From positions 35,935-99,934 of the forward strand of contig CAXSAX010000005.1 of the NCBI GenBank assembly GCA_964235495.1: a stretch of DNA of 64,000 bases, in the 5' to 3' direction. Below, in pieces: positions 1 to 64,000 of the stretch. How positions within the stretch are numbered: the first letter of the stretch is position 1; each line of letters opens with the position of its first letter. The stretch comes from an uncultured Acetobacteraceae bacterium (GTDB taxonomy: Bacteria; Pseudomonadota; Alphaproteobacteria; Acetobacterales; Acetobacteraceae). A program made the position numbers and the translations under genes. Under the pieces are notes generated by a model, which was not told the origin of the DNA, searched no databases, and saw only the letters and a list, made by a program, of their open reading frames with translations.

Positions 1-832
1 AGCCGGGGTCCTCGGTGTCTGCGAAGGCTGCAGCGGTCCGGTGCGGTCCGCACTGGTAGATCGCCGCCGTGCTGCCGGGGCCGCCGCCGGTGTGGCCGAC
101 ATAGGTGGCGCCCGTCTCGCCGATCCCGATCATGAGGCCCAGGCCGTAGCCTGCCGTCTGCCACGGCCGCCCCGGGACCGGCCCGCCGACTGAATGCGGC
201 GACAGCATCTCGGACAGCAGCGGCGCCGACAGCAAGCTGCCCCCGAGCAACCGGTGCAGCAAGGTGGCTGCACTGGCGGCTGGTCCGACCAGCAGGCCGT
301 GATAGACCCAGCCGGGATGGTAGCCGGCCGGGTTTCCCCAGCCCGTCGCCGCCATGTCGGCCGGCTCGTGGGCAACCATGGCGCCCTCGATGCCGAGCGG
401 GGCCAATACCAGCGCATCAAGCGCCGGGCCGAGTTCCTGGCCGGTTGCAGCCTCCACCAGATCACGGACGAGCAGGTAGCCGATGTTCGAGTAGGTCCAG
501 CCTTGGCCGGGTTCGAAGAGCAGCATGTCGGCCTGCATCCGCCGCAGCAGCAGGCCGCGCTCCCAGGGCGTCTCGCGGTTGGCGACCGCCTCGTGATACG
601 ACGCCAGCCCGCCGTAGTCGGGAAGGCCCGCCCGGTGCTGGAGCAGGTGGCGAAGCGTGAAGGGCTGACCGTCGATCGGCGCATCGAGGCTCAGCTTGCC
701 AGCGGCGACCAGCGCCAGCGCGGCCGCGGCCATCACGGTCTTGGTGAAGCTCCAGCATGGCAGCGATGCCGGATCAGTGGAGTCGTCCGCCCCATGCCCG
801 GCGATGGCGGTGACGAGGCGGGGTTCTGGCAT
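1..832 (-). CDS. Serine hydrolase, beta-lactamase/class C-like family (runs off the window edge)
   Basis: Not in the ORF track because it is open at the edge. Manual translation from ATG at 832 gives MPEPRLVT...WSFTK (SxxK)...WTYSNIGY (YxN)...YVGHTGGGPGS. It starts 10 bp after the stop of the RND gene. Confidence 0.85.
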   Translation of the reverse strand, partial: MPEPRLVTAIAGHGADDSTDPASLPCWSFTKTVMAAAALALVAAGKLSLDAPIDGQPFTLRHLLQHRAGLPDYGGLASYHEAVANRETPWERGLLLRRMQADMLLFEPGQGWTYSNIGYLLVRDLVEAATGQELGPALDALVLAPLGIEGAMVAHEPADMAATGWGNPAGYHPGWVYHGLLVGPAASAATLLHRLLGGSLLSAPLLSEMLSPHSVGGPVPGRPWQTAGYGLGLMIGIGETGATYVGHTGGGPGSTAAIYQCGPHRTAAAFADTEDPG

Positions 833-842
833 GGCTGGCGCG

Positions 843-3800
843 CTACTCGGCCGCCACGGCCACGATGCGGGTCCGCCGTCCCCGCGCCAGCCGCTCCAGC
901 GCCAAGTACACCACCGGCGTGGTGTAGAGCGTCAGCGCCTGGCTCGCGATCAGCCCGCCCACGATCGCGACCCCCAGCGGCACGCGGTACTCCGATCCGG
1001 CGCCCCAGGCCAGCGCCAGCGGCAGCGCGCCCAGCAACGCGGCCAGCGTCGTCATGGTGATGGGGCGGAAGCGCTCCAGGCAGGCGGCGCGGATCGCCTG
1101 CTCCGGGGTCATGCCGCCCTCCCGCTCGGCTTCCAGCGCGAAATCCACCAGCATGATCGCGTTCTTCTTCACGATGCCGACCAGCAGCAGGATGCCGATG
1201 ACGCTCAGCACCGACAGCTCGCCGCCGGTGACCACGATCGCCAGCAGCGCGCCCAGGCCGGCGGAGGGGATGGTGGACAGGATGGTGAGCGGGTGCAGCA
1301 GGCTCTCGTACAGCACGCCGAGCACGATGTAGATCGTCAGCAGCGCAGCCCCGATCAGCGCCGGCTCGGAGGCGAGGGACTTCTTCAGGAACTGCGCGTT
1401 GCCGGCGAAATCCGTGTGCACGCCTTCCGGCATGCGCAGCTGCAGCGCCGTGTTCTCCACCAGCGCCGTGGCCTGGCCCAGCGACGTGCCGGGCAGCAGG
1501 TTGAAGCTGATGGAGCTGGAGGGGAACTGCCCCTGGTGCTCCACCGCCAGCGGCGCGGTGCCGCGCTCGAAACGCGCTACGGCGGAGAGCGGCACCTGCG
1601 TGGCGCCAGGGGCGCCGACATACACGGTTTGCAGCATCGAGGGGTCGGTTTGCAGCGCCGGGTCGGTCTCCAGCACCACCTTGTACTGGTTGCGGTCGGT
1701 GTAGATGGTGGAGATTTGCCGCTGGGCGAACGCGTTGTTCAGCGCGTTGTCGATCGCCGTGGTGGAGAGCTGCAGCCGGGCCGCGGCGTCCCGGTCGATC
1801 ACCACGTCGGATTGCGGGCCGGACTTGTCCTGGTCGCTGCTCACGTCCTCGATGCCAGAGACGTGCTGGAGCGCCGCTTCCAGCTTCTGGGTCCAGACGC
1901 GCAGCTCGGCCAGGTCCTGGTCCAGCAGCACGAACTGGAACTGGCTGCCGCCGCTGCGCCCGCCGCCGCGCAGGTCCTGCACGGAGGACAGGAAGGTCTG
2001 GATGTCCGCCATTGCCTGCAACTTGGGGCGCAGCCGGGCGATCACCGCCTCGCTGCTGATCCGGCGTTTGCTGATGGGCTTGAGCTGGATGGTCAGCTGG
2101 CCGCGGTTGAGAGATGAGAAGCCGTTGGCCACGCCCACGGTGGAGCCCACGCTCTGCACCGCCGGGTCAGCGAGGATGGCTTCGACCACGCGGCCCTGCT
2201 TGGCGGACATGGCGGCGAAGGAGGTGGACGGGTCGGCCTGGGTGTTGCCTTGCAGCAGCCCGGTGTCTTGCAGCGGCAGGAAGCCCTTGGGCACCTCCCA
2301 CCACAGCCCCACGGTGCCGACGGCGCAGCCGAGCGTGACCAGCAGCATCAGCCGCCGCCAGCGCAGCGCCGTGTCGAGCGAGCGGGCGTAGCCGCGCAGG
2401 GTAGCGGCCAGCGCCCGCTCCACCGCCGCGTCAAAGCGGGCCCACCAGCGCGGCGGTGCGATGCGCAGCCCGGTGATCTGGCCGCACATCATGGGCGTCA
2501 GCGTGAGGGAGACGGCGGCGGAGACGGCGATGGCCACGGTCAGCACCACCGCGAACTCGTGCAGCAGCCGGCCCGGCAGCCCGCCCATGAAGGTCAGCGG
2601 GATGAACACCGCGACCAGCGAGATGGAGATGGACAGCACGGTGAAGCCGATCTGCCGCGCGCCGCGGATGGCGGCCACGAGCGGCGGCTCGCCCATCTCG
2701 GCGTGGCGGGCGATGTTCTCGATCATCACGATGGCGTCGTCCACCACGAAGCCGACCGAGATGGTGAGCGCCATCAGCGAGAAGTTGTCCAAGGAGTAGC
2801 CGAGCTTCCACATGGCGGCCAGCGTGCCGGCGATGGACAGCGGCACCGTGACGGCGGCGGCCAGGGTGGGCACCAGGCGGCGCATGAACACCAGCACCAC
2901 CGCCAGCACCAGCACGATCGAGACCAGCAGCGTCTTCTCCACGTCGGCCACGCTGGCGCGGATGGTGCTGGTGCGGTCGGCGATGATCTTGACGTCGATG
3001 TCGGGCGGCATCCAGGCCAGCAGGTGCGGCAGCTCCGCCTTGATCCGGTCGGTGGTCTCGATGACGTTGGCCCCGGCGAGCCGGGTGATGCCGAGCAGGA
3101 TGGCGGGCGTCGTGCCGTCCCAGGCCGCGAGCCGGCTGTTGGCGACGCCGTCCACCACGCTTGCCACGTCTGACAGCCGCAGCGCGGAGCCGTTCTGCGA
3201 CTTGACCACCAGGCCGGCATAGTCGCTGGCCTGGCGCATCTGGCCGTTGACGGCGATGTCGCGGGCGCGGTCCGCCCCTTCGAAGCTGCCGGTGCTCTGC
3301 GTCACGTTGGCGTTGCGGATGGCGGTGAACACGTCCTGCCCGGACAGGCTGGCGGCCCGCAGCGCGCCGGGGTTCAGCCGCACCCGTACGGCCGGCTTCT
3401 CCGCGCCGTTGATCTGCACCTGGCTCACCCCGTCCAGCTGCGAGAGGCGCTGGGCGAGGATGGTGTCCGCCGCGTCGTACACCTGGCCCGGCGACAGCGT
3501 CTTGGAGGTGAGCGCCAGGGTCATGATCGGCGCGTCGGCCGGGTTGAACTTGCGGTAGTACGGCCGGATCGGCAGGTCGGAGGGCAGGTCGGAGGTGGCG
3601 GCGTTGATGGCCGTCTGCACGTCGTGCGCCGCCCCGTCGATGGAGCGGCCGATGTCGAAGATGCAGACAATGGCGGTGGAGCCGAGCGAGGAGGTGGAGG
3701 TGAGCTCGTTCATCCCGGGAATCTCGCCCAGGCGGCGCTCCAGCGGGGCGGCGATGGAGGTCGCCATCGTCTCCGGGTCCGCGCCGGGCCGGCCGGCGAA

Positions 3801-3941
3801 CACCACGATGGCGGGGAAGTCCACCATCGGCAGCGGCGCCACCGGCAGGAACTGGTAGGCGACCAGGCCGGCCAGCAGCAGGCCAAGCGACAGCAGGGCG
3901 GTGCCGACGGGGCGAAGGATGAAGGGGGTGGAGAAGTTCAA
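843..3941 (-). CDS. mdtC: RND efflux permease, MdtC-like
   Basis: 1032 aa, TTG start. Has GFVVDDAIVMIENI, GIVKKNAIMLVDFA and RFRPITMTT motifs of AcrB/MdtBC-family transporters. Confidence 0.9.
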   Translation of the reverse strand: MNFSTPFILRPVGTALLSLGLLLAGLVAYQFLPVAPLPMVDFPAIVVFAGRPGADPETMATSIAAPLERRLGEIPGMNELTSTSSLGSTAIVCIFDIGRSIDGAAHDVQTAINAATSDLPSDLPIRPYYRKFNPADAPIMTLALTSKTLSPGQVYDAADTILAQRLSQLDGVSQVQINGAEKPAVRVRLNPGALRAASLSGQDVFTAIRNANVTQSTGSFEGADRARDIAVNGQMRQASDYAGLVVKSQNGSALRLSDVASVVDGVANSRLAAWDGTTPAILLGITRLAGANVIETTDRIKAELPHLLAWMPPDIDVKIIADRTSTIRASVADVEKTLLVSIVLVLAVVLVFMRRLVPTLAAAVTVPLSIAGTLAAMWKLGYSLDNFSLMALTISVGFVVDDAIVMIENIARHAEMGEPPLVAAIRGARQIGFTVLSISISLVAVFIPLTFMGGLPGRLLHEFAVVLTVAIAVSAAVSLTLTPMMCGQITGLRIAPPRWWARFDAAVERALAATLRGYARSLDTALRWRRLMLLVTLGCAVGTVGLWWEVPKGFLPLQDTGLLQGNTQADPSTSFAAMSAKQGRVVEAILADPAVQSVGSTVGVANGFSSLNRGQLTIQLKPISKRRISSEAVIARLRPKLQAMADIQTFLSSVQDLRGGGRSGGSQFQFVLLDQDLAELRVWTQKLEAALQHVSGIEDVSSDQDKSGPQSDVVIDRDAAARLQLSTTAIDNALNNAFAQRQISTIYTDRNQYKVVLETDPALQTDPSMLQTVYVGAPGATQVPLSAVARFERGTAPLAVEHQGQFPSSSISFNLLPGTSLGQATALVENTALQLRMPEGVHTDFAGNAQFLKKSLASEPALIGAALLTIYIVLGVLYESLLHPLTILSTIPSAGLGALLAIVVTGGELSVLSVIGILLLVGIVKKNAIMLVDFALEAEREGGMTPEQAIRAACLERFRPITMTTLAALLGALPLALAWGAGSEYRVPLGVAIVGGLIASQALTLYTTPVVYLALERLARGRRTRIVAVAAE

Positions 3942-3956
3942 GGCGTGCAGGCCAGC

Positions 3957-4331
3957 TTACGGCGACTTGTCCGGAACCGGGGTGATAGCGGCAGGCGCCT
4001 GGCCCGGTTGCAGCAGGTAGATGGTGGGGCTGGCCTGCTTGGCCCTGATCTCGGCTTGCAGGGCGGCTAAGCTGGCTGTCTGTTGGGTGACCAGCACCTG
4101 CAACTGCCGAGTTTCCGTCTCCGACTCGCGGCCAAGATAGTTCGCCAAGCCAACCCCGGATCCGACCGCCAAAGCGATTGCAACGGCTGCGCTGACTCCG
4201 AACTTGAGGCTTTCCCAGCGCATGTCGCTGTTCAGCTTGGTCATGTTCAGGCGGGCATCGTCGATGTCCACGTCCAGCTTCTCCATCTCTTTGAGGTATT
4301 TGGCCTCTTCCTAGTCCTGCGTCAGCGGCAT
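3957..4331 (-). CDS. Small membrane protein (RWE + TM helix) with an in-frame TAG at codon 7; the 109-aa ORF 3957..4286 is intact; possible pseudogene
   Basis: ATG CCG CTG ACG CAG GAC TAG GAA GAG GCC AAA TAC CTC AAA GAG ATG GAG... continues in frame with the listed 109-aa ORF. GGAG lies 10 nt upstream of ATG 4331. Similar to the ORF at 59252..59449. Confidence 0.7.
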
Positions 4332-4351
4332 CCTAGCACGACTCCGTCGGC

Positions 4352-7300
4352 CTATTCCGCCGCCGCCGGGCGCAGCCCCGGTGCGAAGCGCAGGCGCAGC
4401 CGCTCGAACGTCACGTAGATCACCGGTGTCGTGTAGAGCGTCAGCAGCTGGCTCAGCAGTAGCCCGCCCACGATCGTCACCCCGAGCGGGAAGCGCAGCT
4501 CGGAGCCCGTGCCGTGCTCCAGCACCAATGGCAGCGCGCCCAGCAGGGCGGCGGCGGTGGTCATCATGATGGGGCGGAAGCGCAGGGCGCAGGCTTCCTC
4601 GATCGCGGCCTCGGGCGAGAGGCCGCGCTCGCGCTCCGCCTCCACCGCGAAATCGATCATCATGATGGCGTTCTTTTTCACGATGCCCATCAGCAGCACG
4701 ATGCCGACCAGCGCCACCAAGGACAGGTCCAGCCCGCACGCCATCAGCGCCAGCAACGCGCCGATGCCGGCCGAAGGCAGGGTGGACAGGATCGTCACCG
4801 GATGGATCGTGCTCTCGTACAGCACGCCCAGCACGATGTAGATCACCACCACGGCGGCCAGGATCAGCCAAGGCTCGGAACTGAGCGAGCGCTGGAACTC
4901 GGCGGCCTCGCCGGAGTAGCTGCCCGTCACCGTCTCCGGCAGGCCGAGCGCCTGCTCCGCATCCGCCACGTCCTTCACCGCGTCGCCCAGCGACGTGCCG
5001 GGCGCCAGGTCGAAGGACAGCGTGACGGAGGGGAACTGCTGCTCGTGGGTGATCGCCAGCGGCCCGACGCCCTGGCTGATGCGCGCCACCGCCGAGAGCG
5101 GGATCAGCGACTGCGCCGCCCCGCTCACGGTGGCGCCGGAGGTGGTGCTCTGCCCCTGCGCGGACAGCACGCCGGGCACCCGCAGGCGGAGCAGGGAAGC
5201 CGGGTCCGCCTGCCAGGCCGGGTCCGCCTCCAGCACCACGCGGTACTGGTTGGCCTGGCTGAAGATAGTGCTGATCTGGCGCTGGCCGAAGCTGTCGTAC
5301 AGCACGTCCTGGATCGTCTGCATCGACACGCCCAGGCGCTGTGCCGCCTCCCGGTCCACCGTGACGTGGGTGACCAGGCCCTCGTCCTGCTGGTCGGTGG
5401 CCACGTTGCGCAGGCCGGGCGCGCTTTGCAGTCGCGCGAGCAGGCGGGGCGCCCACGCGGCCAGCTCCGCCGCGTCGGTATCGACCAGGGTATACTGGTA
5501 TTGCGTGCGGCTGACCCTTGTTCCGATCTGGATGTCCTGCACCGGCTGGGTGAACACGGACAGGCCGGGGATGGCATCCGCCGCTCGTTGCAGCCGCGCC
5601 TGCACCGCCGCCACCCCGTCGCGCTGCGGGCGGGGCTTCAGCGCGATGGTCAGCCGGCCGGAGTTGGGCGTGGGGTTGATGGAGCCGGCGCCCACGAAGG
5701 AGGTCACGCTGGCCACCGCCGGGTCGCGCCGGGCGGCGTCGGCGAAGCGGGCTTGCAGCGTGCTCATGGCGGGGATCGAGATGGACTGGCCCGCCTGCGT
5801 CACCGCCACGATCACGCCCGTGTCCTGCGCCGGCAGGAAGCCCTTGGGCACGGCGATGTAGAGCAGCACCGTGCCGACCAGCGTGCCCGCCGCCACCAGC
5901 AGCACCAACCCCTGCGCCCGCAGCGCCCAGCCGAGCGTGCGCCGGTAGCCGGTCGCCATGCGGCGGAACCCGGCGTCGAACGTGCGGGCCAGCAGCGTGG
6001 GCCTGGCTGCGTGCAGCGGCCGCAGCAGCCTGCCGCACATCATGGGCGTGAGGGTGAGCGACACGGCCGCCGACACCACCACCGACACGGCGAGCGTCAC
6101 CGCGAACTCGTTGAACAACCGTCCCACCACGCCCGTCATGAACAGCAGCGGGATGAACACCGCCACCAGCGACACGGTGAGCGAGACGATGGTGAAGCCG
6201 ATCTGCTTGGCGCCGCGGTAGGCCGCCTGCAGCGGCGGCACGCCCTGCTCGATGAAGCGCACCACGTTCTCGATCATGACGATGGCGTCATCGACCACAA
6301 AGCCGGTCGAGACGGTCAGCGCCATCAGCGAGAGGTTGTCGAGCGCGTAGCCCAGCAGCGCCATGACACCGAAGGTGCCGATCAGGGACAACGGCAGGGC
6401 GATGCCCGGGATCACCGTGGCGCGCCAGGAGCCGAGGAACAGGTAAATCACCGCGATCACCAGGCCGATCGCCAGCAGCAGGGTGAACTGCACGTCCGCC
6501 ACCGAGGCGCGGATGGTCTCGGTCCGGTCCGTCACCACCGAGAGCGCCACGCCGGCGGGCAGGGCGCGCTCCAGCGCGGGCAGCGCCTCGCGGATGTCGG
6601 CCACGGTCTGCACGATGTTGGCGCCGGGCTGGCGCTGAATGTCCAGGATCACCGCCGGATGCCCGTCGAGCGCGGAGGCGACACGGGTGTTCTCGATGCT
6701 GGCCTCGACGCTGCCCACGTCGCGCAGGCGCAAGGGGGCGGCGTCCTTGTAGCTGATCACCAGCTGGCGGTAGGCCTCCGGGTCCAGCAGCTGGTCGTTG
6801 GTGGACAACCCGAAGGCCTGCGCCTTGCCGTCGAAGCCGCCCTTGGCGCCGTTCACGTTGGCGGCGGACACTGCGGTGCGCACGTCCTCCATCGACAGGT
6901 TGTAGGCGGCCAGCCGCGCCGGATCGATCCGCACCCGGATGGCCCGGCGCAGCCCGCCCTGCACCGTCACCTTGCCCACGCCGACGATCTGGCTGAGCTT
7001 CGGTTGCAGCAGCGTGTCCGCCAGGTCCGCCACCCCGTCCAGCGGCACGTTGTCGGAGGTGAGCGCCAGGGTGACGATGGCGGCGTCCGCCGGGTTCACC
7101 TTCGAGTACACCGGCGGGTAGGGCAGGGTGGCGGGCAGCGTGCCCTCGGCGGCATTGATCGCGGCCTGCACGTCCTGCGCTGCCCCGTCCATGGAGCGCG
7201 ACAAGTTGAACTGCAGCGTGATCTGGCTGGTGCCCTCGCTGCTGACGCTCTGCATGCTGGACAGCCCGGTGATCTGGCCGAACTGGCGCTCCAGGCTGGC

Positions 7301-7492
7301 GGTGACCAGGGTTGCCGTCACCTCCGGGCTGGCGCCGGGCAACTGGGTGCTGACCTCGATGGTGGGGAAGTCCACCTGCGGCAGCGCCGAGACGGGCAGC
7401 GCGCCGTAGCCCAGCAGCCCGGCCAGCAGCACCGCCACCGCCAGCAGCCCGGTCGCCACGGGACGGGCGATGAAGGGGGCGGAGATGTTCAT
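4352..7492 (-). CDS. mdtB: RND efflux permease, MdtB-like
   Basis: 1046 aa with the same RND motifs (GFVVDDAIVMIEN, KKNAIMMIDFA, RFRPIMMTT). First of the tandem permease pair. Confidence 0.9.
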   Translation of the reverse strand: MNISAPFIARPVATGLLAVAVLLAGLLGYGALPVSALPQVDFPTIEVSTQLPGASPEVTATLVTASLERQFGQITGLSSMQSVSSEGTSQITLQFNLSRSMDGAAQDVQAAINAAEGTLPATLPYPPVYSKVNPADAAIVTLALTSDNVPLDGVADLADTLLQPKLSQIVGVGKVTVQGGLRRAIRVRIDPARLAAYNLSMEDVRTAVSAANVNGAKGGFDGKAQAFGLSTNDQLLDPEAYRQLVISYKDAAPLRLRDVGSVEASIENTRVASALDGHPAVILDIQRQPGANIVQTVADIREALPALERALPAGVALSVVTDRTETIRASVADVQFTLLLAIGLVIAVIYLFLGSWRATVIPGIALPLSLIGTFGVMALLGYALDNLSLMALTVSTGFVVDDAIVMIENVVRFIEQGVPPLQAAYRGAKQIGFTIVSLTVSLVAVFIPLLFMTGVVGRLFNEFAVTLAVSVVVSAAVSLTLTPMMCGRLLRPLHAARPTLLARTFDAGFRRMATGYRRTLGWALRAQGLVLLVAAGTLVGTVLLYIAVPKGFLPAQDTGVIVAVTQAGQSISIPAMSTLQARFADAARRDPAVASVTSFVGAGSINPTPNSGRLTIALKPRPQRDGVAAVQARLQRAADAIPGLSVFTQPVQDIQIGTRVSRTQYQYTLVDTDAAELAAWAPRLLARLQSAPGLRNVATDQQDEGLVTHVTVDREAAQRLGVSMQTIQDVLYDSFGQRQISTIFSQANQYRVVLEADPAWQADPASLLRLRVPGVLSAQGQSTTSGATVSGAAQSLIPLSAVARISQGVGPLAITHEQQFPSVTLSFDLAPGTSLGDAVKDVADAEQALGLPETVTGSYSGEAAEFQRSLSSEPWLILAAVVVIYIVLGVLYESTIHPVTILSTLPSAGIGALLALMACGLDLSLVALVGIVLLMGIVKKNAIMMIDFAVEAERERGLSPEAAIEEACALRFRPIMMTTAAALLGALPLVLEHGTGSELRFPLGVTIVGGLLLSQLLTLYTTPVIYVTFERLRLRFAPGLRPAAAE

Positions 7493-7499
7493 GCCGGGT

Positions 7500-8702
7500 T
7501 CAGCCCGGCGTGCGGGCGCGGGCCGGCTGGGCCGCGGCCTCGGGCGGCACGGCGGCGTCCTGCACGTGCACCTTGGCGCCGTCGGTCAGGCGGGATGCGC
7601 CGTCCGTCACCACCCGGTCGCCCGGCCGCAGCCCGGCGGTGATGACGGAGGCGGCCTCGTCCTCGTGCCCCACCTGCACGGCGCGGCGCTCCACCGTATT
7701 GTCCGGCTTGAGCAGGTAGACGTAGGCCCCCAATGGGCCGCGCTGCACCCCGGTCGGCGGCAGGCTGACCACGTTGCGCTCAGTGTCCACCAGCAGCCGC
7801 ACGTTGACGAAGCCGCCGGGCCACAGGGCGAGCGAGGCGTTGGGGAAGGTCGCCTTGAGCTTGATGGTGCCGGTCGCCTGATCGACCGTGTTGTCCAGCA
7901 CCGCCACCTGGCCGCGGTCGAGCACGCTCTTTGCCTCGTTGGCGACGCCTTGCGGCAGCGCCAGCACCTCCGGCGCGCTGCCCTTCATGGCGGCGGCCAC
8001 CTCGCCCAGCGTTTGCTGCGGCAGGGTGAACACGACCGAGATCGGCTGCAGCTGGGTGATCACCACCAGCGGCGTCGTGTCCGCCGCGTGGACGATGTTG
8101 CCCTGGTCCACCTGGCGGATGCCGGTGCGGCCCTCCAGCGGACTGGTGATGGTGGTGTAGGACAGGTTGGTGCGCGCCGTGTCGATCTGCGCCTGGTCCT
8201 GCCGCACCAGCGCCTCGTCCTGCGCCACCGTCGCCTTCTGGGTGTCAGAGGTCTGGGCGGAGGTGTAGGCGGTGGCGGCGAGCTTCTGGTAGCGCACCAA
8301 GTCCACCTTGGCGTTGGCCAGGTTAGCCTCGTCCTGCGCCTTCTTGGCCGCCGCTTGGTCGAGCGCGGCCTGGTACGGCCGCGGGTCGATGCGGGCCAGC
8401 ACGTCCCCGGCGCGCACGTCCTGGCCCTCCTTGAAGGCGATTTGCAGCAGCGGGCCGTCGATCATCGCCTTGATGCTGACGGTGTTGAACGCCTGCACGG
8501 TGCCGAGCGCGTCCAAGAACACCGGCACGTCGCCCAGCTTGGCGGCGACGGCCAGCACCGGGACCGGATCGCCCTCGGCGCTGCCGGCCCGCGCCCGGTG
8601 GCGATCGTCCTTCGGCGCCGCGGTGCGCCCGAACTCGTACCAGCCGCCCGCGCCGGCAGCGGCGAGCACGGTCAGCAGCAGCAGGGACCGGCGGAGCGTC
8701 AT
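7500..8702 (-). CDS. mdtA: RND membrane fusion protein, MdtA-like
   Basis: N-terminal TM helix, lipoyl-like GTVQAFNTVSIK...FKEGQDVRAGDVLARIDPRPY, and DNTVDQATGTIKLKA. ATG at 8702 overlaps the upstream stop (ATGA). Confidence 0.9.
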   Translation of the reverse strand: MTLRRSLLLLTVLAAAGAGGWYEFGRTAAPKDDRHRARAGSAEGDPVPVLAVAAKLGDVPVFLDALGTVQAFNTVSIKAMIDGPLLQIAFKEGQDVRAGDVLARIDPRPYQAALDQAAAKKAQDEANLANAKVDLVRYQKLAATAYTSAQTSDTQKATVAQDEALVRQDQAQIDTARTNLSYTTITSPLEGRTGIRQVDQGNIVHAADTTPLVVITQLQPISVVFTLPQQTLGEVAAAMKGSAPEVLALPQGVANEAKSVLDRGQVAVLDNTVDQATGTIKLKATFPNASLALWPGGFVNVRLLVDTERNVVSLPPTGVQRGPLGAYVYLLKPDNTVERRAVQVGHEDEAASVITAGLRPGDRVVTDGASRLTDGAKVHVQDAAVPPEAAAQPARARTPG

Positions 8703-10363
8703 GTGTTTCCCGTGGCGCGGGGCAGCGTCCATCCGCCGCCCAGCGCCTTGTAGAGGTTGATCAGCGATTGGAAATACAACAGCCGCACCTGCGCCAGGGT
8801 ATCCTGGTCGTTGAACAGCGTGGTCTGCGTGTTGATCACGGTGGTGATGTCAACCGTGCCGGCGGCGAGCTGGGCGCGCGCGATCTCCTCCGCCTTCTGC
8901 GCCACCATCACGGCCTGGCGCTGCAACGCCTCTTGCTGCCCGGCGTAGCGCACCGCCACGAGGTAGGTGTCGGCGTCCTGGAAGGCCTGCAGCACCGCTT
9001 GGCGATAGTCGGCGACCAGCTCGGCGAAGCGGCCCTTGGCCTGGTTGAGGTTGCCTTGCTCCAGGCCGTTGTCGAAGATGGTCTGCGTGACGGACGCGGC
9101 GGCGCTGAACAGCAGGCTGCCGGGGCCGAGCAGGGTGGACAGCGCCAGGCTCTCGATGCCGCCCTGCGTGGTGAGCTGCACCGCCGGGAAGAAGGCGGCG
9201 CGGGCGGCGCGCACGTTGCCGTTCTGGCTGACGAGGTTGGCCTCGGCGTTGGCAACGTCCGGCCGCCGGGCCAGCAGCTCGGAGGGCAGGCCGCCGCTGA
9301 CGAGGGGGGTCGGCAGGTCGAACAGGGTGTTGGCGGCGACGGTGATCTGCTCCGGCGGCAGCCCGACCAAGGTGGAGAGCCCGATCACCTGCTGCTCCAG
9401 CTGGCTCTGGAAGCTCGGGATCAGCGCGGCCTCACCGGCCACCAGCGCCTCCTGCTGCGCCACGTCGAGCGCCGTTCCGGTGCCGAACTGCACCCGGGCC
9501 TGGAACACCTTGAGCGTCTCGCGCGCGATCCGGAGGTTGCTCTGCGCCACCGCCAGCCGGTCGGCCGCGCCCAGCGCCTGGAAGTAGGTGGTGGCCACGG
9601 AGGTGACGACCGTGAGCGCCACGGTCTCCTGGTCGAACCGGCTGGCCAGGGCTGCGGCTTGGGCGGCGTTGTAGGTCGCGCGGTTCTTGCCCCAGAAATC
9701 CGCCTCGTAGCTGATTGCGCCCTGCAAGCTGTACTGCCGGCTGTCCACGTAGCGGGTGCCGCCGAGGCCGCTGGCGCCGGTGACGACGGTGCTGCCGACG
9801 TTGTTGGTCGTGCTGGTGGTGGTGCCGGCGCCCGTGCTGGTGGTGGAGGTGACTCCAGCGCCGCCCGTGGTGATGCCTGACGCGCCGCCCACGCCCGTGG
9901 AGCCGATGCGGCTGTAGCTCGCGCTGCCGTTGGCGCTGATCGTGGGCAGCAGCGGCGACCCGGCGATCGACACCTGCGCGTCCGCCTGCACCACGCGGGC
10001 GGCGGCGGCGGCCAGGTTCTGGTTGTAGACCCGCGCGTCCGCCATCAGCCGGTCCAGCTCCGCCGAGCCGAAAGCGCGCCACCAGTCGGCCGCCGGCCAG
10101 GCCGCCCCCGCGCTTTCCACGGTGGCGCGGAACGCGGGCGGGATGGTCAACGCCGGGCGCGCGTAGTCCGGCCCGAGGTCGCACCCGGCCAAGGCGAGCA
10201 GGGTGGCGAGCGCGGCCAGGGGGGCGGCCAGGGAGGCGGACAGGGGTCGGGCATGCGGCAGGCGCAGCGTTCGAGTCCTCAATGCGGGCTTGGGTGAGCC
10301 CCTCCAGCGCCCCGCGGCGGCTCGCATGGCGTTGCAGGATTGCCACGGGAGGTGGGGCGTCAC
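8699..10363 (-). CDS. Outer-membrane efflux lipoprotein, NodT/OprM family (true start probably downstream of 10363)
   Basis: Lipobox LAGC followed by DLGPDYARP. Family motifs PSELLARRPDVANAE and LYKALGGGW. Confidence 0.88.
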   Translation of the reverse strand: MTPHLPWQSCNAMRAAAGRWRGSPKPALRTRTLRLPHARPLSASLAAPLAALATLLALAGCDLGPDYARPALTIPPAFRATVESAGAAWPAADWWRAFGSAELDRLMADARVYNQNLAAAAARVVQADAQVSIAGSPLLPTISANGSASYSRIGSTGVGGASGITTGGAGVTSTTSTGAGTTTSTTNNVGSTVVTGASGLGGTRYVDSRQYSLQGAISYEADFWGKNRATYNAAQAAALASRFDQETVALTVVTSVATTYFQALGAADRLAVAQSNLRIARETLKVFQARVQFGTGTALDVAQQEALVAGEAALIPSFQSQLEQQVIGLSTLVGLPPEQITVAANTLFDLPTPLVSGGLPSELLARRPDVANAEANLVSQNGNVRAARAAFFPAVQLTTQGGIESLALSTLLGPGSLLFSAAASVTQTIFDNGLEQGNLNQAKGRFAELVADYRQAVLQAFQDADTYLVAVRYAGQQEALQRQAVMVAQKAEEIARAQLAAGTVDITTVINTQTTLFNDQDTLAQVRLLYFQSLINLYKALGGGWTLPRATGNT

Positions 10364-10482
10364 CCCAGGCCCTGCCAGAGGGCGGCCCTGAGCGGCGCTC
10401 CGCCGCCGTGCGGCAATCTTGCCGCCGCGCCGGCGATATGCAAATCACCCAGCCAAGCAACGAAGCTCACAGGAAACGCCGG

Positions 10483-11244
10483 GTGGCAGAGCCGATCCTC
10501 CAGACCGAGGGCATGACGCGCGAGTTCCGCGGCTTCATCGCGGTGAACCGCGTGGATCTGCGCGTGATGCCGGGCAGCATCCACGCGCTGATCGGCCCCA
10601 ACGGCGCTGGCAAGACGACGTGCTTCAACCTGCTGACCAAGTTCTTGCAACCGACACGCGGCACCATCCGCTACGCGGGCCGCGACATCACGGGGCTGAA
10701 GGCGGCCCAGGTGGCGCGGCTCGGGCTGGTGCGCTCGTTCCAGATCTCGGCCGTGTTCCCCCACCTGACCGCGCTGGAGAACGTGCGGCTTGCGCTGCAG
10801 CGCAAGCGCGGCGGGTCGTACGACTTCTGGCGCGCCGAAGGATTGCTCAAACAGTATGACGGCCAAGCCCGGGCGCTGCTGGAGGATGTGGGGCTTGCCG
10901 AGCACGTCGAGACCCCGGCGGTGCTGCTGTCCTACGGCCGCAAGCGCGCGCTGGAGATCGCCACCACCCTGGCGCTCGACCCGCAGATGCTGCTGCTGGA
11001 CGAGCCGACCGCGGGCATGACGCACGAGGACGTGGACCGCGTGGTGGCGCTGATCCGCCGCATCCGCGTCGGCCGCACCATCCTGATGGTGGAGCATAAC
11101 CTGTCGGTGGTGGAGGGGCTGTGCGACCAGATCACCGTGCTGGCGCGCGGCCAGGTGCTGGCGGAAGGCGACTACGCCACCGTGTCCCGCAACCCCGAGG
11201 TGGTCACCGCCTACCTGGGCACCGATGCGCCGGGAACCGCTTAA
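10483..11244 (+). CDS. Branched-chain amino acid-type ABC ATP-binding protein (LivG-like)
   Basis: Walker A GPNGAGKT, LSYGRKR signature, LLLDEP. GTG start at 10483 follows AGGA. Confidence 0.9.
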   Translation: MAEPILQTEGMTREFRGFIAVNRVDLRVMPGSIHALIGPNGAGKTTCFNLLTKFLQPTRGTIRYAGRDITGLKAAQVARLGLVRSFQISAVFPHLTALENVRLALQRKRGGSYDFWRAEGLLKQYDGQARALLEDVGLAEHVETPAVLLSYGRKRALEIATTLALDPQMLLLDEPTAGMTHEDVDRVVALIRRIRVGRTILMVEHNLSVVEGLCDQITVLARGQVLAEGDYATVSRNPEVVTAYLGTDAPGTA

Positions 11245-11965
11245 GGTGACGCCCGCGCCGATGCTGCAAGCGATGCTGCAAGTCCAAGGCCTTAACGCCT
11301 GGTATGGCGAGAGCCACGTGCTGCATGGCGTTGACTTCGAGGTGGGCGAAGGCGAGGTCGTGACGCTGCTGGGCCGCAACGGCGCCGGCAAGACCACCAC
11401 CATGAAATCCATCATGGGCCTGGTGCCGCGCCGCGCCGGGTCGGTCGCGTTCAGGGGGCGCGAGACCATCCGGCTGCGGCCCGACGCGGTGGCCCGCGCC
11501 GGCATCGCGCTGTGCCCGGAGGAGCGCGGCATCTTCGCCAGCCTGACCGTGGCGGAGAACCTGATGCTGCCCCCGGTGATCGCACCCGGCGGGCTGGACG
11601 TGGCCACCATCCACGCGCTGTTCCCCAACCTCAAGGAGCGCGCCTCGTCCCAGGGCACGCGGCTGTCCGGCGGCGAGCAGCAGATGCTGGCGATCGGCCG
11701 CATCCTGCGCACCGGGGCGCGCTTCCTGCTGCTGGACGAGCCGACGGAGGGGCTGGCGCCGGTCATCGTGCAGCAGATCGGTCGCACCATCCGCGAGCTG
11801 CGCGCGCGGGGCTTCACCGTGCTGCTGGTGGAGCAGAACTTCCGCTTCGCCGCCACCGTGGCCGACCGCCACTACGTGATGGAGCACGGCCGGGTGATCG
11901 ACATGATCCCGAACGGCGACATCGACGCCCAGATGGGCAAGCTGCACGACTACCTCGGCGTTTGA
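11225..11965 (+). CDS. ABC ATP-binding protein (LivF-like); start uncertain
   Basis: GRNGAGKTT, LSGGEQQMLAIGR, LLLDEPTEGLAP. Confidence 0.9.
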   Translation: MRREPLKVTPAPMLQAMLQVQGLNAWYGESHVLHGVDFEVGEGEVVTLLGRNGAGKTTTMKSIMGLVPRRAGSVAFRGRETIRLRPDAVARAGIALCPEERGIFASLTVAENLMLPPVIAPGGLDVATIHALFPNLKERASSQGTRLSGGEQQMLAIGRILRTGARFLLLDEPTEGLAPVIVQQIGRTIRELRARGFTVLLVEQNFRFAATVADRHYVMEHGRVIDMIPNGDIDAQMGKLHDYLGV

Positions 11966-11987
11966 AGGCGCCCTTGAAGGAGACGAC

Positions 11988-13214
11988 ATGAACCTGACGC
12001 GACGCGGCTTGATCGGGACGGCAGCCCCCGCCTTGGCCATGGCGGCCTCTGGGGCGGGGAAGGCCCGCGCCCAAGGGGCGGCGGTCAAGATCGGCGTGCT
12101 GACGGACATGTCCGGCACCTACCGCGACGCATCCGGGCCGCTCGCGGTGCTGGCGGTGCAGCAGGCGCTGGAGGAGGCGGGCGCGGGCAGCGTGCAGGTG
12201 CTGTCCGCCGACCACCAGAACAAGTCCGACATCGCGGCCTCCATCGCGCGGGAATGGTTCGACCGGGACGGCGTGGACCTGATCGTGGACGGCGTGAACT
12301 CCGCCTGCGGCCTGGCGATCTCCGGCGTCGCCCGCGACAAGAACAAGATTCACATCAACAACGGCGCCGCCACCAGCGACCTCACCGGGCCGCAGTGCAA
12401 CGCCAACACCATCCATTTCACCTACGACACCTACATGCTGGCCAAGTCCACCGGCGGCGCGCTGGTGGCCGCAGGCGGGGACACCTGGTTCTTCATCACC
12501 GCCGACTACACCTTCGGCCACACCCTGGAGCGGGAAGCCACCAACGTGGTCACCGCCGGGCACGGCAAGGTGCTGGGGGCGGTGTCCTACCCGTTCCCCA
12601 CCACCACCGACTTCTCCTCCCAGCTCGTGCAGGCGCAGAGCAGCGGCGCCAAGGTGATCGGGCTGGCGAGCGCCGGCGTGGACACGGCCAACCAGGTCAA
12701 GCAGGCGCACGAGTTCGGCATCACCCAGTCAGGGGTGAAGCTCGCCGGGTTCCTGACCTTCATCAGCGACGTGCACGCCATCGGGCTGGAGGCGGGGCAG
12801 GGCTTGCAGATCACCAACAGCTTCTACTGGGACGCCAACGACCGCACCCGGGCCTTCGCCGAGCGGCTCAAGCCCAAGGCGCCGAGCGTGCGGCCCGGCA
12901 TGGTCCACGCCGGAGACTACGCCTGCGTGCTGCACTACATGAAGGTGGTGCAGGCCATGGGCACGGCGGAGGCCAAGAAGGACGGCGCCGCCACGGTGGC
13001 GCGCATGAAGGCGATGCCCACGGACGACGACGCGTTCGGCCCCGGCAGCATCCGCGAGGATGGCCGCGGCCTTCACCCGGCGTTCCTGTGGGAGGTCAAA
13101 AAGCCCAGCGAGAGCACCCATCCGTGGGACTACTACAAGCTGGTGGCGACCACGCCGGCCGACCAGGCGTTCCGCCCCTTGCAGGCCGGAAGCTGTTCGC
13201 TGGTGAAGTCGTGA
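11988..13214 (+). CDS. ABC substrate-binding protein, Liv/leucine-binding family, with Tat-type signal peptide
   Basis: N-terminus MNLTRRGLIG. KIGVLTDMSG and ADHQNKSDIA motifs. Strong SD GAAGGAG. Confidence 0.9.
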   Translation: MNLTRRGLIGTAAPALAMAASGAGKARAQGAAVKIGVLTDMSGTYRDASGPLAVLAVQQALEEAGAGSVQVLSADHQNKSDIAASIAREWFDRDGVDLIVDGVNSACGLAISGVARDKNKIHINNGAATSDLTGPQCNANTIHFTYDTYMLAKSTGGALVAAGGDTWFFITADYTFGHTLEREATNVVTAGHGKVLGAVSYPFPTTTDFSSQLVQAQSSGAKVIGLASAGVDTANQVKQAHEFGITQSGVKLAGFLTFISDVHAIGLEAGQGLQITNSFYWDANDRTRAFAERLKPKAPSVRPGMVHAGDYACVLHYMKVVQAMGTAEAKKDGAATVARMKAMPTDDDAFGPGSIREDGRGLHPAFLWEVKKPSESTHPWDYYKLVATTPADQAFRPLQAGSCSLVKS

Positions 13215-13244
13215 GCCTCCGCGCCGCACGCAGCTAGCCCGGCG

Positions 13245-14132
13245 ATGGTCACGATCTTCGGCGTCCCGGCGGCCGCGCTGTTCGGACAGCTGCTGCTCGG
13301 CCTGATCAACGGCGCGTTCTACGCCCTGCTCTCGCTCGGGCTGGCGATCATCTTCGGCATGCTGGGCATCGTGAACTTCGCCCACGGCGCGCTGTTCATG
13401 ATGGGCGCGTTCGTGGCCTGGATGCTGCAAAACTACCTTGGCATCGACTACTGGTGGGCCTTGCTGCTGTCGCCGCTGGCGGTCGGGCTGTTTGGGGCGG
13501 CGCTGGAGAAGTCGGTGATCAGCCGGCTCTACCGCATCGACCCGATCTACGGCCTGCTGCTCACCTTCGGCCTGGCGTTGATCCTGGAGGGGCTGTTCCG
13601 CAACGGATACGGAGCCTCCGGCCTGCCCTACCGCATTCCGCCGAGCCTGTCGGGTGGCACTAATCTCGGCTTCATGTACCTGCCCAACTATCGCGGCTGG
13701 GTCGTGGTCGTGGCGCTGGTCACGTGCCTGGCGACCTGGCTGGTGATCGACAAGACTTCGATCGGCGCCAGGCTGCGGGCCGCCACCGAGAACCCGGCGC
13801 TGGTGCAGGCCTTCGGCGTGAACGTGCCGCGCATGATCACGCTCACCTACGCCTCCGGCGTCGCCCTGGCCGCGTTCGCCGGAGTGCTGGCGGCGCCCAT
13901 CTACTCGGTCAATCCCGGCATGGGCTCCAACCTCATCATCGTGGTGTTCGCCGTGGTGGTGATCGGCGGCATGGGGTCCATCCTCGGCTCCATCGTCACC
14001 GGCTTCGGGCTGGGCGTGGCGGAGGGGCTGGCCAAGGTGTTCTACCCGCCGGCTTCGGCCACGGTGGTGTTCGTCATCATGGTGCTGGTGCTGCTGGTCC
14101 GCCCCGCCGGGCTGTTCGGCCGGGCCAGCTGA
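13245..14132 (+). CDS. ABC permease (LivH-like)
   Basis: GLAIIFGMLGIVNFAHGALFM and multiple TM helices. Confidence 0.9.
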   Translation: MVTIFGVPAAALFGQLLLGLINGAFYALLSLGLAIIFGMLGIVNFAHGALFMMGAFVAWMLQNYLGIDYWWALLLSPLAVGLFGAALEKSVISRLYRIDPIYGLLLTFGLALILEGLFRNGYGASGLPYRIPPSLSGGTNLGFMYLPNYRGWVVVVALVTCLATWLVIDKTSIGARLRAATENPALVQAFGVNVPRMITLTYASGVALAAFAGVLAAPIYSVNPGMGSNLIIVVFAVVVIGGMGSILGSIVTGFGLGVAEGLAKVFYPPASATVVFVIMVLVLLVRPAGLFGRAS

Positions 14133-15064
14133 TGTTCGGCTTCTCGCGGCCGCAGGGCATCGCCTTCCTGGCGCTGCTCGCCTTGATCGCCGCCAGCCCG
14201 TTCGTGCTGTATCCCGTGTTCCTGATGAACGTGCTGTGCTTCGCGCTGCTGGCGTCCGCGTTCAACCTGCTGGTCGGCTACGTGGGGCTGCTGAGCTTCG
14301 GCCACGCCGCCTATTTCGGCATGGGCGCCTACGTCTCGGCCTATGCCGCCAAGGCCTGGGGGCTCACGCCCGAGCTGTGCGTGCTGCTGGGCGGCGTCGT
14401 GGGCGGGGCCTTGGGCGTCGTGTTCGGCGCGCTGGCGATCCGGCGTCTCGGCATCTATTTCAGCATGATCACGCTGGCGCTGGCGCAGATGAACTACTTC
14501 TTCTGCGTCCAGGCGCCGTTCACCCACGGCGAGGACGGCATCCAGCAAGTGCCGCGCGGGGCGCTGTTCGGCCTGTTCTCCCTGCAATCGGACGGGGCGA
14601 TGTACGCCTTCGTGGCCGCCGTGTTCGTGCTGTTCTTCCTGCTGATCCACCGCATCGTGCATTCGCCATTCGGCCAAGTGCTCAAGGCGATCCGGGAGAA
14701 CGAGCCGCGCGCCACCTCGCTCGGCTATCGCACGGACGACTACAAACTGATCGCCTTTGTCCTGTCCTGCTTCGTCGCCGGCATCGCCGGCGGGCTGAAG
14801 GCGCTGGTGTTCGGCATCGCGACCCTGACGGATGTGAGCTTCGGCGCGTCCGGCGACATCATCCTGATGACGCTGCTGGGCGGCATGGGCACCATCTTCG
14901 GGCCGGGCGTAGGCGCGCTGGTGCTCAAGTTCATGGAAAGCTACCTGGCCGGCATCGGCTCCTGGGTGACGGTGGTGCAGGGCGTCGTCTTTGTCGTCTG
15001 CGTGCTCGCGTTCCGCCGCGGCATCGTGGGCGAACTCGGGGCGTGGCTGCGGCTCAACCTGTAG
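14132..15064 (+). CDS. ABC permease (LivM-like)
   Basis: NLLVGYVGLLSFGHAAYFGMG and SPFGQVLKAIRENEPRA. ATG overlaps the upstream TGA. Confidence 0.9.
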   Translation: MFGFSRPQGIAFLALLALIAASPFVLYPVFLMNVLCFALLASAFNLLVGYVGLLSFGHAAYFGMGAYVSAYAAKAWGLTPELCVLLGGVVGGALGVVFGALAIRRLGIYFSMITLALAQMNYFFCVQAPFTHGEDGIQQVPRGALFGLFSLQSDGAMYAFVAAVFVLFFLLIHRIVHSPFGQVLKAIRENEPRATSLGYRTDDYKLIAFVLSCFVAGIAGGLKALVFGIATLTDVSFGASGDIILMTLLGGMGTIFGPGVGALVLKFMESYLAGIGSWVTVVQGVVFVVCVLAFRRGIVGELGAWLRLNL

Positions 15065-15147
15065 CCCTGCCCCGCCCACGCCGCACCCCCGCCCTATCAG
15101 CGCCCCAATGGCCGGGCTAGGTCCGGGCCCATGAGCGACCAGACCCC

Positions 15148-16029
15148 GTGAGCTACCAAACCCTATATGCCGCCCTGGCGCGGCTGAACGTCCAGCTGAC
15201 CGCCATGGCCGCGCTGGGCGCCGAGATGAAGCTGCGCCTGGCCGGGGACCCCGGGCATCCCGCCACCCGGGCGCTGCTGCAAGCGATCACCGCCGAACTC
15301 GGCCCGGACGTGCTGGCCGACATGCAGGACGGCGAGGAGGAGAGCGCGCTCGGCCTGCTGCAAACCTTCTTCCGCGACGCCGGCAGCCTGCTGGACAACC
15401 CGGCCGCCCCGCCCGGCTGGACCCACACCGACCCGGTGATCCTGCGCTCGCTCGGGCGTTCCTCGCGCAGCAACGTGTTCAGCATCGAGGCGCTGCGCCC
15501 CAGCCGTCCCGCGCTGGACGCCGCCATTGCCCAGGGCCGCCGCTTCCTGGACGTGGGCACGGGCGTGGGCGAGGTGGCGATGACGGCGGCCCAGGCCTGG
15601 CCGCACATGCGCGTGACCGGCATCGACCTGTGGCAGCCCTCGCTCGCCATCGCCCATGCCAGCCTGGCCGAGAGCGGCGTGGCGGACCGGGTCGAGCTGC
15701 GCGAGCAAAGCCTGGACGACCTGCCGGAGCGGGATTGCTTCGACCTGGCCTGGCTGCCGGCGCCGTTCATCCCGGGCCCGGTGGTGGAAGCCGGCATCGC
15801 CCGGCTGCACGACGCCATGGCGCCCGGCGGCTGGCTCGTCACCGGGCTGTTCGCCATCCCGGAGGCCGCGCTGCCCGGCGCCGTCGCCCGCCTGCGCACC
15901 GTGCGCAGCGGCGGGCGTCCCTGGCACCCGGAGGAAGTCGCCGCCACCATGGAGCGGGCGGGCTTCGTGGACGTCGAAATCCCGCCGCCGACCGGCATGG
16001 TGCGCGTGATCGGACGCCGCCCGGCCTAA
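15148..16029 (+). CDS. Class I SAM-dependent methyltransferase
   Basis: Motif I FLDVGTGVG, followed by VTGID and FDLAWL. Confidence 0.8.
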   Translation: MSYQTLYAALARLNVQLTAMAALGAEMKLRLAGDPGHPATRALLQAITAELGPDVLADMQDGEEESALGLLQTFFRDAGSLLDNPAAPPGWTHTDPVILRSLGRSSRSNVFSIEALRPSRPALDAAIAQGRRFLDVGTGVGEVAMTAAQAWPHMRVTGIDLWQPSLAIAHASLAESGVADRVELREQSLDDLPERDCFDLAWLPAPFIPGPVVEAGIARLHDAMAPGGWLVTGLFAIPEAALPGAVARLRTVRSGGRPWHPEEVAATMERAGFVDVEIPPPTGMVRVIGRRPA

Positions 16030-16050
16030 ACATCGCTGGGTCGCATCGCT

Positions 16051-18294
16051 ATGTTGCAGCGCAGCATGAACCCGAGCCGCTCCTCTGCGACCCGTTTCGA
16101 TCCGGAGCGCATGTTTCATCCCCGTTCGGTGGCCGTGTTCGGCGGTGAAGGCCGGATCGGCCGCCAGGTGCTGGCCAACCTCGCCGCCAGCGCCTTTCCC
16201 GGCGACATCCAGCTGGTGCCGGCCAACGCCGACCCGGCGGCAGCCGACCTTGCCGTGTTCGCCTCCGAGGCCGACCCGGTCGGCCCCTTGCTGCCGGGCC
16301 TGCTGCGCGCGGGCATCTACGCCGGGGTGGCGATCGGCATGGCGCCGGACATCGCCGCCGCGCAAGCGGAGACGGGCGTGCGCATCCTCGGCGCCGGGTC
16401 GTTCGGCATCGCTTGCCCCGCGGGCCGCTTGGACGCGACCCTGTCCCACTTGCCGCCGCGTCCGGGCCGGGTGGCGCTGGTGTCGCAATCCGGGGCGCTG
16501 TGCCGGGCGGTGCTGGACTGGGCGGAACCGAACGGCGTGGGGTTCAGCCAGATCGTCGGCATCGGCGGCAACGCCGGCACCGGGTTCGACGCCGTGCTGG
16601 ACTTCCTGGCGCGCGACTCCGCCACCGGCCCGATCCTGCTGGACATCCGCCGCATCCGCGACCCGCGCGGCTTTCTCTCCGCCGCCCGCGCCGCCGCCCG
16701 GCTGCGCCCCGTGGTGGCGCTGCGCGCCGGCAGCCGCCTGCTGGACCCGACCGGGCGGGCGGAGATGGTGTTCGACGCCGCCCTCAACCGCGCCGGCGTG
16801 CTGACCGTCTCGCGGCTGGAGGACATGCTGGCCGCGCTGGAAACGCTCACCCGCGCGCCAGCGCCCCGCAGCGAGGCGCTGGCGGTCGTGACCAATGCGA
16901 TCGGGCCCGGCCGCATGGCGGCGGACGCGGCGCTGGCCAGCGGCATTCCGCTCGCCGCCCTGGCGCCGGAGACCCAGCAGGTGCTGCGCCTGGCTTTTCC
17001 CGCGCAGGACGTGGCGGACATAATCTATGTCGGCGTGCAAGCGCCCACGCGGCTGGCGGAGGCCGCCGCCCTGCTGTCCGGCGCGCGCGAGGTGGGCGGC
17101 ATCCTGGTCGTGCTGGCGCCGACCGGCCCGGCGGACGCCGCCGGGGTGGAGGCGCTGGCGGCGGCCCCGCAAGGCCGCGTGCCGCTGCTGGCATGCGCCA
17201 TGGGCGAGACCACGGGCGCGCTGCACCGCCGCCGGCTGGCCGCGGCGGGGGTGCCGGCCTTCGCCTCGCCCGAGCAGGCGGTGCAGGGCTTCCGCCACTT
17301 GCTGCAGCAGCGCCGCGCCCGCGCCGCCGCCCGCGAGCTGCCGCCGAGCGACGTGCTGGAGCTGGCGCCGGACCGCGCCGCCGTGCGCCGCGTGGTGGCG
17401 GAGGCGCGAGGCGAGGGCCGGCTGGCGTTGTCGGACGGGGAGGTCGCCCGCGTGCTCGCCGCCTACGGCCTGGGCCCGCCCGCGCTGGACGTGACGGTGG
17501 CGGACGACCCGCTGTTCGGCCCCGCCATCGGCGTGGGCGGCGAGCGGATGGATGAGCGCGCCTTCGACCTGCCGCCGCTGAACCTGTCCCTGGCGCACGG
17601 CCTGACGGCCCAGGCGCCTGCTGCCCGCGTCCTATCCCCGGACCGGGAGCAGGCGCTGGCCGACATCCTGGTGCGCGTCAGCCAATTGGTCGTGGACACG
17701 CCGGAGCTGGCGGCGCTGACGCTCCCGGCGGACGGCCCGGCGCGCGCCTCGGTGCGCCCGCCGGGGGAGGCCGGCCGGCTCGCCATCGCGCCATATCCCG
17801 CCGCCCTGGCCGAGCCGTGGGACTTGGGGGGCGAGATGCTGACCATCCGCCCGATCCGCCCGGAGGACGCGGCCGGCCACGCCGCCCTGTTCACCCGGCT
17901 GACCCCGGAGGATGTGCGCTACCGCTTCTTCTCCTCGTTGCGGGAGCTGTCGCCGGAGCGGATCGCCCGCATGACCCAGGTGGACTACGACCGCGAGATG
18001 GCGTTCGTCGCCATTCGCGCCAACGGCGACACCGCCGGGGTGAGCCGCCTGGTGCGCGACGGCGACGGCGGCGAGTTCGCCGTGGTGGTGGAACGCGCCA
18101 TGAAGAACAGGGGACTGGGCCGGCGCTTGATGCAGCGGCTGGAGGAGTGGGGCCGCGAGCAGGGCATGACGGCCATGGTGGGCCAGGTGCTGGCGGAGAA
18201 TGCGCCCATGCTGGCCTTCGTGCGGCGGCTGGGGTGCAGCCTGCACCCCTCGCCGGAGGAGCCGGACGTGGTGGAGGCGCGGTTGGCACTGTGA
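16051..18294 (+). CDS. Acyl-CoA synthetase-like/GNAT fusion, Pat/PatZ-type lysine acetyltransferase family
   Basis: CoA-binding region (PRSVAVFG, VALVSQSGAL) plus C-terminal GNAT (IRPIRPED, RYRFFS, VDYDREMAFVA, KNRGLGRRLM). Confidence 0.85.
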   Translation: MLQRSMNPSRSSATRFDPERMFHPRSVAVFGGEGRIGRQVLANLAASAFPGDIQLVPANADPAAADLAVFASEADPVGPLLPGLLRAGIYAGVAIGMAPDIAAAQAETGVRILGAGSFGIACPAGRLDATLSHLPPRPGRVALVSQSGALCRAVLDWAEPNGVGFSQIVGIGGNAGTGFDAVLDFLARDSATGPILLDIRRIRDPRGFLSAARAAARLRPVVALRAGSRLLDPTGRAEMVFDAALNRAGVLTVSRLEDMLAALETLTRAPAPRSEALAVVTNAIGPGRMAADAALASGIPLAALAPETQQVLRLAFPAQDVADIIYVGVQAPTRLAEAAALLSGAREVGGILVVLAPTGPADAAGVEALAAAPQGRVPLLACAMGETTGALHRRRLAAAGVPAFASPEQAVQGFRHLLQQRRARAAARELPPSDVLELAPDRAAVRRVVAEARGEGRLALSDGEVARVLAAYGLGPPALDVTVADDPLFGPAIGVGGERMDERAFDLPPLNLSLAHGLTAQAPAARVLSPDREQALADILVRVSQLVVDTPELAALTLPADGPARASVRPPGEAGRLAIAPYPAALAEPWDLGGEMLTIRPIRPEDAAGHAALFTRLTPEDVRYRFFSSLRELSPERIARMTQVDYDREMAFVAIRANGDTAGVSRLVRDGDGGEFAVVVERAMKNRGLGRRLMQRLEEWGREQGMTAMVGQVLAENAPMLAFVRRLGCSLHPSPEEPDVVEARLAL

Positions 18295-18355
18295 GGGCGG
18301 TCGTTTGCTCCACTCTCGCACCGTCTGCCGAACACGGCTTGCGCGTCGGCTGTCG

Positions 18356-20152
18356 TCAGGCCTTGACCCGCACGTAGCTCCCCGGCGCATCCTCGATCGC
18401 CGCCAGTCCGTCCGCACCCGGCGCCCGCGCCGGCACCTTGTCATCGGCCAGCCCCACCGCCCAGCGCTGCCAGTCCGGCCACCAGGACCCGGCCATCTCC
18501 TGCGCGCCGGCGAACCAGTCCTCCGGCGCGGGTGGCAGGGCGTTGCTCACCCAATGGCTGTACTTGCCGCTCTCCGGCGGGTTCACCACGCCGGCGATGT
18601 GCCCGCTCGCCGCCAGCACGAAGCGCACCGGGCCGCCCAGCAGCTGGGTGCCGCGGTAAGTGCTGCGCCAGGGGGCGATGTGGTCCTCCCGGGTGGAGAT
18701 GAAGTAGGCCGGCACGTCCACCTCGCCGAGGTCGATCCGCTCGCCCGCCAGCTCCAGCTCGCCGCGGGCCAGCTTGTTCTCGTGGTACATGTTGCGCAGG
18801 TAGTAGCTGTGCATCCGCGCCGGCATGCGAGTGGCGTCGCTGTTCCAGTACAGCAGGTCGAACTGGAACGGCTCGTTGCCCAGCAGGTAGTTGTTGACCA
18901 CGAAGGACCAGATCAGGTCGTTGGCGCGCAGCATGTTGAAGGTCTGCGCCATATCCGCGCCCTGCAGCACGCCGTCGCGGTCCATCCTGGCCTCCAGCTG
19001 GGCCAGCTGCTCCTCGTCGATGAACACGCCCAGCTCGCCCGCCTCGGCGAAGTCCGTCATGGTGACAAGGAAAGTGGCGCTGCTGATCCGGTCGTCGCCG
19101 CGGCGCTTCATCCAGGACAGCGTGCTGGCCAGCAGCGTGCCGCCGAGGCAGTAGCCGATCGCGTTGACCTGGCGCTCGCCCGTGGCCTGGCCGATGGCGT
19201 CGAGGGCGGCGAACACGCCTTCGGCCATGTAGTCCTCGAATCCCTTGCCGGCCAGGGATTCGTCGGGGTTGACCCAGCTGACCATGAACACGGTGTGCCC
19301 CTGGCCCACCGCCCAGCGGACGAAGCTGTTATTCGGGCGCAGGTCCAGGATATAGAACTTGTTAATCCAGGGCGGGATGATCAGCAGCGGCCGCCGCTGC
19401 ACCTGCTCCGTCGTCGGCGCATACTGGATCAGCTGCATCAGGTCGTTCTGAAACACCACCTTGCCGGGCGAGACGCCGATGTTCTCGCCCAGCTTGAAGG
19501 CGTCCATGTCCGTCATCTTGATCGCGAGCTTGCCGCGCCCGCGCTCCAGGTCGCCCAGCAGGTTGTTCAGCCCGCGGATCAGGTTCTCGCCCCCGGTGGC
19601 GGCGGTCTTGCGCAGCACTTCGGGGTTGGTCAGCAGGAAGTTGGACGGGCTCATCGCATCGATGAACTGGCGCGAGTAGAAATCCACCTTCTGCGCCGTC
19701 TTGCGGTCCAGCCCTTCCGCCTGGCCCACCACGTCCTGCACGAAGCGGGCGGAGAGCAGGTAGGATTGCTTGATGAAGTCGAACACCTCGTTCTCCTTCC
19801 AGGCGTCGTCCTTGAACCGCTTGTCCTTCGGGTTCGGCTGGATGACCGCGGGCGCCGGGTCAGGGCCGCCCATCATGCGGCGGGCGGTCACCTGCCACAG
19901 CGTCATGTAGTCCTGCCAGAAGCCGACCTGCGCCTGCACCAGGCGCGCCGGGTCGCTCATCAGCTTGGCGGTCATCTCCATGAAGGCGGCGCCGATGTTC
20001 ATGGGGTCGGGGTTGGCGGCCTCCGCGCCCTGGCGCTTCAGCCAGTCGCCCACGATGCGCTGGGAGCGTTCGGCGATGTCGGCCATAGACCGGGTCAGCC
20101 TCAACGGGTCCGTGGCGATGCTCTCGGTGCTGTTGATGGCTTCGTCTGCCAT
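18356..20152 (-). CDS. phaC: Class I poly(R)-hydroxyalkanoate synthase
   Basis: PPWINKFYILDL, lipase box GYCLGG, DHIAPW, SGHIAG. Confidence 0.97.
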   Translation of the reverse strand: MADEAINSTESIATDPLRLTRSMADIAERSQRIVGDWLKRQGAEAANPDPMNIGAAFMEMTAKLMSDPARLVQAQVGFWQDYMTLWQVTARRMMGGPDPAPAVIQPNPKDKRFKDDAWKENEVFDFIKQSYLLSARFVQDVVGQAEGLDRKTAQKVDFYSRQFIDAMSPSNFLLTNPEVLRKTAATGGENLIRGLNNLLGDLERGRGKLAIKMTDMDAFKLGENIGVSPGKVVFQNDLMQLIQYAPTTEQVQRRPLLIIPPWINKFYILDLRPNNSFVRWAVGQGHTVFMVSWVNPDESLAGKGFEDYMAEGVFAALDAIGQATGERQVNAIGYCLGGTLLASTLSWMKRRGDDRISSATFLVTMTDFAEAGELGVFIDEEQLAQLEARMDRDGVLQGADMAQTFNMLRANDLIWSFVVNNYLLGNEPFQFDLLYWNSDATRMPARMHSYYLRNMYHENKLARGELELAGERIDLGEVDVPAYFISTREDHIAPWRSTYRGTQLLGGPVRFVLAASGHIAGVVNPPESGKYSHWVSNALPPAPEDWFAGAQEMAGSWWPDWQRWAVGLADDKVPARAPGADGLAAIEDAPGSYVRVKA

Positions 20153-20216
20153 GGCGTCCTTCCCGTCGGGTTCGCGCCCCGCTAGACAGGGCGGGTGGGG
20201 GCTCGATCGCTGACTT

Positions 20217-21119
20217 ATGCTTGAGGTTTTTCACCAGCACGCTAGGCGCGCGGCCAGGCTGCGGCAAGCAGTGGCGGCGCTTGCGCTCGCAGCGGGGCTG
20301 GCCGGCTGCGTCAGTTCATCCGTGCTCGGCCCGGGCGTGGACCTGTTCCATGGCTTGCAGGGCGGCGTGATCGCGCAGCAGCGCCCGCCGCCGCCGGGCG
20401 CCGACGACCCGTATCCGAACCTGGCCACCGTGCCTGCCCGGCCTGTTGCGCCCGACGTGTTGGCGCAGCAGCGCATCGCCGACCGGCTCGCCTCCCAGCG
20501 CGACGCGGCGGGCGCCGCTGCGGCCCTCGACCCGCTGAAGGCGCTGCCGCCTCCGCCGCCCCCGCCCAAGCCGGCTGCGCCGGATCCGGGCGCCAACCGG
20601 GTGGTCGTGGACGCGGCGCCCTCTCCGGCCCCGCCGCCGGCCCCGCCCGTGCTCTCCGGCATCAGCGCCGTCCCAGCCGTGCCGGAGCTGGTCACGTCCG
20701 GCCCGCTTCCGACCCTGGCCGGGGCGCCCCCGCCGCTGGCCGTCGGGTTGGGCAGCGCGGTCCCGCCAGCGCCGCCGGCTCCCCCGCCGGTGGCGAACAC
20801 CGCCCAGGCAGCGGCGCCCGCCACCCTGGTGCCCGCTACCCTGGTGACGGTGGCGTTCACGCCGGGCTCGGACGAGCTGCCGCCGTCCGCGCCCTTGAAC
20901 CTGCGCCGCTTCGCCCTGGCGCATAAGGGCGTGGCCCTCACCGTGACCGGCCATGGCGGCGTGGTGCTGCCGACGCCCGACTCGCAGTCCCGCGCACTGG
21001 ACCTGGCGCTGCGCCGCGCCAAGGCCATCGCCGCCTCGCTCGCCACCGCCGGCATTCCCGCCGCCAACCTGCACGTGCGTGCGGAGGCCGCCGGGCAGGG
21101 CGGCACCGCCAGCCTGTAA
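20217..21119 (+). CDS. Proline-rich lipoprotein with a C-terminal OmpA-like domain
   Basis: Lipobox LAGC and Pro/Ala-rich linker. C-terminus VAFTPGSDEL...VTGHG...LALRRAKAIAASL resembles OmpA_C. Confidence 0.7.
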   Translation: MLEVFHQHARRAARLRQAVAALALAAGLAGCVSSSVLGPGVDLFHGLQGGVIAQQRPPPPGADDPYPNLATVPARPVAPDVLAQQRIADRLASQRDAAGAAAALDPLKALPPPPPPPKPAAPDPGANRVVVDAAPSPAPPPAPPVLSGISAVPAVPELVTSGPLPTLAGAPPPLAVGLGSAVPPAPPAPPPVANTAQAAAPATLVPATLVTVAFTPGSDELPPSAPLNLRRFALAHKGVALTVTGHGGVVLPTPDSQSRALDLALRRAKAIAASLATAGIPAANLHVRAEAAGQGGTASL

Positions 21120-21131
21120 CGGAGCCCACCG

Positions 21132-22343
<1,212 letters not shown>

Positions 22344-22344
22344 C

Positions 22345-23604
22345 ATGCACGTCGCCATCGCCGGCCTCGGCACCGTCGGCGCCGGCGTGCTCCGCCTGTT
22401 GCACGACAATGCCGGCCTCATCGCCGCCCGCGCCGGCCAGCCCATCACGGCCACCGCCGTCAGCGCGCGCGACCGCTCCCGCGACCGCGGCCTGGATCTT
22501 CGTGGCCTGCACTGGGCCGAAGACCCGCAGGACCTCGCCACCCTTTCCGGCATCGATGCGGTGGTGGAGCTGATTGGCGGCGCTGAAGGTGCGGCCCGCG
22601 CCCTCGTCACCGCCGCCCTCGCTGCCGGCCGCCCCGTCGTCACGGCCAACAAGGCGCTGATCGCTCTCCACGGCGCCACCCTGCCTCGCACCGCCCCCCT
22701 TGCGTTCGAGGCGGCCGTTGCCGGCGGCATTCCCGTCATCAAGGCACTGCGCGAGGGCCTGGCGGCCAACCGCATCAGCCGGGTCACCGGCATCCTCAAC
22801 GGCACCTGCAACTACATCCTCACCGCCATGCGCGAGCAACGGCGCGAGTTCGCGGACGTGCTGGCCGAGGCCCAGGCGCTCGGCTACGCGGAAGCCGACC
22901 CGGCGACTGACATCGACGGCACCGACGCCGCCCACAAGCTCGCCATCCTGGCCGCCCTCGCCTTCGGCCAGCCCATCCGGTTCGCGGCCGTGCACGTCGA
23001 AGGCATCCGCCGGGTCAGCGCGCTCGACATCGCCTTCGCCGACGAGCTGGGCTACCGCATCAAGCTGCTCGGCATCGCCCGGCGCACCGAGGCGGGCGTG
23101 GAGGCGCGGGTGCATCCCTGCCTGGTGCCGGCGAGCGCGCCGATCGCCCGGGTGGACGGCGTGTTCAACGCGGTGGTCGCGGAGGGCGACGCGGTCGGCC
23201 GGGTCATGCTGGAGGGCCGCGGTGCGGGGGCGGGGCCGACCGCCTCGGCCGTGGTGGCGGACCTGATCGACCTCGCCCGTGGCCGGCTGACGCCCACCTG
23301 GGGGCAGGACACGCTGGCGGATGGCCCGTCCGTGCCGATCGGCCAGCACCTCGGCGCCTACTACCTGCGGCTGATGGTGACGGACCGGCCCGGCGTGATC
23401 GCCGATGTCGCCGCCATCCTGCGGGACCAGGGCGTGTCGCTGGAATCCCTGCTGCAGCACGGCCGCAGCCCCGCCGAGGCGGTCCCCGTGATACTGGTGA
23501 CGCACGAGGTCCGCGAGCATGCGATGCGCGGGGCCCTCGGCCGCATCGCGGCGCTGGAGACCGTGCTGGAGACGCCCGCCTTCATCCGAATCGAGCCAGG
23601 CTGA
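22345..23604 (+). CDS. hom: Homoserine dehydrogenase with ACT domain
   Basis: GLGTVG, VVTANKA, FEAAVAGGIP, GILNGTCNYIL, GYAEADP, GAGAGPTASAV. Confidence 0.97.
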   Translation: MHVAIAGLGTVGAGVLRLLHDNAGLIAARAGQPITATAVSARDRSRDRGLDLRGLHWAEDPQDLATLSGIDAVVELIGGAEGAARALVTAALAAGRPVVTANKALIALHGATLPRTAPLAFEAAVAGGIPVIKALREGLAANRISRVTGILNGTCNYILTAMREQRREFADVLAEAQALGYAEADPATDIDGTDAAHKLAILAALAFGQPIRFAAVHVEGIRRVSALDIAFADELGYRIKLLGIARRTEAGVEARVHPCLVPASAPIARVDGVFNAVVAEGDAVGRVMLEGRGAGAGPTASAVVADLIDLARGRLTPTWGQDTLADGPSVPIGQHLGAYYLRLMVTDRPGVIADVAAILRDQGVSLESLLQHGRSPAEAVPVILVTHEVREHAMRGALGRIAALETVLETPAFIRIEPG

Positions 23605-23618
23605 CAAGGAGCCCGCCC

Positions 23619-24602
23619 ATGGACCGCCCCCCCGAGATCACCAACGACCGCAACCTTGCCCTGGAGCTGTGCCGGGTCAGCGAGGCGGGCGCTCTGGCCG
23701 GCAGCCGCTGGATGGGCCGTGGCAAGAAGAACGAGGCGGACGGCGCCGCGGTGGAAGCCATGCGCCGCGCCTTCGACGGCATCGCCATCGACGGCACGGT
23801 GGTGATCGGCGAGGGCGAGATGGACGAGGCGCCCATGCTGTACATCGGCGAGAAGGTCGGCTGCGGCGGCCCCGCCATGGACATCGCGGTGGACCCGCTG
23901 GAGGGCACCACCATCACCGCCAAGGGCGGCCCCAACGCCATGGCGACGGTGGCGCTGGCGGAGAAAGGCAACTTCCTGCACGCCCCCGACGTGTACATGG
24001 ACAAGATCGCCGTCGGCCCCGGCCTGCCGCCCGGCGTGGTGGACCTGGATGCGCCGGTTTGGGAAAACCTGCGCAACCTGGCGACCGCCAAGAACGTCGA
24101 GATCGGCGAACTGGTGCTGTGCACCCTGGATCGCGACCGCCACGCCGACATGATCGCCCACGCGCGCGAGGCCGGCGCCCGGATCATGCTGATCGGCGAC
24201 GGCGACGTGTCCGGCGTCATCATGGCGGCGCAGGCGATGAGCGGGGTCGATATCTTCATCGGCGCCGGCGGCGCGCCGGAGGGGGTGCTGGCCGCCGCCG
24301 CGTTGCGCTGCCTGGGCGGCCAGATGCAGAGCCGCCTGCTGTTCGAGGACGAGGCGCAGGTCGAGCGCGCCCGCGGCATGGGCGTGACCGACCCGAAGCG
24401 GAAGTACGATCTGGCGGAGATGGCCAAGGGAGACGTGATGTTCGCCGCCACCGGCGTCACCACGGGGCCGATGCTGCGTGGCGTGCGCCGCTTCGCCACC
24501 GGAGCCATCACCCACTCGCTGGTGATGCGCTCCAAGTCCGGCACGGTGCGCTACGTGGAGGCCCACCACAACTTCGCCACCAAGACTTGGCAGCCGAACT
24601 GA
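23619..24602 (+). CDS. glpX: Class II fructose-1,6-bisphosphatase
   Basis: GTVVIGEGEMDEAPMLYIGE, DIAVDPLEGT, GDGDV. Confidence 0.97.
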   Translation: MDRPPEITNDRNLALELCRVSEAGALAGSRWMGRGKKNEADGAAVEAMRRAFDGIAIDGTVVIGEGEMDEAPMLYIGEKVGCGGPAMDIAVDPLEGTTITAKGGPNAMATVALAEKGNFLHAPDVYMDKIAVGPGLPPGVVDLDAPVWENLRNLATAKNVEIGELVLCTLDRDRHADMIAHAREAGARIMLIGDGDVSGVIMAAQAMSGVDIFIGAGGAPEGVLAAAALRCLGGQMQSRLLFEDEAQVERARGMGVTDPKRKYDLAEMAKGDVMFAATGVTTGPMLRGVRRFATGAITHSLVMRSKSGTVRYVEAHHNFATKTWQPN

Positions 24603-26377
24603 ACGCCATCGCGCCGCCCCCGCCCGCGCTTGGCGTCGCCCGCAGCGTCACCGGGCGCCGCTGGGTGTGGCGGGGCGGCGAGGAGCGCACCGGCTTGCAG
24701 CTGGCCCAGCGCGCCGGCGTGCCCGAGATCGTGGGCCGCCTGCTCGCCGCCCGCGGCGTCGCGGCGGACGCGGCGGCCGATTTCCTCGCCCCCACCCTGC
24801 GCGCCCTGCTGCCGGACCCGTCCGTGCTGGCCGACATGGACGCCGCCGCTGCCCGTCTGGCCCGCGCCGTGCAAGCGGGCGAGACGGTGGCGGTGTTCGG
24901 CGACTACGACGTGGACGGCGCCTGCTCCGCGGCCATCATCACCTTGCTGCTGCGCGGCCTCGGCTGCCCCGTGCTGACCCACGTGCCGGACCGCATCCTG
25001 GAAGGCTACGGCCCGAACGCCCCCGCGCTACGCGCCTTGGCCGCCCGGGGCGCCACCCTGGTGGTGTGCGTGGATTGCGGCACCGCCGCCGCCGAGGCGC
25101 TGGCCGCGCTGGCGGGCCTGGCCGACGCCTTGGTGCTGGACCACCACAAGGCGGAAGGCCCGCCGCCGCCCGTGCTCGCGACCGTCAACCCGAACCGGCT
25201 GGATGACGGCTCCGGCCTGCGCGGCCTGTGCGCCGCCGGGGTCGCCTTTCTGGCGGCCATCGCTGCCCTGCGCGCGCTGCGCCGAGCCGGCTGGTTCGCC
25301 GCCCGCCCGGAGCCGGACATGCGTGGCATGCTGGACCTGGTGGCCCTGGCGACGGTGTGCGACGTGATGCCGCTCACCGGCCTCAACCGCGCCTTCGTGG
25401 CCCAGGGCCTCAAGGTCATGGGCCGGCGCGAGCGGCCCGGCCTCGCCGCCCTGCTGGAGGTGGCCTCCGCCAAGGACCGCCCGAACGCCGGCACGCTGGG
25501 CTGGGCGCTCGGCCCCCGCATCAACGCGGCCGGGCGGATCGACGAGGCCGACCTGGGCCTGCGGCTGCTGCTGACCGAGGATCCGGTGGAGGCGCGCGCC
25601 CTGGCCATTCGGCTGGACGGGGTCAACCGGGACCGGCAGGAACTGGAAGCCGCCGTGCTGGACGCCGCCCACGACGCCGCGCAGGCCCAGGCGGAGACGG
25701 GCCGCGCGGTGCTGCTGGTGCACGGGGCCGGTTGGCACCCCGGCGTGGTGGGCATCATCGCCGGGCGCATCAAGCAACGGCAGAACCGCCCCGCTTTGGC
25801 CGGGTCGCTGGCAGAGGGCCGGATCAAGGGGTCCGGCCGCTCCGTGGCAGGCGTCGACCTGGGGGCTGCGGTGCTGGAGGCGCGGCGCGAAGGGCTGCTC
25901 ATCACGGGGGGCGGCCACGCGATGGCTGCCGGGTTCAGCCTGGAGCTGGATCGGCTGGCCGACTTCCACGCTTTCCTGGAGGATCGCCTGGCCCACGCCG
26001 CCACCTTGCCGCGCACGCCGGACCTTCCCGTTGAAGCCACGGTAGCGGTCGCCGCCGCGGGGGTAGAGCTGGCCGAGCAGATCGCCCGCCTGGCGCCGTT
26101 CGGTACTGGCAACGAGGAGCCGGTGCTCGCCCTGCCGCGCGCCCGGGTTGTGCGCGCCGACTGGATCGGCCGCGACGGCGGCACGCTGCGCGCCTTCGTG
26201 GAAGGGGAGGGCGGCGGGCGGCTCAAGGCCATGGTGTTCCGCGCTGCCGGGACGCCGTTGGGCCACGCCCTGGGCACGCCGGGCGCGCCGGTGCACCTGG
26301 CCGGCACGGTGCGGGCTGAGGAGTGGAACGGCACGGTATCGGCCAGCTTCATCGTGAGCGACGCCGCCGCCGCTTGA
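24599..26377 (+). CDS. recJ: ssDNA exonuclease RecJ (start codon uncertain; CTG at 24599 inferred)
   Basis: GDYDVDG, VCVDCG, LDHH, ATVCDVMPL, GPRINAAGR, GSGRS, GGGHAMAAG. Confidence 0.95.
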   Translation: MNAIAPPPPALGVARSVTGRRWVWRGGEERTGLQLAQRAGVPEIVGRLLAARGVAADAAADFLAPTLRALLPDPSVLADMDAAAARLARAVQAGETVAVFGDYDVDGACSAAIITLLLRGLGCPVLTHVPDRILEGYGPNAPALRALAARGATLVVCVDCGTAAAEALAALAGLADALVLDHHKAEGPPPPVLATVNPNRLDDGSGLRGLCAAGVAFLAAIAALRALRRAGWFAARPEPDMRGMLDLVALATVCDVMPLTGLNRAFVAQGLKVMGRRERPGLAALLEVASAKDRPNAGTLGWALGPRINAAGRIDEADLGLRLLLTEDPVEARALAIRLDGVNRDRQELEAAVLDAAHDAAQAQAETGRAVLLVHGAGWHPGVVGIIAGRIKQRQNRPALAGSLAEGRIKGSGRSVAGVDLGAAVLEARREGLLITGGGHAMAAGFSLELDRLADFHAFLEDRLAHAATLPRTPDLPVEATVAVAAAGVELAEQIARLAPFGTGNEEPVLALPRARVVRADWIGRDGGTLRAFVEGEGGGRLKAMVFRAAGTPLGHALGTPGAPVHLAGTVRAEEWNGTVSASFIVSDAAAA

Positions 26378-26414
26378 CCTAGGGCCCTTGCGACGGCACA
26401 TGACGGCCTGGCCC

Positions 26415-26490
26415 GTCCCGTTCGTCTAGAGGCCTAGGACACGGCCCTTTCAAGGCTGTAACACGGGTTCGAATCCCGTACGGGGCACCA
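26415..26490 (+). tRNA. tRNA-Glu(TTC)
   Basis: 76-nt cloverleaf. Acceptor GTCCCGT/ACGGGGC, anticodon stem CGGCC/GGCTG with loop CTTTCAA, T-loop GGTTCGAATCC, encoded CCA. Confidence 0.97.
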
Positions 26491-26576
26491 AGCAACCAAT
26501 CGGCATCGTTGTGGTCAAGGGGCAGGGCTGCATCGGCGGCAACGGCCACCAGGACGCAAGACATGCTCCAGCCCAG

Positions 26577-28304
26577 CTAGTAGCCGATCGCGGCTCCGAC
26601 CGGCCGCCGGGCGTCGTTGGCGCCGTAGAGCAGTCCAGGCTGCAGCGCATCCGGCTGGGCTGCCTCTCCGCCCGGCGCGCCCCGCTCGATGATTTCCGCC
26701 GCACCCCAGGGACGTTGCACGACGATCTTGTAGCCCATCGCCTGCAGCAGCGCTTGCGTGTCGGCGGACAACGCGAACGGCTCGGTCGCGATCTCGTCCG
26801 GCAGCCATTGATGATGGATGCGCGGCGCGTCCACGGCGGCTTGTGGCTGCATACCGTAGTCGATCACGTTCAGGATCGTTTGCAGCACCGTCGTGATGAT
26901 CCGCGAGCCGCCCGGCGATCCCAGCACCAGCAGCGGCTGGCCGTCATGCATGACGATGGTCGGCGCCATGGAGGAGAGCGGCCGCTTGCCCGGCGCGATG
27001 GCGTTGGCCGCACCTTGCACCAGGCCGAACATGTTGGGCACGCCGGGCTTGGCGGTGAAGTCGTCCATCTCGTCGTTGAGCAGGAACCCGGTCCCCGGCG
27101 CAGCCACGTAGGCGCCGAACAAGCCGTTGATCGTGTAGGTGACGCTCGCGGCGTTCCCCGCCTCGTCCATCACCGAGTAGTGCGTCGTTTCCGGCTTCTC
27201 GTCGGAAGGCAGGCCCGGCCGCGCTTCCCTGGAGGACCCGGCGTGGCCGGCCGGGATGGCCGCGCGCACGGCGGCGGCGTAGTCGGCGCTCAGCAACCGG
27301 CCGAGCGGATTGGACACGAAGGCCGGGTCGCCGAGGTAGGTGTTGCGGTCGAGGTAGGCCTGGCGCAAAGCCTCGACGATGGCGTGCACGGCCGCCGCCG
27401 AGTGGTATCCGAGCGCCGCCATGTCGTAGCCCGCCAGGATTTGCAGGGTCTCGCACAGGGTCGCCCCACCGGATGAGGGAGGCGGCGAGGACAGGATGGC
27501 GTAGCCGCGGTAGCTGCACCGCAACGGCTCGGTGTCCGTCACCGTGTAGCCGGCGAAGTCGGCCGCGGTGAGCAGGCCGCCGCCCGCGTGGGACGCCGCC
27601 TCCACCCGGGCCGGGATATCGCCCCGGTAGAACGCATCCGTGCCTTCGTCGGCGATGCGTTGCAGCGTGCGCGCCAGGTCGGGCTGCACCAGCGTATCGC
27701 CGGGCTGCAGGGTGCTGCCGTTCGGCCGGAGGAAGATGCGGGCGAGCGCCGGGTCACCGGCGAAACGGCTGGCGCCGGCGTCCAGGATGTCGGTGTCGCC
27801 ACGGTTCAGCACGAAGCCGTCGCGCGCGAGCCGGATGGCGGGCGCCATGACCTGCGCGCGCGGCAGCGTGCCGTAGCGGCGCAGCGCGGTGTCGAGGCCC
27901 AGCACGGTGCCTGGCACCCCGGCCGCCTTGTAGCCGAACACGCTCTCGCCGGGGATCACGGCACCGGCCGCGTCGAGGAACATCGCCGGGGTCGCCGCCG
28001 CGGGCGCGGTCTCCCGGAAATTGAGGAAACGGTCGCGCCCATCGGCGAGACGCAGGGTGATGAACCCGCCGCCGCCGATGTTGCCGCAGCATGGATTGAC
28101 CACCGCCTCGGCATAGCCGACCGCGACCGCCGCATCGACCGCGTTGCCGCCCGCTTGCAGGATTTCGAGCCCGGCTTCGGATGCGAATCGCTGCGAGGAG
28201 ACGACCATGCCGTGCTGCGCCTCCACCGGCGGGAGGGACGCCGCGCGGGCGAGGCTGGGGCTGGTTAGTGCGATGAGCAAGAACGCGACGCGAGGCCAGG
28301 CCAA
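26577..28304 (-). CDS. ggt: Gamma-glutamyltransferase
   Basis: GGNAVDAAVA, GNIGGGGF, NFRETAP, catalytic ETTHYS, LNDEMDDF, GKRPLSSMAPT, GSPGGSRI. Confidence 0.96.
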   Translation of the reverse strand: MAWPRVAFLLIALTSPSLARAASLPPVEAQHGMVVSSQRFASEAGLEILQAGGNAVDAAVAVGYAEAVVNPCCGNIGGGGFITLRLADGRDRFLNFRETAPAAATPAMFLDAAGAVIPGESVFGYKAAGVPGTVLGLDTALRRYGTLPRAQVMAPAIRLARDGFVLNRGDTDILDAGASRFAGDPALARIFLRPNGSTLQPGDTLVQPDLARTLQRIADEGTDAFYRGDIPARVEAASHAGGGLLTAADFAGYTVTDTEPLRCSYRGYAILSSPPPSSGGATLCETLQILAGYDMAALGYHSAAAVHAIVEALRQAYLDRNTYLGDPAFVSNPLGRLLSADYAAAVRAAIPAGHAGSSREARPGLPSDEKPETTHYSVMDEAGNAASVTYTINGLFGAYVAAPGTGFLLNDEMDDFTAKPGVPNMFGLVQGAANAIAPGKRPLSSMAPTIVMHDGQPLLVLGSPGGSRIITTVLQTILNVIDYGMQPQAAVDAPRIHHQWLPDEIATEPFALSADTQALLQAMGYKIVVQRPWGAAEIIERGAPGGEAAQPDALQPGLLYGANDARRPVGAAIGY

Positions 28305-28322
28305 TGCTGCAACCCTTTCAGC

Positions 28323-28432
28323 GGCAGGGCTCTGCCCTGCACCCGCAAGGGGACGGTCGTCCCCTCGACCCCTTATACACAGGTGTCGAGAGGACGACCG
28401 TCCTCTCGCAGAGGGCGGGGCAGCGCCCCGCC
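28323..28432. repeat. ~110-bp nested-palindrome intergenic element (MITE/REPIN-like), copy 1
   Basis: The two ~48-bp arms are imperfect inverted repeats, and each arm contains two small hairpins. The reverse complement aligns with 61987..62096. Confidence 0.8.
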
Positions 28433-28438
28433 GCTTGC

Positions 28439-29044
28439 TCAGCCTTGGCGCTCGAACGCTCCGCTGATCGTCAGCTGCACCGCGTCGCCGATCAGCGGCA
28501 CGTACGTCTTCACGCCGAAGTCGCTGCGGTTGATCTCGCCGGCGATCTGGAAGCCCACCGTGTACCTCTTGTCGAGCGGGTTGGTGCCGGCGCCGACGAA
28601 GCGGGCGTGCAGCGTCACCGGCTTGGTCACGCCGTGCAGCGTGAGATCCCCGGTGATTTCCGCCGCATCCGCACCGGTCGGAACTACCTTCGTCGAGCGG
28701 AAGGTCATCTGCGGGAAATGCGCCGCGTCGAGCCAGTCCGGGCTTTTCAACTCCTCGTCCAGCTTGTCGCTGGTGGTGGACACCGTGCTGACCGGCACCG
28801 CGATCTCCAATTGGCTGGCGGCCGGGTCGGCAGGCGAGAGCTGCAAGCTGCCGGACGCGTTGGAGAAGTGGCCGTAATAGGTGGTGAAGCCCATGTGCGA
28901 GACCGCGAACTCGATCTGCGTGTGCTGCGGTTCCACGGCGTAGCGGCCGGCCTGCACCTGGGCCGGCGGCACCGCGACCGCCTGGGCCAGCGCCGGCCCG
29001 GCCAGGCCGACCGTCAGCAGGGCGGCAGTGAGGGTCTGTTTCAT
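28439..29044 (-). CDS. YceI-family polyisoprenoid-binding periplasmic protein
   Basis: Signal peptide, then EPQHTQIEFAVSHMGFT, LKSPDWLDAAHFPQMTF, GDLTLHGVTKPV, INRSDFG. Confidence 0.92.
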   Translation of the reverse strand: MKQTLTAALLTVGLAGPALAQAVAVPPAQVQAGRYAVEPQHTQIEFAVSHMGFTTYYGHFSNASGSLQLSPADPAASQLEIAVPVSTVSTTSDKLDEELKSPDWLDAAHFPQMTFRSTKVVPTGADAAEITGDLTLHGVTKPVTLHARFVGAGTNPLDKRYTVGFQIAGEINRSDFGVKTYVPLIGDAVQLTISGAFERQG

Positions 29045-29075
29045 TGGAGCTGTTCTTTCCATGGGGTGAGGGTGC

Positions 29076-29687
29076 TCAGGCGGCCAGCTCTGCGGCGCGG
29101 GCGCGCGCGCCCGCCACCGCCTTGGCGGCGGCGTCCGGCCCCATTGCCAGCCCCTCCGCCCGCACGGCCGTCATGTCGGTGATGCCGAGGAAGCCGAGGA
29201 TGGCCCGCAGGTAGTTCTCCTGGAAATCGTAGGTCTTGAACGGCCCATCGGAGTAGATGCCGCCCGCCGCCAGGAACACCATGGCCTTCTTGCCGGACAC
29301 CAGGCCCTTCGGCCCCTCCGCCGTGTACTGGAAGGTGCGGCCGGCGCGGACGATGTGGTCAATCCAGGCCTTGAGCTGCGACGGGATCGAGAAGTTGTAC
29401 ATCGGCGCGCTGATCACCAGCAGGTCGGCGGCGGACATCTCGTCGATCAGCTCGTCGGACAAGCGCAGGGCCGCCTTCTGCTCCGGAGTATGCGCTTCCG
29501 GCTTGCCGAAATAGCCGCCCAGCAGATCGACGCCAAGATGCGGGATGTGGGTGGTCACCAGGTCACGCGTGGTGACCGTGTCGTCCGGATGGCTCTCGCG
29601 ATGGTTGGCCACGAACCCGGCCGACAGGTCGCGGCTGACTGAGGCGTGGAGGTTCGGGCTGCTCTGGATGTGCAGGAGATGGGACAT
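29076..29687 (-). CDS. azoR: FMN-dependent NADH-azoreductase
   Basis: LLHIQSSP, APMYNFSIPSQLKAWIDHIVRAGRTFQYT, ILGFLGIT. Confidence 0.92.
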   Translation of the reverse strand: MSHLLHIQSSPNLHASVSRDLSAGFVANHRESHPDDTVTTRDLVTTHIPHLGVDLLGGYFGKPEAHTPEQKAALRLSDELIDEMSAADLLVISAPMYNFSIPSQLKAWIDHIVRAGRTFQYTAEGPKGLVSGKKAMVFLAAGGIYSDGPFKTYDFQENYLRAILGFLGITDMTAVRAEGLAMGPDAAAKAVAGARARAAELAA

Positions 29688-29772
29688 GGCCGGATTCCAA
29701 CTTAGGTGCGAACGGACTCCGAACTAGCCCTGGCGCTCTCCCAAGCAAACTGGGAAAGTTTCGCGCAACATC

Positions 29773-29787
29773 ATCAGCACAATCGAT
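29773..29787. promoter_or_regulatory. Putative LysR recognition box, ATC-N9-GAT
   Basis: ATCAGCACAATCGAT lies 8 bp upstream of the LysR start, in the divergent azoR/lysR gap. Fits the T-N11-A LTTR rule. Confidence 0.55.
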
Positions 29788-29795
29788 GGAGCGCC

Positions 29796-30695
29796 GTGGA
29801 CATCTCGCTGGACCAAGTCAGGGTGATGCTGGCCGTCGTGGAGCACGGCAGCTTTTCCGGCGCTGGCCGGGCGCTGAACCGGGCGCAATCGGCAGTGACC
29901 TACGCGGTGCAAAGCCTGGAGGACAGCCTGGGCGTCGTCCTGTTTGACCGTACCGGCTACCGCCCGGTGCTGACCGAGGCGGGACGGGTGCTGCTGGCGG
30001 GCGCGCGTCGGCTGGCGGAAGAGGCGGGGGCGTTCCAGATCCAGGCGCGCGGCATCGCCGGCGGGCTTGAGCCGGAGCTGACCTTGGTGGTGGACGCCCT
30101 GTTCCCTCTGCCGCCCTTGCTGGAAGCGCTGCGCGTGTTCAACCAGCGTTACCCCGAGACGCCCACCCGGCTCTACGTCGAGCCGCTGCGCATCGCGGTC
30201 GGCCTGGTGCTTGACGGCACCTGTGCGCTCGGGCTGCTGCCGGTGTTCACCGCCGAGGCGGACACGCTGGCCTGGCTGCCGCTGCTGGATGTGGAGCTGG
30301 TCTCGGTCGCGGCGCCCTGCCACCCGCTCGCTGCGCTGCCCGGCCCGATCCCGCCGGAGGAGGTGCGGCGGCACGTGCAGCTCGTGCTGACCGACCGCTC
30401 GGCCGGGATTTCCGGCCCCGACCAGGGCGTGCTGGCCACCCGCACCTGGCGGCTGGGCGACCTCAGCGCCAAGCACGCGATGCTGCTGGCCGGGCTGGGC
30501 TGGGGCAACATGCCGCGGCACATGGTGGCGGAGGATTTGCGGCAAGGACGGCTGCACGCCCTGCAGCCGACGGAGTTCCTGGGCAAGCAGCTGCGGCTCG
30601 GCATGTGCGTCGCCCACCGCACCGACGGCCCGCTCGGTCCGGCCACGCGGTGGATGCTCGAACACCTCGCCGCAGTCAGCCAAGCTGGAGCCTGA
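29796..30695 (+). CDS. LysR-family transcriptional regulator
   Basis: HTH GSFSGAGRALNRAQSAVTYAVQSLEDSLGVVLFDR. GTG start at 29796. Divergent from azoR. Confidence 0.93.
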   Translation: MDISLDQVRVMLAVVEHGSFSGAGRALNRAQSAVTYAVQSLEDSLGVVLFDRTGYRPVLTEAGRVLLAGARRLAEEAGAFQIQARGIAGGLEPELTLVVDALFPLPPLLEALRVFNQRYPETPTRLYVEPLRIAVGLVLDGTCALGLLPVFTAEADTLAWLPLLDVELVSVAAPCHPLAALPGPIPPEEVRRHVQLVLTDRSAGISGPDQGVLATRTWRLGDLSAKHAMLLAGLGWGNMPRHMVAEDLRQGRLHALQPTEFLGKQLRLGMCVAHRTDGPLGPATRWMLEHLAAVSQAGA

Positions 30696-30796
30696 CCCGA
30701 CCGCCGGATGTCCAGGGAACCCCGTTCTCTGGGAAGCGCTCGGGGCGGCGCCCGACCTGGCTGTCGCAGCGTGCCACCGCCTGTTAGGCTCGATGC

Positions 30797-31564
30797 ATGC
30801 TGTTCCGCGAGCCCGACGCCACCGACCCGCCCGTGACGCTCGCGGTCAGCCAGCCCGCCCATGCCTGGATGTCGGGCCAGCTCCTGCGCGCCTGGGCCGA
30901 GACGCTGGACGAGACGCTGCTGCTGGCCGCCGAGCAGCACGACATCGCCTGGCTCGACTGGGAAACGTCGCCGAGCTTCGACCCGCAGACTGGACGCCCC
31001 CACCTATTCCGCAACGTGGGGGCGGCGCAGCACGCCCCGATGTGGGCGGGGGGCGTGGAGCGGGCGCTGGCCGCCTGGGGCCGGCGGGTCGCCTTGCTGG
31101 TGTCGCGCCATGGCAGCCTGGTCTATGGCCGCTACGCCGAGCGGCACCGCGGGACGGCGGCGGACGCGGCGGCGGCGGCGCATTACCGGCAAACGCAGGC
31201 CGTGCTGCAAGCCGGGTGGGCAAGCTCCCTGGGCCTCGACGCCGCGGCGCTGTCCCATGACACGGAGATGGTGGCGCTCTCCGACACGCTTTCGCTGGCG
31301 CTCTGCGGCGAGCTGGCCACGCCGTTGCAAGTCGATGCGCCGGGTCGGGCCGGCGGACGCCGCAGCCTGCGCCTGGCCGCCAGGCCCGGCGACCCGGCGG
31401 GCTTCACCCTCTCGCCATGGCCGTTCCGCGGCGAAGCGCTGGTGGCCGAGGCCGAGGCGCGGCCGATGCCGGCGGCGGGCCGCTTCGCGGACGAAGCGGC
31501 CATGCGCGCCTGGCTCGCCGCCCCCGAACGGGTGACGTTGCAGGCGAGGCTGACGCCGGGCTGA
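30797..31564 (+). CDS. DUF3891-like conserved hypothetical protein
   Basis: SQPAHAWMSGQLLRAW and AAEQHDIAW, recalled as DUF3891-like (not searched). Confidence 0.7.
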   Translation: MLFREPDATDPPVTLAVSQPAHAWMSGQLLRAWAETLDETLLLAAEQHDIAWLDWETSPSFDPQTGRPHLFRNVGAAQHAPMWAGGVERALAAWGRRVALLVSRHGSLVYGRYAERHRGTAADAAAAAHYRQTQAVLQAGWASSLGLDAAALSHDTEMVALSDTLSLALCGELATPLQVDAPGRAGGRRSLRLAARPGDPAGFTLSPWPFRGEALVAEAEARPMPAAGRFADEAAMRAWLAAPERVTLQARLTPG

Positions 31565-31572
31565 CAGGGTCG

Positions 31573-31589
31573 TTGGCATGGGGTTCGCA
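31573..31589 (+). promoter_or_regulatory. Putative sigma54 (-24/-12) promoter
   Basis: TTGGCATGGGGTTCGCA has GG-N10-GC spacing and lies ~30 bp upstream of the GGAGG SD and GTG start of the ABC operon. Confidence 0.55.
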
Positions 31590-31617
31590 TGACCCGCTCC
31601 GCATCTGGAGGAACACT

Positions 31618-32625
31618 GTGGCCACGAACACTCTGCGCCGCTCGCTGGCGTTTCTCGCGGTCACGCTGCTGGCGCCCGCCACGCTGGCCGCGCCGGCGCC
31701 GGAGCAGGCCGCCATCCTGCTGCCCGGCAGCATCAACGACCAGAGCTGGAACGCACTGGGTTACGCGATCCTGCAAAGCCTGAAGCCGCTCGGCTTCGAG
31801 ACCGCGTATTCCGAGAACGTGTCCGACGCCGACGAGGCGGAGGCGTTGCGCGACTACGCCAGCCGCGGCGACAGCATCGTCATGGGCCACTCCGGCCGCT
31901 TCGTCTCGGCGATGGAGCAGGTGGCGCCCGATTTCCCCCGCACGCAGTTCATCGCCATCAGCGGCAACGAGGGCATGGCGCCCAACGTGATGTCGGTGGA
32001 CTGGGACAACGCCCAGTTCGGCTGCCAGCTGGGCACGCTCGCCGCCCGGATGAGCCGCACGCACCAGGTCGCCGGCGTGTACGGCCTGCAAGGCGTGCCC
32101 AACATCACCGCCCAGGCCGGCGCGTTCCGCCTCTGCGCCACCAAGGCCGGCGCCGCGGTGACTATCCTCTACGTCGCCGACATGGAGGACGCCGCGGCCG
32201 CGAAGGAGGCGGCGCTGTCCCTGATCGCCGGCGGTGCGGACGTGCTGACCGGCAAGCTGAACGCCGCGGAGGCTGGCCTGGTGCAGGCCGCGAAGGAGCG
32301 GCACGTCTTCGTCACCGGCCGCGGCCCGGACCAGACCGCGATGGCGCCGGACGAGGTGCTGACCAACATCGTCGAGGACTGGCCGGCGATGCTCCGCTCC
32401 ACCGCCGAGCACGTGAAGGCGGGCCAGCTTTCCGGCAGCTTCGTGCTCTACGGCTACGGCACCGCGCCGGTGACCGGGGCGGCGCTGGCCTACTCACCCG
32501 GCCATTCCTTCAACCCCGTCGTGCCCGCTTCGGTCGCCGAGGAGGTGGCCGGCCTGGCGGCGCAGTTCGCCTCCGGCGCGCTGACGGTCACGCCCACCGG
32601 GAACGACGCCCGGCCCGGACGCTGA
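31618..32625 (+). CDS. BMP-family (nucleoside/purine) ABC substrate-binding protein
   Basis: LLPGSINDQSWNALGY and IVMGHSG. SD GGAGG before GTG at 31618. Confidence 0.85.
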   Translation: MATNTLRRSLAFLAVTLLAPATLAAPAPEQAAILLPGSINDQSWNALGYAILQSLKPLGFETAYSENVSDADEAEALRDYASRGDSIVMGHSGRFVSAMEQVAPDFPRTQFIAISGNEGMAPNVMSVDWDNAQFGCQLGTLAARMSRTHQVAGVYGLQGVPNITAQAGAFRLCATKAGAAVTILYVADMEDAAAAKEAALSLIAGGADVLTGKLNAAEAGLVQAAKERHVFVTGRGPDQTAMAPDEVLTNIVEDWPAMLRSTAEHVKAGQLSGSFVLYGYGTAPVTGAALAYSPGHSFNPVVPASVAEEVAGLAAQFASGALTVTPTGNDARPGR

Positions 32626-32654
32626 GCCCGCCAGCGGGCCCCGGCCTGCTCCGG

Positions 32655-34124
32655 ATGCGCGGCATCGTGCGCAGCTTCGGCGCCGTGCGCGCCAATGACG
32701 GCATCGACCTCGACGTGGCGTCCGGCCAAATCGTCGGGCTGCTCGGCGAGAACGGCTCGGGCAAGACGACGCTGATGAAGGTGCTGTTCGGCATGCTGCC
32801 GCAGGAGTCCGGCAGCATTGCCTTGCGCGGCCGCGCGCTGTCCGGCCACGATCCCGCGCAAGCCATGCGCGCGGGGCTCGCCATGATCCACCAGCACTTC
32901 ATGCTGGTGGAGGCGATGACGGTGGCGGAGAACGTCATGCTGGGCTGGCCCGAGGCGGGGCGCGTCCTGCGCCGCGCCGCGGTGGCGGAGCGGGTGCGGG
33001 AGGCCAGCCGGCGCTTCGGCCTGGATCTCGACCCGGCGGCGCGGGTGGCCGACCTGCCGCTCGGCCGCCGTCAGCGGGTGGAGATTCTCAAGGCCATCCT
33101 GCGCGACGCCGAGCTGCTGATCCTGGACGAACCCACCTCCAACCTCGCGCCGCCGGAAGTCGCGGGCCTGCTCGCGATCCTGCGCCGCCTGCGCGCGGAG
33201 GGCAGGGGCATCGTCCTGATCACCCACAAGCTGCCCGAAGCGCTGGCGGTGTGCGACGAGGTGGTGGTGCTGCGCGCCGGGCGGGTGGCCGGCCGCCTGC
33301 CGGTCGCGGGCGCGCAGCAAGCCCAGCTGGCCGAGATGATGATGGGCCATGCGGCCCCGCCGACGCAGGCCTCCGCCCGGCCCCCGCCCGGGCGGGTGCG
33401 CCTGGCGCTGCGTGGGCTCCGCGCGCCGGGCCTTGCCGGCATCGACCTCGACCTGCGCGCGGGCGAGGTGGTGGGCGTCGCCGGCGTGGACGGCAACGGC
33501 CAGGTCGAACTGGCCGAAACGCTGGCCGGGCTGCGCCGCGCGACCGCCGGCAGCGTGGTCCTGGACGGCCATGACATGACGCGCGCGGGCGTGGCGGCGC
33601 GGGTGCGGGCAGGGCTGGCCTACCTGCCGGCGGATCGCGCGACGACGGCGCTGGTGCGCGGGATGTCGGTCGCCGAGAACCTGATGCTGCGCGACTCCGC
33701 GCGCCCGCCGTACAGCCGGGGCTGGCTGCTGTCCCGCGCCGGGCGGAACGCCGGCGCGCGCCGGCTGATGGCGGCTTACGGTATCCGCGCCCCTGGCCCG
33801 GGTGCGGCGGTGGCGCGGCTGTCCGGCGGCAACCAGCAGAAGATCGTCGTGGCGCGCGAGCTGGACCGCGCGCCGGCGGTGGTGGTGGCGCACCAGGCTA
33901 CCTGGGGGCTCGACCCCGGCGCCGTCCGCTTCGTGCTGGACCGCTTGGCGGCGTTGCGCAACGCCGGGTCGGCCGTGCTGTACATTTCCTCGGAGCTGGA
34001 GGAGGTGCTGGCGCTCGCCGACCGGATCGCGGTGCTGGCGGAGGGGCGCTTCGCCGGCATGGCGGCGCGGGAAGCGGCCGACCTGCCGCAGATCGGCCTG
34101 TGGATGGCGGGGCGGGCGGCGTGA
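32655..34124 (+). CDS. CUT2-type ABC ATP-binding protein with two ATPase domains
   Basis: LLGENGSGKTT, MIHQHFML, LILDEPT, GVAGVDGNGQ, LSGGNQQK. Confidence 0.92.
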   Translation: MRGIVRSFGAVRANDGIDLDVASGQIVGLLGENGSGKTTLMKVLFGMLPQESGSIALRGRALSGHDPAQAMRAGLAMIHQHFMLVEAMTVAENVMLGWPEAGRVLRRAAVAERVREASRRFGLDLDPAARVADLPLGRRQRVEILKAILRDAELLILDEPTSNLAPPEVAGLLAILRRLRAEGRGIVLITHKLPEALAVCDEVVVLRAGRVAGRLPVAGAQQAQLAEMMMGHAAPPTQASARPPPGRVRLALRGLRAPGLAGIDLDLRAGEVVGVAGVDGNGQVELAETLAGLRRATAGSVVLDGHDMTRAGVAARVRAGLAYLPADRATTALVRGMSVAENLMLRDSARPPYSRGWLLSRAGRNAGARRLMAAYGIRAPGPGAAVARLSGGNQQKIVVARELDRAPAVVVAHQATWGLDPGAVRFVLDRLAALRNAGSAVLYISSELEEVLALADRIAVLAEGRFAGMAAREAADLPQIGLWMAGRAA

Positions 34125-35164
34125 CCGCCCCGGCGGCATGGCGGCAGGCGGCGTGGCGGCGGGCGGCGCCCCGGCTGGCGGGCCGTATCGCCGCGGCGGT
34201 GCTGCTGTCGCTGCTCTGCGCGGGGCTGCTGGTGGCCTTGTCCGGCCACGACCCGCTCCAGGCGCTGGCCGCCCTCGCGGACGGGGCCGCCGGATCGCCG
34301 CACCAGCTCGGCGTGGCGCTGAACCGGGCCACCCCCTACCTGCTCAGCGGCGCTGGCGTGGCGCTGTGCTTTCGCGCCGGGGTCATCAACATCGGCGCGG
34401 AAGGCCAGATCGCGCTCGGGGGCTTGGGCGCCGCAGCCGCAGCGCTCGCCGTCCCGGTCGCTGACCCGGCGCTGGCCATCGTGGTGGCGCTGCTGGGCGG
34501 CGCGCTGGCCGGCGCGGCCTGGGCGGGCCTGGCCACGGCGATCCACCTGGGCCGCCGCGTGCACGAGGTTCTGGTCACGTTGCTGCTCAACTTCGTGGCG
34601 CTGCTGCTGGTGCAGCAGGTGCTGGTGGGGCCGTTCGGCCAGCACGGCGCGGGCTTCCTGCAATCGCCGCTGCTGCCGCGGCCAAGCTGGCTGCCGCGGT
34701 GGCCGGGGCTCGACGCGCATCCCGGCTTCCCGCTCGCGGTCGCCGCCGCCGCCCTGCTGTCCTTCGCGCTGTGGCGGACCCGGTTCGGCTTCGCGCTGCG
34801 CGTGGCGGGCAGCAGCCGGCCGGCCGCCGCCTATGCCGGGTTCCGGCTGGGCCGGCTTACCTGGGGGGTGATGCTGCTGGCCGGGGCGCTGGCCGGGCTC
34901 GCCGGCGGCGTCGAGGTTCTGGGCGTGCACCGCCGGCTGATCGAGGGCTTCTCGCTCGGCTTCGGATTCAAGGCGGTGACGGTGGCGCTGCTGGGCGCGC
35001 TGGAGCCGCTGGCGGTGGCGCCGGCGGCGCTGTTCGTGGGCTTGCTGGAAACCGGGTCGCAATCCATGCAGCGCCGCATCGGCGTGCCCTCCGCGCTCGT
35101 CGCGGTGATCGAGGGGCTGACCATGCTGTTCGTGCTGGCCGCGACGGTGCGGCGGCGGCCATGA
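34121..35164 (+). CDS. Nucleoside-type ABC permease
   Basis: RAGVINIGAEGQ, TRFGFALRVAG, multi-TM. GTGA overlap with the upstream stop. Confidence 0.88.
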   Translation: MTAPAAWRQAAWRRAAPRLAGRIAAAVLLSLLCAGLLVALSGHDPLQALAALADGAAGSPHQLGVALNRATPYLLSGAGVALCFRAGVINIGAEGQIALGGLGAAAAALAVPVADPALAIVVALLGGALAGAAWAGLATAIHLGRRVHEVLVTLLLNFVALLLVQQVLVGPFGQHGAGFLQSPLLPRPSWLPRWPGLDAHPGFPLAVAAAALLSFALWRTRFGFALRVAGSSRPAAAYAGFRLGRLTWGVMLLAGALAGLAGGVEVLGVHRRLIEGFSLGFGFKAVTVALLGALEPLAVAPAALFVGLLETGSQSMQRRIGVPSALVAVIEGLTMLFVLAATVRRRP

Positions 35165-36066
35165 CCGACCTCGCCGCCGCCCTGCGCATGGCGACGCCGC
35201 TGCTGCTCGCGGCCCTGGGCGGCATCCTCTCCGAGCGGGCCGGGGTGTTCGCGGTGGGGCTGGAAGGCATGATGCTGGCCGGCGCGTTCGCCGCCACCAC
35301 GGGCGCATGGCTGTGCGGCAGTGCGGCGGCCGGGGTAGGGGCCGCCCTCGCCGGCGGGGCGGCGATCGGGCTGGCGGTGGCGCTGGTCGCGGTGCGCGGC
35401 CGGGCGGACAACATGGTCACCGGCCTGGCCGCCAACATCCTGGCCGCGGGGCTGACCTCCTACGGGCTGCGCGCCGTGAGCGGCACCGGGCAGGCCGCGT
35501 CCATCCACCTGGCGCCGCTGCCCGACTGGCCGGTGCCCGGCCTCTCGCGCCTGCCCTGGCTCGGCCCGGTGCTGTTCGATCAGCCGCCGTTGACCTACGC
35601 CGCGCTGCTCGCCTGCGCCGTGCTGGCCGCCTTTCTGGGGCGCACGCAGGCCGGGCTGATGCTGCGGGCCGCTGGCGAGAACCCCGAAGCGGTGTTCGCC
35701 GCCGGGGGACGGCCGCTGCGGGTGCGGATGGCCGCGGTGGTCGCCGGCGGCGCGGTGGCCGGGCTGGGCGGCGCGGTGCTGTCCCTGCAGCAGGTCGGCA
35801 CCTTCACCGACGGCATGACCGGCGGGCGCGGCTACCTCGCTTTGGCCTCCTTGATCGTGGGGCGCTGGACTCCCTGGGGCGCGGCGGCCGCCTGCCTCGC
35901 CTTCGGCGGCGCGGAGGCGTTCGAGCTGCGCCTGCAGGCCGCCGGGGTCGGCCTCAGCGCCTACCTGATGCAGATGGCGCCCTACCTGCTCGCGCTCGGG
36001 GTGCTGGCCGCCGCCGGGCGCTCCGTGCGGCTGCCGGCCGCGATCGGCCAGCCGCTCGACGACTGA
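35161..36066 (+). CDS. Nucleoside-type ABC permease
   Basis: SERAGVFAVGLEGMM, GLMLRAAGENP, GRGYLALASLIVGRWTP. ATGA overlap. Confidence 0.88.
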   Translation: MTDLAAALRMATPLLLAALGGILSERAGVFAVGLEGMMLAGAFAATTGAWLCGSAAAGVGAALAGGAAIGLAVALVAVRGRADNMVTGLAANILAAGLTSYGLRAVSGTGQAASIHLAPLPDWPVPGLSRLPWLGPVLFDQPPLTYAALLACAVLAAFLGRTQAGLMLRAAGENPEAVFAAGGRPLRVRMAAVVAGGAVAGLGGAVLSLQQVGTFTDGMTGGRGYLALASLIVGRWTPWGAAAACLAFGGAEAFELRLQAAGVGLSAYLMQMAPYLLALGVLAAAGRSVRLPAAIGQPLDD

Positions 36067-36082
36067 AACGGAGGAGGACGAC

Positions 36083-36472
36083 ATGGACATCAACCGACCC
36101 GAGATTCTGGCCGAGGTGCAGGCCGCTTTCGCCCGCTACGAGGCAGCGCTGGTGGCCAACGACACCGCCGTGCTGGACGAGCTGTTCTGGGACGACGGCC
36201 GCACTATCCGCTACGGCGTGGCCGAGAACCTGTACGGCATGGAGGCCATCCGCGGCTACCGGGCCGGCCAGGCCGCCACCGGGCTGGCGCGGCAGCTGGA
36301 AGGCACGGTGATCACCACCTACGGCGACGGCTTCGCCACCGCGTCCACCTTGTTCCATCGCACGCCCGGCCGCATCGGGCGGCAGATGCAGAGCTGGGTG
36401 CGGCTGCCGCAGGGCTGGCGGGTGGTGGCGGCCCATGTCAGCGTGATCGAGGCGCCGCCGGGGCCGCCGTGA
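36083..36472 (+). CDS. hpxZ: AtzH-like/oxalurate catabolism protein HpxZ (DUF3225)
   Basis: FARYEAALVANDTAVLDELFW, IRYGVAENLYG, GRQMQSWVR, WRVVAAHVS. Confidence 0.85.
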   Translation: MDINRPEILAEVQAAFARYEAALVANDTAVLDELFWDDGRTIRYGVAENLYGMEAIRGYRAGQAATGLARQLEGTVITTYGDGFATASTLFHRTPGRIGRQMQSWVRLPQGWRVVAAHVSVIEAPPGPP

Positions 36473-36478
36473 GGCCCG

Positions 36479-36862
36479 TCAGTTTGCCGGCTGCAACGCG
36501 ATGGGGGGCGGGGCCGCGTCGTAGGTGAAGTCGGATTGCTTCACCGCATCCTCGACCACCGCCGCCGCGCCGCCGGCGAGCAGCCGGCCGAAGCCCACGC
36601 CTTTGTATTGCGCCGCGACCGAGCCGGTCGCGGTCTGCCACCCGGCCTTGCGGCAGGTGATCGTGAGGCTGGCCTCGCTGGGTTGCACGGTCACCTCACC
36701 AGGCGTCGGGTCAACGGCGCCGACCACCGCCGCGCCCTGCTGCACCGTGCAGCGGGCGCCCGCCGGGTCGCTGCGCACCGTGATCTGCTGCGGGCCTGGT
36801 TGGTCAGGTGAGCTGCACCCGGCGACGGCGCAGGCGAGCAGCAGGGGCCAGAAACTCTTCAT
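36479..36862 (-). CDS. Hypothetical lipoprotein (PEGA-like)
   Basis: Lipobox VAGC, then ITVRSDPAGARC...TPGEVTV...ITCRKAGW. Confidence 0.7.
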   Translation of the reverse strand: MKSFWPLLLACAVAGCSSPDQPGPQQITVRSDPAGARCTVQQGAAVVGAVDPTPGEVTVQPSEASLTITCRKAGWQTATGSVAAQYKGVGFGRLLAGGAAAVVEDAVKQSDFTYDAAPPPIALQPAN

Positions 36863-37083
36863 GCGGCCTCATAGGGATGGCGGTGGGAGCCGGGCCAGAG
36901 TGGTCCGCTTGGACGGCTGAGTCACTGGCCGAGCCGCCCACTGCGAGGCCGCCATGCCGGCAGGGTCACGGACCCGGTCGCCTGGTCGGCTGCCTGCGTC
37001 ACCCGCGATCGCCGTGGGCTCCTTGCTCCTTGCAGCGGCGTCCTGCGCTACCCGTCGGCCGCAAACCGTTGTAGGCCATCGCG

Positions 37084-37332
37084 ATGACCGATGTGCCGCC
37101 TGATCGCCTGTCCACCAACCCGGCCAGCCCGCACCACGACGCCGCTGCGCTCGAACGCGGCGTCGGCATCCGCCTGAACGGCGTGGAGAAGACCACCGTC
37201 GAGGAATACTGCGTCAGCGAGGGCTGGGTCCGCGTGTCAGTCGGCAAGACGCTCGACCGCCGCGGGAACCCGCTCACCATGAAGCTGAGCGGGACGGTGG
37301 AGCCGTACTATCGCGACGTAACGCCGACCTGA
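37084..37332 (+). CDS. DUF3297-like small protein
   Basis: PPDRLSTNP, GVGIRLNGVEKTTVEEYCVSEGWVRV, GTVEPYY (family recalled, not searched). Confidence 0.8.
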   Translation: MTDVPPDRLSTNPASPHHDAAALERGVGIRLNGVEKTTVEEYCVSEGWVRVSVGKTLDRRGNPLTMKLSGTVEPYYRDVTPT

Positions 37333-37447
37333 CGCTGCTGCAAGGCCCCAAGCCCTCGCAGACCCACCGCTATTGTCACTGAAAGTAAAGGTGACTTGCT
37401 GCCGGGTTATCGCCGAACCAACTCCCGTTCGGAAAGAGGTGGAACCC

Positions 37448-37741
37448 ATGGCGAAGATCGCACGGCTTCTTGGTATGGCTGGCTTGGTCCTGGCTCTCGG
37501 CAGCGTGCCGGCGCTCGCGCAGCGCGGCGGCTACGGCGGATTTAGGGGCTATGGCGGTTTTTACGGTCGCGGCTTTGGCGGCTACGGCTTCCGTGGCTTT
37601 GGCTACGGTTACGGCCCGGGTTTCTATGGCCACGGTTTCTATGGCCGGGGCTTCTACGGCCCCCGCTTCGCCTATGGATTCCCCTATGGCGGCTTTCCTG
37701 GCGGAGCGCCGTTCTTCTACGGCTACCCACGCTACTACTGA
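37448..37741 (+). CDS. Secreted Gly/Tyr/Phe-rich low-complexity protein, 97 aa
   Basis: SD AAGAGG. Signal peptide ends ALA-Q. Mature part is made of YGxGF-like repeats. Confidence 0.7.
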   Translation: MAKIARLLGMAGLVLALGSVPALAQRGGYGGFRGYGGFYGRGFGGYGFRGFGYGYGPGFYGHGFYGRGFYGPRFAYGFPYGGFPGGAPFFYGYPRYY

Positions 37742-37818
37742 CCCCCGCGCCACCACCGACCGCAGTGACGCGCTGCGCCCTCCGGTATAGCTTCGCCCGG
37801 CCATAACAGGAGGCGGCG

Positions 37819-39042
37819 GTGGACATGAAGATCGCGACGAGGCCGGAGCAAGTCGGCCTATCCTCCGAGCGCCTGGCGCGCATCGCGGGCTGGGCGCAGC
37901 GCCTGGTGGAGGATGGCAAGCTGGCCGGGATCACCACCGCGGTCATCCGGCATGGCCAGCTTGCCCACCTGCACAGCTGCGGCCTGGCGGACCGGGCTGC
38001 GGGCGCAGCGATGACGCCGGACACGATGGTGCGCATCTATTCCATGACCAAGCCGCTCACCAGCCTGGCCGTCCTGATGCTCTACGAGCAGGGCCTGTTC
38101 CAGTTGGATGACCCGGTCAGCCGCTTCCTGCCCGCCTTCACCGCCATGCGCGTGGTGTCCGGCGGCCAGCGCGGCAAGCTCGAAACCGTGCCCGCCCTGC
38201 GCGGCATCACCGTGCGCGACCTGCTGACCCACACCTCCGGCCTCACCTACGGCTTCTTGCAGTCCACCCTGGTGGACGAGGCGTATCGCGAGCAGGGCAT
38301 CGATTTCCAGACCGCCGAGTGCAGCCTGGGCGAGCTGGTGGAGCGGGCCGCCGCGCTGCCCCTGCTGGCGCAGCCGGGGGCGGAGTGGAATTACAGCATC
38401 GCCACCGACGTGCTGGGCCATTTGGTGGCCGTCCTGTCCGGCGAGCCGTTCGACGAGTTCCTGCGGCGCCGGGTCATCGAGCCGCTCGGCATGGTCGATA
38501 CCGGATTCCACGTGCCGGCGCAGAAGCACGCCCGGTTCGCCGCCAATTACGGCCGCGGCAAGGATGGCGGCCTGACGCTGCTGGACGACCCGGCCACCAG
38601 CCGCTTCCTCGCCCCGCCCGCGATCTGCTCCGGCGGCGGCGGCCTGGTCTCCACCGCCGGGGACTACCTGCGCTTCTGCCAGTTCATGCTGAACCGCGGC
38701 GAGCTGGACGGCATCCGGCTGCTCGGCCGCAAGACGGTGGCGCTGATGACGGCCAACCACCTGGGCGGCGACATGGCAGCCATGGGCATGCCGCGGTTCA
38801 GCGAGAGCAGCTATGAGGGCATCGGCTTCGGCCTCGGCTTCTCCGTCATGCTCGACCCGGCGCGGGCGCAGATCGTCGGCACGCCGGGCGAATATGCCTG
38901 GGGCGGGGCGGCGAGCACGGCCTTCTGGGTGGACCCGGCGGAGGACATGGCCGTCGTGCTGCTGACCCAGCTCATGCCGTCCACGGCCTACCCGATCCGC
39001 CGCGAGCTGCGCGTGCTGGCGTACGCGGCGATCACCGACTGA
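37819..39042 (+). CDS. Serine hydrolase, beta-lactamase-like esterase (family VIII type)
   Basis: RIYSMTKP (SxxK), LLTHTSG, WNYSIATD, SGGGGLVST, YAWGGAAST. Confidence 0.9.
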   Translation: MDMKIATRPEQVGLSSERLARIAGWAQRLVEDGKLAGITTAVIRHGQLAHLHSCGLADRAAGAAMTPDTMVRIYSMTKPLTSLAVLMLYEQGLFQLDDPVSRFLPAFTAMRVVSGGQRGKLETVPALRGITVRDLLTHTSGLTYGFLQSTLVDEAYREQGIDFQTAECSLGELVERAAALPLLAQPGAEWNYSIATDVLGHLVAVLSGEPFDEFLRRRVIEPLGMVDTGFHVPAQKHARFAANYGRGKDGGLTLLDDPATSRFLAPPAICSGGGGLVSTAGDYLRFCQFMLNRGELDGIRLLGRKTVALMTANHLGGDMAAMGMPRFSESSYEGIGFGLGFSVMLDPARAQIVGTPGEYAWGGAASTAFWVDPAEDMAVVLLTQLMPSTAYPIRRELRVLAYAAITD

Positions 39043-40312
39043 GCATCCGCCTCTCCGCCGCCAACGTCACCCCCGGCAGCATCTCCGCGCCCGACGACGC
39101 CGCGCCCTCGCCGCTCAGCGCGTCGGCATGGCGGCGGGCGGCTTCGCGGGTCGGCGGCGGCGCGCCGATCTGCATGGCGTGGCCGCGCCAAGTGATGTTG
39201 CGGCTGCGGTAGCTCGCGGCCATCACCGCGACCGACATCGCCTCCCGCAGCGGCATAATCCAGGGTCGGGCGTGCAGGATCTGCCCGTAGCCGCCCGGCC
39301 GCGCCATCGGCAGCAGGGCGCGGTCGATCATCCCCGCCGCGGCGCTGCGGGCTGCCCAGGCGCCGGCGCACAGCAGCAGGCTCCAGCCGGCTCCGGCCGA
39401 GAGCAGCGCCGCGGCCAGGCCCCAGGCTATCGGGTATTGCAGGGCCGACGCCGCGAAACCCGCAGGGGCGAGCGAGCGGATGGTGCGGGCCCAGCGCAGC
39501 TCGTGCTGGAACCCGGCCATCAGCGTCGCATCCGACACGGTGGTGGCCGGCAGCGTGTTGGCCAGCCGCACGTCCAGCCCTTGGGCGCAGACCAGCCGGC
39601 CGAGCGCCGCGTCGTCCGCCACGTGGTTGACCAGGGCGCGCAGGCCGCCCACCCGCTCCAGCGTCCGCCGCCGCAGCGCCATGGTGACGCCGAGGCAATC
39701 CTGCCGGCCGAGCGCGCGCGCCATCAGCGCCCCCGGCAGGAAGGTGTAGGTGATCTGGCTGGCGCCCAGCCGCTCCGGCAGCCGCCACGCCGCCGCCCAG
39801 CCGATGCACAGCGTGGTGACCAGCCCGGCCCCGGGCTGCGCCAGCTCAGCCACCACGCGGTCCAGGTAGTCGGGCGTCACATGCAGGTCGCTGTCGGCGA
39901 TCACCAGCAGGTCGTGCCGAGCGGCGGGCAGCATGTTGATGAGGTTGGACACCTTGCGGTTGCAGCCGTGCTGCGCCGGGTCGATCACCACGGCGATGTC
40001 CGCGCGCGGGAACTCAGCGCGCAGCTCGGCCACCACGGCCAGCGCCGGGTCGGAGGCGTGGGCGACGCCGAACACGAGCTGGAACTCCGGGTAGTCCTGC
40101 GCGCAGAACGAGGCGAGCGCCTGGCGCAGCATCGGCTCCCCCCCGTGCAGCGGCTTGAGCACCGTGACCGGCGCGCGGCGGGCCGCCAGGGTGCGGGGAC
40201 GGCTGGCGAACCGGCGCACGACGGCCACGCCGGCCATCGCCTGGAGAACCCCGAACGCGGCGGCCAGCCCGGCCAGCCCGGCCAGGATGTGCATGAAGAC
40301 CGATGGGCTCAT
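39032..40312 (-). CDS. hpnI: GT2 glycosyltransferase, HpnI/ceramide glucosyltransferase-like
   Basis: VTVLKPLHG, QDYPEFQLVFGV, NRKVSNLINM, IADSD, ADDAALG, HELRWARTIR. Start ATG at 40312; the rest of the long listed ORF is an antisense shadow. Confidence 0.8.
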   Translation of the reverse strand: MSPSVFMHILAGLAGLAAAFGVLQAMAGVAVVRRFASRPRTLAARRAPVTVLKPLHGGEPMLRQALASFCAQDYPEFQLVFGVAHASDPALAVVAELRAEFPRADIAVVIDPAQHGCNRKVSNLINMLPAARHDLLVIADSDLHVTPDYLDRVVAELAQPGAGLVTTLCIGWAAAWRLPERLGASQITYTFLPGALMARALGRQDCLGVTMALRRRTLERVGGLRALVNHVADDAALGRLVCAQGLDVRLANTLPATTVSDATLMAGFQHELRWARTIRSLAPAGFAASALQYPIAWGLAAALLSAGAGWSLLLCAGAWAARSAAAGMIDRALLPMARPGGYGQILHARPWIMPLREAMSVAVMAASYRSRNITWRGHAMQIGAPPPTREAARRHADALSGEGAASSGAEMLPGVTLAAERRMLSR

Positions 40313-40456
40313 CTGATGGAAGTTCCCCCTCGCTGCCTGCGAATCAGGTTGCCGGCGGAATGACATCGCATGACCGCGGCCAGGTGGGTAGCCTGCCACG
40401 TTGACGCCGCGCTGCGCCGTCCGCATTGGTGAAAGCTGACAACCACCGGCGGCTCC

Positions 40457-42112
40457 ATGCGACTCCCTCTTGCCTTCGCCCTCCTGCTTGCCGCCGGCGC
40501 GGCCCATGCCGACCCGGCGCATGACAGCCTGACCATCGGCATCGCGCAGTTCCCGGCCTCTTTGCAGCCCGACATCGACCCGCAGGTGGTCCGCACCTAC
40601 GTGATGGCCTTCGTCATGCGCCAGGTCACCGCGTTCGACCCTGAGTGGCACAATTCCTGCCTGCTGTGCACCGAGCTGCCGTCGCTGGAAAACGGCCTGG
40701 CCCGGATCGAGGACCGCCCGGATGGCGGCAAAGGCATGGCGGTGACCATCAAGCTCAAGCCCGGCCTGCAATGGGGCGACGGCCAGCCGGTGACGGCGCG
40801 CGACATCGCCTTCACTTGGAAGCTGGGCAGCGACCCCAACAGCGGCTTCTCCAACACCAACCCCTGGAACCGCGCCAGCAGCGTCGATGTGGTGGACGAC
40901 CAGACCGCCGTGCTGCACTTGGACCGGGTGCGCGCCGACTTCGCCCAGTGGGACCAGATTCTGCCCGAGCACGTCGAGGGCGCGGTCGTCGCGAAGGATT
41001 CCAGCCCCGGCGCCTACATCAACGGCACCAACTACAACCGCGCCCCGGTCAACCCGGGGCTGTACGACGGCCCCTACCTGATCACGGCCTATGACAGCGG
41101 CAACCAGATCGTGCTGGAGCCGAACCCGCATTGGAGCGGCACGAAGCCCGGCTTCAAGCGCATCGTCCTGCGCCACATCGAGAACACCGCGGCGTTGCAG
41201 GCCAACCTGCTCTCCGGCGACGTGGACATGGTGGCCGGCGAGGGCATCGGCCTCACCATCGACCAGGCGCTGGCGTTGCAGAAGGCCCACCCGGACCAGT
41301 TCCACTACCAGTTCAAGCCGAGCCTGACCTACGAGCACATCGACCTGAAGCGGGAGAACCCGCTGCTGGCCGACGTGCGGGTGCGGCGCGCGCTGCTGAT
41401 GGCGCTGGACCGCCAGACCATGGTGGACCGGCTGTTCGGCGGCGCGCAGCCGGTGGCCGCCACCTGGGTCAACCCGCTCAGCCCCGGCTACGACCCGGCC
41501 GTGCCCGTGGTGAAATACGACCCGGCGGGCGCCAAGGCGCTGCTGGCGGAGGCGGGCTGGACCCCGGGCGCCGACGGCGTGTGCCGCAACGCGGCCGGCG
41601 AACGGCTGCAGTTCGAGCTGGGCACCACCGCCGGCAACCGGCTGCGCGAGCTGCAGGAGCAGGTGCTGCAATCCAATTTCAAGAACGCCTGCGTGGCGAT
41701 CACGATCAAGAACGAGCCGGCCCGCACCCTGTTCGGCGACACGCTGAAGCACCGCAGCTACACGGGAATGGAAATGTATGCCTGGAGCAGCAACGTGACC
41801 GAGACGCCGCTCCGTACCCTGGGCACCGACCAAATCCCGGTTGCGGCCAACAACTACGGCGGCGCGAACTACGCCGGCTTCAGCGACCCTGCGATGGACG
41901 CGGACATCCTGGCCGCCGAGGGCGAGCTGGACCCGGCAAAGCAGAAGGCGCTCTGGGCCGACATGCAGCGCATCTACGCCGCCCAGGCGCCGGTGCTGCC
42001 GCTGTTCTTCCGCGCCGACCCACACGTGACGCCGCCCTGGCTGCGCGGCTACGTGCCGACCGGGCAGGGCGACCCGAGCAGCACCTGGGCCGAAGAGTGG
42101 CGCCCGGCATGA
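40457..42112 (+). CDS. Peptide/nickel ABC substrate-binding protein (family 5), paralog 1
   Basis: Signal peptide, LKPGLQWGDG, DVRVRRALLMALDRQ, AKALLAEAGW. Confidence 0.9.
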   Translation: MRLPLAFALLLAAGAAHADPAHDSLTIGIAQFPASLQPDIDPQVVRTYVMAFVMRQVTAFDPEWHNSCLLCTELPSLENGLARIEDRPDGGKGMAVTIKLKPGLQWGDGQPVTARDIAFTWKLGSDPNSGFSNTNPWNRASSVDVVDDQTAVLHLDRVRADFAQWDQILPEHVEGAVVAKDSSPGAYINGTNYNRAPVNPGLYDGPYLITAYDSGNQIVLEPNPHWSGTKPGFKRIVLRHIENTAALQANLLSGDVDMVAGEGIGLTIDQALALQKAHPDQFHYQFKPSLTYEHIDLKRENPLLADVRVRRALLMALDRQTMVDRLFGGAQPVAATWVNPLSPGYDPAVPVVKYDPAGAKALLAEAGWTPGADGVCRNAAGERLQFELGTTAGNRLRELQEQVLQSNFKNACVAITIKNEPARTLFGDTLKHRSYTGMEMYAWSSNVTETPLRTLGTDQIPVAANNYGGANYAGFSDPAMDADILAAEGELDPAKQKALWADMQRIYAAQAPVLPLFFRADPHVTPPWLRGYVPTGQGDPSSTWAEEWRPA

Positions 42113-43746
42113 TCCGCACCGCACTGGTCTGGCTGGCGCTGTGCAGCCTGGCTGCCGCCGCGCCGCACCACACCCTTACCATCGGCGTCTCGTCCTTCCC
42201 GTCCACGCTGAATCCGCAGATCGATGCCGACGTCATCAAGTTCTACGACCTGGGCTTCGCCGACCGCCCGGTGACGGCGTGGGACGCGGACCGACACCTG
42301 CAATGCCTGCTGTGCACGGAGCTTCCCACCATCGCCAACGGAGGCGCCAAGCTGGAAGGTGACGGCATGGCGGTGACGGTGCGGTTCAAACCGGGGCTGA
42401 CCTGGGCGGATGGCGCACCGCTGGGCGCCGAGGACCTCGCCTTCACCGCCCGGGTCGGCCGCGACCCGAACAGCGGCTTCACCAACACCAAGACCTGGTC
42501 GCGGGTGAGCCGGGTCGATGTGCTGGACCCGCAGACGGCGGTGATGCACCTGAGCGAGCCGTTTTACCAATATGACGAGATCGCCGAACTGCTGCCCGCC
42601 CACTTGGAGCAGCCTGTATACGAGGCTAACCCCAAGCCGGGCGACTACATCCAGCACAGCCTCTACAACCGGGACCCGACCAACCCTGGGCTGTACAACG
42701 GGCCGTACCGCATCACGGCCGACGACGTGGGCAGCCAGCTCGTGCTGGACCGCAACGAGCATTGGACGGGCGCGCGACCATATTTCGACCGCATCATCAT
42801 CAAGACCATCGGCAACACGGCCGCGTTGCAGGCCAACCTGCTGTCCGGCGACGTGGACATGGTGCCTGGCGAGGGAATAGGCCTGACGCTCGACCAGGTG
42901 ATCACGATGCAGCGGCAGTACCCGGCGCGGTTCACCTACGCCTACAAGCCGAACCTCAACTACACGCATCTTGACGTGCAACTGGATGACCCGGCGCTGG
43001 CGGACGTGCGGGTGCGCCGCGCTCTGCTGATGGCCATCGACCGGCAAGGCATCGTTGACAAGCTGATGGGCGGGCGTGTTCCCGTCGCCAACAGCTTCAT
43101 CAGCCCGATCGACCCGGACTACGCCGCCGATGTTCCGACTTACCCCTATGACCCCGCCCGTGCCGCCGCGCTGCTGACGGAGGCGGGATGGGTCCCCGGC
43201 CCGGACGGCATACGCCGCAACCCTGGCGGACAGCGCCTCAACGTCGAGTTCACCACCACGGTGGGCGTGCGCTTCCGGGAGTTGCAGCAGCAGGTGATCC
43301 AGAGCGAGTGGCGCAGCATCGGCGTGGAGTCGGAGATCAAGAACGAGCCGCCGCGCACCCTGTTCGGCGAGACGCTGAAGCACCGCAGCTTCCCGGGCGT
43401 CGTGATGTTCTCCTGGAGCAGCCCCATCGAGAGCACGCCGCGGCAAATCCTGTCCAGCGGCCAGGTTCCGACGGCGGCCAACGACTGGGGCGGCACCAAC
43501 TACACGGATTTCCGCAACCCGCAGATGGACGCCGACATCGACAGGATGGAGCGCGAGCTGGACCCGGCCAAGCGCCTGCCGATCTGGGCCGACATGCAGC
43601 GCATCTACGCTGACCAGTTGCCTGCGCTGCCGCTCAACTTCGGCGCCGAGGCGCATGTGTGGCCGACTTGGCTGCACGGTGTGCAGCCGACCGGTCACGC
43701 GCAACCGAGCACCCTCTGGTCGGAGCATTGGCTTGCCGATGAGTGA
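42109..43746 (+). CDS. Peptide/nickel ABC substrate-binding protein (family 5), paralog 2
   Basis: ATGA overlap with paralog 1. Shares NTAALQANLLSGDVDMV and KNEPxRTLFGxTLKHRS with it. Confidence 0.9.
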   Translation: MIRTALVWLALCSLAAAAPHHTLTIGVSSFPSTLNPQIDADVIKFYDLGFADRPVTAWDADRHLQCLLCTELPTIANGGAKLEGDGMAVTVRFKPGLTWADGAPLGAEDLAFTARVGRDPNSGFTNTKTWSRVSRVDVLDPQTAVMHLSEPFYQYDEIAELLPAHLEQPVYEANPKPGDYIQHSLYNRDPTNPGLYNGPYRITADDVGSQLVLDRNEHWTGARPYFDRIIIKTIGNTAALQANLLSGDVDMVPGEGIGLTLDQVITMQRQYPARFTYAYKPNLNYTHLDVQLDDPALADVRVRRALLMAIDRQGIVDKLMGGRVPVANSFISPIDPDYAADVPTYPYDPARAAALLTEAGWVPGPDGIRRNPGGQRLNVEFTTTVGVRFRELQQQVIQSEWRSIGVESEIKNEPPRTLFGETLKHRSFPGVVMFSWSSPIESTPRQILSSGQVPTAANDWGGTNYTDFRNPQMDADIDRMERELDPAKRLPIWADMQRIYADQLPALPLNFGAEAHVWPTWLHGVQPTGHAQPSTLWSEHWLADE

Positions 43747-44712
43747 GGCGGGGCGCAGCGACGTCCTCGCGGTGGACAACCTCTCCGTGAGCTTCCCCGC
43801 GCCCGGCGGGATGCGGCAGGTCGTGGCCGGCATCGGCTTCGGCGTGCCCGCCGGGCGGACGCTGGGCGTGGTGGGCGAGAGCGGATGCGGCAAGTCCATG
43901 ACGGCGCTGGCGGTGATGGGCCTGGTGCCGCCGCCGGGCGTCGTCGCCGGCTCGGTCCGGGTGGAAGGCCGCGAAATGCTCGGCCAGCCCCCCGCCGTGT
44001 GGCGGCACCTGCGCGGCGAGCGGGTGGCGATGGTGTTCCAGGAACCGATGACCGCGCTGAACCCGGTGATGACCGTGGGCCGCCAGATCGCCGAGGTGAT
44101 GGTGCTGCACCAGCAGCTCAGCTGGAGGCAGGCCGGCTCCCGCGCGGTCGAGACGCTGGCCGATGTCGGCATCACCTCGCCCAAGGAGCGCGCCGCGGCC
44201 TACCCGCACCAGCTCTCCGGCGGGATGCGGCAGCGCGCGATGATCGCCATGGCGCTCGCCTGCCGCCCCGCCCTGCTGATCGCCGACGAGCCGACCACCG
44301 CGCTCGACGTGACCATCCAGGCGCAAATCCTCGACCTGATGCTCGGCTTGCAGGACGAGATCGGCATGGCGATCCAGTTCATCAGCCACAACCTGGCCGT
44401 GGTCAGCGAGGTCGCGCACGAGATCATCGTCATGTACGCCGGCCGCGTGGTGGAGCGCGCCCCGGCCGAGGCGCTGTTCGCCGACCCGCTGCACCCCTAC
44501 ACGCTGGGCCTGATCGCCACCCTGCCGGACCCGGCGCACCGCGCGGCCGAGCTACCGGTGATCCCCGGCGGCGTGCCCAACCTGGACAGCGCCTTCCTCG
44601 GCTGCCGCTTCACCGACCGCTGCCCCCGCGGCGACGCGAGCTGCCGCCGTGCCGAACCGCCGCTGGAGCAGCTGGCGCCGGGTCACTGGGTCGCGTGCTT
44701 CAAGGCGCGGCA

Positions 44713-44716
<4 letters not shown>
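43739..44716 (+). CDS. Oligopeptide ABC ATP-binding protein (DppD/OppD-like)
   Basis: [38 protein letters not shown]. Confidence 0.92.
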
Positions 44717-45663
<947 letters not shown>

Positions 45664-45782
45664 GCGCTCTCCCACGCCACGCGACAAGCACGCCTCCGCC
45701 CCGAACCGACTTGGTCTATCCGCCGCCCTCGAATTTCTTTAAGGGCTCGCCGCAAGCTTCGGCTCGAATGAGGAGACGTCTG

Positions 45783-46211
45783 ATGGCCAAACAACCCGGC
45801 ACGCCAAAGGCTAAGACGCCCGCCCCAGCGCAGTTCGACATGAACAGCCGCGAGCGCAAAGGCGGCAAGGGCGGCCCTGGCGGTCCGGGCCGTGGTCGTG
45901 ACGACAAGCGCCCGCCCGCCCGCATCGTGAACCTGCCGCCTACTTTGGTTGACCGCGGCGAGGGGTGGGTCATCATGAAGGTTGGCAAGATCGACCAAGC
46001 CTCGCACGCCGCCATGGGTGCCGAATACCACCTGACCTTCGAGGGTCACGACCCGTTGGTGTTCGCCTACTTGGGCGGAGCCCGAGACCGCGCCAAAGAG
46101 CCGCCCCCGGAGATCGCACAGGCGGCGGAGACAACAGTTGACGCGGCTGAGGAGTCTCCCGACGCGGCTGAGGAGCCTACCGCTGCAGAGCCTCCGGCCG
46201 AGGTGGTGTAG
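45783..46211 (+). CDS. Hypothetical protein, 142 aa, with basic N-terminus and acidic repeat tail
   Basis: SD GAGGAG 7 nt before ATG at 45783. Fills the gap between dppF-like and rnhA. No family recognised. Confidence 0.7.
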
Positions 46212-46656
46212 AACCACCTTCTCTCGCCCGGGTCGCCAGCACGTCTGCCCGCTCGTTCATGACGTCCCCGGCGTGGCCGCGCACCCATTTCCACTCGATC
46301 TGGTGCGGCTTGGCCGCCGTCAGCAGGCGCTGCCACAGCGCCATGTTGGCCACCGGGTCGCCGGCCGCGTTGCGCCAGTTCCGCCGCACCCAGCCGGTGT
46401 GCCAGCGGGTGATGCCGTTGCGGACGTACTCGCTGTCGGTGTGCAGCACCACCCGGCATGGCCGGGTCAGCGTCTCCAGCGCGGCGGCGGCGGCGGCCAG
46501 TTCCATGCGGTTGTTGGTGGTGGCGGCGTCCGCCCCCGTCAGCTCCCGCTCCGTGCCGCCGAAGCGCAGGATGGCGGCCCAGCCGCCCGGGCCGGGGTTG
46601 GGCTTGCAGCCGCCATCGGTCCAGATTTCGACCAGGCCGGCATTGTCAGAGTCCAT
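46177..46656 (-). CDS. rnhA: Ribonuclease HI
   Basis: [38 protein letters not shown]...NERAD. Confidence 0.96.
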
Positions 46657-47605
46657 AAGCGTGTTCATCCGTGGCGAGCAGGTGGAAGCGGAGCCGGCCC
46701 AGGTATTCCAGCGGGTCCTTGCGCGTCACCAGGGCACCCGGCGGCGTGTTCACCCAGTCATACAGCCGGGTCAGCAGGAAGCGGATCGCCGCCCCCTGGC
46801 ACAGCACGGGCAGGGCGGCCCGCTCGGCCGCGCTCAGCGGGCGGCGCGCGGCGTAGGCGTGCAGCATGGCCCGCGCCTTGGTGACGTTGAACGACATGTC
46901 CGGCTCGAAGCACCAGGCGTTGAGGCAGACCGCGAGGTCATAGGCGAGCAGGTCGGTGGCGGCGAAATAGAAGTCGATCAGCCCGGACAGCCGGCCGTCC
47001 AGGAAGAACACGTTGTCCGGAAACAGGTCGGCATGGATGTGGCCGCGCGGCAGGGCAGGGGGCCAACTGGCCAGGATGCGCGCCAGCGCGGCCGCCAGCG
47101 CCTCGCCCAAGCCGGGCTGCACCTCATCCGCGCGGGGCAGGCAGCGGTCCAGCAACGGCTGCCAGCCGGACGGGCCAAGGGCGTTCGGCCGTTCCGGCGG
47201 GTAATCCATCCCGGCCACGTGCAGCCCGGCCAGCGCCGTGCCGAGCGGGCCGCAATGCGCCGGGCGCACCCGGCGCGGCCACACCCCGGGCAGGAAGGTG
47301 GTGATGCAGGCCGGCCGGCCCGCCATGCGCCGCAGCGCCTGGCCATCCCGTCCGCGCACCGGCTGCGGGCAGGTGATGCCATGGGTGGCCAGGTGCTCCA
47401 TCAGGCCGAGGAACCAGGGCAACTCCGCCGGGTCCACGCGTTTCTCATAGAGGGTGAGGATGAAGTCGCCGGCGGTGGTGCGCAGCGAGAAGTTGCTGTT
47501 CTCGACACCCTCGGCGATGCCGCGGAAGGCCACCACCGTGCCAAGGTCGTAATGGGCCAGGTAGGCGGCGACCGCTTCGTCGGTGACTTCGGTGTAAACG
47601 GCCAT
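46646..47605 (-). CDS. thrB: Homoserine kinase, type II (APH-like)
   Basis: [35 protein letters not shown]. Confidence 0.95.
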
Positions 47606-47627
47606 GGCTTACGTCGTGTGCGTTGCG

Positions 47628-47668
47628 CCCCTCGCCCCGGCCCTTTCCCGCAAAGGGGAGAGGGGGAG
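47628..47668. repeat. Short palindromic intergenic repeat of the alphaproteobacterial CCCTCTCCC..GGGAGAGGG type
   Basis: CCCCTCGCCCCGGCCCTTTCCCGCAAAGGGGAGAGGGGGAG. 9-bp stem with one G-U pair, between ispH and thrB. Confidence 0.6.
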
Positions 47669-47679
47669 GCAAGGCGGCA

Positions 47680-48633
47680 TCAAGACAGCGGGGCGGGCAG
47701 CTTGAAGATCACGTCCTCCTCCGTCACCCGGCGCTCCTCGATGCTGAGGGTGTAGCGCTCGGCCAGGTGGGTGATCATCTCCTGCACCAGCATCTCGGGC
47801 GCCGAGGCGCCGGCGGTGAGGCCCAGCGTCTGCACGCCGTCCATCACCGTCCAGTCCAAGTCGCGCGCGCGGGGCACCAGCACGGCGCGCTTGGCCCCGG
47901 CGCGCTCGGCCACCTCGCGCAGCCGCAGGGAGTTGGAGGAGTTCGGGCTGCCGATCACGATCACCAGGTCGCAATCCGGCGCCACCGCCTTGACCGCCGC
48001 CTGCCGGTTGGTGGTGGCGTAGCAGATATCCTCCCGCTTCGGGCCTTCGATGGCGGGAAAGCGGGTGCGCAGCACGTTGACGATCTCCGCCGTGTCATCG
48101 ACGGACAGCGTCGTTTGCGTGATGAAGGCGAGCAGCCCCGGGGCTGGCTGCACGGCGGCCGCCTCGTCCGCGTCCTGCACCAGCGTCACCGCGCCGGGCG
48201 GCAACTGGCCCATGGTGCCGACCACCTCCGGGTGTCCGGCATGGCCGATCATCAGGATATGGCGCTGGTCCGGCCCGCCCTCGGCGAAATGCCGCTCGGC
48301 CTCGCGGTGCACCTTGCTTACCAGCGGGCAGGTCGCGTCATAGTAGTGCAGGTGGCGGCGCTCGGCCTCCAGCGGCACCGCCTTGGGCACGCCATGGGCG
48401 GAGAACACCACGTGGGCATCCGGCGGCACCTCGTCCAGCTCCTCCACGAACACGGCGCCCTGCGCCTCCAGCGCCTCCACCACCGTGCGGTTGTGGACGA
48501 TCTCGTGGCGCACGTACACCGGCGCGCCGAACCGGCGGATGGCTTCCTCCACCACGCGAATGGCGCGGTCCACGCCGGCGCAGAACCCGCGCGGGCCGGA
48601 CAGCAGGATGCGAAGCGGGGTTGTCTGGTCCAT
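47680..48633 (-). CDS. ispH: 4-hydroxy-3-methylbut-2-enyl diphosphate reductase
   Basis: [59 protein letters not shown]. Confidence 0.97.
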
Positions 48634-48760
48634 GTTGTCCGTGGGATGTGCGACGCGCAGTATGGCGTCCCGCCCGTCCTGCCACAACCCGGAGTGCGCC
48701 GAGCCGCGCTCGCCTGCCTCAAAGCTCCCATCCGCCCGGAGCGCCCAAGCGGAGTTGCCG

Positions 48761-49354
48761 ATGCCGTCGTCCATGCCTGCCCGTGCCCTTCCGTCCGGCA
48801 CGACCCGGACGCTGCCTTCAGCGCGGCGCATCCTGCTGCCCGCGCTCCCGTTGCTGGCCGTCCTGGCCAGCCTATCCGCCTGCGCCCAGCAGGACCTCCC
48901 GGCCTTCGCCCCGGTCTGCCCGCAAACCGCCATCCGTCCGGACGCCGGAGACCTGAGCCAGTACCGCGGCGCCGGAGCCGACTTGACTGATCTGGTGGTG
49001 GACGGCCGAATCACAGGCCTGTCCGGCAAATGTTCCCTGGATGACCGCACCCACTTGCATACCCGCATTTCCGTTAAGATGGAGCTGACGCGCGGGCCGG
49101 CCGCCAAGGGGCCGCTCGCGTCGGTGACCTACTTCGTGGCCGTCGCCAAAGGCGACAAGATCCTGGACAAAAAGGATTATACCGTGGCCGTGACCTTCCC
49201 GCCCAACTCCGACAAGCTGCGGCTCAGCGGCGAGCAGGTGGACCTCGTGCTGCCGGTCGATGAGCACCTCACCGGGGCGGCCTATAGCATCCTGGTCGGC
49301 TACCAGCTGACCCCGCAGCAACTGGCACTCAACCGCCGCCGCGGCCCGCGTTGA
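48761..49354 (+). CDS. Conserved hypothetical lipoprotein (start uncertain)
   Basis: Lipobox LSAC, then [16 protein letters not shown]...YFVAV...ILVGYQLT. Divergent from ispH. Confidence 0.75.
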
Positions 49355-49359
49355 CGGCC

Positions 49360-50949
49360 ATGCACAGGACGGCGCTGCTCCTGCTGGCCGGCGTCGCGGT
49401 TCTTCCGGCCGGGCGCGCCGTGGCCAGGACCCTGGTCTATTGCTCGGAAGGCTCGCCCGAGAACTTCAACCCGATGATCAACACCACGGGCACCACGTTT
49501 GACGCCACCCGGCCGATCTACGGCCGCCTGGTCGAGTTTAAGCCCGGCACCACCGACCTGCAACCGGGGCTGGCCGAGAGCTGGGACATCGCCCCGGACG
49601 GCAAGGCCGTCACTTTTCACCTGCGCCACGGCGTGCACTGGCACAGCAACCCCGGCTTCAAGCCGACCCGGGACTTCAACGCCGACGACGTGCTGTTCTC
49701 GTTCAACCGCCAGGGCCGCGAGGACAGCCCGTTCCACAAGGTCTCCGGCGGAAGCTACGACTATTACGGCGACATGGGATTCCCAACCCTCATCAGCGCG
49801 CTCGACGCGGTGGACCCCTACACCGTCCGCTTCACCCTGCGCGAGCCGCAGGCGCCGTTCCTGGCGGACCTCGCGATGGACTTCGCCAGCATCCAGTCCG
49901 CCGAATACGCCGACACGCTGCTGCGCGCCGGCAAGCCGGAGCAGATCGACCAGGTGCCCATCGGCACCGGGCCGTTCAGCTTCCTGGCGTACCAGCGCGA
50001 TGCGGCCATCCGCTACCGCCGGTTCGACGGATACTGGGGCCCGAAGGCCAAGCTCGACGGCCTGGTGTTCTCCATCAACAAGGACCCGGCGGTGCGCCTG
50101 GCCAAGCTGCGCGCCGGCGAGTGCCAGATGATGGCCTACCCGTCGCCCGCCGACCTGCCCGGCATCAAGGCCGATCCCTCGCTGACCTTGCAGCAGCTGC
50201 CGGGGCTGAACGTCGGCTTCCTGGCCTTCAACGCCACCAGGAAGCCGTTCGACGACCGCCGGGTGCGCCAGGCGCTGAGCATGGCCATCGACAAGGACGC
50301 CATCCTGCGCGCCGTCTATCAAGGCGCGGGGGAGCCGGCGAAGAACCTGATCCCGCCCACCATGTGGTCCTACGACGCCGCCGTGCCGGACTACCCGCAC
50401 GACCCGGACGCCGCGAGGAAGCTGCTGGCCGAGGCCGGCTTCCCGGACGGCTTCGACACCGATCTGTGGGCGATGCCGGTGCAGCGCCCGTACAACCCGG
50501 ACGCCCGCCGGGTCGCCGAGCTGATGCAGGCGGACCTGGCCAAGGTCGGCGTGCGCGCCCGCATCGTCAGCTACGAATGGGGCGAGTACCGCAAGCGGCT
50601 GCAAGCCGGCGAGGCGCCGATGGCCGAGATGGGCTGGACCGGCGACAACGGCGACCCGGACAACTTCTTCACCCCGAACGCCAGCTGCGCTGCGGCCCGG
50701 ATGGGCGGCGGCAGCGTCTCCAAATGGTGCAACAAGGCGTTCGACGCGCTGATCCAGCAGGCCGCCCAGCTGCCGGACCAGGCTGCCCGCGCGAAGCTGT
50801 ACGAGCAGGCGCAGGTGGTCATGCACGACGAGGCGCCGTTCTTCCTCATCGCCCACTCCGTCACCTTCCAGCCGCTGCGCCGCGAGGTGACCGGCTTCGT
50901 GATGAGCCCGCTCGGCGTCCACTCGTTCGACCAAGTGGACCTGCAGTAG
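49360..50949 (+). CDS. dppA: Dipeptide ABC substrate-binding protein
   Basis: LVYCSEGSPENFNP, RDFNADDVLFSF, PIGTGPF, WAMPVQRPYNP, GWTGDNGDPDNF. Confidence 0.93.
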   Translation: MHRTALLLLAGVAVLPAGRAVARTLVYCSEGSPENFNPMINTTGTTFDATRPIYGRLVEFKPGTTDLQPGLAESWDIAPDGKAVTFHLRHGVHWHSNPGFKPTRDFNADDVLFSFNRQGREDSPFHKVSGGSYDYYGDMGFPTLISALDAVDPYTVRFTLREPQAPFLADLAMDFASIQSAEYADTLLRAGKPEQIDQVPIGTGPFSFLAYQRDAAIRYRRFDGYWGPKAKLDGLVFSINKDPAVRLAKLRAGECQMMAYPSPADLPGIKADPSLTLQQLPGLNVGFLAFNATRKPFDDRRVRQALSMAIDKDAILRAVYQGAGEPAKNLIPPTMWSYDAAVPDYPHDPDAARKLLAEAGFPDGFDTDLWAMPVQRPYNPDARRVAELMQADLAKVGVRARIVSYEWGEYRKRLQAGEAPMAEMGWTGDNGDPDNFFTPNASCAAARMGGGSVSKWCNKAFDALIQQAAQLPDQAARAKLYEQAQVVMHDEAPFFLIAHSVTFQPLRREVTGFVMSPLGVHSFDQVDLQ

Positions 50950-50953
50950 CGCC

Positions 50954-51958
50954 TTGCGCTCGCTGGCCCGCCGCCTGGCGCTGATCGTCCCCACGCTGCT
51001 GGGCGTCTCGCTGCTCGGCTTCCTGCTGGTGCACGCCGTGCCCGGCGACCCGGTGGAGGTCCGCACCGGCGAGCACGGCATCTCCCCCGAGCGCCTGGCC
51101 TATTTCCGCCACGAGCTGGGGCTGGACCAGCCGCTGTGGCGGCAGTTCCTGCACTACGAGGCGCAGCTGCTGCAAGGCGATTTCGGCCGCTCCCTGGTGA
51201 CGCAGGAGAGCGTGTGGACCGAGTTCACCACCTTCTTCCCCGCCACGGTGGAGCTGGGCCTGTGCGCCCTGGCCTTCGCCGTGCTGCTCGGGCTGCCGCT
51301 CGGCGTGGTGGCCGCGGTGCGCCGCGGCACGCCGCTGGACTACGGCCTGATCGGCGTCTCGGTCGTGGGCGCGTCCATGCCGATCTTCTGGCTGGGCCTC
51401 ATGGCGATCCTGGTGTTCTCCGTGGCGCTCGGCTGGACTCCGGTGTCCGGCCGCATCGACGACCTGTACTACGTGCAGCCCATCACCGGCTTCCTGCTGA
51501 TCGACAGCCTGTTCGACACGGACGACCCCGGCGCGTTCGCCTCCGCGGTGCGCCACCTGATCCTGCCCACCATCGTGCTCGGCACCATCCCGCTGGCCAC
51601 CATCGCCCGCATCACCCGCTCCGCCATGCTGGAGGTGCTGGGCGAGGACTACGTGCGCACCGCGCGGGCCAAGGGCCTCTCGCCGGCCCGGGTGGTGGTG
51701 GTGCACGCGCTGCGTAACGCGCTGATCCCCGTCGTCACGGTGCTGGGCCTGCAGGTCGGCACGTTGCTCGGCGGCGCCATCCTGACCGAGACGGTGTTCG
51801 CCTGGCCCGGCATCGGCCATTGGCTGGTGGATAGCGTGCAGCGCCGCGACTACAACGTCCTGCAAGGCGGCACGCTGCTGATCGCGGTGCTGGTGATGGC
51901 GGTGAACCTGGGCGTGGACGTGCTGTACGGCGTGCTGAACCCGCGGCTGCGGCGGTGA
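50954..51958 (+). CDS. dppB: Dipeptide ABC permease
   Basis: PGDPV, GLDQPLWRQ, FPATVEL, SMPIFWLGL, EDYVRTARAKG. Confidence 0.92.
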   Translation: MRSLARRLALIVPTLLGVSLLGFLLVHAVPGDPVEVRTGEHGISPERLAYFRHELGLDQPLWRQFLHYEAQLLQGDFGRSLVTQESVWTEFTTFFPATVELGLCALAFAVLLGLPLGVVAAVRRGTPLDYGLIGVSVVGASMPIFWLGLMAILVFSVALGWTPVSGRIDDLYYVQPITGFLLIDSLFDTDDPGAFASAVRHLILPTIVLGTIPLATIARITRSAMLEVLGEDYVRTARAKGLSPARVVVVHALRNALIPVVTVLGLQVGTLLGGAILTETVFAWPGIGHWLVDSVQRRDYNVLQGGTLLIAVLVMAVNLGVDVLYGVLNPRLRR

Positions 51959-52016
51959 ACGCCTCGCCAGACGCCGTCATGGCCGCGCCGCGCCGCCATA
52001 ATGATGGGGCAGGGAC

Positions 52017-52880
52017 GTGAGCGCCACCCTCCTCCGCACCCCCCGCTTCCCCTTCGCCCGCCGCCTGCTCGGCAGCCCCGGCGCACGGGCCGGCTTCATC
52101 GTCCTGCTCGTGCTCGTCGCCGTCGCCGCCGCCGCTCCCCTAGCGGCCCCGCACGGCCCCGCTGAGCAGTTCCGCGACTCCTTCCTCGCCCCGCCCTTCC
52201 AGCAGGCCGCGTTCCCGCTTGGCACCGACAGCCTCGGCCGCGACATGCTCAGCCGCCTCATCTACGGCGCGCGGCTCTCGCTGCTGATCGGCTCGGTCGT
52301 GGTGGCGCTGTCCCTCGCGTTCGGCACCCTGCTCGGCCTGGCCGCGGCCTTTGCCGGCGGCGTCGCGGACGTGCTTGTCATGCGGCTGATGGACGTGCTG
52401 CTGGTGTTCCCCTCCCTGCTGCTGGCCATCGTCGTGGTCGCCATCCTGGGGCCGGGCCTGACCAACGCCATGCTCGCCGTCGCCGTGGTGCAGCTGCCCG
52501 GCTACGTCCGCCTCGCCCGCGCCGCAGCCCTGGGCGAGCTGGCGCGGGACTACGTGGCCGCCACCCGCGCCGCCGGCGCCGGCACGTTGCGGCTGATGCT
52601 GCTGGTGGTGCTGCCGAACTGCCTGGCGCCGCTCATCGTGCAGGCCACGCTCGGCTTTTCCTCGGCCATCCTGGACGCCGCCGCCCTCGGCTTCCTCGGC
52701 CTGGGCGCGCAGCCGCCGACGCCGGAATGGGGCACCATGCTGGCCGACGCGCTGCAATTCTACCAGCGCGCCTGGTGGCTGCTGACCTTCCCGGGCCTCG
52801 CCATCCTGGCGACCGTCATGGCATTCAACCTGCTGGGGGACGGGCTGCGCGACGCGCTGGACCCGAAGCTGCGGAGGTGA
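52017..52880 (+). CDS. dppC: Dipeptide ABC permease
   Basis: LGTDSLGRDMLSRLIYGAR, PTPEWGTML, NLLGDGLRDALDP. Confidence 0.92.
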   Translation: MSATLLRTPRFPFARRLLGSPGARAGFIVLLVLVAVAAAAPLAAPHGPAEQFRDSFLAPPFQQAAFPLGTDSLGRDMLSRLIYGARLSLLIGSVVVALSLAFGTLLGLAAAFAGGVADVLVMRLMDVLLVFPSLLLAIVVVAILGPGLTNAMLAVAVVQLPGYVRLARAAALGELARDYVAATRAAGAGTLRLMLLVVLPNCLAPLIVQATLGFSSAILDAAALGFLGLGAQPPTPEWGTMLADALQFYQRAWWLLTFPGLAILATVMAFNLLGDGLRDALDPKLRR

Positions 52881-53866
52881 GCGCTCCTGGGAGCCTGCTG
52901 GACGTTCAAGGGCTTTGCGTCAGCTTCGATACCGCCGCCGGGTGCTTTCCCGCCGTGGAAGGGGTGGGCCTGGCCGTCTCGGAAGGCGAGGTGCTGTGCG
53001 TGGTCGGCGAGTCGGGCTCGGGCAAGAGCGTGTCCGTGCTGGCCGTCATGGGTCTGCTGCCCGCAACCGCGCACATCGCCGCCGAGCGGGTCGCCTTCCG
53101 CGGCGCCGAGCTGCGCGGCCTCTCCGCCCCGGCCCGCCGCCGCCTGGTCGGGCGCGACATGGCGATGGTGTTCCAGGAGCCCACCACCTCGCTCAACCCG
53201 TGCTACACCATCGGCTGGCAGATCGCCGAAGCGCTGCGCGCCCACGCCGCCGTGCCCCGCGCCCAGCGCCAGGCCCGGGTGCGCGAGCTGCTCGGCCAGG
53301 TCGGCATGCCCGCGCCCGAGGAGCGGATGCGCGCCTACCCGCACCAGCTCTCCGGCGGGCTGAACCAGCGCGCCATGATTGCCATGGCCATCGCCTGCGG
53401 CCCGGCGCTGCTGATCGCCGACGAGCCCACCACGGCGCTGGACGTGACGGTGCAGCAAGGCGTGCTCGACCTGCTGGTCAGCCTGCAGCGCGACCGCGGC
53501 ATGGGCCTGGTGCTCATCACCCACGACATGGGCGTGGTGGCGCAGACGGCGCAGCGCGTGCAGGTGATGTACGCCGGCCAGGTGATGGAGGAGCAGCCGG
53601 CCGCCGCCCTGTTCGCCCACCCGCGCCACCCCTACACCGCCGCCCTGCTGGACGCGCTGCCGGAACGGGCGGAGGGCCAGCCGCGGCTGCCCACCATTCC
53701 CGGCCTGGTTCCCGGCATCGCCGACCGCCCCGCCGGCTGCCTGTTCGCCCCGCGCTGCCGCCACCGCACCGCCCGCTGCGACGCCGAGCGCCCCGCGCTG
53801 GTGCGCGGCGCACGCTGCCACTACCCGCTGGACGCCGCCGGCCAACCGACGGGCTGGCCCGGATGA
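52877..53866 (+). CDS. dppD: Dipeptide ABC ATP-binding protein
   Basis: [31 protein letters not shown] overlap. Confidence 0.9.
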
Positions 53867-54825
53867 CGGTGCTGGAAGCCGTGGCGGTGACCCGGCACTA
53901 CCCGGTGGCGGGCCGCCGGGTGCTGAAGGCGGTCGATGGCGTGTCCTTCCAGTTGCAGGCCGGCCGCACCCTGGCGGTGGTGGGCGAGTCCGGCTGCGGC
54001 AAGTCCACCCTGGCCCGGCTGTGCACCCTGCTGGAGCCGCCCACCGCCGGCCGCATCGCCATCAAGGGCCAGCCCACGGCGGCGGACCGGACGCTGCAAC
54101 TGCAGAACCAGATGGTGTTCCAGAACCCGTACGGCTCGCTCAACCCCCGCCGCACGGTGGGCGCCGCGCTGATGGAGCCGCTCGCCATCAACCGCCGCGG
54201 CACCCGGCGCGAGCGGGCGGCCGAGGCGCGCGCCATGCTGGACCGCGTGGGTCTGCGGCCCGACGCGTTCGACCGCTACCCGCACATGTTCAGCGGCGGC
54301 CAGCGCCAGCGCGTCGCCATCGCCCGCGCCTTGATGCTGCGCCCGGCCGTGGTGACGGCGGACGAGCCGGTCAGCGCGCTCGACCTGTCGGTGCAGGCGC
54401 AGGTGCTCAACCTGCTGCGCGACCTGCAGGACGAGCTGGGCATTGCCTACCTGTTCATCAGCCACGACATCGCCGTGGTCCGCCACATGGCGCAGGACGT
54501 GCTGGTGATGTACTGCGGCCGCCCGGCGGAGCAGGGCAGCCGCGCCGCCGTGCTGGACCGCCCGCTGCACCCCTACACCCGGATGCTGCTCGCCTCGACC
54601 CCGTTCGTGGACCCGGCGCGCCGCATCGCCAGCCCCCCCGTCCGCGGCGAGCTGCCATCCCCCGTGGACCCGCCCCCCGGCTGCGCCTTCGCCAGCCGCT
54701 GCCCGCACGTCCAGGAACGCTGCCTGGCCGAGCGCCCGGCGTTGCGCCCCGTGCAGGACCGCCTGGTGGCCTGCCACTTCGCCGAAAGCATCGCGCCCCT
54801 TGCTTCCCCTTCTCCCCACGGGTGA
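53863..54825 (+). CDS. dppF: Dipeptide ABC ATP-binding protein
   Basis: [37 protein letters not shown] overlap. Confidence 0.9.
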   Translation: MTVLEAVAVTRHYPVAGRRVLKAVDGVSFQLQAGRTLAVVGESGCGKSTLARLCTLLEPPTAGRIAIKGQPTAADRTLQLQNQMVFQNPYGSLNPRRTVGAALMEPLAINRRGTRRERAAEARAMLDRVGLRPDAFDRYPHMFSGGQRQRVAIARALMLRPAVVTADEPVSALDLSVQAQVLNLLRDLQDELGIAYLFISHDIAVVRHMAQDVLVMYCGRPAEQGSRAAVLDRPLHPYTRMLLASTPFVDPARRIASPPVRGELPSPVDPPPGCAFASRCPHVQERCLAERPALRPVQDRLVACHFAESIAPLASPSPHG

Positions 54826-54850
54826 GGGGCCTTGGCCCCCCAAACCCGCC
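54806..54850. repeat. Degenerate palindromic repeat fragment overlapping the dppF stop
   Basis: CCCCTTCTCCCCACGGGTGAGGGGCCTTGGCCCCCCAAACCC contains the perfect hairpin GGGGCC-TT-GGCCCC. Confidence 0.4.
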
Positions 54851-54867
54851 CCCTTACAACCCCGGGC

Positions 54868-55857
54868 ATGAAACCCGCCATCATCGGCCTGTCCGGCCCC
54901 GAGCTGACGGCGGACGAAGCCGCCCTGCTGCGTGAGCACCGCCCCGCCGGCGTCATCCTGTTCGCCCGCAACATCCAGCACCCGGCGCAGCTCGCGGCGC
55001 TGACGGCCCATCTCGCCCGCCTGCTGCCACCCTTGGCCGTCATCATGGTGGACCAGGAGGGCGGCCGGGTCGCCCGGCTGCGCCCGCCGCACTGGCTGGC
55101 GCACCCCGCCGCCGCCCGCCTTGGCGCGCTGCATGATGCGGACCGCCCCGCCGGGCTGCGCGCCGCCTGGCTCACCGGGGCGCTGATCGGCCTGGAGGCC
55201 GCGGCCGCCGGGTTCGACGTGGCATGTGCCCCCGTGCTCGACCGCGCGGTCGAAGGGGCGGACGCGGTGATCGGCGATCGGGCCTACTCGGCCGATCCCG
55301 GCGTGGTCGGCGACATGGCCGCCGCCGCCGCAGCCGGGATCATGGCGGCGGGCGTGCAGCCGGTCGGCAAGCACTGCCCCGGCCATGGCCGCGCCACGCT
55401 GGACAGCCACGCCGGGCTGCCCCGCCTGGCGGACATCGACGACGCCGACCTGGTTCCGTTCGCGCGGTGCGCCCATCTGCCTTGGATGATGACCGCCCAT
55501 ATCGTCTATGCCGCGCAGGACGCCGCCCGTCCCGCCACCCAATCTGCCGCCATCATCGCCGCCACCATCCGCGGCCAGCTCGGCTTCGAGGGCGTGCTGG
55601 TCAGCGACGACCTGGGCATGGGCGCGCTGTCCGGCTCCCCGGCCGAGCGGGCCACGGCCGCGCTGGCCGCCGGCTGCGACCTCGCGCTGCACTGCTCAGG
55701 CGTGCTGGCCGATTCCGCGGGGATGCTCGCCGCGTGCCCGCCCGCCACCGACGACGCCCTCGGCCGCATGCGCGCCGCCCTGTTCCTCGCCCAGCGCTCC
55801 CGCCAGGCGCTCGACCCGGCGGCGCTGCTGGCCGAGCGGGACGGCTTGCTGGCATGA
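54868..55857 (+). CDS. nagZ: Beta-N-acetylhexosaminidase (GH3)
   Basis: GVILFARN, VDQEGGRVARL, GKHCPGHG...DSH, VLVSDDLGM. Confidence 0.93.
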   Translation: MKPAIIGLSGPELTADEAALLREHRPAGVILFARNIQHPAQLAALTAHLARLLPPLAVIMVDQEGGRVARLRPPHWLAHPAAARLGALHDADRPAGLRAAWLTGALIGLEAAAAGFDVACAPVLDRAVEGADAVIGDRAYSADPGVVGDMAAAAAAGIMAAGVQPVGKHCPGHGRATLDSHAGLPRLADIDDADLVPFARCAHLPWMMTAHIVYAAQDAARPATQSAAIIAATIRGQLGFEGVLVSDDLGMGALSGSPAERATAALAAGCDLALHCSGVLADSAGMLAACPPATDDALGRMRAALFLAQRSRQALDPAALLAERDGLLA

Positions 55858-55867
55858 AAACGCCCCG

Positions 55868-56569
55868 ATGAGCACACCCTGGCTCGACATCGCCGTCACC
55901 GTGGCCGCCGCCATCGGCGCCATCACCCTGCACGAGGCCGCTCACGGCATCGCCGCCTGGGGGCTGGGCGACGACACCGCCAAGCGGCTCGGCCGGCTGT
56001 CGCTCAATCCGGTGCGCCACATAGACCGGTTCGGCACCATCCTGCTGCCGGGCTTCCTGCTGATCTCCCAATTGCTCACCATCCACCACGTCGCCTTCAT
56101 GTTCGGCTGGGCCAAGCCGGTGCCGGTGGACGCCGGCCGCTTCCGCCACCCGCGGCAGGACATGGCGCTGGTCGCCGCCGCCGGCCCCGCCATGAACTTC
56201 CTGCTCGCCTGGCTCTCCGCCCTGGCGCTGAACCTGACCGACCAGTGGCCGGGGCAGGGCGGCGACCTGGCCGTCAACTTCCTTGAGATGTTCATCCTGA
56301 CCAACCTGGTGCTCGGCCTGTTCAACCTGCTGCCGATCCCTCCGCTCGACGGCGGCCGCATCGTGGTGGGTGTGCTGCCGGCCGGGCTCGCGATGCGCTG
56401 GGCGCGGATGGAGCGGGCGGGCCTGGTCCTCGTGCTGCTGGGCGTGTTCCTGCTGCCGCAGCTGCTCGCCCAGTTCGGCATCGCGTTCAACCCGGTGGGC
56501 GCTGCGCTGGACGACGTCATCCCCCGCGCCCAGGACCTGGTCATGCGCCTCGCCGGCCGCGATGGCTGA
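55868..56569 (+). CDS. Site-2 protease (M50) family protein
   Basis: HEAAH zinc motif, GRLSLNPVRHID, FGWAKPVPV, FNLLPIPPLDGG. Confidence 0.92.
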   Translation: MSTPWLDIAVTVAAAIGAITLHEAAHGIAAWGLGDDTAKRLGRLSLNPVRHIDRFGTILLPGFLLISQLLTIHHVAFMFGWAKPVPVDAGRFRHPRQDMALVAAAGPAMNFLLAWLSALALNLTDQWPGQGGDLAVNFLEMFILTNLVLGLFNLLPIPPLDGGRIVVGVLPAGLAMRWARMERAGLVLVLLGVFLLPQLLAQFGIAFNPVGAALDDVIPRAQDLVMRLAGRDG

Positions 56570-57314
56570 CGCGGCCCGCCTGGAGCTGCAGCTGGACGGG
56601 TTCGAGGGGCCGCTCGACCTGCTGCTCGACCTCGCCCGGGCGCAGAAGGTCGATCTGGCCAGGATTTCCATCCTGCAGCTGGTGGAGCAGTTCCTCCTGG
56701 CGGTGGATGGCGCGCGCCGGGTGCGGCTGGAGCTGGCGGCGGACTGGCTGGTGATGGCGGCCTGGCTGACCTGGCTGAAATCCCGCCTGCTGCTGCCGGA
56801 CGACGCGCCGGACGCCGAGGAGGGCCTGGAGGCCGCTGACGCGCTGGCCGCCCGCCTGCTGGAGCTGCAGCATGTCCGCGCCGCCGCCGCCTGGCTCGAC
56901 GGCCGCCCGGCGCTGGGCCGCGACGTGTGGGCGAGGGGCGAGGCGGAGTCGCTCACCGAGCTGGACCGCTCCGGCCTGGCCGCCGACACGGCGGGGCTGC
57001 TGCGCGCCTACCTGGCCGCCATCCGCCGCGGCGCCGGCCGCCGCCGCTACCGCCCTGCCGGCGCCCCCCTGTGGAGCGTGCAGGACGCGCTCGGCCGCCT
57101 GGCCGCCATGCTCGGCCAGGCCCCCGGCTGGACCTTGCTGGAGCGGTTCCTGCCCGAGCTGCCGCCCGATCCGCTGGCCCGCCGCGCTGCCACCGCCGCC
57201 ACCCTGCTCGCCGGGCTGGAGCTGGTGCGGGACGGCCAGGCCCGGCTGCGGCAGGAGCAGCCATTCGGCCCCATCCTGTTCGCCAGCGAAGTTTCCAGAG
57301 AAACACATGGATGA
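56562..57314 (+). CDS. scpA: Segregation/condensation protein A
   Basis: LDGFEGPLDLLLDLAR, AADWLVMAAWLTWLKSRLLLP, RQEQPFGPI. Confidence 0.95.
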   Translation: MADAARLELQLDGFEGPLDLLLDLARAQKVDLARISILQLVEQFLLAVDGARRVRLELAADWLVMAAWLTWLKSRLLLPDDAPDAEEGLEAADALAARLLELQHVRAAAAWLDGRPALGRDVWARGEAESLTELDRSGLAADTAGLLRAYLAAIRRGAGRRRYRPAGAPLWSVQDALGRLAAMLGQAPGWTLLERFLPELPPDPLARRAATAATLLAGLELVRDGQARLRQEQPFGPILFASEVSRETHG

Positions 57315-57897
57315 AGCCCACCTGCGCCTGGCCGAGGCCCTGGTGTTCTCCAGCGCCGAGCCGGTGCCCACCCGCGCCTTGCAGCAAGTGCTGCCGCCCG
57401 AGGCGGATGCCGCCGCCGTGCTGGCCGCCCTGCGCGACCGGCTGGACGGCCGCGGCGTGACCCTGGTGGAGGTGGCGGGCGGCTGGCAGGTCCGCACCGC
57501 GGCGGACCTGGCGCCGCTGCTGCGCCGGGTCGTGCGGCAGCCCCGGCGCTTGCCGCGGGCCGCGATGGAGACGCTGGCCATCATCGCCTACCACCAGCCG
57601 GTAACCCGGCCGGAGATCGAGGACATGCGCGGCGCCAGCCTGTCGCAGCAGACGATGGACGCGCTGCTGGAAGTTGGCCTGATCGCCGCGGCCGGCCGCC
57701 GTGAGGCGCCGGGTCGGCCGACATTGTGGGCCACCACGCCTGGCTTCCTCGCCCAGTTCGCCCTGCGGGACCTGCGGGACCTGCCCAAGCGCGAGGACCT
57801 GCTGGTCGAGCCGCCGTCCGCGCTGCCCGCGGCACCTGAGCCCGCGATGCACCCCACGGTGCATCCCACCCTGGGTCCCGACGGTTTCCCACCCTAG
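57307..57897 (+). CDS. scpB: Segregation/condensation protein B
   Basis: AEALVFSS, LPRAAMETLAIIAYHQPVTRPEIEDMRG, GRPTLWATT. Confidence 0.95.
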   Translation: MDEAHLRLAEALVFSSAEPVPTRALQQVLPPEADAAAVLAALRDRLDGRGVTLVEVAGGWQVRTAADLAPLLRRVVRQPRRLPRAAMETLAIIAYHQPVTRPEIEDMRGASLSQQTMDALLEVGLIAAAGRREAPGRPTLWATTPGFLAQFALRDLRDLPKREDLLVEPPSALPAAPEPAMHPTVHPTLGPDGFPP

Positions 57898-57936
57898 ATA
57901 GGCCATGCTACAGGCTGGTTCGGGAGTGCGGCTGCT

Positions 57937-58452
57937 ATGTTCGATTTTGCCTGGTCCGAGATCGCCCTGATCGGCGCGGTGGCGCTCGTCCTGATCGGGC
58001 CCAAGGACATGCCGGTCGCCATCAAGGCCATCACCACGGCGATCAAGAGGGCGCGCAAGATGGCGGCGGAGTTCCAGGGCCACGTGGACGAGATGGTCCG
58101 CGAGGCCGACCTGCACGAGGTGCGCGACCAGGTGCGCGAAATCCGCTCCATGGACCTCCGCGGCGCGCTCACCCGTGCCGTGGACGGCGACGGCACGCTC
58201 CGCAAGGCCTTGCAGGACCCGATCCGTACGCCGCCCCCGGTCGTGACCACGCCGGTCGAGGCCTTGCCTGAGCACACCATCGCCGCCCCTGCCGAGGCCG
58301 GGCCGGTTGCTCCGGTGCCCAAGCCGGCCGAGGGGATCGTGGCCCGGGAAGCCGTGCCGCCCGCCTCCATCCCGCCCGCTTCCGTCGCGCCCGCCTTCGT
58401 TCCCCCGGCTGCGGCCGAGGCAGCGGCTCCGGCGCAGGCCCACGACGCCTAG
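57937..58452 (+). CDS. tatB: Twin-arginine translocase subunit B
   Basis: MFDFAWSEIALIGAVALVLIGPKDMP, with a Pro/Ala-rich tail. Confidence 0.93.
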   Translation: MFDFAWSEIALIGAVALVLIGPKDMPVAIKAITTAIKRARKMAAEFQGHVDEMVREADLHEVRDQVREIRSMDLRGALTRAVDGDGTLRKALQDPIRTPPPVVTTPVEALPEHTIAAPAEAGPVAPVPKPAEGIVAREAVPPASIPPASVAPAFVPPAAAEAAAPAQAHDA

Positions 58453-58454
58453 CC

Positions 58455-59246
58455 ATGTCCTCCGCCGCCGGGAAGCCCGAAGACACCATCAACGACACGC
58501 CTATGCCGCTCATGGCGCACCTGCTGGAGCTGCGCCGCCGGCTGATGTGGGCCGGGCTGTCGTTCTTCGTCTGCTTCGCGGTGTGCTACCATTTCTCGAC
58601 GCAGATCTACTCGTTCCTGGCGCAGCCGCTGGCCGACATCCTGCAATCCCGCTCCGGCCAGGACCGCCGGCTGATCTACACGGCGCTGTACGAGGCGTTC
58701 TTCACCTACCTGAAGGTGGCGCTGTTCGGCGGTGCGTTCCTGGCATTCCCGGTGATCGCGACGCAGCTCTACATGTTCGTGGCGCCGGGCCTGTACCGCA
58801 GCGAGAAGCGCGCCTTTCTGCCGTTCCTGATTGCGACGCCCGTGCTGTTCGTCATGGGCGCGGCGCTGGCGTATTATTTCGTGTTTCCCGTGGCCTGGCG
58901 CTTCTTTCTCTCGTTCGAGACGCCGAACGGCGCGGGCGGCCTGCCGATCGAGCTGCAAGCCAAGGTGGGCGAATACCTCGACCTGGTGATGAAGCTGATC
59001 TTCGCCTTCGGCATCGCCTTCCAGCTGCCGGTGCTGCTGACGCTGCTGGCCAAGGTCGGCATCGTGACGCAGGCCGGGCTGCGCAAGATGCGGCGTTACG
59101 CCTATGTCGGCATGTTCGTGGTCGCTGCGATCCTGACGCCGCCCGACGTGATCACCCAGTGCGGCTTGGCGCTGCCGCTGATCGCGCTCTACGAGGTCTC
59201 GATCATCGCGGCCGGGCTGGTGGCGAAGAAGCCGGTGGAGGCGTGA
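58455..59246 (+). CDS. tatC: Twin-arginine translocase subunit C
   Basis: MPLMAHLLELRRRL, FVAPGLYRSEK, FQLPV, ILTPPD. Confidence 0.96.
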   Translation: MSSAAGKPEDTINDTPMPLMAHLLELRRRLMWAGLSFFVCFAVCYHFSTQIYSFLAQPLADILQSRSGQDRRLIYTALYEAFFTYLKVALFGGAFLAFPVIATQLYMFVAPGLYRSEKRAFLPFLIATPVLFVMGAALAYYFVFPVAWRFFLSFETPNGAGGLPIELQAKVGEYLDLVMKLIFAFGIAFQLPVLLTLLAKVGIVTQAGLRKMRRYAYVGMFVVAAILTPPDVITQCGLALPLIALYEVSIIAAGLVAKKPVEA

Positions 59247-59251
59247 CGGGC

Positions 59252-59449
59252 TTAGTGCCCGATCGCGCGGAGGATGAGCGTGGCCACGCCGATGAGCGCG
59301 GCCATGACACCGGCCCCAGCACCGGCCGCAACAGCCATGGCTTTCCATGGCTCCCACCGAACTTGGGTTTCGAAGTGTCTGATCTGAATGGGCATAAGCT
59401 CCATCCTCATCTCGTGCTCTAAGAGTTCCTGGTCGGCACTCAGCGGCAT
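59252..59449 (-). CDS. Small membrane protein, 65 aa (RWE + TM helix family)
   Basis: MPLSADQELLEHEMRMELMPIQIRHFETQVRWEPWK followed by a ~25-aa hydrophobic stretch. Similar to 3957..4331. Confidence 0.7.
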   Translation of the reverse strand: MPLSADQELLEHEMRMELMPIQIRHFETQVRWEPWKAMAVAAGAGAGVMAALIGVATLILRAIGH

Positions 59450-59549
59450 GGTCTAAGATAACACATTGCCCACTAAGCTGCATTAGCGCTCGCCTTGACC
59501 AGGTGGTGCCGCCGGTTCAAACGCCTGACGCCGGTGCTGTTGCAACCCT

Positions 59550-59580
59550 GTGGATGACCGGGCCAAGCCCGGCCATGACG
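59550..59580. repeat. REP-like hairpin GTGGATGACCGGGCCAAGCCCGGCCATGACG (one arm only)
   Basis: Stem CCGGGC-CAA-GCCCGG. Resembles the GGATGGCCGGGnCAAGCCCGGCCATGACG repeat I recall from alphaproteobacterial genomes. Ends 10 bp before the serS ATG. Confidence 0.6.
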
Positions 59581-59590
59581 GTAGGGACTG

Positions 59591-60853
59591 ATGCAAGACA
59601 TCCGAGCTGTTCGCGACGATATCGATGCTTTTCGCGCGGCGATGAACCGGCGCTCAATCAGCATTGACGTTGAGGAAATAAGTCGTACTGACGCGAATCT
59701 GAGGCGAACCGTCACTGAGCTGGGCGGGTTGCAGGCTGAACGAAACGCTCATTCGAAGCTTGTCGGCGAGCAGCGCCGCAAGGGCCATGACACGCTGGCG
59801 CTTGAGGCAGGGGCAGTGGGCATCCGCGACCGGATATTGAGCTTGCAAGCCGCGGAACAGGGCTTCAGCGTGCATCTACAAAGCCTTTTAGCCAGCCTCC
59901 CCAACATCCTCGACCCCGACGTGCCGGACGGCGCCGACGAGTCCGCCAACCTCGTCGTCAAGCAGCACGGCGAGCCGGCCGCCCTCACTGCCGCCCGCCA
60001 GCACTTCGAGCTCGGCGAGGCCCTCGGCCTGATGGACTTCGCCGCCGCCGCCAAGATCGCCGGCTCCCGTTTCACCGTGCTGCGCGGCGGCCTCGCCCGC
60101 ATGGAGCGCGCCCTCGGCCAGTGGATGCTCGACCTGCACACGGCCGAGCACGGCTACGAGGAGGTCGCCGTCCCGCTGCTGGTGAACGAGGCCACGGCCT
60201 ACGGCTCCAACCAGCTGCCCAAGTTCGCCGAGGACATGTTCCAGACCAAAGACGGCCGTTGGCTCATCCCCACCGCCGAGGTGCCGCTCACCAACCTGGC
60301 CGCCGGCGAGATCATCCCCGAGGCCCGCCTGCCGCTGCGCATGGCCGCGCTCACCGACTGCTTCCGCTCGGAGGCCGGGTCGGCCGGGCGGGACACCCGG
60401 GGGATGCTGCGCCAGCACCAGTTCCGCAAGGTCGAGCTGGTCTCCATCACCCGACCGGGAGACAGCGACGCCGAGCACGAGCGCATGACGCGCTGCGCCG
60501 AGACGGTGCTGGAGCGGCTGGGCATCCCGTACCGCCGGATGCTGCTCTGCGCCGGGGACACCGGGTTCGGCGCCGCCAAGACCTTCGACCTGGAGGTCTG
60601 GCTGCCGGGGCAGGGGGCCTGGCGGGAGATCAGCTCCTGCTCCAACACCCGCGCCTTCCAGGCCCGCCGCATGAACGCGCGCTGGCGCCCGGCGGAGGGC
60701 AAGCCCGAGTTTGTCCACACCCTCAACGGCTCCGGCGTCGCGGTCGGCCGGGCGCTCATCGCGGTGATGGAAACCTGCCAGCAGCCGGACGGCTCAATCA
60801 CCGTGCCGGACGTGCTGCGCCCCTACATGGCCGGGCAGGAGCGCATCGGCTGA
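59591..60853 (+). CDS. serS: Serine--tRNA ligase
   Basis: [58 protein letters not shown]. Confidence 0.98.
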
Positions 60854-60875
60854 GCTGTCCGCTGGGCACGGCTTG

Positions 60876-60894
60876 ATGTAAACCCTGCTCACAT
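60876..60894. promoter_or_regulatory. Putative TetR operator 1, ATGTAAACCCTGCTCACAT
   Basis: Imperfect palindrome overlapping the tetR start codon. Matches 61555..61573. Confidence 0.6.
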
Positions 60895-61510
60895 GGCCTC
60901 CGCCCGCGACAGCTACCACCACGGCAACCTGCGCGAGGCGCTGATCGATGCGGCCCTGCGCCTGATCGCCGAGCGCGGCTTGGGCGGCTTCGCCTTCGCC
61001 GAGCTGGCCCGCGCCGCCGGTGTCAGCCCCGCCGCGCCCTACCGGCACTTCCGCGACCGCGGCGCCCTGGTGTCCGAGCTGGCCCGGCGCGGCTTCGAGC
61101 AGTTGCGCGACGAGCTGCACGCCGCCTGGTGCGACGGCCAACCGGACCCGGCGGCCGCCATCGAGCGCTGCGGCCGCGCCTACCTCGCCTTTGCCCGGCG
61201 CGACCCGGCCAGCTACGCCGCCATGTTCGACGGCGCGGTGGGCGACACAGAACCGTCACTCCGCATCGCCGCCGATGCCGCCTTCGCCACCATCCGCACC
61301 GCCGCCGACGCCGCCTGCGCCGCAGCACCGCCGCGGGGCCGCCCGCCGGCCCTGATGGTGGCGCTGCACGTCTGGTCGCTTTGCCACGGCATCGCGGCCC
61401 TGTTCACCGGCGTAGCCTCGCCGGGCCGCCGGCCGCTGCCGATGACGGCGGAGGAGCTGCTGGAAGCCGGGCTGCTGGTCTACCTGCGCTCCCTCGGGCT
61501 CGGCGGATAA
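60893..61510 (+). CDS. TetR/AcrR-family regulator (WHG-type C-terminal region)
   Basis: YHHGNLREALIDAA, ELARAAGVSPAAPYRHF, HVWSLCHGIA. Confidence 0.93.
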   Translation: MASARDSYHHGNLREALIDAALRLIAERGLGGFAFAELARAAGVSPAAPYRHFRDRGALVSELARRGFEQLRDELHAAWCDGQPDPAAAIERCGRAYLAFARRDPASYAAMFDGAVGDTEPSLRIAADAAFATIRTAADAACAAAPPRGRPPALMVALHVWSLCHGIAALFTGVASPGRRPLPMTAEELLEAGLLVYLRSLGLGG

Positions 61511-61554
61511 CAAGTTCGTGAGCATCTTTACGCGATGGTCAGGACAGCGCATCT

Positions 61555-61573
61555 ATGTAAATGTGATTAACAT
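61555..61573. promoter_or_regulatory. Putative TetR operator 2, ATGTAAATGTGATTAACAT
   Basis: AT-rich imperfect palindrome 19 bp upstream of the DUF2852 start. Matches 60876..60894. Confidence 0.6.
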
Positions 61574-61592
61574 TCACTCCCGGAGCCGTTCC

Positions 61593-61982
61593 ATGTCGTA
61601 CGTCACTGCCCGCCTGGATGAAGTCGGCCGTCCCGCCTGGATCGCGCTGACCATCCTGGGCTTCTGGTTCTGGTGGCCGGTCGGCCTGGCCGTGCTTGCC
61701 TACTGCGCCTTCAGCCGCCGCCGCCACCGCGCCATGGCCGGCAAGTGGCGGTTCCCGGAGATGGAGCGCTACGGCCGCGGCTTCTCCTATGCCGCCCCGT
61801 CCGGCAATCGCGCGTTCGACGAGTACCGTTCAGACACGCTGCGCCGGCTGGAGGATGAGCAGAAGGAATTCGTGGAATACCTGGACCGACTGCGCCAGGC
61901 GCGCGACAAGCAGGAGTTCGACCAGTTCATGGCCGACCGCCGGCAACGCCCGGCCCGCACGGACGAGGCGGGGCAGCAGTAA
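61593..61982 (+). CDS. DUF2852-family protein
   Basis: WIALTILGFWFWWPVGLA and SGNRAFDEYRSDTLRRLEDEQKEFVEYLDRLRQARDKQEFDQFM. Confidence 0.88.
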   Translation: MSYVTARLDEVGRPAWIALTILGFWFWWPVGLAVLAYCAFSRRRHRAMAGKWRFPEMERYGRGFSYAAPSGNRAFDEYRSDTLRRLEDEQKEFVEYLDRLRQARDKQEFDQFMADRRQRPARTDEAGQQ

Positions 61983-61986
61983 GCAA

Positions 61987-62096
61987 CGGGGCTCTGCCCC
62001 GCACCGCGCCAGAGGACGAAGTCCTCTGGCCACCTTTGTGTAAAGGGGTGGTGAAGGGGACTTCGTCTCCTTCCGGGTGCAGGGCAGCGCCCTGCC
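61987..62096. repeat. ~110-bp nested-palindrome intergenic element, copy 2
   Basis: GGGGCTCTGCCCCGCACC...AGAGGACGAAGTCCTCT...AAGGGGACTTCGTCTCCTT...GGGTGCAGGGCAGCGCCCTGCC. Aligns to the reverse complement of 28323..28432. Confidence 0.8.
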
Positions 62097-62101
62097 GCTT
62101 G

Positions 62102-62821
62102 CTACCCCAAGGTCATGCTGAACAGCTGCGTCATCGACGCCCACGACTCCGCATCCGACTCCGCGCTGTAGCGGATCGCATCCGGCATGTTGGCCTTGGC
62201 GGCCTGCTGGTTGGTGAAGCTGTGCACCGTGCCGCCATACACGTGCAGCCGGTAGTCGGCATGAGCTTCCTTCATCTCCGCCTCGAACGCATTGCGCTGC
62301 TCCAGTGGAATCATGGGATCGTCGGCGCCGATGCACACCATCACGCGCGGCTTGATGGTTCCGGGCTGCACCTTGGGCGTCGCCGTGCCCAGGCCGCTGT
62401 GGAAGCCGACCGCCGCCTTCAGCGCCGACCCGCCGCGGGCCAGCTCCAGCGCCATAGTGCCGCCGAAGCAGAAGCCGATCGCTGCCACCCGGCCCCCATC
62501 GACCTCTGGCCGCAACGTGAGCGCCTGCAAGCCGCCGCCCGCGCGGGCCCGGGTGCGGTCGGGCGCCTCGAACAACGGCTTCAGCAGGCCGATCGCCTCC
62601 TCAAGCCCCGTGATCACCTTGCCATCGCCATGCAGGTCGCAGGCGAGCGCCACATAGCCCATCTTGGCCAGCCGCTCGGCGCGGCCGATCGCGTGCTCCC
62701 CGAGGCCGAATGCCTCCGGGAACACCAGCACACCGGCGCGCGGGCCGGTGGCGGGCTCAAAGAACAACTGGCTCTGCATCGTCAGGCCGTCGGCCTGGTA
62801 GGTCATCATCTCGTGCTGCAT
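62102..62821 (-). CDS. Dienelactone hydrolase family protein
   Basis: VLVFPEAFGL, nucleophile motif IGFCFGG, VGFHSGL, YGGTVHSFTN. Start at 62821. Confidence 0.92.
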   Translation of the reverse strand: MQHEMMTYQADGLTMQSQLFFEPATGPRAGVLVFPEAFGLGEHAIGRAERLAKMGYVALACDLHGDGKVITGLEEAIGLLKPLFEAPDRTRARAGGGLQALTLRPEVDGGRVAAIGFCFGGTMALELARGGSALKAAVGFHSGLGTATPKVQPGTIKPRVMVCIGADDPMIPLEQRNAFEAEMKEAHADYRLHVYGGTVHSFTNQQAAKANMPDAIRYSAESDAESWASMTQLFSMTLG

Positions 62822-62995
62822 GACGCGCCACCCTTTCGGTTTCGCCGCTCTTAGCCCGGCGCGGCATGAACGGCCACGCTTGATCCCATCACGAAATGGA
62901 GTCTCGTGGCCGCCCCGCGGACGTGCGCGGCGAAGGGCTAGGGAACCAGCACGCCACTCGGATCGCTTGCGCCCTGCAAGCATCAGGATGGCATC

Positions 62996-63361
62996 ATGGA
63001 CGACGTGCTGACGGCCGGCTCGCCGGTCGAGCTCGAGGCCAAGGCGGCTGAGGCCGGACTGCCGGAAACGGACCGGGACGTGGCGCTGGCGCTGTTCCAC
63101 GACCTGACCAGCCGGCTGGAGTTGCGGCTGCTCGAAACGCCCGCCGATGGTGGCGAGCCCTGGCCGCGGCACCGTTTCTGGTTCGGCCCGGCCGCCGCGG
63201 TCGGCACCATCACGGAGCGCCTGCGGGCGGCGGAGGACGCGGCGGAGGCGCCCGCCACGGCCGCCATCGTGTTCGTGACGGCGGAGGAGGGGCCGTTGGC
63301 CGGGTTGCTGGCCGCCGGGTCGCGCAGCGACTGGCTGGCGGCGCTCGACGGCCCGGCGTGA
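62996..63361 (+). CDS. Hypothetical protein, 121 aa
   Basis: Host-like codon usage. Stop lies 5 bp before the FNT gene, so the two are probably co-transcribed. Confidence 0.65.
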   Translation: MDDVLTAGSPVELEAKAAEAGLPETDRDVALALFHDLTSRLELRLLETPADGGEPWPRHRFWFGPAAAVGTITERLRAAEDAAEAPATAAIVFVTAEEGPLAGLLAAGSRSDWLAALDGPA

Positions 63362-63366
63362 CGCCG

Positions 63367-64000
63367 ATGGACGCGGGCCAAGGCGGCGCGGCGGGCGAGG
63401 ACTCCGCCCACCTCAGCAAGGGCGGCCGCAAGCAGGCGGGCGAGAGCATGCCGCTCAGCCCGCTGGTAATCCACGAGGTGATCCGCGAGCAGGGCCTGGC
63501 GGAGGTCAGCCGCTCGTTCAGCGGCCTGGCGTTCTCCGGCCTCGCGGCGGGGCTGTCGATCGGGTTCTCCTTCCTGATCCAGGCGGCGTTGCAGGCGGGG
63601 CTGCCGGATGCGCCCTGGCGTCCGTTGGTCGCCTGCTTCGGCTACACCTTCGGCTTCCTGATCGTGGTGCTCGGGCAGCAGCAGCTGTTCACCGAAACCA
63701 CGCTGACCGCCGTGCTGCCGGCGCTGACGGAGCGCACGCTGGCCATGGTCGGGCAGATGCTGCGCGTGTGGGGCATCGTGCTGGTCGCCAACCTGATCGG
63801 CACGGTTCTGCTGGGAGCCTTGCTGGCGCGGTCTGAGGTGATGCCGGCCGACATGACCGCTGCCATGGACGACCTCGCCAGCCACGCCTTCCAGGCCTCC
63901 TTCGGCCACGGCGTGCTGATGGCCGCCTTTGCCGGCTGGCTGATCGGGCTGATGGTGTGGCTGCTGCCGCCGTCGCGCTCGGCCAAGCCGCTGATCATCA
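63367..64000 (+). CDS. Formate/nitrite transporter (FNT) family protein, YfdC-like (truncated by window end)
   Basis: Manual translation from ATG at 63367: ...HEVIREQG...SGLAAGLSIGFS...GYTFGFLIVVLGQQQLFTETT...VWGIVLVANLIG...AGWLIGLMVWLLP. Confidence 0.85.
   Translation, partial: MDAGQGGAAGEDSAHLSKGGRKQAGESMPLSPLVIHEVIREQGLAEVSRSFSGLAFSGLAAGLSIGFSFLIQAALQAGLPDAPWRPLVACFGYTFGFLIVVLGQQQLFTETTLTAVLPALTERTLAMVGQMLRVWGIVLVANLIGTVLLGALLARSEVMPADMTAAMDDLASHAFQASFGHGVLMAAFAGWLIGLMVWLLPPSRSAKPLII

Follow-up and report, generated by a model that had tools for sequence, protein, structure and literature searches.

What is a small gene doing between two genes of an efflux pump, where did it come from and is it still intact? 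The question arises at one end of the 64,000-nucleotide stretch of Acetobacteraceae DNA analysed here (the window), in which genes for RND permeases of the MdtB and MdtC types are parted by a spacer of 410 bp (3942-4351). The spacer has a GC content of 62.4% where the two pump genes have 70.8% and 70.3%, figures that bear out the approximate ones given by an earlier sequence-only reading of this DNA. That reading drew attention to a frame beginning at ATG 4331 within the spacer (here copy 1) and to a similar one at 59252..59449 (copy 2), the sequences of both of which proved to be as quoted, and interpreted the pair as members of a multi-copy family of single-gene cassettes landing between core genes. 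The features of the operon are as follows.

843..3941, minus strand: mdtC-like RND permease of 1032 aa, downstream neighbour of copy 1 (PF00873, E 1e-297)
3942..3956, minus strand: 15-nt spacer separating the copy 1 TAA from the mdtC start codon, a TTG
3957..4331, minus strand: copy 1, gene for a small bitopic membrane protein of the long 'type B' form, 124 codons plus stop (from translation)
3993..4025, minus strand: TIYLLQPGQAP, the tail motif of copy 1, with a proline-rich end after it (from alignment of long family members)
4038..4127, minus strand: helical, coiled-coil-like segment of copy 1 past the membrane helix, residues 69-98 (from alignment and model)
4134..4202, minus strand: predicted copy 1 transmembrane helix, residues 44-66, FGVSAAVAIALAVGSGVGLANYL, invariant in six of six relatives
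4332..4351, minus strand: 20-nt spacer separating ATG 4331 from the stop codon of mdtB (TAG 4352-4354)
4352..7492, minus strand: mdtB-like RND permease of 1046 aa, upstream neighbour of copy 1 (PF00873, E 0)
7500..8732, minus strand: membrane-fusion protein gene, also part of this operon (HlyD_D23 and related matches; synteny in L001, L002 and L012)

Both flanking permeases are full-length ACR_tran proteins, and homologues of the upstream one carry the names MdtB or efflux RND permease. Between them, the copy 1 frame reads MPLTQD*EEAKYLKEMEKLDV...RWESLK, runs on through a hydrophobic helix into a tail that is likewise helical, and closes with a TAA at 3957-3959. The RWESLK family motif (residues 38-43) is positioned directly before the transmembrane helix. 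Intact relatives of copy 1 (P0001, P0002 and P0005) are 129-141 aa long, and the segment following the membrane helix has a lineage-dependent length, with indels of 4 and 14 codons. Counterparts of the tail motif are found in other long members of the family, as VIYIVPGQAP in P0283 and IIYLVPGQAP in P0247. An AlphaFold2 model of P0001 (mean pLDDT 82) contains helices at residues 5-68 and 71-98, and the copy 1 transmembrane segment is predicted to fall within the first of these, which is continuous.

Scans for promoters and terminators around copy 1 and copy 2 found none, from which co-transcription of copy 1 with the pump would follow. The core CGTGCTAGG ahead of the copy 1 start is kept across carriers of the gene. 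In these same carriers a Shine-Dalgarno-like motif was not found in the 15-nt spacer before mdtC, suggesting that translation of mdtC is coupled to that of the small frame; in a relative with an empty site (L012), GGAGAAGG precedes the mdtC start, there a GTG.

Copy 2 lies some 55 kb from copy 1, between tatC and serS.

58455..59246, plus strand: tatC, convergent neighbour of copy 2 (PF00902, E 2e-73)
59252..59449, minus strand: copy 2, a 65-aa tail-anchored member of the short 'type A' form, with RWEPWK and a glycine-zipper helix (from translation)
59273..59359, minus strand: copy 2 RWEPWK motif (residues 31-36) and predicted transmembrane helix AMAVAAGAGAGVMAALIGVATLI (residues 37-59)
59591..60853, plus strand: serS, divergent neighbour of copy 2 (Seryl_tRNA_N and tRNA-synt_2b)

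Eleven residues of copy 2 (E33, P34, W35, K36, A37, M38, A39, A41, A44, G45 and A51) are invariant in all 40 of its homologues. The protein contains the glycine-rich stretch AAGAGAG and ends in ...RAIGH; its model (mean pLDDT 88.5) predicts helices at residues 5-30 and 33-62 with a break at residues 31-32. The position of copy 2 at tatC/serS is kept in genomes whose TatC proteins are 77-86% identical, L004 and L006 having it at the same locus, and this synteny speaks against the suggestion that copy 2, too, is a cassette that had landed there.

The homology of the two frames, also claimed in the earlier reading, was assessed in several ways. The proteins are about 28% identical (BLASTP E 6e-4), and their Smith-Waterman score of 66 compares with 24.5 +/- 4.4 for shuffled sequences, none of 5000 shuffles reaching it. 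The soluble N-terminal parts alone give 49 against 20.3 +/- 3.8, again with 0 of 5000 reaching the score; the same test on the transmembrane parts alone was not significant. Profile-profile comparison of the two by hhalign yields a probability of 96% (E 1e-9), an HMM built from copy-2 homologues alone recovers intact copy-1 relatives at E 1e-5, and in a tblastn search of the whole window with copy 1 the best off-target match is copy 2. Of the 24 nt at the two gene starts, 18 agree, owing to the conserved MPL..DQE codons. A chance frame or a chance similarity is ruled out by the shuffle tests, the profile comparisons and dN/dS values. Judged by their sequences, then, the two frames are real but distant paralogues of a single unannotated family.

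The description of that family as multi-copy holds for the family as a whole, a real and unnamed one of 134 clusters at 50% identity (profile search, E <= 1e-3) with many genomic contexts, and does not extend to the window, where HMM searches found no copies beyond these two. A candidate third copy (HMM match at 37395-37787, E 0.04) was rejected as an Ala-rich stretch of the wrong character. The family comes from Acetobacteraceae-like bacteria in lichen, moss, peat and soil samples. Its N-terminal part is predicted to be a cytoplasmic amphipathic helix of about 35 residues bearing the motifs MPLTxxQE and (NIEKMR)xDxRWE(P/S/T)(W/R)K, and a single glycine/alanine-rich transmembrane helix follows. 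Type A members, like copy 2, are tail-anchored with almost nothing past the membrane helix; type B members carry on into a periplasmic tail, rich in proline and including one short beta-like motif, to which copy 1 adds its coiled-coil segment. Family intermediates bridge a 7-residue indel and share the tail motif. A possible -10-like hexamer, which would raise the prospect of leaderless mRNA, was seen by eye just 5' of several family starts.

Searches of named families (Pfam, NCBIfam, PHROG and PADLOC) gave no above-threshold match. Neither a sequence search of the PDB nor Foldseek against BFVD and the PDB gave a match, although the models are plain helices, so the fold search could not have been informative. 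A tblastn search of a plasmid database had no match to either window protein, and a literature search on the family's sequence motifs returned no papers. The likeness to DUF1640/CCDC90 (PF07798) raised in the sequence-only reading fell away, there being no match at E <= 1 for either window protein or for any of 72 family members.

The company kept by family members elsewhere is varied. Prophage contexts include one with capsid, portal and HNH genes and another with tail sheath, endolysin, terminase, an anti-restriction protein and a ribbon-helix-helix (RHH) repressor; other members occur beside a RecE-like exonuclease, beside a GH108 lysozyme, in an element with ArdC and an integrase, and on a plasmid-like contig with RepA_C and a CbiA/ParA-type ATPase. 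Tandem sets of two or three paralogues are found, often behind an RHH repressor gene, and single genes are also present at unrelated chromosomal sites. As judged from these neighbourhoods, prophages and other mobile elements frequently carry the family, and the suspected connection with mobile elements is upheld at this level. About half of the informative contexts are, however, ordinary chromosomal neighbourhoods, so that the connection is an enrichment and not a rule. Pattern scans of IMG/VR picked out five contigs among 2.9 million. No conservation of non-coding flanks between family copies was found.

Comparison of filled and empty sites indicates how copy 1 came to be in the operon. Close relatives (L011, L012 and L013) have empty mdtB-mdtC junctions whose lengths, in ascending order, are 11, 68 and 112 bp, and lichen sequencing runs (contigs from runs of a type unconfirmed as RNA, used for presence or absence and for the codon-7 variant described below) contain contigs joining mdtB to mdtC directly, so that copy 1 is indeed an insertion, as had been supposed. 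DNA was compared for five carrier lineages, and in the four of these with MdtB comparisons the proteins share 96% identity or more, identity to the empty sister lineage being 93.5%; two more distant relatives also lack the gene. The carriers thus form one tight clade, which points to a single gain followed by vertical inheritance. The sequence-only reading had named a stable place in the operon as something that would count against its own interpretation, and in part this is what is seen: the gene occupies the same mdtB-mdtC position in all carrier lineages found, and the position is empty in relatives. Copy 1 dN/dS values among carriers are 0.19-0.40, compared to 0.07-0.13 for mdtB. Taken together, the junctions, clade and substitution rates indicate a single entry of copy 1 into the spacer, in an ancestor common to a narrow lichen-associated Acetobacteraceae clade, with vertical descent since then under purifying selection of moderate strength.

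The gene order OEP-MFP-mdtB-X-mdtC-beta-lactamase-NIPSNAP-HK in L002, where X is copy 1, recurs in L012 without X and with one extra DUF3455 gene, and in these neighbourhoods no recombinase or transposase lies in or beside the insert, in keeping with the earlier remark that none was nearby. Alignment of filled with empty junctions revealed no target duplication. The window between 3880 and 4420 has no terminal inverted or direct repeats and no attC-like site, and the insert boundaries in L001, L002 and L016 similarly lack terminal repeats, target duplication and attC-like sites. In L007, REP-like hairpins bracket copy 1, and similar hairpins are carried by the empty sites of L011 and L012; as an insertion vehicle they were rejected, since none occurs anywhere in the window. 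Values of GC3 for the copies are low (0.74-0.80), but this is shared by the long-resident copy 2 and so is not evidence of recent transfer.

The integrity of copy 1 in the window is a separate matter, since the frame from ATG 4331 is interrupted early.

4311..4313, minus strand: in-frame TAG, codon 7 of copy 1; CAG (Gln) in other carrier lineages
3957..4286, minus strand: longest uninterrupted frame past the TAG, 109 aa from the ATG at codon 16

The stop is common to the nearest strain, being present in two further assemblies (L002 and L003), and because independent assemblies have it a sequencing error is ruled out. Codon 7 is CAG in L001, L007 and L016, and also in lichen run X3 (A>G at 4313 on the plus strand). 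As read from the DNA, this CAG-to-TAG change truncates copy 1 in the window's strain, an effect that the sequence-only reading left out and by which the gene is truncated or defunct. If a product is made at all, the frame 3957..4286 would supply it, shortened at the N-terminus; starting instead from the GTG at 4271 (codon 21, with GGAG ahead) gives the 104 aa of a database product, P0003. Since it arose, the window's sublineage has acquired three non-synonymous changes and one synonymous (dN/dS 0.94). A second carrier lineage, L016, has an N-terminal lesion of its own through independent loss of the ATG, and relatives of copy 2 include N-terminal lesions with the remainder intact. This recurrence hints that a short form may be functional.

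These observations can be accommodated in several ways. That copy 1 in the window is a decaying pseudogene, its frame held open only because mdtC is coupled to ribosomes finishing it, is a serious if doubtful possibility: the nonsense codon is fixed in the sublineage, the ATG was lost independently in L016, the carriers' mdtC genes lack a Shine-Dalgarno motif and the dN/dS value approaches unity, although relaxed selection cannot be tested on just four substitutions, a product from the codon 16 ATG or codon 21 GTG could keep the RWE motif, membrane helix and tail, and other family members, too, have repeatedly suffered lesions at the N-terminus while the rest stayed intact. Decidedly unlikely, in our judgement, is that copy 1 would be a dedicated subunit of the MdtBC pump, recruited to bind the permease and tune its activity as AcrZ does AcrB. 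Its exact placement between the permease genes, with spacers of 20 and 15 nt and neither promoter nor terminator of its own, its predicted single-pass topology and its retention under purifying selection in all carrier lineages are what a subunit would lead one to expect; yet an RND operon is only one of about 20 family contexts, sister lineages with pumps 87-94% identical do without copy 1, two carrier lineages have N-terminal lesions and the AcrZ Pfam family is without a match at E <= 1. The mobile cassette of the sequence-only reading, whether autonomous or hitch-hiking (integron-cassette-, MITE- or REP-associated) and landing repeatedly in spacers, is unproven and we consider it very unlikely. 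In its favour are the many unrelated spacers that contain family members, the filled and empty sites in closely related lineages and the REP-like hairpins, which flank the gene in L007 and also occur at the empty L011 and L012 sites; against it are the want of attC-like sites, of terminal repeats and of target duplication in L001, L002, L016 and the window, of a common non-coding flank among copies and of REP-like hairpins in the window, the monophyly of the carriers, which implies one event, and the fixity of copy 2 across sampled genomes.

A relationship to DUF883 bears more on copy 2. The family, and copy 2 above all, might be a miniature relative of the C-tail-anchored DUF883 proteins (YqjD/ElaB/YgaM) that would use its conserved N-terminus to tether or inactivate ribosomes at the membrane during stress, a reading we consider unlikely. 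Matches to PF19029 (DUF883_C) are given by 38 of 40 copy-2 homologues, all of them sub-threshold (best E 7.7e-4), copy 2 itself scoring 12.9 bits (E 0.088) where the gathering score is 27 bits. A DUF883-type protein, P0296, is the last match in the family profile results (E 1e-3), copy 2 has a Pro-Trp pair and helix break before its glycine-rich C-terminal helix, and the family's tandem sets are reminiscent of the yqjE and yqjK neighbours of DUF883 genes. However, every score is under the Pfam cut-off and the match is limited to the low-complexity membrane segment; copy 1 and type B members have no match to PF19029, lack Pro-Trp and have periplasmic tails; the DUF883 N-terminal domain finds no match at E <= 1 in 72 family members, and the terminal Arg-Arg is missing. 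Phage and plasmid contexts would also be left unexplained.

The account that we favour, and think somewhat more likely than not, is that the two frames are diverged paralogues in a family, so far undescribed, whose members are small inner-membrane proteins, copy 1 having been inserted once. The proteins may act as membrane-embedded oligomerising helices, and the genes, instead of encoding dedicated pump subunits, would be accessory ones of mobile elements, of exclusion-, toxin- or lysis-regulator-like kind, that become domesticated; that said, the purifying selection seen in carriers would equally fit a pump-related role. At mdtB-mdtC, translation of mdtC probably became coupled to the small frame, and the window's strain would make either no protein or one that lacks its N-terminal end, begun at Met16 or Val21. 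A bolder version, for which we see little probability, makes the family a new class of mobile-element effectors, RHH-controlled membrane factors acting in exclusion, abortive infection or toxin-like fashion, which would escape to the chromosome without a recombinase and there be domesticated, as at tatC/serS, or decay, as at mdtB/mdtC; long and short isoforms may then arise from two starts.

On the favoured account, the alphaproteobacterial small proteome, itself poorly charted, gains a family of small membrane proteins that is fairly diverse, has no annotation and passes between chromosomes, prophages and plasmid-like elements. The family is hypothetical, if well delimited, and not a new mechanism; should its members turn out to tether ribosomes as ElaB-like proteins do, or to serve in exclusion or as toxins, it would merit a Pfam entry. 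The mdtB-mdtC junction provides a clean and datable case, with filled and empty sites at 93-96% pump-protein identity, of one small gene intruding on an operon whose genes are tightly coupled, without mobility machinery in sight, and being retained there, perhaps because mdtC had come to rely on it for translation.

Among known systems, AcrZ, a 49-aa accessory of AcrB, is likewise a small single-pass inner-membrane protein, the association with an RND pump being in our case the operon position of copy 1 only. The acrZ gene is located away from acrAB. The family overall, unlike AcrZ, has no linkage to RND pumps, and Pfam, AcrZ included, gave no match to the window proteins at E <= 1 apart from the weak one to DUF883_C. 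XhlA (PF10779), the lysis helper of Bacillus PBSX-type prophages, is similar in its length of about 70-90 aa, its carriage by phage, and its N-terminal coiled-coil helix, conserved Trp/Lys junction and one membrane helix. Weak matches to it were found in five of 32 type B members (best E 0.011), with P0195 scoring 12.8 bits, far short of the gathering score of 34.7 bits. XhlA belongs to Firmicute lysis cassettes, beside holin and amidase; by contrast, in L029 and L052 the endolysin is on the opposite strand at a distance exceeding 2 kb, and the window copies have no phage neighbours.

With prophage morons, superinfection-exclusion proteins and RHH-regulated membrane toxins the family shares small size, membrane location, accessory positions on prophages and plasmids, and dispersal as many paralogues, and some of its genes lie directly 3' of an RHH repressor gene, as in RHH-regulated toxin-antitoxin-like modules. 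It departs from them in having no homology to function-assigned PADLOC or PHROG families, in its many ordinary chromosomal copies and in the position of copy 2, kept across diverged genomes. DUF883 proteins are described in a preprint as having a Pro-Trp helix break, a glycine-rich C-terminal membrane helix and a terminal Arg-Arg or Arg-Lys, and their genes adjoin those for the small membrane proteins YqjE and YqjK (genes yqjE, yqjK; 10.1101/2024.08.16.608256). Like YqjD, ElaB and YgaM of that group, members of the present family are small and nearly all-helical with a cytoplasmic N-terminal part, and have several paralogues per genome and adjoining small membrane-protein genes; copy 2, in addition, has its Pro-Trp (E33-P34-W35) ahead of a glycine-zipper C-terminal membrane helix. 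The family differs in being some 35 residues shorter, in its sub-threshold scores and C-terminus without Arg-Arg, and in the many members on prophages and plasmids; the type B tails are periplasmic, and copy 1 has RWESLKF in place of a Pro-Trp pair and a C-terminal extension of 58 residues.

The pair of small open reading frames described in the sequence-only reading was confirmed in both coordinates and sequence. One, copy 1, lies between the two permease genes of an RND efflux operon; the other, copy 2, is found some 55 kb away at the tatC/serS locus:

843-3941, minus strand: mdtC-like permease gene of the RND operon, full-length ACR_tran
3957-4331, minus strand: copy 1, with a TAG at codon 7
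4352-7492, minus strand: mdtB-like permease gene of the RND operon, full-length ACR_tran
7500-8732, minus strand: membrane-fusion protein gene, start of the RND operon
58455-59246, strand opposite to copy 2: tatC
59252-59449, minus strand: copy 2, 65 aa
59591-60853, strand opposite to copy 2: serS

The similarity proposed between the two is real, since BLASTP, shuffles, hhalign, HMM and bridging intermediates agree. BLASTP gives an E-value of 6e-4, and the Smith-Waterman score of 66 may be compared with 24.5 +/- 4.4 for shuffles, none of 5000 attaining it. The soluble N-terminal parts score 49 by themselves (shuffles 20.3 +/- 3.8; 0/5000 attain 49); for the membrane helices only, similarity was not significant in the shuffle test. 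Comparison of copy-1 with copy-2 homologues by hhalign yields 96% probability (E 1e-9), and an HMM from copy-2 homologues alone detects intact copy-1 relatives among six-frame ORFs (E 1e-5). Intermediates bridge the gap, since a seven-residue insertion, ADIENKR, in distant copy-2 homologues is the counterpart of the extra residues of copy 1. The DNA starts, also held to be alike, are identical at 18 of 24 nucleotides, but this is due to the conserved MPL..DQE codons, and the upstream DNA is unconserved.

Close homologues of copy 1 number only six in 5.8 billion clusters, the window's own product included, and a search of 185,579 species-representative genomes located copy 1 in 2, each that of an uncultured Acetobacteraceae bacterium. 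Homologues of copy 2 total 40, and a joint profile retrieved 134 clusters of 34-134 aa (E <= 1e-3) from 1.84 billion representatives. Family members combine an N-terminal helix (MPLTxxQExxEHELRVxQM, often NIEKMRxDM), a junction motif RWE(P/S/T)(W/R)K and a single Gly/Ala-rich membrane helix. Members of the short, tail-anchored type A, copy 2 among them, stop a few residues past this helix, and those of the long type B extend into a tail rich in proline that contains a short motif, for example IIYLVPGQAP, PPGTVITIPP or IIFQPGSIQVLP. Copy 1 is of type B with an extra coiled-coil segment; its nearest outgroups are the database proteins P0195 (E 9e-19), P0174 and P0283, the last sharing with it the tail VIYIVPGQAPPAITP. 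Helices are the sole structure predicted by AlphaFold2, at residues 5-68 and 71-98 before a disordered tail in P0001, an intact relative of copy 1 (mean pLDDT 82), and at 5-30 and 33-62 in copy 2 (88.5). No curated family in Pfam, NCBIfam, PHROGs or PADLOC scored above threshold, and no relative was found in the PDB or BFVD. The only recurring weak signals in the curated-family searches were sub-threshold matches to DUF883_C for type A (38/40 members, best E 7.7e-4) and to XhlA for type B (5/32 members, best E 0.011); the earlier suggestion of DUF1640 received no support there. It is well supported that these small inner-membrane proteins, bitopic or tail-anchored, make up a family not described before that shuttles between mobile elements and chromosomes.

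The 410-bp mdtB-mdtC spacer has a GC content of 62.4%, against 70.8% and 70.3% for the pump genes. Its translation from ATG 4331 reads MPLTQD*EEAKYLKEMEKLDVDIDDARLNMTKLNSDMRWESLK, after which come a hydrophobic helix, a helical stretch and a tail rich in proline, up to the TAA at 3957-3959. Both copies have a similarly low GC3 (0.74 in copy 2, 0.80 in copy 1; neighbours 0.89-0.96), so that low GC is a family trait rather than a sign of recent transfer. Copy 2 does not appear to have arrived recently: in two other genomes the same gene is flanked by tatC and serS, both of which run on the other strand, with TatC 86% and 77% identical to that of the window and the small protein 72% and 66%, so that its position has been held over this degree of TatC divergence.

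Copy 1 occupies the same mdtB-mdtC position in every carrier lineage with recovered DNA, MdtB being at least 96% identical among the four compared. It is missing from L012 (MdtB 93.5%; 68-bp spacer with a REP-like hairpin, same downstream genes), L011 (MdtB 89%; 112 bp of REP-like sequence at the junction) and Acidisphaera sp. L21 (L013; MdtB 87%; 11-bp junction), and contigs from three further runs join mdtB to mdtC with copy 1 absent. The identical site in carriers and the empty junctions in relatives indicate that copy 1 was gained a single time, within a narrow lichen-associated bacterial clade, and then passed on vertically. The dN/dS of copy 1, 0.19-0.40 versus 0.07-0.13 for mdtB, reveals purifying selection; copy 1 has therefore been a functional coding sequence. 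The REP-like hairpins (CTCCCTCTCCC...GGGAGAGGG) occupying relatives' spacers make this spacer a hotspot for small insertions: they flank copy 1 on both sides in L007 (2900-2945 and 3380-3540) and lie at the empty sites of L011 (8145-8255) and L012 (8143-8185), and none occurs within the window.

Spacers of 20 nt to mdtB and 15 nt to mdtC flank copy 1, around which no promoter- or terminator-like sites were found, and in carriers mdtC starts (TTG or GTG) 15 nt past the copy-1 stop without a Shine-Dalgarno-like motif (window 3942-3956). From these features we infer co-transcription of copy 1 with the pump genes and translational coupling; mdtC translation may depend on the inserted ORF. The empty-site relative L012 differs from the carriers in having a Shine-Dalgarno-like motif, GGAGAAGG (8170-8186) preceding its mdtC GTG. 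ARAGORN and Rfam scans of the window gave a single RNA gene, a tRNA-Glu (TTC) at 26415-26490.

The TAG (4311-4313) is genuine, being shared by L002 and L003, two further assemblies from a strain that is nearly identical; codon 7 is CAG in more distant carriers (L001/L008, L007, L016) and in lichen sequencing run X3. N-terminal lesions recur in the family with the rest of the ORF open: L016 has lost the copy-1 start (ATG to ACG, 2941-2943) with the remaining ORF intact, a copy-2 relative in L006 carries 7 extra bp following codon 2 (4940-4953), and for seven database homologues of copy 2 the annotated start is an internal Met19. Such lesions may mean that the N-terminus is dispensable or that a short isoform exists. 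In the window, initiation at the in-frame ATG codon 16, or at GTG codon 21, which GGAG precedes by about 9 nt, could give a product with all invariant residues. Early decay, a dispensable N-terminus or two-start isoforms may each account for the TAG-bearing copy, the four substitutions since the TAG arose (three non-synonymous, one synonymous) being too few to choose among them.

About 20 informative family contexts came from metagenome and viral-contig scans and look-ups. Ordinary chromosomal ones include YidB and aminotransferase genes, and Band_7, CorC and DUF4349 neighbours. Mobile ones comprise ArdC with a tyrosine integrase; GH108 lysozyme; a RecE-like exonuclease; capsid, portal and HNH genes; and tail sheath, endolysin, terminase large subunit and anti-restriction protein. 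Plasmid-like contig L017, which also encodes RepA_C and a CbiA/ParA-type ATPase, carries the closest outgroup of copy 1; the next gene after its family member (6254-6436) encodes a 60-aa helix-plus-membrane-anchor protein (MTDVDEFTRELALIQRDLERDKRR...) with no match to the family HMM. At least seven loci (L023, L025 441-1211, L026, L027, L028 4905-5409, L040 26-1004, L052 191-533) have two or three diverged tandem paralogues with overlapping or abutting ends, including a third subtype in which FWETPR replaces RWEPWK, a composition suggestive of hetero-oligomeric small-protein complexes. An RHH (CopG-type) gene, PHROG 'transcriptional repressor', lies immediately upstream of single or tandem members at four loci (L025 376-543, L027 133-309, L035 244-405, L050 1755-1928), that of L050 adjoining tail genes within a prophage. 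By eye, several family genes have a -10-like hexamer a few bases before the start and no Shine-Dalgarno motif (TATCTT, TAGGAT, TATAGA, TATGCT; window 59450-59470, L017 5975-6000, L019 4985-5000, L006 4925-4939), and these could mark leaderless mRNAs.

The sequence-only reading rightly saw a family and an insertion between mdtB and mdtC, but the cassette mobility it proposed is unproven. Filled and empty junctions align without target duplication or terminal repeats, and recombinase genes are absent near copy 1; with every structural hallmark tested absent, a self-mobile cassette is improbable. An AcrZ-like accessory role for copy 1 at the pump, for which operon position is the sole basis, is hardly more likely, and ElaB/YqjD-like ribosome tethering, to which the Pro-Trp glycine-zipper anchor points, is unlikely. 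Prophage, plasmid and RHH contexts together with the tandem paralogue sets lead us to favour a mobile-element-type accessory role. The proteins, probably oligomeric via the glycine-rich helix, would act at the membrane in an exclusion, toxin or lysis-regulator-like capacity. That one member entered the efflux operon a single time and is cut short in the window's strain is well supported. The family is new, of a familiar general kind, and its layout with RHH genes resembles a toxin-antitoxin or moron module.

Follow-up and report, generated by a model that had tools for sequence, protein, structure and literature searches.

Between tatC and serS of an uncultured Acetobacteraceae bacterium an open reading frame (ORF) of 65 codons stands on the minus strand, and the locus raises the question of whether this ORF is a gene, what its product would do and how it came to lie between two core genes. 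The window, i.e. the whole stretch of DNA analysed, comprised 64,000 nucleotides (GCA_964235495.1, contig CAXSAX010000005.1, positions 35,935 to 99,934 of the forward strand); coordinates are those of the window, and related loci carry the prefix L or X. The reading preferred here, to which a probability of roughly 55% was given, is that of an accessory tail-anchored membrane protein from a family shared with phages, carried as cargo in a hotspot and replaced by homologous recombination. The features of the locus are as follows.

58455..59246, plus strand: tatC, convergent neighbour and left conserved anchor of the divergence island (ORF; Pfam TatC in orthologues)
59247..59261, no strand: GC hairpin CGGGC-TTAGT-GCCCG, no T-run, spanning the gap between the two convergent stops
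59252..59449, minus strand: small-gene coding sequence, 65-aa membrane protein (ORF, homologues, dN/dS, AF2 model, hydropathy)
59264..~60000, no strand: divergence or replacement island, made up of the small gene, the spacer and serS codons 1 to ~100-137 (identity, pS, GC)
59450..59590, no strand: 141-bp spacer from which the small gene and serS diverge (85-144 bp at orthologous loci)
59455..59463, minus strand: candidate extended -10 element TGT-TATCTT, read from the sequence
59591..60853, plus strand: serS, seryl-tRNA synthetase (ORF; Pfam Seryl_tRNA_N and tRNA-synt_2b in orthologues)

Coding status and start of the small gene

Small gene (59252..59449, minus strand): The translation (65 aa) is MPLSADQELLEHEMRMELMPIQIRHFETQVRWEPWKAMAVAAGAGAGVMAALIGVATLILRAIGH; GC 0.611 and GC3 0.74, against 0.714 for the window. 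The initial annotation had described a 65-aa minus-strand ORF of about 62% GC whose stop lies 5 bp from that of tatC; the ORF was found at 61% GC, with its stop codon at 59252-59254, the tatC ORF ending at 59246 and a gap of 5 nt (CGGGC) between them. Across the syntenic loci the ORF is exactly 65 codons long, with zero indels; pairwise dN/dS among orthologues is 0.04-0.23 and synonymous sites are near saturation. A search of 5.8 billion proteins returned 40 homologues, a search of 1.84 billion proteins gave 124 representative clusters at 50% identity, and a metagenome scan added just 4 further loci; the motif is invariant over the 124 clusters, and the hosts of the family span 42-72% GC. Homologues and purifying selection among them, named at the outset as marks of a real gene, are both present, and 59252..59449 is a genuine, selectively maintained protein-coding accessory gene. 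A frame open by chance in DNA of high GC, or one lying antisense to regulatory sequence, is effectively refuted by the conserved length and frame, the low dN/dS at saturated synonymous sites, the motif kept across hosts of such different GC and the confident predicted structure, short and without family annotation as the ORF is, and typical as many long spurious ORFs are of GC-rich genomes. Annotation systematically misses small membrane proteins, and the family of about 124 clusters to which this one belongs is uncharacterised.

Start region: Upstream of the small gene the minus strand reads ...TGT TATCTT AGACC ATG, with the hexamer at 59455-59460 and TGn at 59461-59463; GGAG, GAGG and AGGA are absent from the last 20 nt before the ATG. 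The TATCTT hexamer 5 nt ahead of the ATG and the want of a clear Shine-Dalgarno (SD) sequence, both pointed out earlier, could thus be read directly. A TAnnnT-type hexamer lies 5-6 nt from the ATG at 7 of 9 orthologous loci and an SD at none of the 9, so that the sequence pattern of a leaderless mRNA (-10 element ~5-8 nt upstream, no SD) was found; since both traits are conserved among orthologues, they fit such a transcript, with a putative leaderless start at 59449. No site was found by a strict sigma-70 consensus scan. Transcription of the small gene would run away from that of serS, driven by an extended -10 promoter of its own, and the resulting mRNA would probably be leaderless. The spacer has an ordinary predicted fold (z = -0.64), no intrinsic terminator was predicted within 59000-59800, and an Rfam scan of 58800-60200 gave nothing real; the hairpin at 59247..59261 is kept in alleles that lack the small gene.

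The product and its family

Architecture: The protein consists of a predicted cytoplasmic helix (residues 5-30), an RWEPWK collar (31-36), a transmembrane (TM) helix (37-60) and the tail RAIGH (family consensus R/H-x-x-G-H/K). The AF2 model contains two helices, 5-30 and 33-62 (pLDDT 88.5); the hydropathy peak is 2.06 at residues 42-60, and 37-60 is the single hydrophobic segment, followed by 5 residues. Among 123 distinct family members R31-W-E-P-W-K36 is near-invariant, which makes the label 'RWE-TM' of the initial annotation an apt one, and small residues reach a frequency of >= 80% at positions 41, 43-46, 51 and 54; the juxtamembrane motif and the TM face of this family, which phages and chromosomes share, are unusually conserved.

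Topology: The N-terminal part has a net charge of -3 and R31 and K36 lie on the inner flank of the TM segment; flank charge is +1 on either side, so that charge alone is not decisive. Members of one subfamily have long C-terminal tails rich in Pro, as periplasmic segments typically are, and these argue for an N-in/C-out orientation. Most likely, then, the product is a C-tail-anchored inner-membrane protein, predicted to be N-in. An acidic amphipathic helix would lie in the cytoplasm, the RWEPWK collar at the interface and the Ala/Gly-rich helix in the membrane, where its conserved small-residue face (37/41/44-45/51/54) would pack on other helices, most likely those of its own copies; self-association of the TM helix is suggested by this face. 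As to the acidic N-tail, YidC could in principle translocate a tail of this kind.

Database searches: Searches of Pfam, NCBIfam, PHROGs and PADLOC with the query, 40 aligned members and longer relatives gave sub-threshold matches only, the top PHROG being phrog_658 (unknown function; best E = 6.9e-4); a PDB profile search returned nothing meaningful and the AF2 model had zero matches in BFVD. Homology to a protein of known function was found in none of these six collections. On these searches the RWEPWK-TM family is undescribed, being claimed by neither Pfam, NCBIfam, PADLOC, PDB nor BFVD. Matches to GajB/UvrD were rejected as spurious; they fall on an AGAGAG stretch.

Distribution: In one temperate-phage contig (L006) the integrase gene is followed immediately by the homologue, which stands beside an AT-rich spacer, on the opposite strand to and convergent with a GH108 lysis cassette; another homologue is on a contig with capsid, portal and HNH genes (L008) and three more are on IMG/VR contigs (L027-L029). 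The phage link rests on this handful of metagenomic contigs: tblastn of three family members against 50,697 GenBank phages and 72,556 PLSDB plasmids gave no match. Other chromosomal slots include CcmE/CcmF (L016), TGT/QueF, PdxJ, HAD/KamA-like (SerB-like/KamA-like) and mdtB-mdtC; at L018 an IS6-family transposase lies ~400 bp from the homologue. Near-identical TM cores stand beside unrelated neighbours, and no shared flanking sequence was found among 13 contexts. Repeated acquisition of the family is supported by its members in many unrelated intergenic slots and on contigs of phages and other mobile genetic elements (MGEs).

The mdtB-mdtC slot is occupied within the window itself.

3957..4331, minus strand: copy 1, long-tailed subtype, between two RND pump genes (translation; HMM E = 0.004)

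Copy 1: Codon 7 of the window allele is an in-frame TAG; its orthologues at the same position are intact (129-141 aa), and the copy is orthologously fixed between the two RND genes (MdtB/MdtC-type), on the same strand and tightly spaced. The related copy noted at 3957..4331 exists, and tandem duplication had rightly been set aside, the gene at 59252..59449 being a distant paralogue whose product is 31% identical to that of copy 1.

The slot beside serS and the proposed exchange of its alleles

Synteny: The small gene was found in the same slot, always beside serS, in 11 related Acetobacteraceae assemblies. It is separated from serS in no relative; extra genes are always on the tatC side, namely an SBP gene (L001/L011), a TA-like pair (L014) or a 415-bp insert (L036), and in the X2/X4 alleles the small gene is absent. 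Independent acquisition by insertion into the host genome, as first proposed, is not supported, and neither is a recent insertion: the comparison of tatC-serS synteny among relatives shows the slot to be orthologously occupied. Of the mobile or repeatedly acquired cassette suggested in the same place, repeated acquisition holds for the family, given the many slots and the phage and MGE contigs, and the cassette is not supported at this locus: no terminal inverted repeat, attC, att, target duplication or recombinase was found with the small gene at the locus, no transposase or integrase is present there or in the 11 syntenic loci, and the sole flanking inverted repeat (8 bp, at chance frequency) is absent from orthologues. 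The small gene does not appear to be autonomously mobile. Decay was seen as an in-frame stop (L011), a truncation (L019), a lost or changed start (L014 and L017) and the TAG of copy 1; such frequent decay is typical of dispensable cargo.

Divergence island: In six pairs among four close genomes identity is 0.28-0.88 inside the island and 0.85-1.00 in the flanks; tatC is 99.6% identical (aa) to that of L013. The values of pS are 0.43-0.76 for the small gene, 0.11-0.28 for tatC and 0.19-0.24 for the serS core; the first ~100 codons of serS, which encode the tRNA-binding coiled-coil arm, are hypervariable and of low GC (pS 0.72-0.75; GC 0.45-0.72 over the N-arm, the arm of L012 being at 45%). Alleles without the small gene are joined at 59263 and either 59478 or 59494 and occur in near-identical strains. 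At L034 the alleles of the small gene and of the serS arm go together, and mosaicism of the arm persists where conservation of the small gene equals that of the flanks. Positive selection on the arm was considered and rejected (pN/pS 0.3-0.7, below 1, with saturated pS); the same values indicate an arm that was replaced rather than diversified in situ.

Proposed exchange: These divergence patterns are fitted best by repeated exchange of a ~700-bp segment (small gene, spacer and serS N-arm) between closely related lichen-associated strains. Homologous recombination would replace cargo, spacer and serS N-terminal arm together, crossing over in two conserved stretches, the 3' end of tatC and the catalytic core of serS, and the small gene would be passive cargo of a hotspot flanked by core genes. 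Core-gene-flanked hotspots of integration and replacement are a known feature of bacterial chromosomes. The locus resembles them in its variable cargo between two core genes (small gene, TA-like pair, SBP gene or nothing), its sharp divergence boundaries and its presence/absence alleles in near-identical strains; it differs in the reach of the replaced block, which takes in ~300-400 nt of an essential gene, so that the tRNA-binding arm of SerS changes together with the cargo. It offers a clean natural case of cassette exchange at such a hotspot that reaches into an essential gene, and the shuffling of the SerS arm among strains with 90-100% identical flanks bears on the tolerance of housekeeping proteins to mosaic replacement.

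Possible roles and competing explanations

Role: As a best guess the product is a moron-like membrane protein that associates with itself, the family behaving like a phage 'moron' in being common to temperate phages or MGEs and to proteobacterial chromosomes. Small membrane proteins among phage morons and lysogenic-conversion genes include the superinfection-exclusion proteins HK97 gp15 and T4 Imm. Shared with these are the small size, the single membrane pass, a solitary gene with its own candidate promoter, the position beside an integrase gene and outside the structural and lysis operons in one temperate-phage contig, and the occurrence of isolated chromosomal copies as well. No similarity of sequence or fold to such proteins was found, and most RWEPWK-TM copies are chromosomal and syntenic, not prophage-borne. 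Two functions may be put forward, each as a tentative guess: one at the membrane that relates to phages, e.g. superinfection exclusion, and a membrane-perturbing one of the addiction type. Should either phage exclusion or an addiction-type toxin be true, a minimal single-gene module would be added to the MGE-borne membrane effectors.

Toxin or holin: The protein is unlikely to be a small membrane toxin or holin-like pore former acting as an addiction or persistence module, in which antisense transcription, e.g. tatABC read-through over the convergent terminator-less junction, would restrain the small gene. Such a reading would suit the highly conserved, Ala/Gly-zipper-rich TM helix, the presence of the family on phages and MGEs and in hotspots beside a TA-like pair, the frequent inactivating mutations and the convergent stops 5 nt apart with no predicted terminator, which make antisense overlap likely; type I toxins are known from prophages (PMC12648545), and long-tailed members gave weak matches to holin PHROGs (E = 0.013-0.065). 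With type I toxins (Hok, TisB, Ldr, Fst) the small gene has in common its size, one TM helix, association with MGEs or hotspots, duplicated or decaying copies and possible antisense overlap by a convergent transcript. Those toxins are, however, usually under ~60 aa, with one TM helix and N- or C-terminal extensions of a few residues (PMC12648545), whereas the present protein has 65 aa and a conserved hydrophilic N-terminal helical part of 36 residues. Neither an antitoxin RNA nor a partner gene recurs from one context to the next, and strong purifying selection over 11 genomes would be unusual for a bare toxin. A phage holin is not supported: in L006, the sole phage with a recognisable lysis cassette, the homologue lies outside that cassette and on the other strand, no endolysin gene was found near chromosomal copies, and the best holin scores (PHROG E = 0.013 and XhlA, PF10779, E = 0.32, each for one relative, the former long-tailed) are not significant.

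DUF883-type protein: Kinship with the tail-anchored stress proteins ElaB, YqjD and YgaM (PF05957 + PF19029) is improbable; here a glycine-zipper anchor would tether ribosomes or another cytoplasmic partner through the short helix in stationary phase. DUF883_C was the top Pfam match in 38 of 40 members, all sub-threshold (best E = 7.7e-4; query against PF19029 12.9 bits, with a Pfam gathering cut-off of 27), and hhalign against the E. coli proteins (NC_000913.3) paired 'TQVRWEPWKAMAVAA' with 'DYVHEKPWQGIGVGA' of ElaB, at a probability of 2.5% over 15 columns, which is not significant. Both groups are C-tail-anchored by a single Gly/Ala-rich TM helix at the extreme C-terminus, and in both an acidic residue followed by Pro-Trp marks its cytoplasmic end (EPW here, E[KN]PW in ElaB/YqjD) and the hydrophilic helical N-part faces the cytoplasm, as predicted here; DUF883 anchors have been described as Gly-rich TM helices with a positively charged patch at the C-terminus that ends in di-arginine (PMC5525287). 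The 65-aa protein, in contrast, ends in RAIGH and not in ...LLARR or ...LLSRR as ElaB and YqjD do, is ~35 residues shorter, and has no N-terminal domain of the DUF883 type, PF05957 being detected in 0 of 40 members and 0 of 10 longer relatives (E <= 1 or 0.5). The RWEPWK-TM family occurs on phages and as hotspot cargo and has no known link to ribosomes; DUF883 genes are not known to be carried by phages or in hotspots as cargo.

New effector class: Conceivable but quite improbable is a reading in which RWEPWK-TM proteins form a hitherto unknown class of membrane effectors, each encoded by one gene of phage origin that brings its promoter and spreads as 'nano-cargo' into the narrow gaps between core genes; exchange at this locus would drag the tRNA-binding arm of SerS along and leave a hypervariable, horizontally shuffled N-arm in one species-level population. 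Examples of what an effector of this kind might do are the blocking of phage DNA entry or the triggering of membrane collapse on infection.

Accessory subunit: It is very doubtful that the protein serves an adjacent inner-membrane machine as accessory subunit or regulator, as AcrZ does for AcrB; the machines would be Tat at this locus, the RND pump in the case of copy 1 and Ccm at L016. Three contexts do flank membrane complexes (TatC, the MdtB/MdtC-type RND genes and CcmE/CcmF), copy 1 is on the strand of the RND genes and close to them, and pumps can be modulated by small TM proteins, of which AcrZ is an example (PMC12648545). Other slots, however, adjoin cytosolic enzymes (TGT/QueF, PdxJ, SerB-like/KamA-like) while the TM core stays near-identical; the small gene is antisense to tatC and parted from it by other genes in L001, L011, L014 and L036; linkage at the locus is with serS, not tatC; and gene-less alleles occur in near-identical strains.

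Phage remnant: Equally doubtful is a remnant origin, in which a temperate phage or an integrative element would target the 5' end of serS, carrying an N-segment of serS with it, and loss of the prophage would have left the small gene behind as an att-proximal moron. The L006 homologue next to an integrase gene and an AT-rich spacer, the foreign-looking 5' ~300 nt of serS with their variable GC, and the linked alleles of L034 would be in keeping with it. Yet viral contigs encoding an N-terminal piece of serS were not found, no phage locus has serS similarity, the window holds no integrase gene, att repeat or duplicated piece of serS, and the arm is mosaic even where the small gene matches the conservation of the flanks. 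Homologous recombination between conserved anchors, as in the preferred reading, is the simpler account.

One further element lies in the leader of serS.

59552..59581, plus strand: 30-nt palindrome, REP-like (inverted repeat I7)

The palindrome is present as a single copy in the window; matches to it were found on other contigs of the same genome, together with depth spikes.

The small gene and its expression signals

The small gene between tatC and serS is a selectively maintained, dispensable accessory gene; its product is a predicted membrane protein, single-pass and C-terminally anchored. The locus comprises:

58455..59246, + strand: tatC, convergent toward the small gene
59252..59449, − strand: small gene, 65 aa, protein MPLSADQELLEHEMRMELMPIQIRHFETQVRWEPWKAMAVAAGAGAGVMAALIGVATLILRAIGH
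59552-59581: 30-nt GC-rich palindrome GGATGACCGGGCCAAGCCCGGCCATGACGG, 10 nt before serS begins, once in the window
59591..60853, + strand: serS, divergent from the small gene, 141-bp gap

Coding status: A search of 5.8 billion proteins gave 40 homologues, the majority of exactly 65 aa (invariant: E33-P-W-K-A-M-A39, A41, A44, G45 and A51); profile searching over 1.84 billion cluster representatives yielded 124 clusters (E ≤ 1e-3), 55–90 aa long with few exceptions. Eight syntenic orthologues were free of indels relative to each other; pairwise dN/dS was 0.04–0.23 (Nei–Gojobori; synonymous sites nearly saturated). Homologues and purifying selection, on which the initial annotation had let the gene stand or fall, were both found, and its description of the ORF, the stop spacing, the TATCTT hexamer and the missing Shine–Dalgarno (SD) sequence was correct in every statement. 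Judged from sequence, the ORF is a real gene.

Signals: GC content is 0.611 vs 0.714 for the window. The stop codons of tatC and the small gene are separated by 5 nt, inside a small hairpin (CGGGC-TTAGT-GCCCG). On the minus strand the 5' side reads TGT-TATCTT-AGACC-ATG, an extended −10-like element 5 nt before the start; no SD was read upstream of the ATG. A TAnnnT hexamer 5–6 nt before the ATG was present at 7 of 9 orthologous loci, although the spacer is strongly diverged (versions TATCTT, TATCGT, TATACT and TAACAA, in many cases with TG in front), and an SD is absent from all nine; the element is degenerate in L011, a relative's locus with an in-frame stop in its small gene. SD-like sequences are present upstream of family members in other contexts. 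Retention of the hexamer and the absent SD support putative leaderless expression in the tatC–serS orthologue group. A strict sigma-70 scan of the locus gave no site and a terminator scan no terminator; transcripts converging from the two genes, tatC and the small one, are thus likely to overlap. The serS-leader palindrome has matches on other contigs of the same assemblies and shows depth spikes, and so looks like a REP-like dispersed repeat.

The divergence island and probable exchange at the locus

Island: The window was compared with the orthologous loci L013, L012 and L014. Identity across tatC and the serS core was 85–100%; every pair fell to 0.73–0.88 over small gene and spacer and to 0.28–0.65 over serS codons 1 to ~100, and identity was restored between 59884 and 60001.

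Table. pS among the window, L013, L012 and L014.
Segment: pS
tatC: 0.11–0.28
small gene: 0.43–0.76
serS N-arm: 0.72–0.75 (saturated)
serS core: 0.19–0.24

The tRNA-binding N-arm of SerS (59591-60000, codons 1 to ~137) has 32–41% amino acid identity among genomes with 90–100% nucleotide identity in tatC and serS core; its GC content varies from 45 to 72% across relatives, the remaining serS being uniform (67–73%). Positive selection in situ as the source of the divergence was rejected, since pN/pS is <1, which points to replacement. Low amino acid identity, variable GC, saturated pS and pN/pS <1 together indicate that the arm has been replaced repeatedly by foreign alleles. A hypervariable, apparently horizontally shuffled N-terminal arm of the essential SerS, linked to the small gene, was an unexpected extra. 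Locus L034 shares the window allele: its small gene matches as closely as the flanks do, but the serS arm is still mosaic.

Loss and decay: On contigs from two lichen-metagenome runs (X2, X4) the tatC 3' end is 98–99% identical and 59263 is joined to 59478 or 59494 through 46–62 unrelated letters; the small gene is missing and another serS leader follows; all that remains is its last 12 nt, along with the hairpin between the stop codons. The small gene is thus polymorphic for presence/absence at 59264-59477/59493. Decaying orthologues are frequent (in-frame stop in L011; truncation in L019; start codon AGG in L014, ATT in L017); these alleles and this decay mark the gene as dispensable.

Exchange: Homologous recombination would account for the pattern most simply, the crossovers falling in two conserved stretches, the tatC 3' end and the serS catalytic core; each event would swap all that lies between, i.e., cargo, spacer and the SerS coiled-coil arm, which is poorly conserved. 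A phage targeting the serS 5' end and bringing its own serS fragment found no support in viral contigs or phage loci. The 3' end of tatB (58300-58399) also dips, to 0.78 identity with the closest relative vs 0.94–1.00 around it; this Pro/Ala-rich TatB C-terminal tail probably shows ordinary low-complexity variation.

Synteny and distribution of the family

The source of the window is a lichen metagenome; the relatives are uncultured Acetobacteraceae MAGs. In 11 distinct assemblies the tatC–serS slot holds the small gene, always divergent from serS (spacer 85–144 bp), and additional DNA, when present, always lies on the tatC side. These inserts, and family members in other chromosomal slots, were as follows:

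L001 5425-6660 and L011 5299-6537: solute-binding-protein gene (Peripla_BP_6, periplasmic), tatC side of the slot
L014 2898-3373: pair of TA-like small ORFs, of 59 and 99 aa, that share 4 bp, between small gene and tatC
L036 2919-3333: 415-bp non-coding insert, between small gene and tatC
L016: family member between ccmE and ccmF
L021, L023: family member between tgt and queF
L024 (same MAG as L012): family member after pdxJ
L038: family member flanked by a HAD gene (SerB-like) and a radical-SAM gene (KamA-like)
L018: family member beside an IS6-family transposase
L025 4465-5233: tandem array, one intact and one or two frameshifted/degenerate copies
L020 5001-5300: long-tailed member with a WEPWKAMAV... 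fragment directly behind it

The L014 pair resembles a type II toxin–antitoxin pair in layout (no Pfam match at E ≤ 0.001); the L036 insert opens with long palindromic GGGTGGGAT...ATCCCACC repeats. From the L025 and L020 arrays, family genes tend to accumulate at the same spots.

Phage contigs: A 36-kb phage contig (L006; ERF, methylase, integrase, GH108 endolysin, SLT tail protein) carries a homologue directly after the integrase and convergent with the lysis cassette (L006 3905-5213). Between the tyrosine integrase and this homologue lie 205 bp of AT-rich DNA that may contain attP; the homologue overlaps the end of the convergent cassette by 4 bp. Another contig (L008) combines capsid, portal and HNH genes with a family member. 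Three IMG/VR contigs, one of them enterobacterial, have a member as well.

Mobility: The many slots and the phage/MGE contigs make repeated acquisition clear for the family as a whole. The idea of a mobile cassette is right in part: the family is promiscuous and phage-linked, but this copy, syntenic in 11 assemblies and with neither cassette ends nor recombinase at the locus, is an old gene, ancestral to a clade, and appears to move only within the recombining block. No flanking sequence was common to 13 contexts; the flanking inverted repeat at the small gene is 8 bp only, at chance level, and missing in orthologues. Temperate phages and MGEs also have the gene, which appears to be exchanged passively within a hotspot.

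Copy 1: The paralogue at 3957..4331 (− strand) is of the long-tailed subtype (31% identity to the small gene's product) and lies between two RND transporter genes, same strand, tight spacing. Codon 7 of its window allele is an in-frame TAG (MPLTQD*EE...); relatives have intact 129–141-aa orthologues (MPLTQDQEE...) in the same mdtB|mdtC-type slot, so the window allele reads as truncated or a pseudogene. An HMM scan of the 64-kb window gave no third copy.

Protein anatomy and possible function

AlphaFold2 with the family alignment gave two helices (5–30 and 33–62; mean pLDDT 88.5). Hydropathy gave a single TM segment (~37–60), with only RAIGH after the TM helix; the N-terminal 36 residues are acidic (net −3), and R31 and K36 flank the membrane. 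Among 123 distinct family members R-W-E-P-W-K (31–36) is near-invariant, and residues at 41, 43–46, 51 and 54 are small in at least 80%; these positions make a predicted continuous small-residue face, as is typical for tight helix–helix packing. Outside collar and TM core the family varies, with N-terminal insertions of coiled-coil 'ADTxYK'-type repeats and, at the C-terminus, a 3–6-residue basic/His tail or a 20–80-residue Pro-rich tail. Segments like these Pro-rich tails occur in the periplasm; the tails and the basic collar jointly favour an N-in/C-out topology. Conservation thus marks juxtamembrane collar and small-residue TM face as the putative functional core; through its TM helix the protein may self-associate or bind a partner.

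Function: A phage-type 'moron' effect at the membrane, superinfection exclusion or another phage-related one, ranks first among the candidate roles but is itself no more than possible. A membrane-perturbing toxin or holin-like module is unlikely: type I toxins are usually defined as <60 aa, a TM helix with little sequence on either side of it (PMC12648545), which the 65 aa and the hydrophilic 36-residue N-terminus do not fit, and for a holin the gene lies outside the lysis cassette and has no holin-family match. An ElaB-like stress or ribosome tether is less probable still. The sole consistent lead from the family searches was Pfam DUF883_C, which describes the tail anchor (a glycine zipper) in ElaB/YqjD/YgaM and was matched by 38 of 40 members (best E = 7.7e-4; every score under the gathering score); profile–profile comparison with E. 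coli K-12 ElaB/YqjD/YgaM aligned 15 columns (TQVRWEPWKAMAVAA in the small-protein family vs DYVHEKPWQGIGVGA in the E. coli protein) at 2.5% probability. The likeness is the C-tail anchor with its Gly/Ala zipper, whereas the N-domain and the terminal di-arginine of that family (PMC5525287) are missing; with these differences, the sub-threshold scores and the 2.5%, DUF883 membership is not demonstrable. Modulation of neighbouring membrane machines is quite improbable. Pfam, NCBIfam, PHROGs, PADLOC, PDB and BFVD gave no significant match to the small protein or its family; the family is undescribed but of a known type, that of small membrane proteins with a tail anchor and a link to MGEs.

What the first reader, a model, noticed from the sequence alone, without database searches (positions are those of the whole stretch)
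59591..59890. Mosaic serS: the first 100 codons have foreign codon usage with a sharp breakpoint
Seen: about 37 of the first 100 codons end in A/T (CGA, ATA, CTA, TTA and others; about 58% GC). Only about 2 of the next 60 codons do. The switch falls at ~59890 (HLQSLL|[12 protein letters not shown]). Established: this stretch is the N-terminal coiled-coil tRNA-binding arm of SerRS, upstream of the catalytic domain, and 100 codons is much longer than a normal 5' codon ramp. Inference: the ~640-bp patch 59250..59890 (small gene, promoter, REP-like arm and serS 5' end) arrived together and replaced the native 5' end of an essential gene, either by recombination or by an element supplying a substitute N-terminus.
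Basis: partly seen in the sequence, partly recalled or inferred. Interest (0 to 1): 0.65.

Follow-up and report, generated by a model that had tools for sequence, protein, structure and literature searches.

The report
Swapped hypervariable arm of serS
The first 100 codons of this bacterium's essential seryl-tRNA synthetase gene, plus a tiny neighbouring gene, form a 644-bp low-GC cassette that is almost unalignable between relatives whose flanking genes are about 95% identical and that recombination has shuffled among them; it is a real mosaic, but part of a genus-wide hot spot, not a one-off foreign insertion.

Summary
In serS (59591..60853), 37 of codons 1-100 end in A/T, against 2 of the next 60 and 9 of the remaining 320. 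The maximum-likelihood change point is codon 100.

The mosaic is real but not private. In this Acidisphaera-like genus, 16 loci from three clades carry their own low-GC3 N-terminal arm (GC3 0.41-0.78 against 0.84-0.97). Nearly all of them have the 65-codon small gene between tatC and serS. Fifteen other genus members and 66 of 68 other alphaproteobacterial serS genes show no such drop.

Among the closest relatives, synonymous differences are saturated in the arm (pS about 0.75) but only 0.1-0.3 in tatC, the catalytic part and tetR. The arm tree and the catalytic-domain tree conflict significantly. Small gene, spacer and arm travel as one unit (block 59249-59894).

No closer arm exists anywhere: the best match among 1.8 billion proteins is 47% identical and genus-like. 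No displaced 5' fragment and no integrase were found. The tRNA-Ser genes are identical across arm types.

Best reading: allelic cassettes are exchanged by homologous recombination at a tatC/serS insertion hot spot. Why the arms diverge so fast and drift towards AT remains unexplained.

The parts
58455..59246 (+). tatC, the conserved 5' flank; its 3' end is the likely upstream crossover zone
   Evidence: ORF. It is 99.6% aa identical to L002, with pS 0.11. The last 300 nt are 94-97% identical to the close relatives whose loci reach into tatC (L002, L023, L125), right up to the stop codon.
59247..59890 (.). 644-bp hypervariable low-GC cassette: small gene, divergent spacer and serS codons 1-100
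   Evidence: GC is 0.599. Two-state segmentation against L128 gives 59249-59894, and against L002 gives 59264-59996. In 37.5 kb aligned with the nearest genome, it is the only long low-identity stretch inside a housekeeping gene.
59252..59449 (-). 65-codon gene for a small protein with a hydrophobic glycine-zipper-like C-terminus; part of the cassette
   Evidence: The ORF is conserved upstream of serS in L001, L002, L006, L010, L015, L019, L021, L023, L125, L126, L128 and L131, and is a pseudogene in L013. Against L002, pS is 0.76 and pN 0.10, which indicates purifying selection on an old allele. GC3 is 0.75. There is no Pfam hit above threshold and no PHROG hit.
59450..59590 (.). Divergent spacer with a conserved CGCCTTGACC block and a REP-like hairpin (about 59550-59580) just before the serS start
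   Evidence: It is 70-84% identical to clade relatives, with conserved blocks. Copies of the hairpin occur on other contigs of this genome. No consensus sigma-70 promoter or terminator was found by the simple scan.
59591..59890 (+). serS codons 1-100: N-terminal coiled-coil tRNA-binding arm, in a low-GC3 hypervariable allele
   Evidence: GC3 is 0.63. It gives a full-length match to Pfam PF02403 Seryl_tRNA_N at 55-60 bits, against a cutoff of 28. AlphaFold2 predicts helices 27-63 and 69-101 at pLDDT 82-92. It is 32-47% aa identical to the other genus arms in the representative genomes and 50-63% to the same-type arms on contigs L124 and L125, while the catalytic part is 85-96% identical.
59891..60853 (+). 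serS codons 101-420: catalytic class II core with native codon usage
   Evidence: GC3 is 0.97. It matches PF00587. It is 94-96% aa identical to L002 and L124, with pS 0.13-0.19. The conserved [13 protein letters not shown]-coding stretch is where identity resumes.

Best explanation
The tatC-serS junction of this Acidisphaera-like genus is a gene-insertion and recombination hot spot. Three adjacent elements form one short cassette: the 65-codon small gene, the divergent spacer, and the first ~100 codons of serS, which encode the tRNA-binding coiled-coil arm. The cassette exists as many deeply diverged, functional alleles.

Alleles are moved between closely related lineages by double homologous recombination. 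One crossover lies in the conserved 3' end of tatC. The other lies where serS becomes strongly conserved, at the [13 protein letters not shown]-coding stretch at codon 100, or about 40 codons further on in some lineages.

This window carries one such allele (type 1, shared with metagenome contigs L125 and L124) on a catalytic-domain background nearest to L124 and L002.

Shown: the mosaic structure, the block boundaries, saturated synonymous divergence in the cassette, the incongruent histories, purifying selection on the arm and the small protein, and the genus-internal origin of the arms.

Inferred: the low GC3 arose because these alleles evolved fast under AT-biased mutation, outside whatever keeps GC3 near 0.95 elsewhere. 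One candidate is that they are too divergent to take part in GC-biased gene conversion.
For: 1. Composition step: GC3 0.63 against 0.97 with the change point at codon 100.
2. The pattern recurs in the genus. Sixteen loci have an arm GC3 deficit of at least 0.11 (median 0.23), against at most 0.10 in 15 normal-arm loci. Sixty-six of 68 outgroup serS genes show no step.
3. Synonymous divergence between L001 and L002: tatC 0.11, small gene 0.76, arm 0.75, codons 101-140 0.52, catalytic part 0.19, tetR 0.21.
4. In clade A, 20 of 21 pairs have arm pS 0.69-0.91 against catalytic pS 0.13-0.30. The single exception is L002-L128, where the arm (0.14) is younger than the catalytic part (0.23). The distribution is therefore bimodal, as expected for discrete allele replacement.
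5. The trees conflict in both directions under AU tests.
6. The cassette co-varies as a unit between L001 and L125.
7. The arm is a bona fide, folded SerRS N-domain under purifying selection.
8. The tatC-serS gap holds different cargo in different genomes: the small gene, a ParE-like toxin-antitoxin pair, a solute-binding-protein gene, or a desaturase-like gene. This matches hot spots that diversify by recombination at flanking core genes (PMC5635113, read).
Against: Even within cassette type 1, the arm is far more diverged than the adjacent small gene and spacer: 65% nt and pS 0.74, against 90% and 84%. Unit exchange alone therefore does not explain the arm; an arm-specific acceleration or finer-scale mosaicism is also needed.

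Relative-rate tests indicate faster arm evolution since the genus ancestor, but they are significant only with one of the two outgroups.

The groups for the AU tests were chosen after the trees had been seen.

The cause of the low GC3 was not tested. Bacterial gBGC links recombination to higher GC (PMC4450053), and this locus clearly does recombine.

Confidence: 0.6

Rival explanations
1. In-situ local hyper-evolution. The arm was inherited vertically, but in small-gene-bearing lineages it undergoes locally elevated, AT-biased mutation or relaxed constraint, for example linked to the divergent promoter. This would erase similarity and lower GC3 without any transfer.
For: Apart from the same-type contigs L125 and L124, the nearest relatives of the L001 arm anywhere are genus-type arms at 43-47% identity. 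Arms of other families are only 28-34% identical. Low-GC3 arms are further from outgroups than normal arms are (29-35% against 38-45%); Tajima tests give p 0.0002-0.07 with outgroup L026. GC3 deficit correlates with distance from the consensus arm (rho -0.77). Within one cassette type the arm is much more diverged than the small gene beside it.
Against: Arm and catalytic trees are significantly incongruent. Arm pS is bimodal, either 0.14 or about 0.75, and does not scale with catalytic pS. L010 and L015 share an arm type whose pS (0.43) equals that of their flanks (0.47-0.6) despite GC3 of 0.56-0.66, so low-GC3 arms are not continuously hypermutating. The divergent block has sharp edges, and its 5' edge sits at the tatC stop codon.
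Confidence: 0.2
2. Remnant of an integrative element that targets the 5' part of serS and carries its own replacement N-terminus, as phage 21 and e14 do for the 3' end of icd in E. coli. The small gene would be its cargo.
For: The junction is sharp and lies at a highly conserved nucleotide stretch. Low-GC cargo typical of mobile elements lies next to the arm: the small gene here and a ParE-like toxin-antitoxin pair in L127.
Against: No displaced native arm fragment exists in this genome or in any of the 25 genus genomes searched with a consensus arm. There is no integrase or other element gene in the 347 bp between tatC and serS. The 3' junction differs between lineages: codon 100 in L001 and L019, and about 136-149 in L023 and L002. 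Neither the small protein nor the arm has a close phage match. The only phage-collection hits are Ralstonia prophage records that overshoot into the host's complete serS.
Confidence: 0.07
3. Horizontal import of the 5' end from a distant, lower-GC taxon.
For: The arm's GC3 of 0.63 and its A/T-ending rare codons look foreign in a genome with GC3 of 0.92.
Against: An exhaustive HMMER search of 1.84 billion representatives with the arm alone found nothing above 47% identity, and the top full-length hit is a genus-type SerRS. The word-indexed search of 5.8 billion proteins and the scan of 185,579 species genomes found no close arm. The arm keeps genus-specific motifs such as RR.G.DT..LEA. Its closest relatives, L125 and L124, sit on Acidisphaera-type catalytic domains.
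Confidence: 0.05
4. Metagenome assembly chimera. The assembler switched between co-occurring strains at the conserved tatC end and at the conserved codon-100 stretch.
For: The genome has 72 contigs. Two sister MAGs (G020, G022) have serS cut at contig ends, with no arm assembled. Several related arm types come from samples with neighbouring assembly accessions.
Against: The same mosaic occurs in single-contig complete genomes: G023/L006 and G024/L015, with arm GC3 of 0.76 and 0.56. Both flanks of the patch belong to the same lineage. Even if the join were chimeric, the allele and the phenomenon would still be real.
Confidence: 0.08

Closest known systems
Chromosomal hot spots of gene turnover that diversify by double homologous recombination in the flanking core genes (Oliveira et al. 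2017, PMC5635113)
   Same: The same pair of core genes (tatC, serS) brackets different accessory cargo in different genomes. No integrase or recognisable mobile element is present. The flanking core gene shows phylogenetic incongruence and excess diversity.
   Different: Here the recombining unit reaches 300 bp into an essential gene and replaces a whole functional domain. The replaced part is saturated at synonymous sites and depleted in GC3. That is far beyond the modest excess diversity described for hot-spot flanks.
Mosaic housekeeping or target genes made by recombination between related species, such as mosaic penA/pbp genes and gnd hitch-hiking beside the rfb O-antigen locus in E. coli (from my own knowledge)
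   Same: Blocks of sharply higher divergence with discrete breakpoints lie inside an otherwise conserved gene, and the block and the rest of the gene have different trees.
   Different: No known selective agent acts on the SerRS arm. The donors are unsampled alleles of the same genus rather than a named sister species. Many lineages each carry a different allele.
Phage 21 / e14 integration into icd of E. coli, where the element carries a substitute gene end (from my own knowledge)
   Same: An essential or central gene has one end with atypical codon usage and a sharp junction, and accessory genes lie next to it.
   Different: Integrase, a displaced native fragment and a fixed attachment junction were all looked for and not found.
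Domain-level allelic series in conserved frameworks, such as the hypervariable central domain of flagellin fliC and the target-recognition domains of hsdS (from my own knowledge)
   Same: There is a conserved scaffold with one domain present as many deeply diverged, often lower-GC alleles that are exchanged by recombination at conserved borders.
   Different: Those domains face phages, immune systems or DNA targets. The SerRS arm is cytoplasmic and binds tRNA-Ser, whose genes are 99-100% identical across the arm types.
GC-biased gene conversion in bacteria (Lassalle et al. 2015, PMC4450053)
   Same: It offers a neutral reason why a segment that leaves the normal recombination regime would lose GC3 in a GC-rich genome.
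   Different: It was not tested here. The locus does recombine as a unit, so the argument needs conversion within the arm to be blocked by divergence.

Membership tests
Bacterial seryl-tRNA synthetase (SerRS) | N-terminal Seryl_tRNA_N coiled-coil domain (PF02403) | tested here: met
   Residues 1-106 match profile positions 1-107 of 108 at 55-60 bits, against a cutoff of 28.2. A helical hairpin at 27-63 and 69-101 is predicted at pLDDT 82-92.
Bacterial seryl-tRNA synthetase (SerRS) | Class II catalytic core (PF00587), single copy in the genome | tested here: met
   PF00587 scores 125.9 bits. There is only one serS locus in the 3.33-Mb assembly.
Gene-turnover hot spot with recombination at flanking core genes | Different accessory genes between the same two core genes in related genomes | tested here: met
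   The tatC-serS gap is 56-222 bp when empty. It holds the small gene in about 12 loci, a ParE-like pair in L127, a solute-binding-protein gene in G019 and a desaturase-like gene in G015.
Gene-turnover hot spot with recombination at flanking core genes | Phylogenetic incongruence or recombination in the flanking core gene | tested here: met
   AU tests: the arm data reject {L001, L002, L124} at p 1.4e-5. The catalytic data reject {L001, L124, L125} at p 0.0035 and {L010, L015} at p 7e-8. The groups were named after the trees had been seen.
Integrative element carrying a substitute gene end (phage 21 / e14-icd type) | Displaced native gene fragment left at the other end of the element | tested here: not met
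   tblastn with the window's own arm found no second copy in this genome. A search of the 25 genus genomes with a consensus arm found only weak coiled-coil hits.
Integrative element carrying a substitute gene end (phage 21 / e14-icd type) | Site-specific recombinase and a fixed attachment junction | tested here: not met
   Only the 65-codon ORF lies between tatC and serS. The junction is at codon 100 in L001 and L019, but at about 136-149 in L023 and L002.
Diversity-generating retroelement target | A near-identical template repeat and a reverse transcriptase nearby | tested here: not met
   blastn of the patch against the whole genome finds only short REP-like matches to the spacer and no second copy of the arm. 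Reverse transcriptase was not searched for separately.
5' codon ramp / translation-initiation AT enrichment | Short (tens of codons) and shared by orthologues whatever the context | tested here: not met
   The step is at codon 100. It is absent from 15 genus members and from 66 of 68 outgroup serS genes.

The most novel reading that the evidence does not exclude
The tRNA-binding arm of an essential aminoacyl-tRNA synthetase is kept as a long-lived, horizontally exchanged allelic series. The cause would be an antagonist that recognises it, such as a phage or toxin protein that docks on the SerRS arm, possibly linked to the co-inherited small membrane protein. This would be frequency-dependent diversification of a housekeeping enzyme domain while its tRNA substrates stay identical. 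A neutral variant of the same reading is that the locus is a natural experiment showing GC3 decay once a segment becomes too divergent for gene conversion.
Probability: 0.12. Interest if true: 0.8.

Novelty: new variant of a known kind. Interest (0 to 1): 0.5.

Why it matters
Aminoacyl-tRNA synthetases are treated as stable vertical markers, and serS is used in core-gene phylogenies. Here one whole functional domain of an essential, single-copy synthetase is 30-60% identical between genomes whose flanking genes are about 95% identical at the nucleotide level. Its history differs from that of the rest of the gene, and its codon usage is atypical enough that gene callers drop it and start the protein 75-82 codons late.

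This has practical consequences for annotation, for marker-gene trees and for MAG assembly, because contigs break at this locus.

It also poses a clean question: what drives rapid, AT-biased divergence of a tRNA-binding arm when the tRNA-Ser genes do not change? The many natural alleles form a ready-made panel for studying how much sequence freedom the SerRS arm has.

Tried and rejected
- Displaced native 5' fragment: none in this genome (tblastn and blastn) and none in the 25 genus genomes.
- Distant donor: three searches found nothing close. The word-indexed search with region 1-100 gave no hit; the window's own protein is stored as a 345-aa truncated call. Exhaustive HMMER gave at best 47% identity. 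The genome-contig scan gave at best 41%.
- Phage link: 88 tblastn hits to the arm turned out to be Ralstonia inovirus prophage records that include the host's complete serS next to the integration site. The small protein has no match in the phage collection or in PHROGs.
- JGI metagenome scan with the catalytic domain: it returned only relatives at 63-78% identity. These served as a GC3 baseline but not as clade members.
- My first genome-wide change-point ranking was dominated by stop-to-stop ORFs that start too early. I use it only for the distribution of windows.
- tRNA co-evolution: rejected, because tRNA-Ser(GGA) and tRNA-Ser(GCU) are 99-100% identical across arm types.
- Simple promoter and terminator scan of 59200-59700: nothing found.
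- The single-sequence AlphaFold model is poor outside the arm (mean pLDDT 41.6). I use it only for the arm helices.
- Literature search for mosaic bacterial serS found nothing relevant.

Full report

serS occupies 59591..60853 on the + strand and has 420 codons. Thirty-seven of the first 100 codons end in A/T, including CGA, ATA, CTA and TTA. Only 2 of the next 60 do, and 9 of the remaining 320. GC3 is 0.63 against 0.97, and a maximum-likelihood change point falls at codon 100, exactly at HLQSLL|[12 protein letters not shown].

Across this 3.33-Mb, 72-contig genome, 100-codon windows average GC3 0.916 (sd 0.07), and fewer than 1% are as low as 0.63. The patch 59247-59890 is 59.9% GC in a 71.4% GC window.

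The N-terminal domain of SerRS is not normally like this. In 68 serS genes from other alphaproteobacterial metagenome contigs, arm and catalytic GC3 differ by 0.10 or less in 66.

**The arm is a working SerRS domain**

- Residues 1-106 match Pfam Seryl_tRNA_N end to end, at 55-60 bits against a cutoff of 28.
- A single-sequence AlphaFold2 model is poor overall, but it predicts two long helices (27-63 and 69-101) at pLDDT 82-92, the expected coiled-coil hairpin.
- The frame is open in every divergent arm examined.
- Within arm types, pN is well below pS.
- There is only one serS in the genome.
- The public gene call for this protein starts at an internal GTG and is 345 aa. Two relatives are likewise called at 338 and 340 aa, apparently because of the atypical codons.

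**Relatives change the picture**

A source name on one genus protein (Acidisphaera sp. L21) places the genus in or near Acidisphaera, family Acetobacteraceae. All 25 species genomes have serS.

The nearest genomes are about 93-95% identical in nucleotides across tatC, the catalytic part of serS and tetR. Their tatC proteins are 96-99.6% identical. Yet each has its own arm:

- Arm aa identity to L001 is 41% (L002), 34% (L023) and 32% (L019), while the catalytic part is 88-94% identical.
- These arms are also low in GC3 (0.71, 0.41 and 0.65).
- With contigs recovered through the protein database (L124-L131), 16 loci have an arm GC3 deficit of at least 0.11 (median 0.23). Fifteen genus loci with consensus-type arms have at most 0.10.
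- Almost all low-GC3 arms sit next to the 65-codon minus-strand gene between tatC and serS.
- Exceptions: L130 has lost that gene. L127 has a ParE-like toxin-antitoxin pair in its place. L124 and L129 are cut too close to serS to tell. L013 has a pseudogenised copy and a normal arm.

So the small gene, the spacer and the REP-like hairpin are shared features of the clade, not a private insert.

**Divergence is a matter of age or rate, not relaxed protein constraint**

Nei-Gojobori proportions for L001 against L002:

| Segment | pS | pN |
|---|---|---|
| tatC | 0.11 | 0.00 |
| small gene | 0.76 | 0.10 |
| arm (codons 1-100) | 0.75 | 0.43 |
| codons 101-140 | 0.52 | 0.07 |
| rest of serS | 0.19 | 0.02 |
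| tetR | 0.21 | 0.03 |

In the clade of seven closest loci, 20 of 21 pairs have arm pS of 0.69-0.91 against catalytic pS of 0.13-0.30. The only exception, L002-L128, has an arm (0.14) younger than its catalytic part (0.23). This bimodality, together with the L010-L015 pair whose shared low-GC3 arm has the same pS as its flanks, argues for discrete replacement of alleles and against steady local hypermutation.

The block edges are sharp. Divergence starts right after the tatC stop codon, and identity resumes at GCCAGCCT...CCCAACATCCTCGACCCCGAC. Segmentation against L128 gives 59249-59894, with identity 0.62 inside and 0.94 outside. In L002 and L023 the block runs about 40-50 codons further.

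In 37.5 kb aligned with the nearest genome, this is the only long low-identity stretch inside a housekeeping gene. The others are intergenic or short.

**The histories differ**

A nucleotide tree of the catalytic part places L001 with L124 and L002 (98/95), and places L125 with L023 (99/97). The arm tree groups L001 with L125 and L124 (96/95), L002 with L128 (100/100), and L010 with L015 (99/94).

AU tests reject the other partition's groups in both directions:

- Arm data reject {L001, L002, L124} at p 1.4e-5.
- Catalytic data reject {L001, L124, L125} at p 0.0035.
- Catalytic data reject {L010, L015} at p 7e-8.
- Catalytic data reject {L002, L128} at p 0.041.

The groups were picked after the trees had been seen.

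The cassette moves as a unit. L125 is the closest to L001 in the small gene (90% nt), the spacer (84%) and the arm (63% aa), but not in the catalytic domain, where it is 88% nt against 94% for L124, L002 and L128.

**The arm does not come from a distant donor**

- Exhaustive HMMER against 1.84 billion representative proteins gives at best 47% identity. That hit has a genus-type arm on a genus-type catalytic domain.
- The word-indexed search and the species-genome scan found nothing closer.
- L001's arm is nearer to the genus consensus (43-47%) than to arms of other families (28-34%).
- Low-GC3 arms are consistently further from outgroups than normal arms are. Relative-rate tests are significant with one outgroup and not with the other.

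The alleles therefore arose within this lineage and evolved faster than ordinary arms. Even inside cassette type 1, the arm is much more diverged than the neighbouring small gene: only 28 of 61 identical amino acids use the same codon, against 229 of 272 in the rest of serS. I cannot explain this arm-specific excess.

**Alternatives tested**

- An element-supplied N-terminus of the phage 21 / e14-icd type lacks its defining marks. There is no displaced fragment in any of the 25 genomes, no recombinase in the 347-bp gap, and no fixed junction.
- Phage hits to the arm were host serS genes inside over-extended Ralstonia prophage records.
- Co-evolution with the substrate is excluded for two isoacceptors. 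tRNA-Ser(GGA) and tRNA-Ser(GCU) genes are 99-100% identical in genomes with radically different arms and in genomes with normal arms.
However, the same mosaic exists in complete single-contig genomes.

**Context and comparison**

The tatC-serS gap carries different cargo in different species: nothing, the small gene, a toxin-antitoxin pair, a solute-binding-protein gene, or a desaturase-like gene. This fits the described class of integrase-free hot spots that diversify by double homologous recombination in flanking core genes, which show excess recombination and incongruence (PMC5635113).

What is unusual here is that the exchanged unit reaches 300 bp into an essential gene, replaces a whole functional domain, is saturated at synonymous sites and has lost GC3.

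One candidate neutral cause for the GC3 loss is escape from GC-biased gene conversion once alleles are too divergent to convert (PMC4450053). I did not test this.

**Verdict**

The ideas of a foreign donor, a private insert and an element-borne substitute end are not. I rate this a new variant of a known kind, of moderate interest.

Noticed in passing
window 59591-59815, and proteins P0151, P0154 and P0186: Public gene calls start serS 75-82 codons late, at an internal GTG or ATG, giving proteins of 345, 338 and 340 aa that lack the PF02403 domain. The atypical codon usage of the arm is the apparent cause.
   Followed up: partly
G020:C167:6815-7156 and G022:C160:6-602: In two sister MAGs serS is cut by contig ends, and no arm is assembled anywhere in those genomes. 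This fits assembly or binning failure at the hypervariable low-GC patch.
   Followed up: partly
L127:2361-2986 (minus strand): A ParE/RelE-like 98-aa ORF and an overlapping 110-aa upstream ORF, a putative toxin-antitoxin pair, replace the small gene between tatC and serS. They end 9-15 bp from the serS start. The identification rests on reading the sequence only.
   Followed up: no
L019, between tatC and the small gene (equivalent to about window 59250): There is an extra insertion of about 540 bp in G011 at the tatC / small-gene boundary. Its content was not examined.
   Followed up: no
window 59741-59773 (serS codons 51-61): A 33-nt stretch (CGA AAC .CT CA. TCG AAG CTT GTC GGC GAG CAG) is nearly identical between L001 and L125, synonymous sites included, inside an arm that is otherwise about 60% identical. 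It could be fine-scale mosaicism or a constraint at the nucleotide level.
   Followed up: no
window 36837-37822: This is the longest other low-identity stretch against the nearest genome (G014). It is intergenic, upstream of a beta-lactamase-family-like ORF at 37819-39042.
   Followed up: partly
window 59550-59589, and proteins P0174 and P0184: The REP-like hairpin before the serS start is conserved in relatives. In some public gene calls it is translated as an N-terminal extension (MAGSSPAMTVVC...), including in genomes with normal arms. It therefore belongs to the leader and is not a marker of the patch.
   Followed up: partly
genome contig C9:16071-16152: ARAGORN calls an 82-nt 'tRNA-Ser(gct)' in very GC-rich repetitive sequence. 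It looks like a false positive. The four other tRNA-Ser genes look normal.
   Followed up: no
L123 (ON170125.1) 1120-2436: Ralstonia 'phage' records of the YO0xx_2 series are prophage calls that include the host's full serS and adjacent genes, so phage-collection hits to SerRS there are host DNA.
   Followed up: yes
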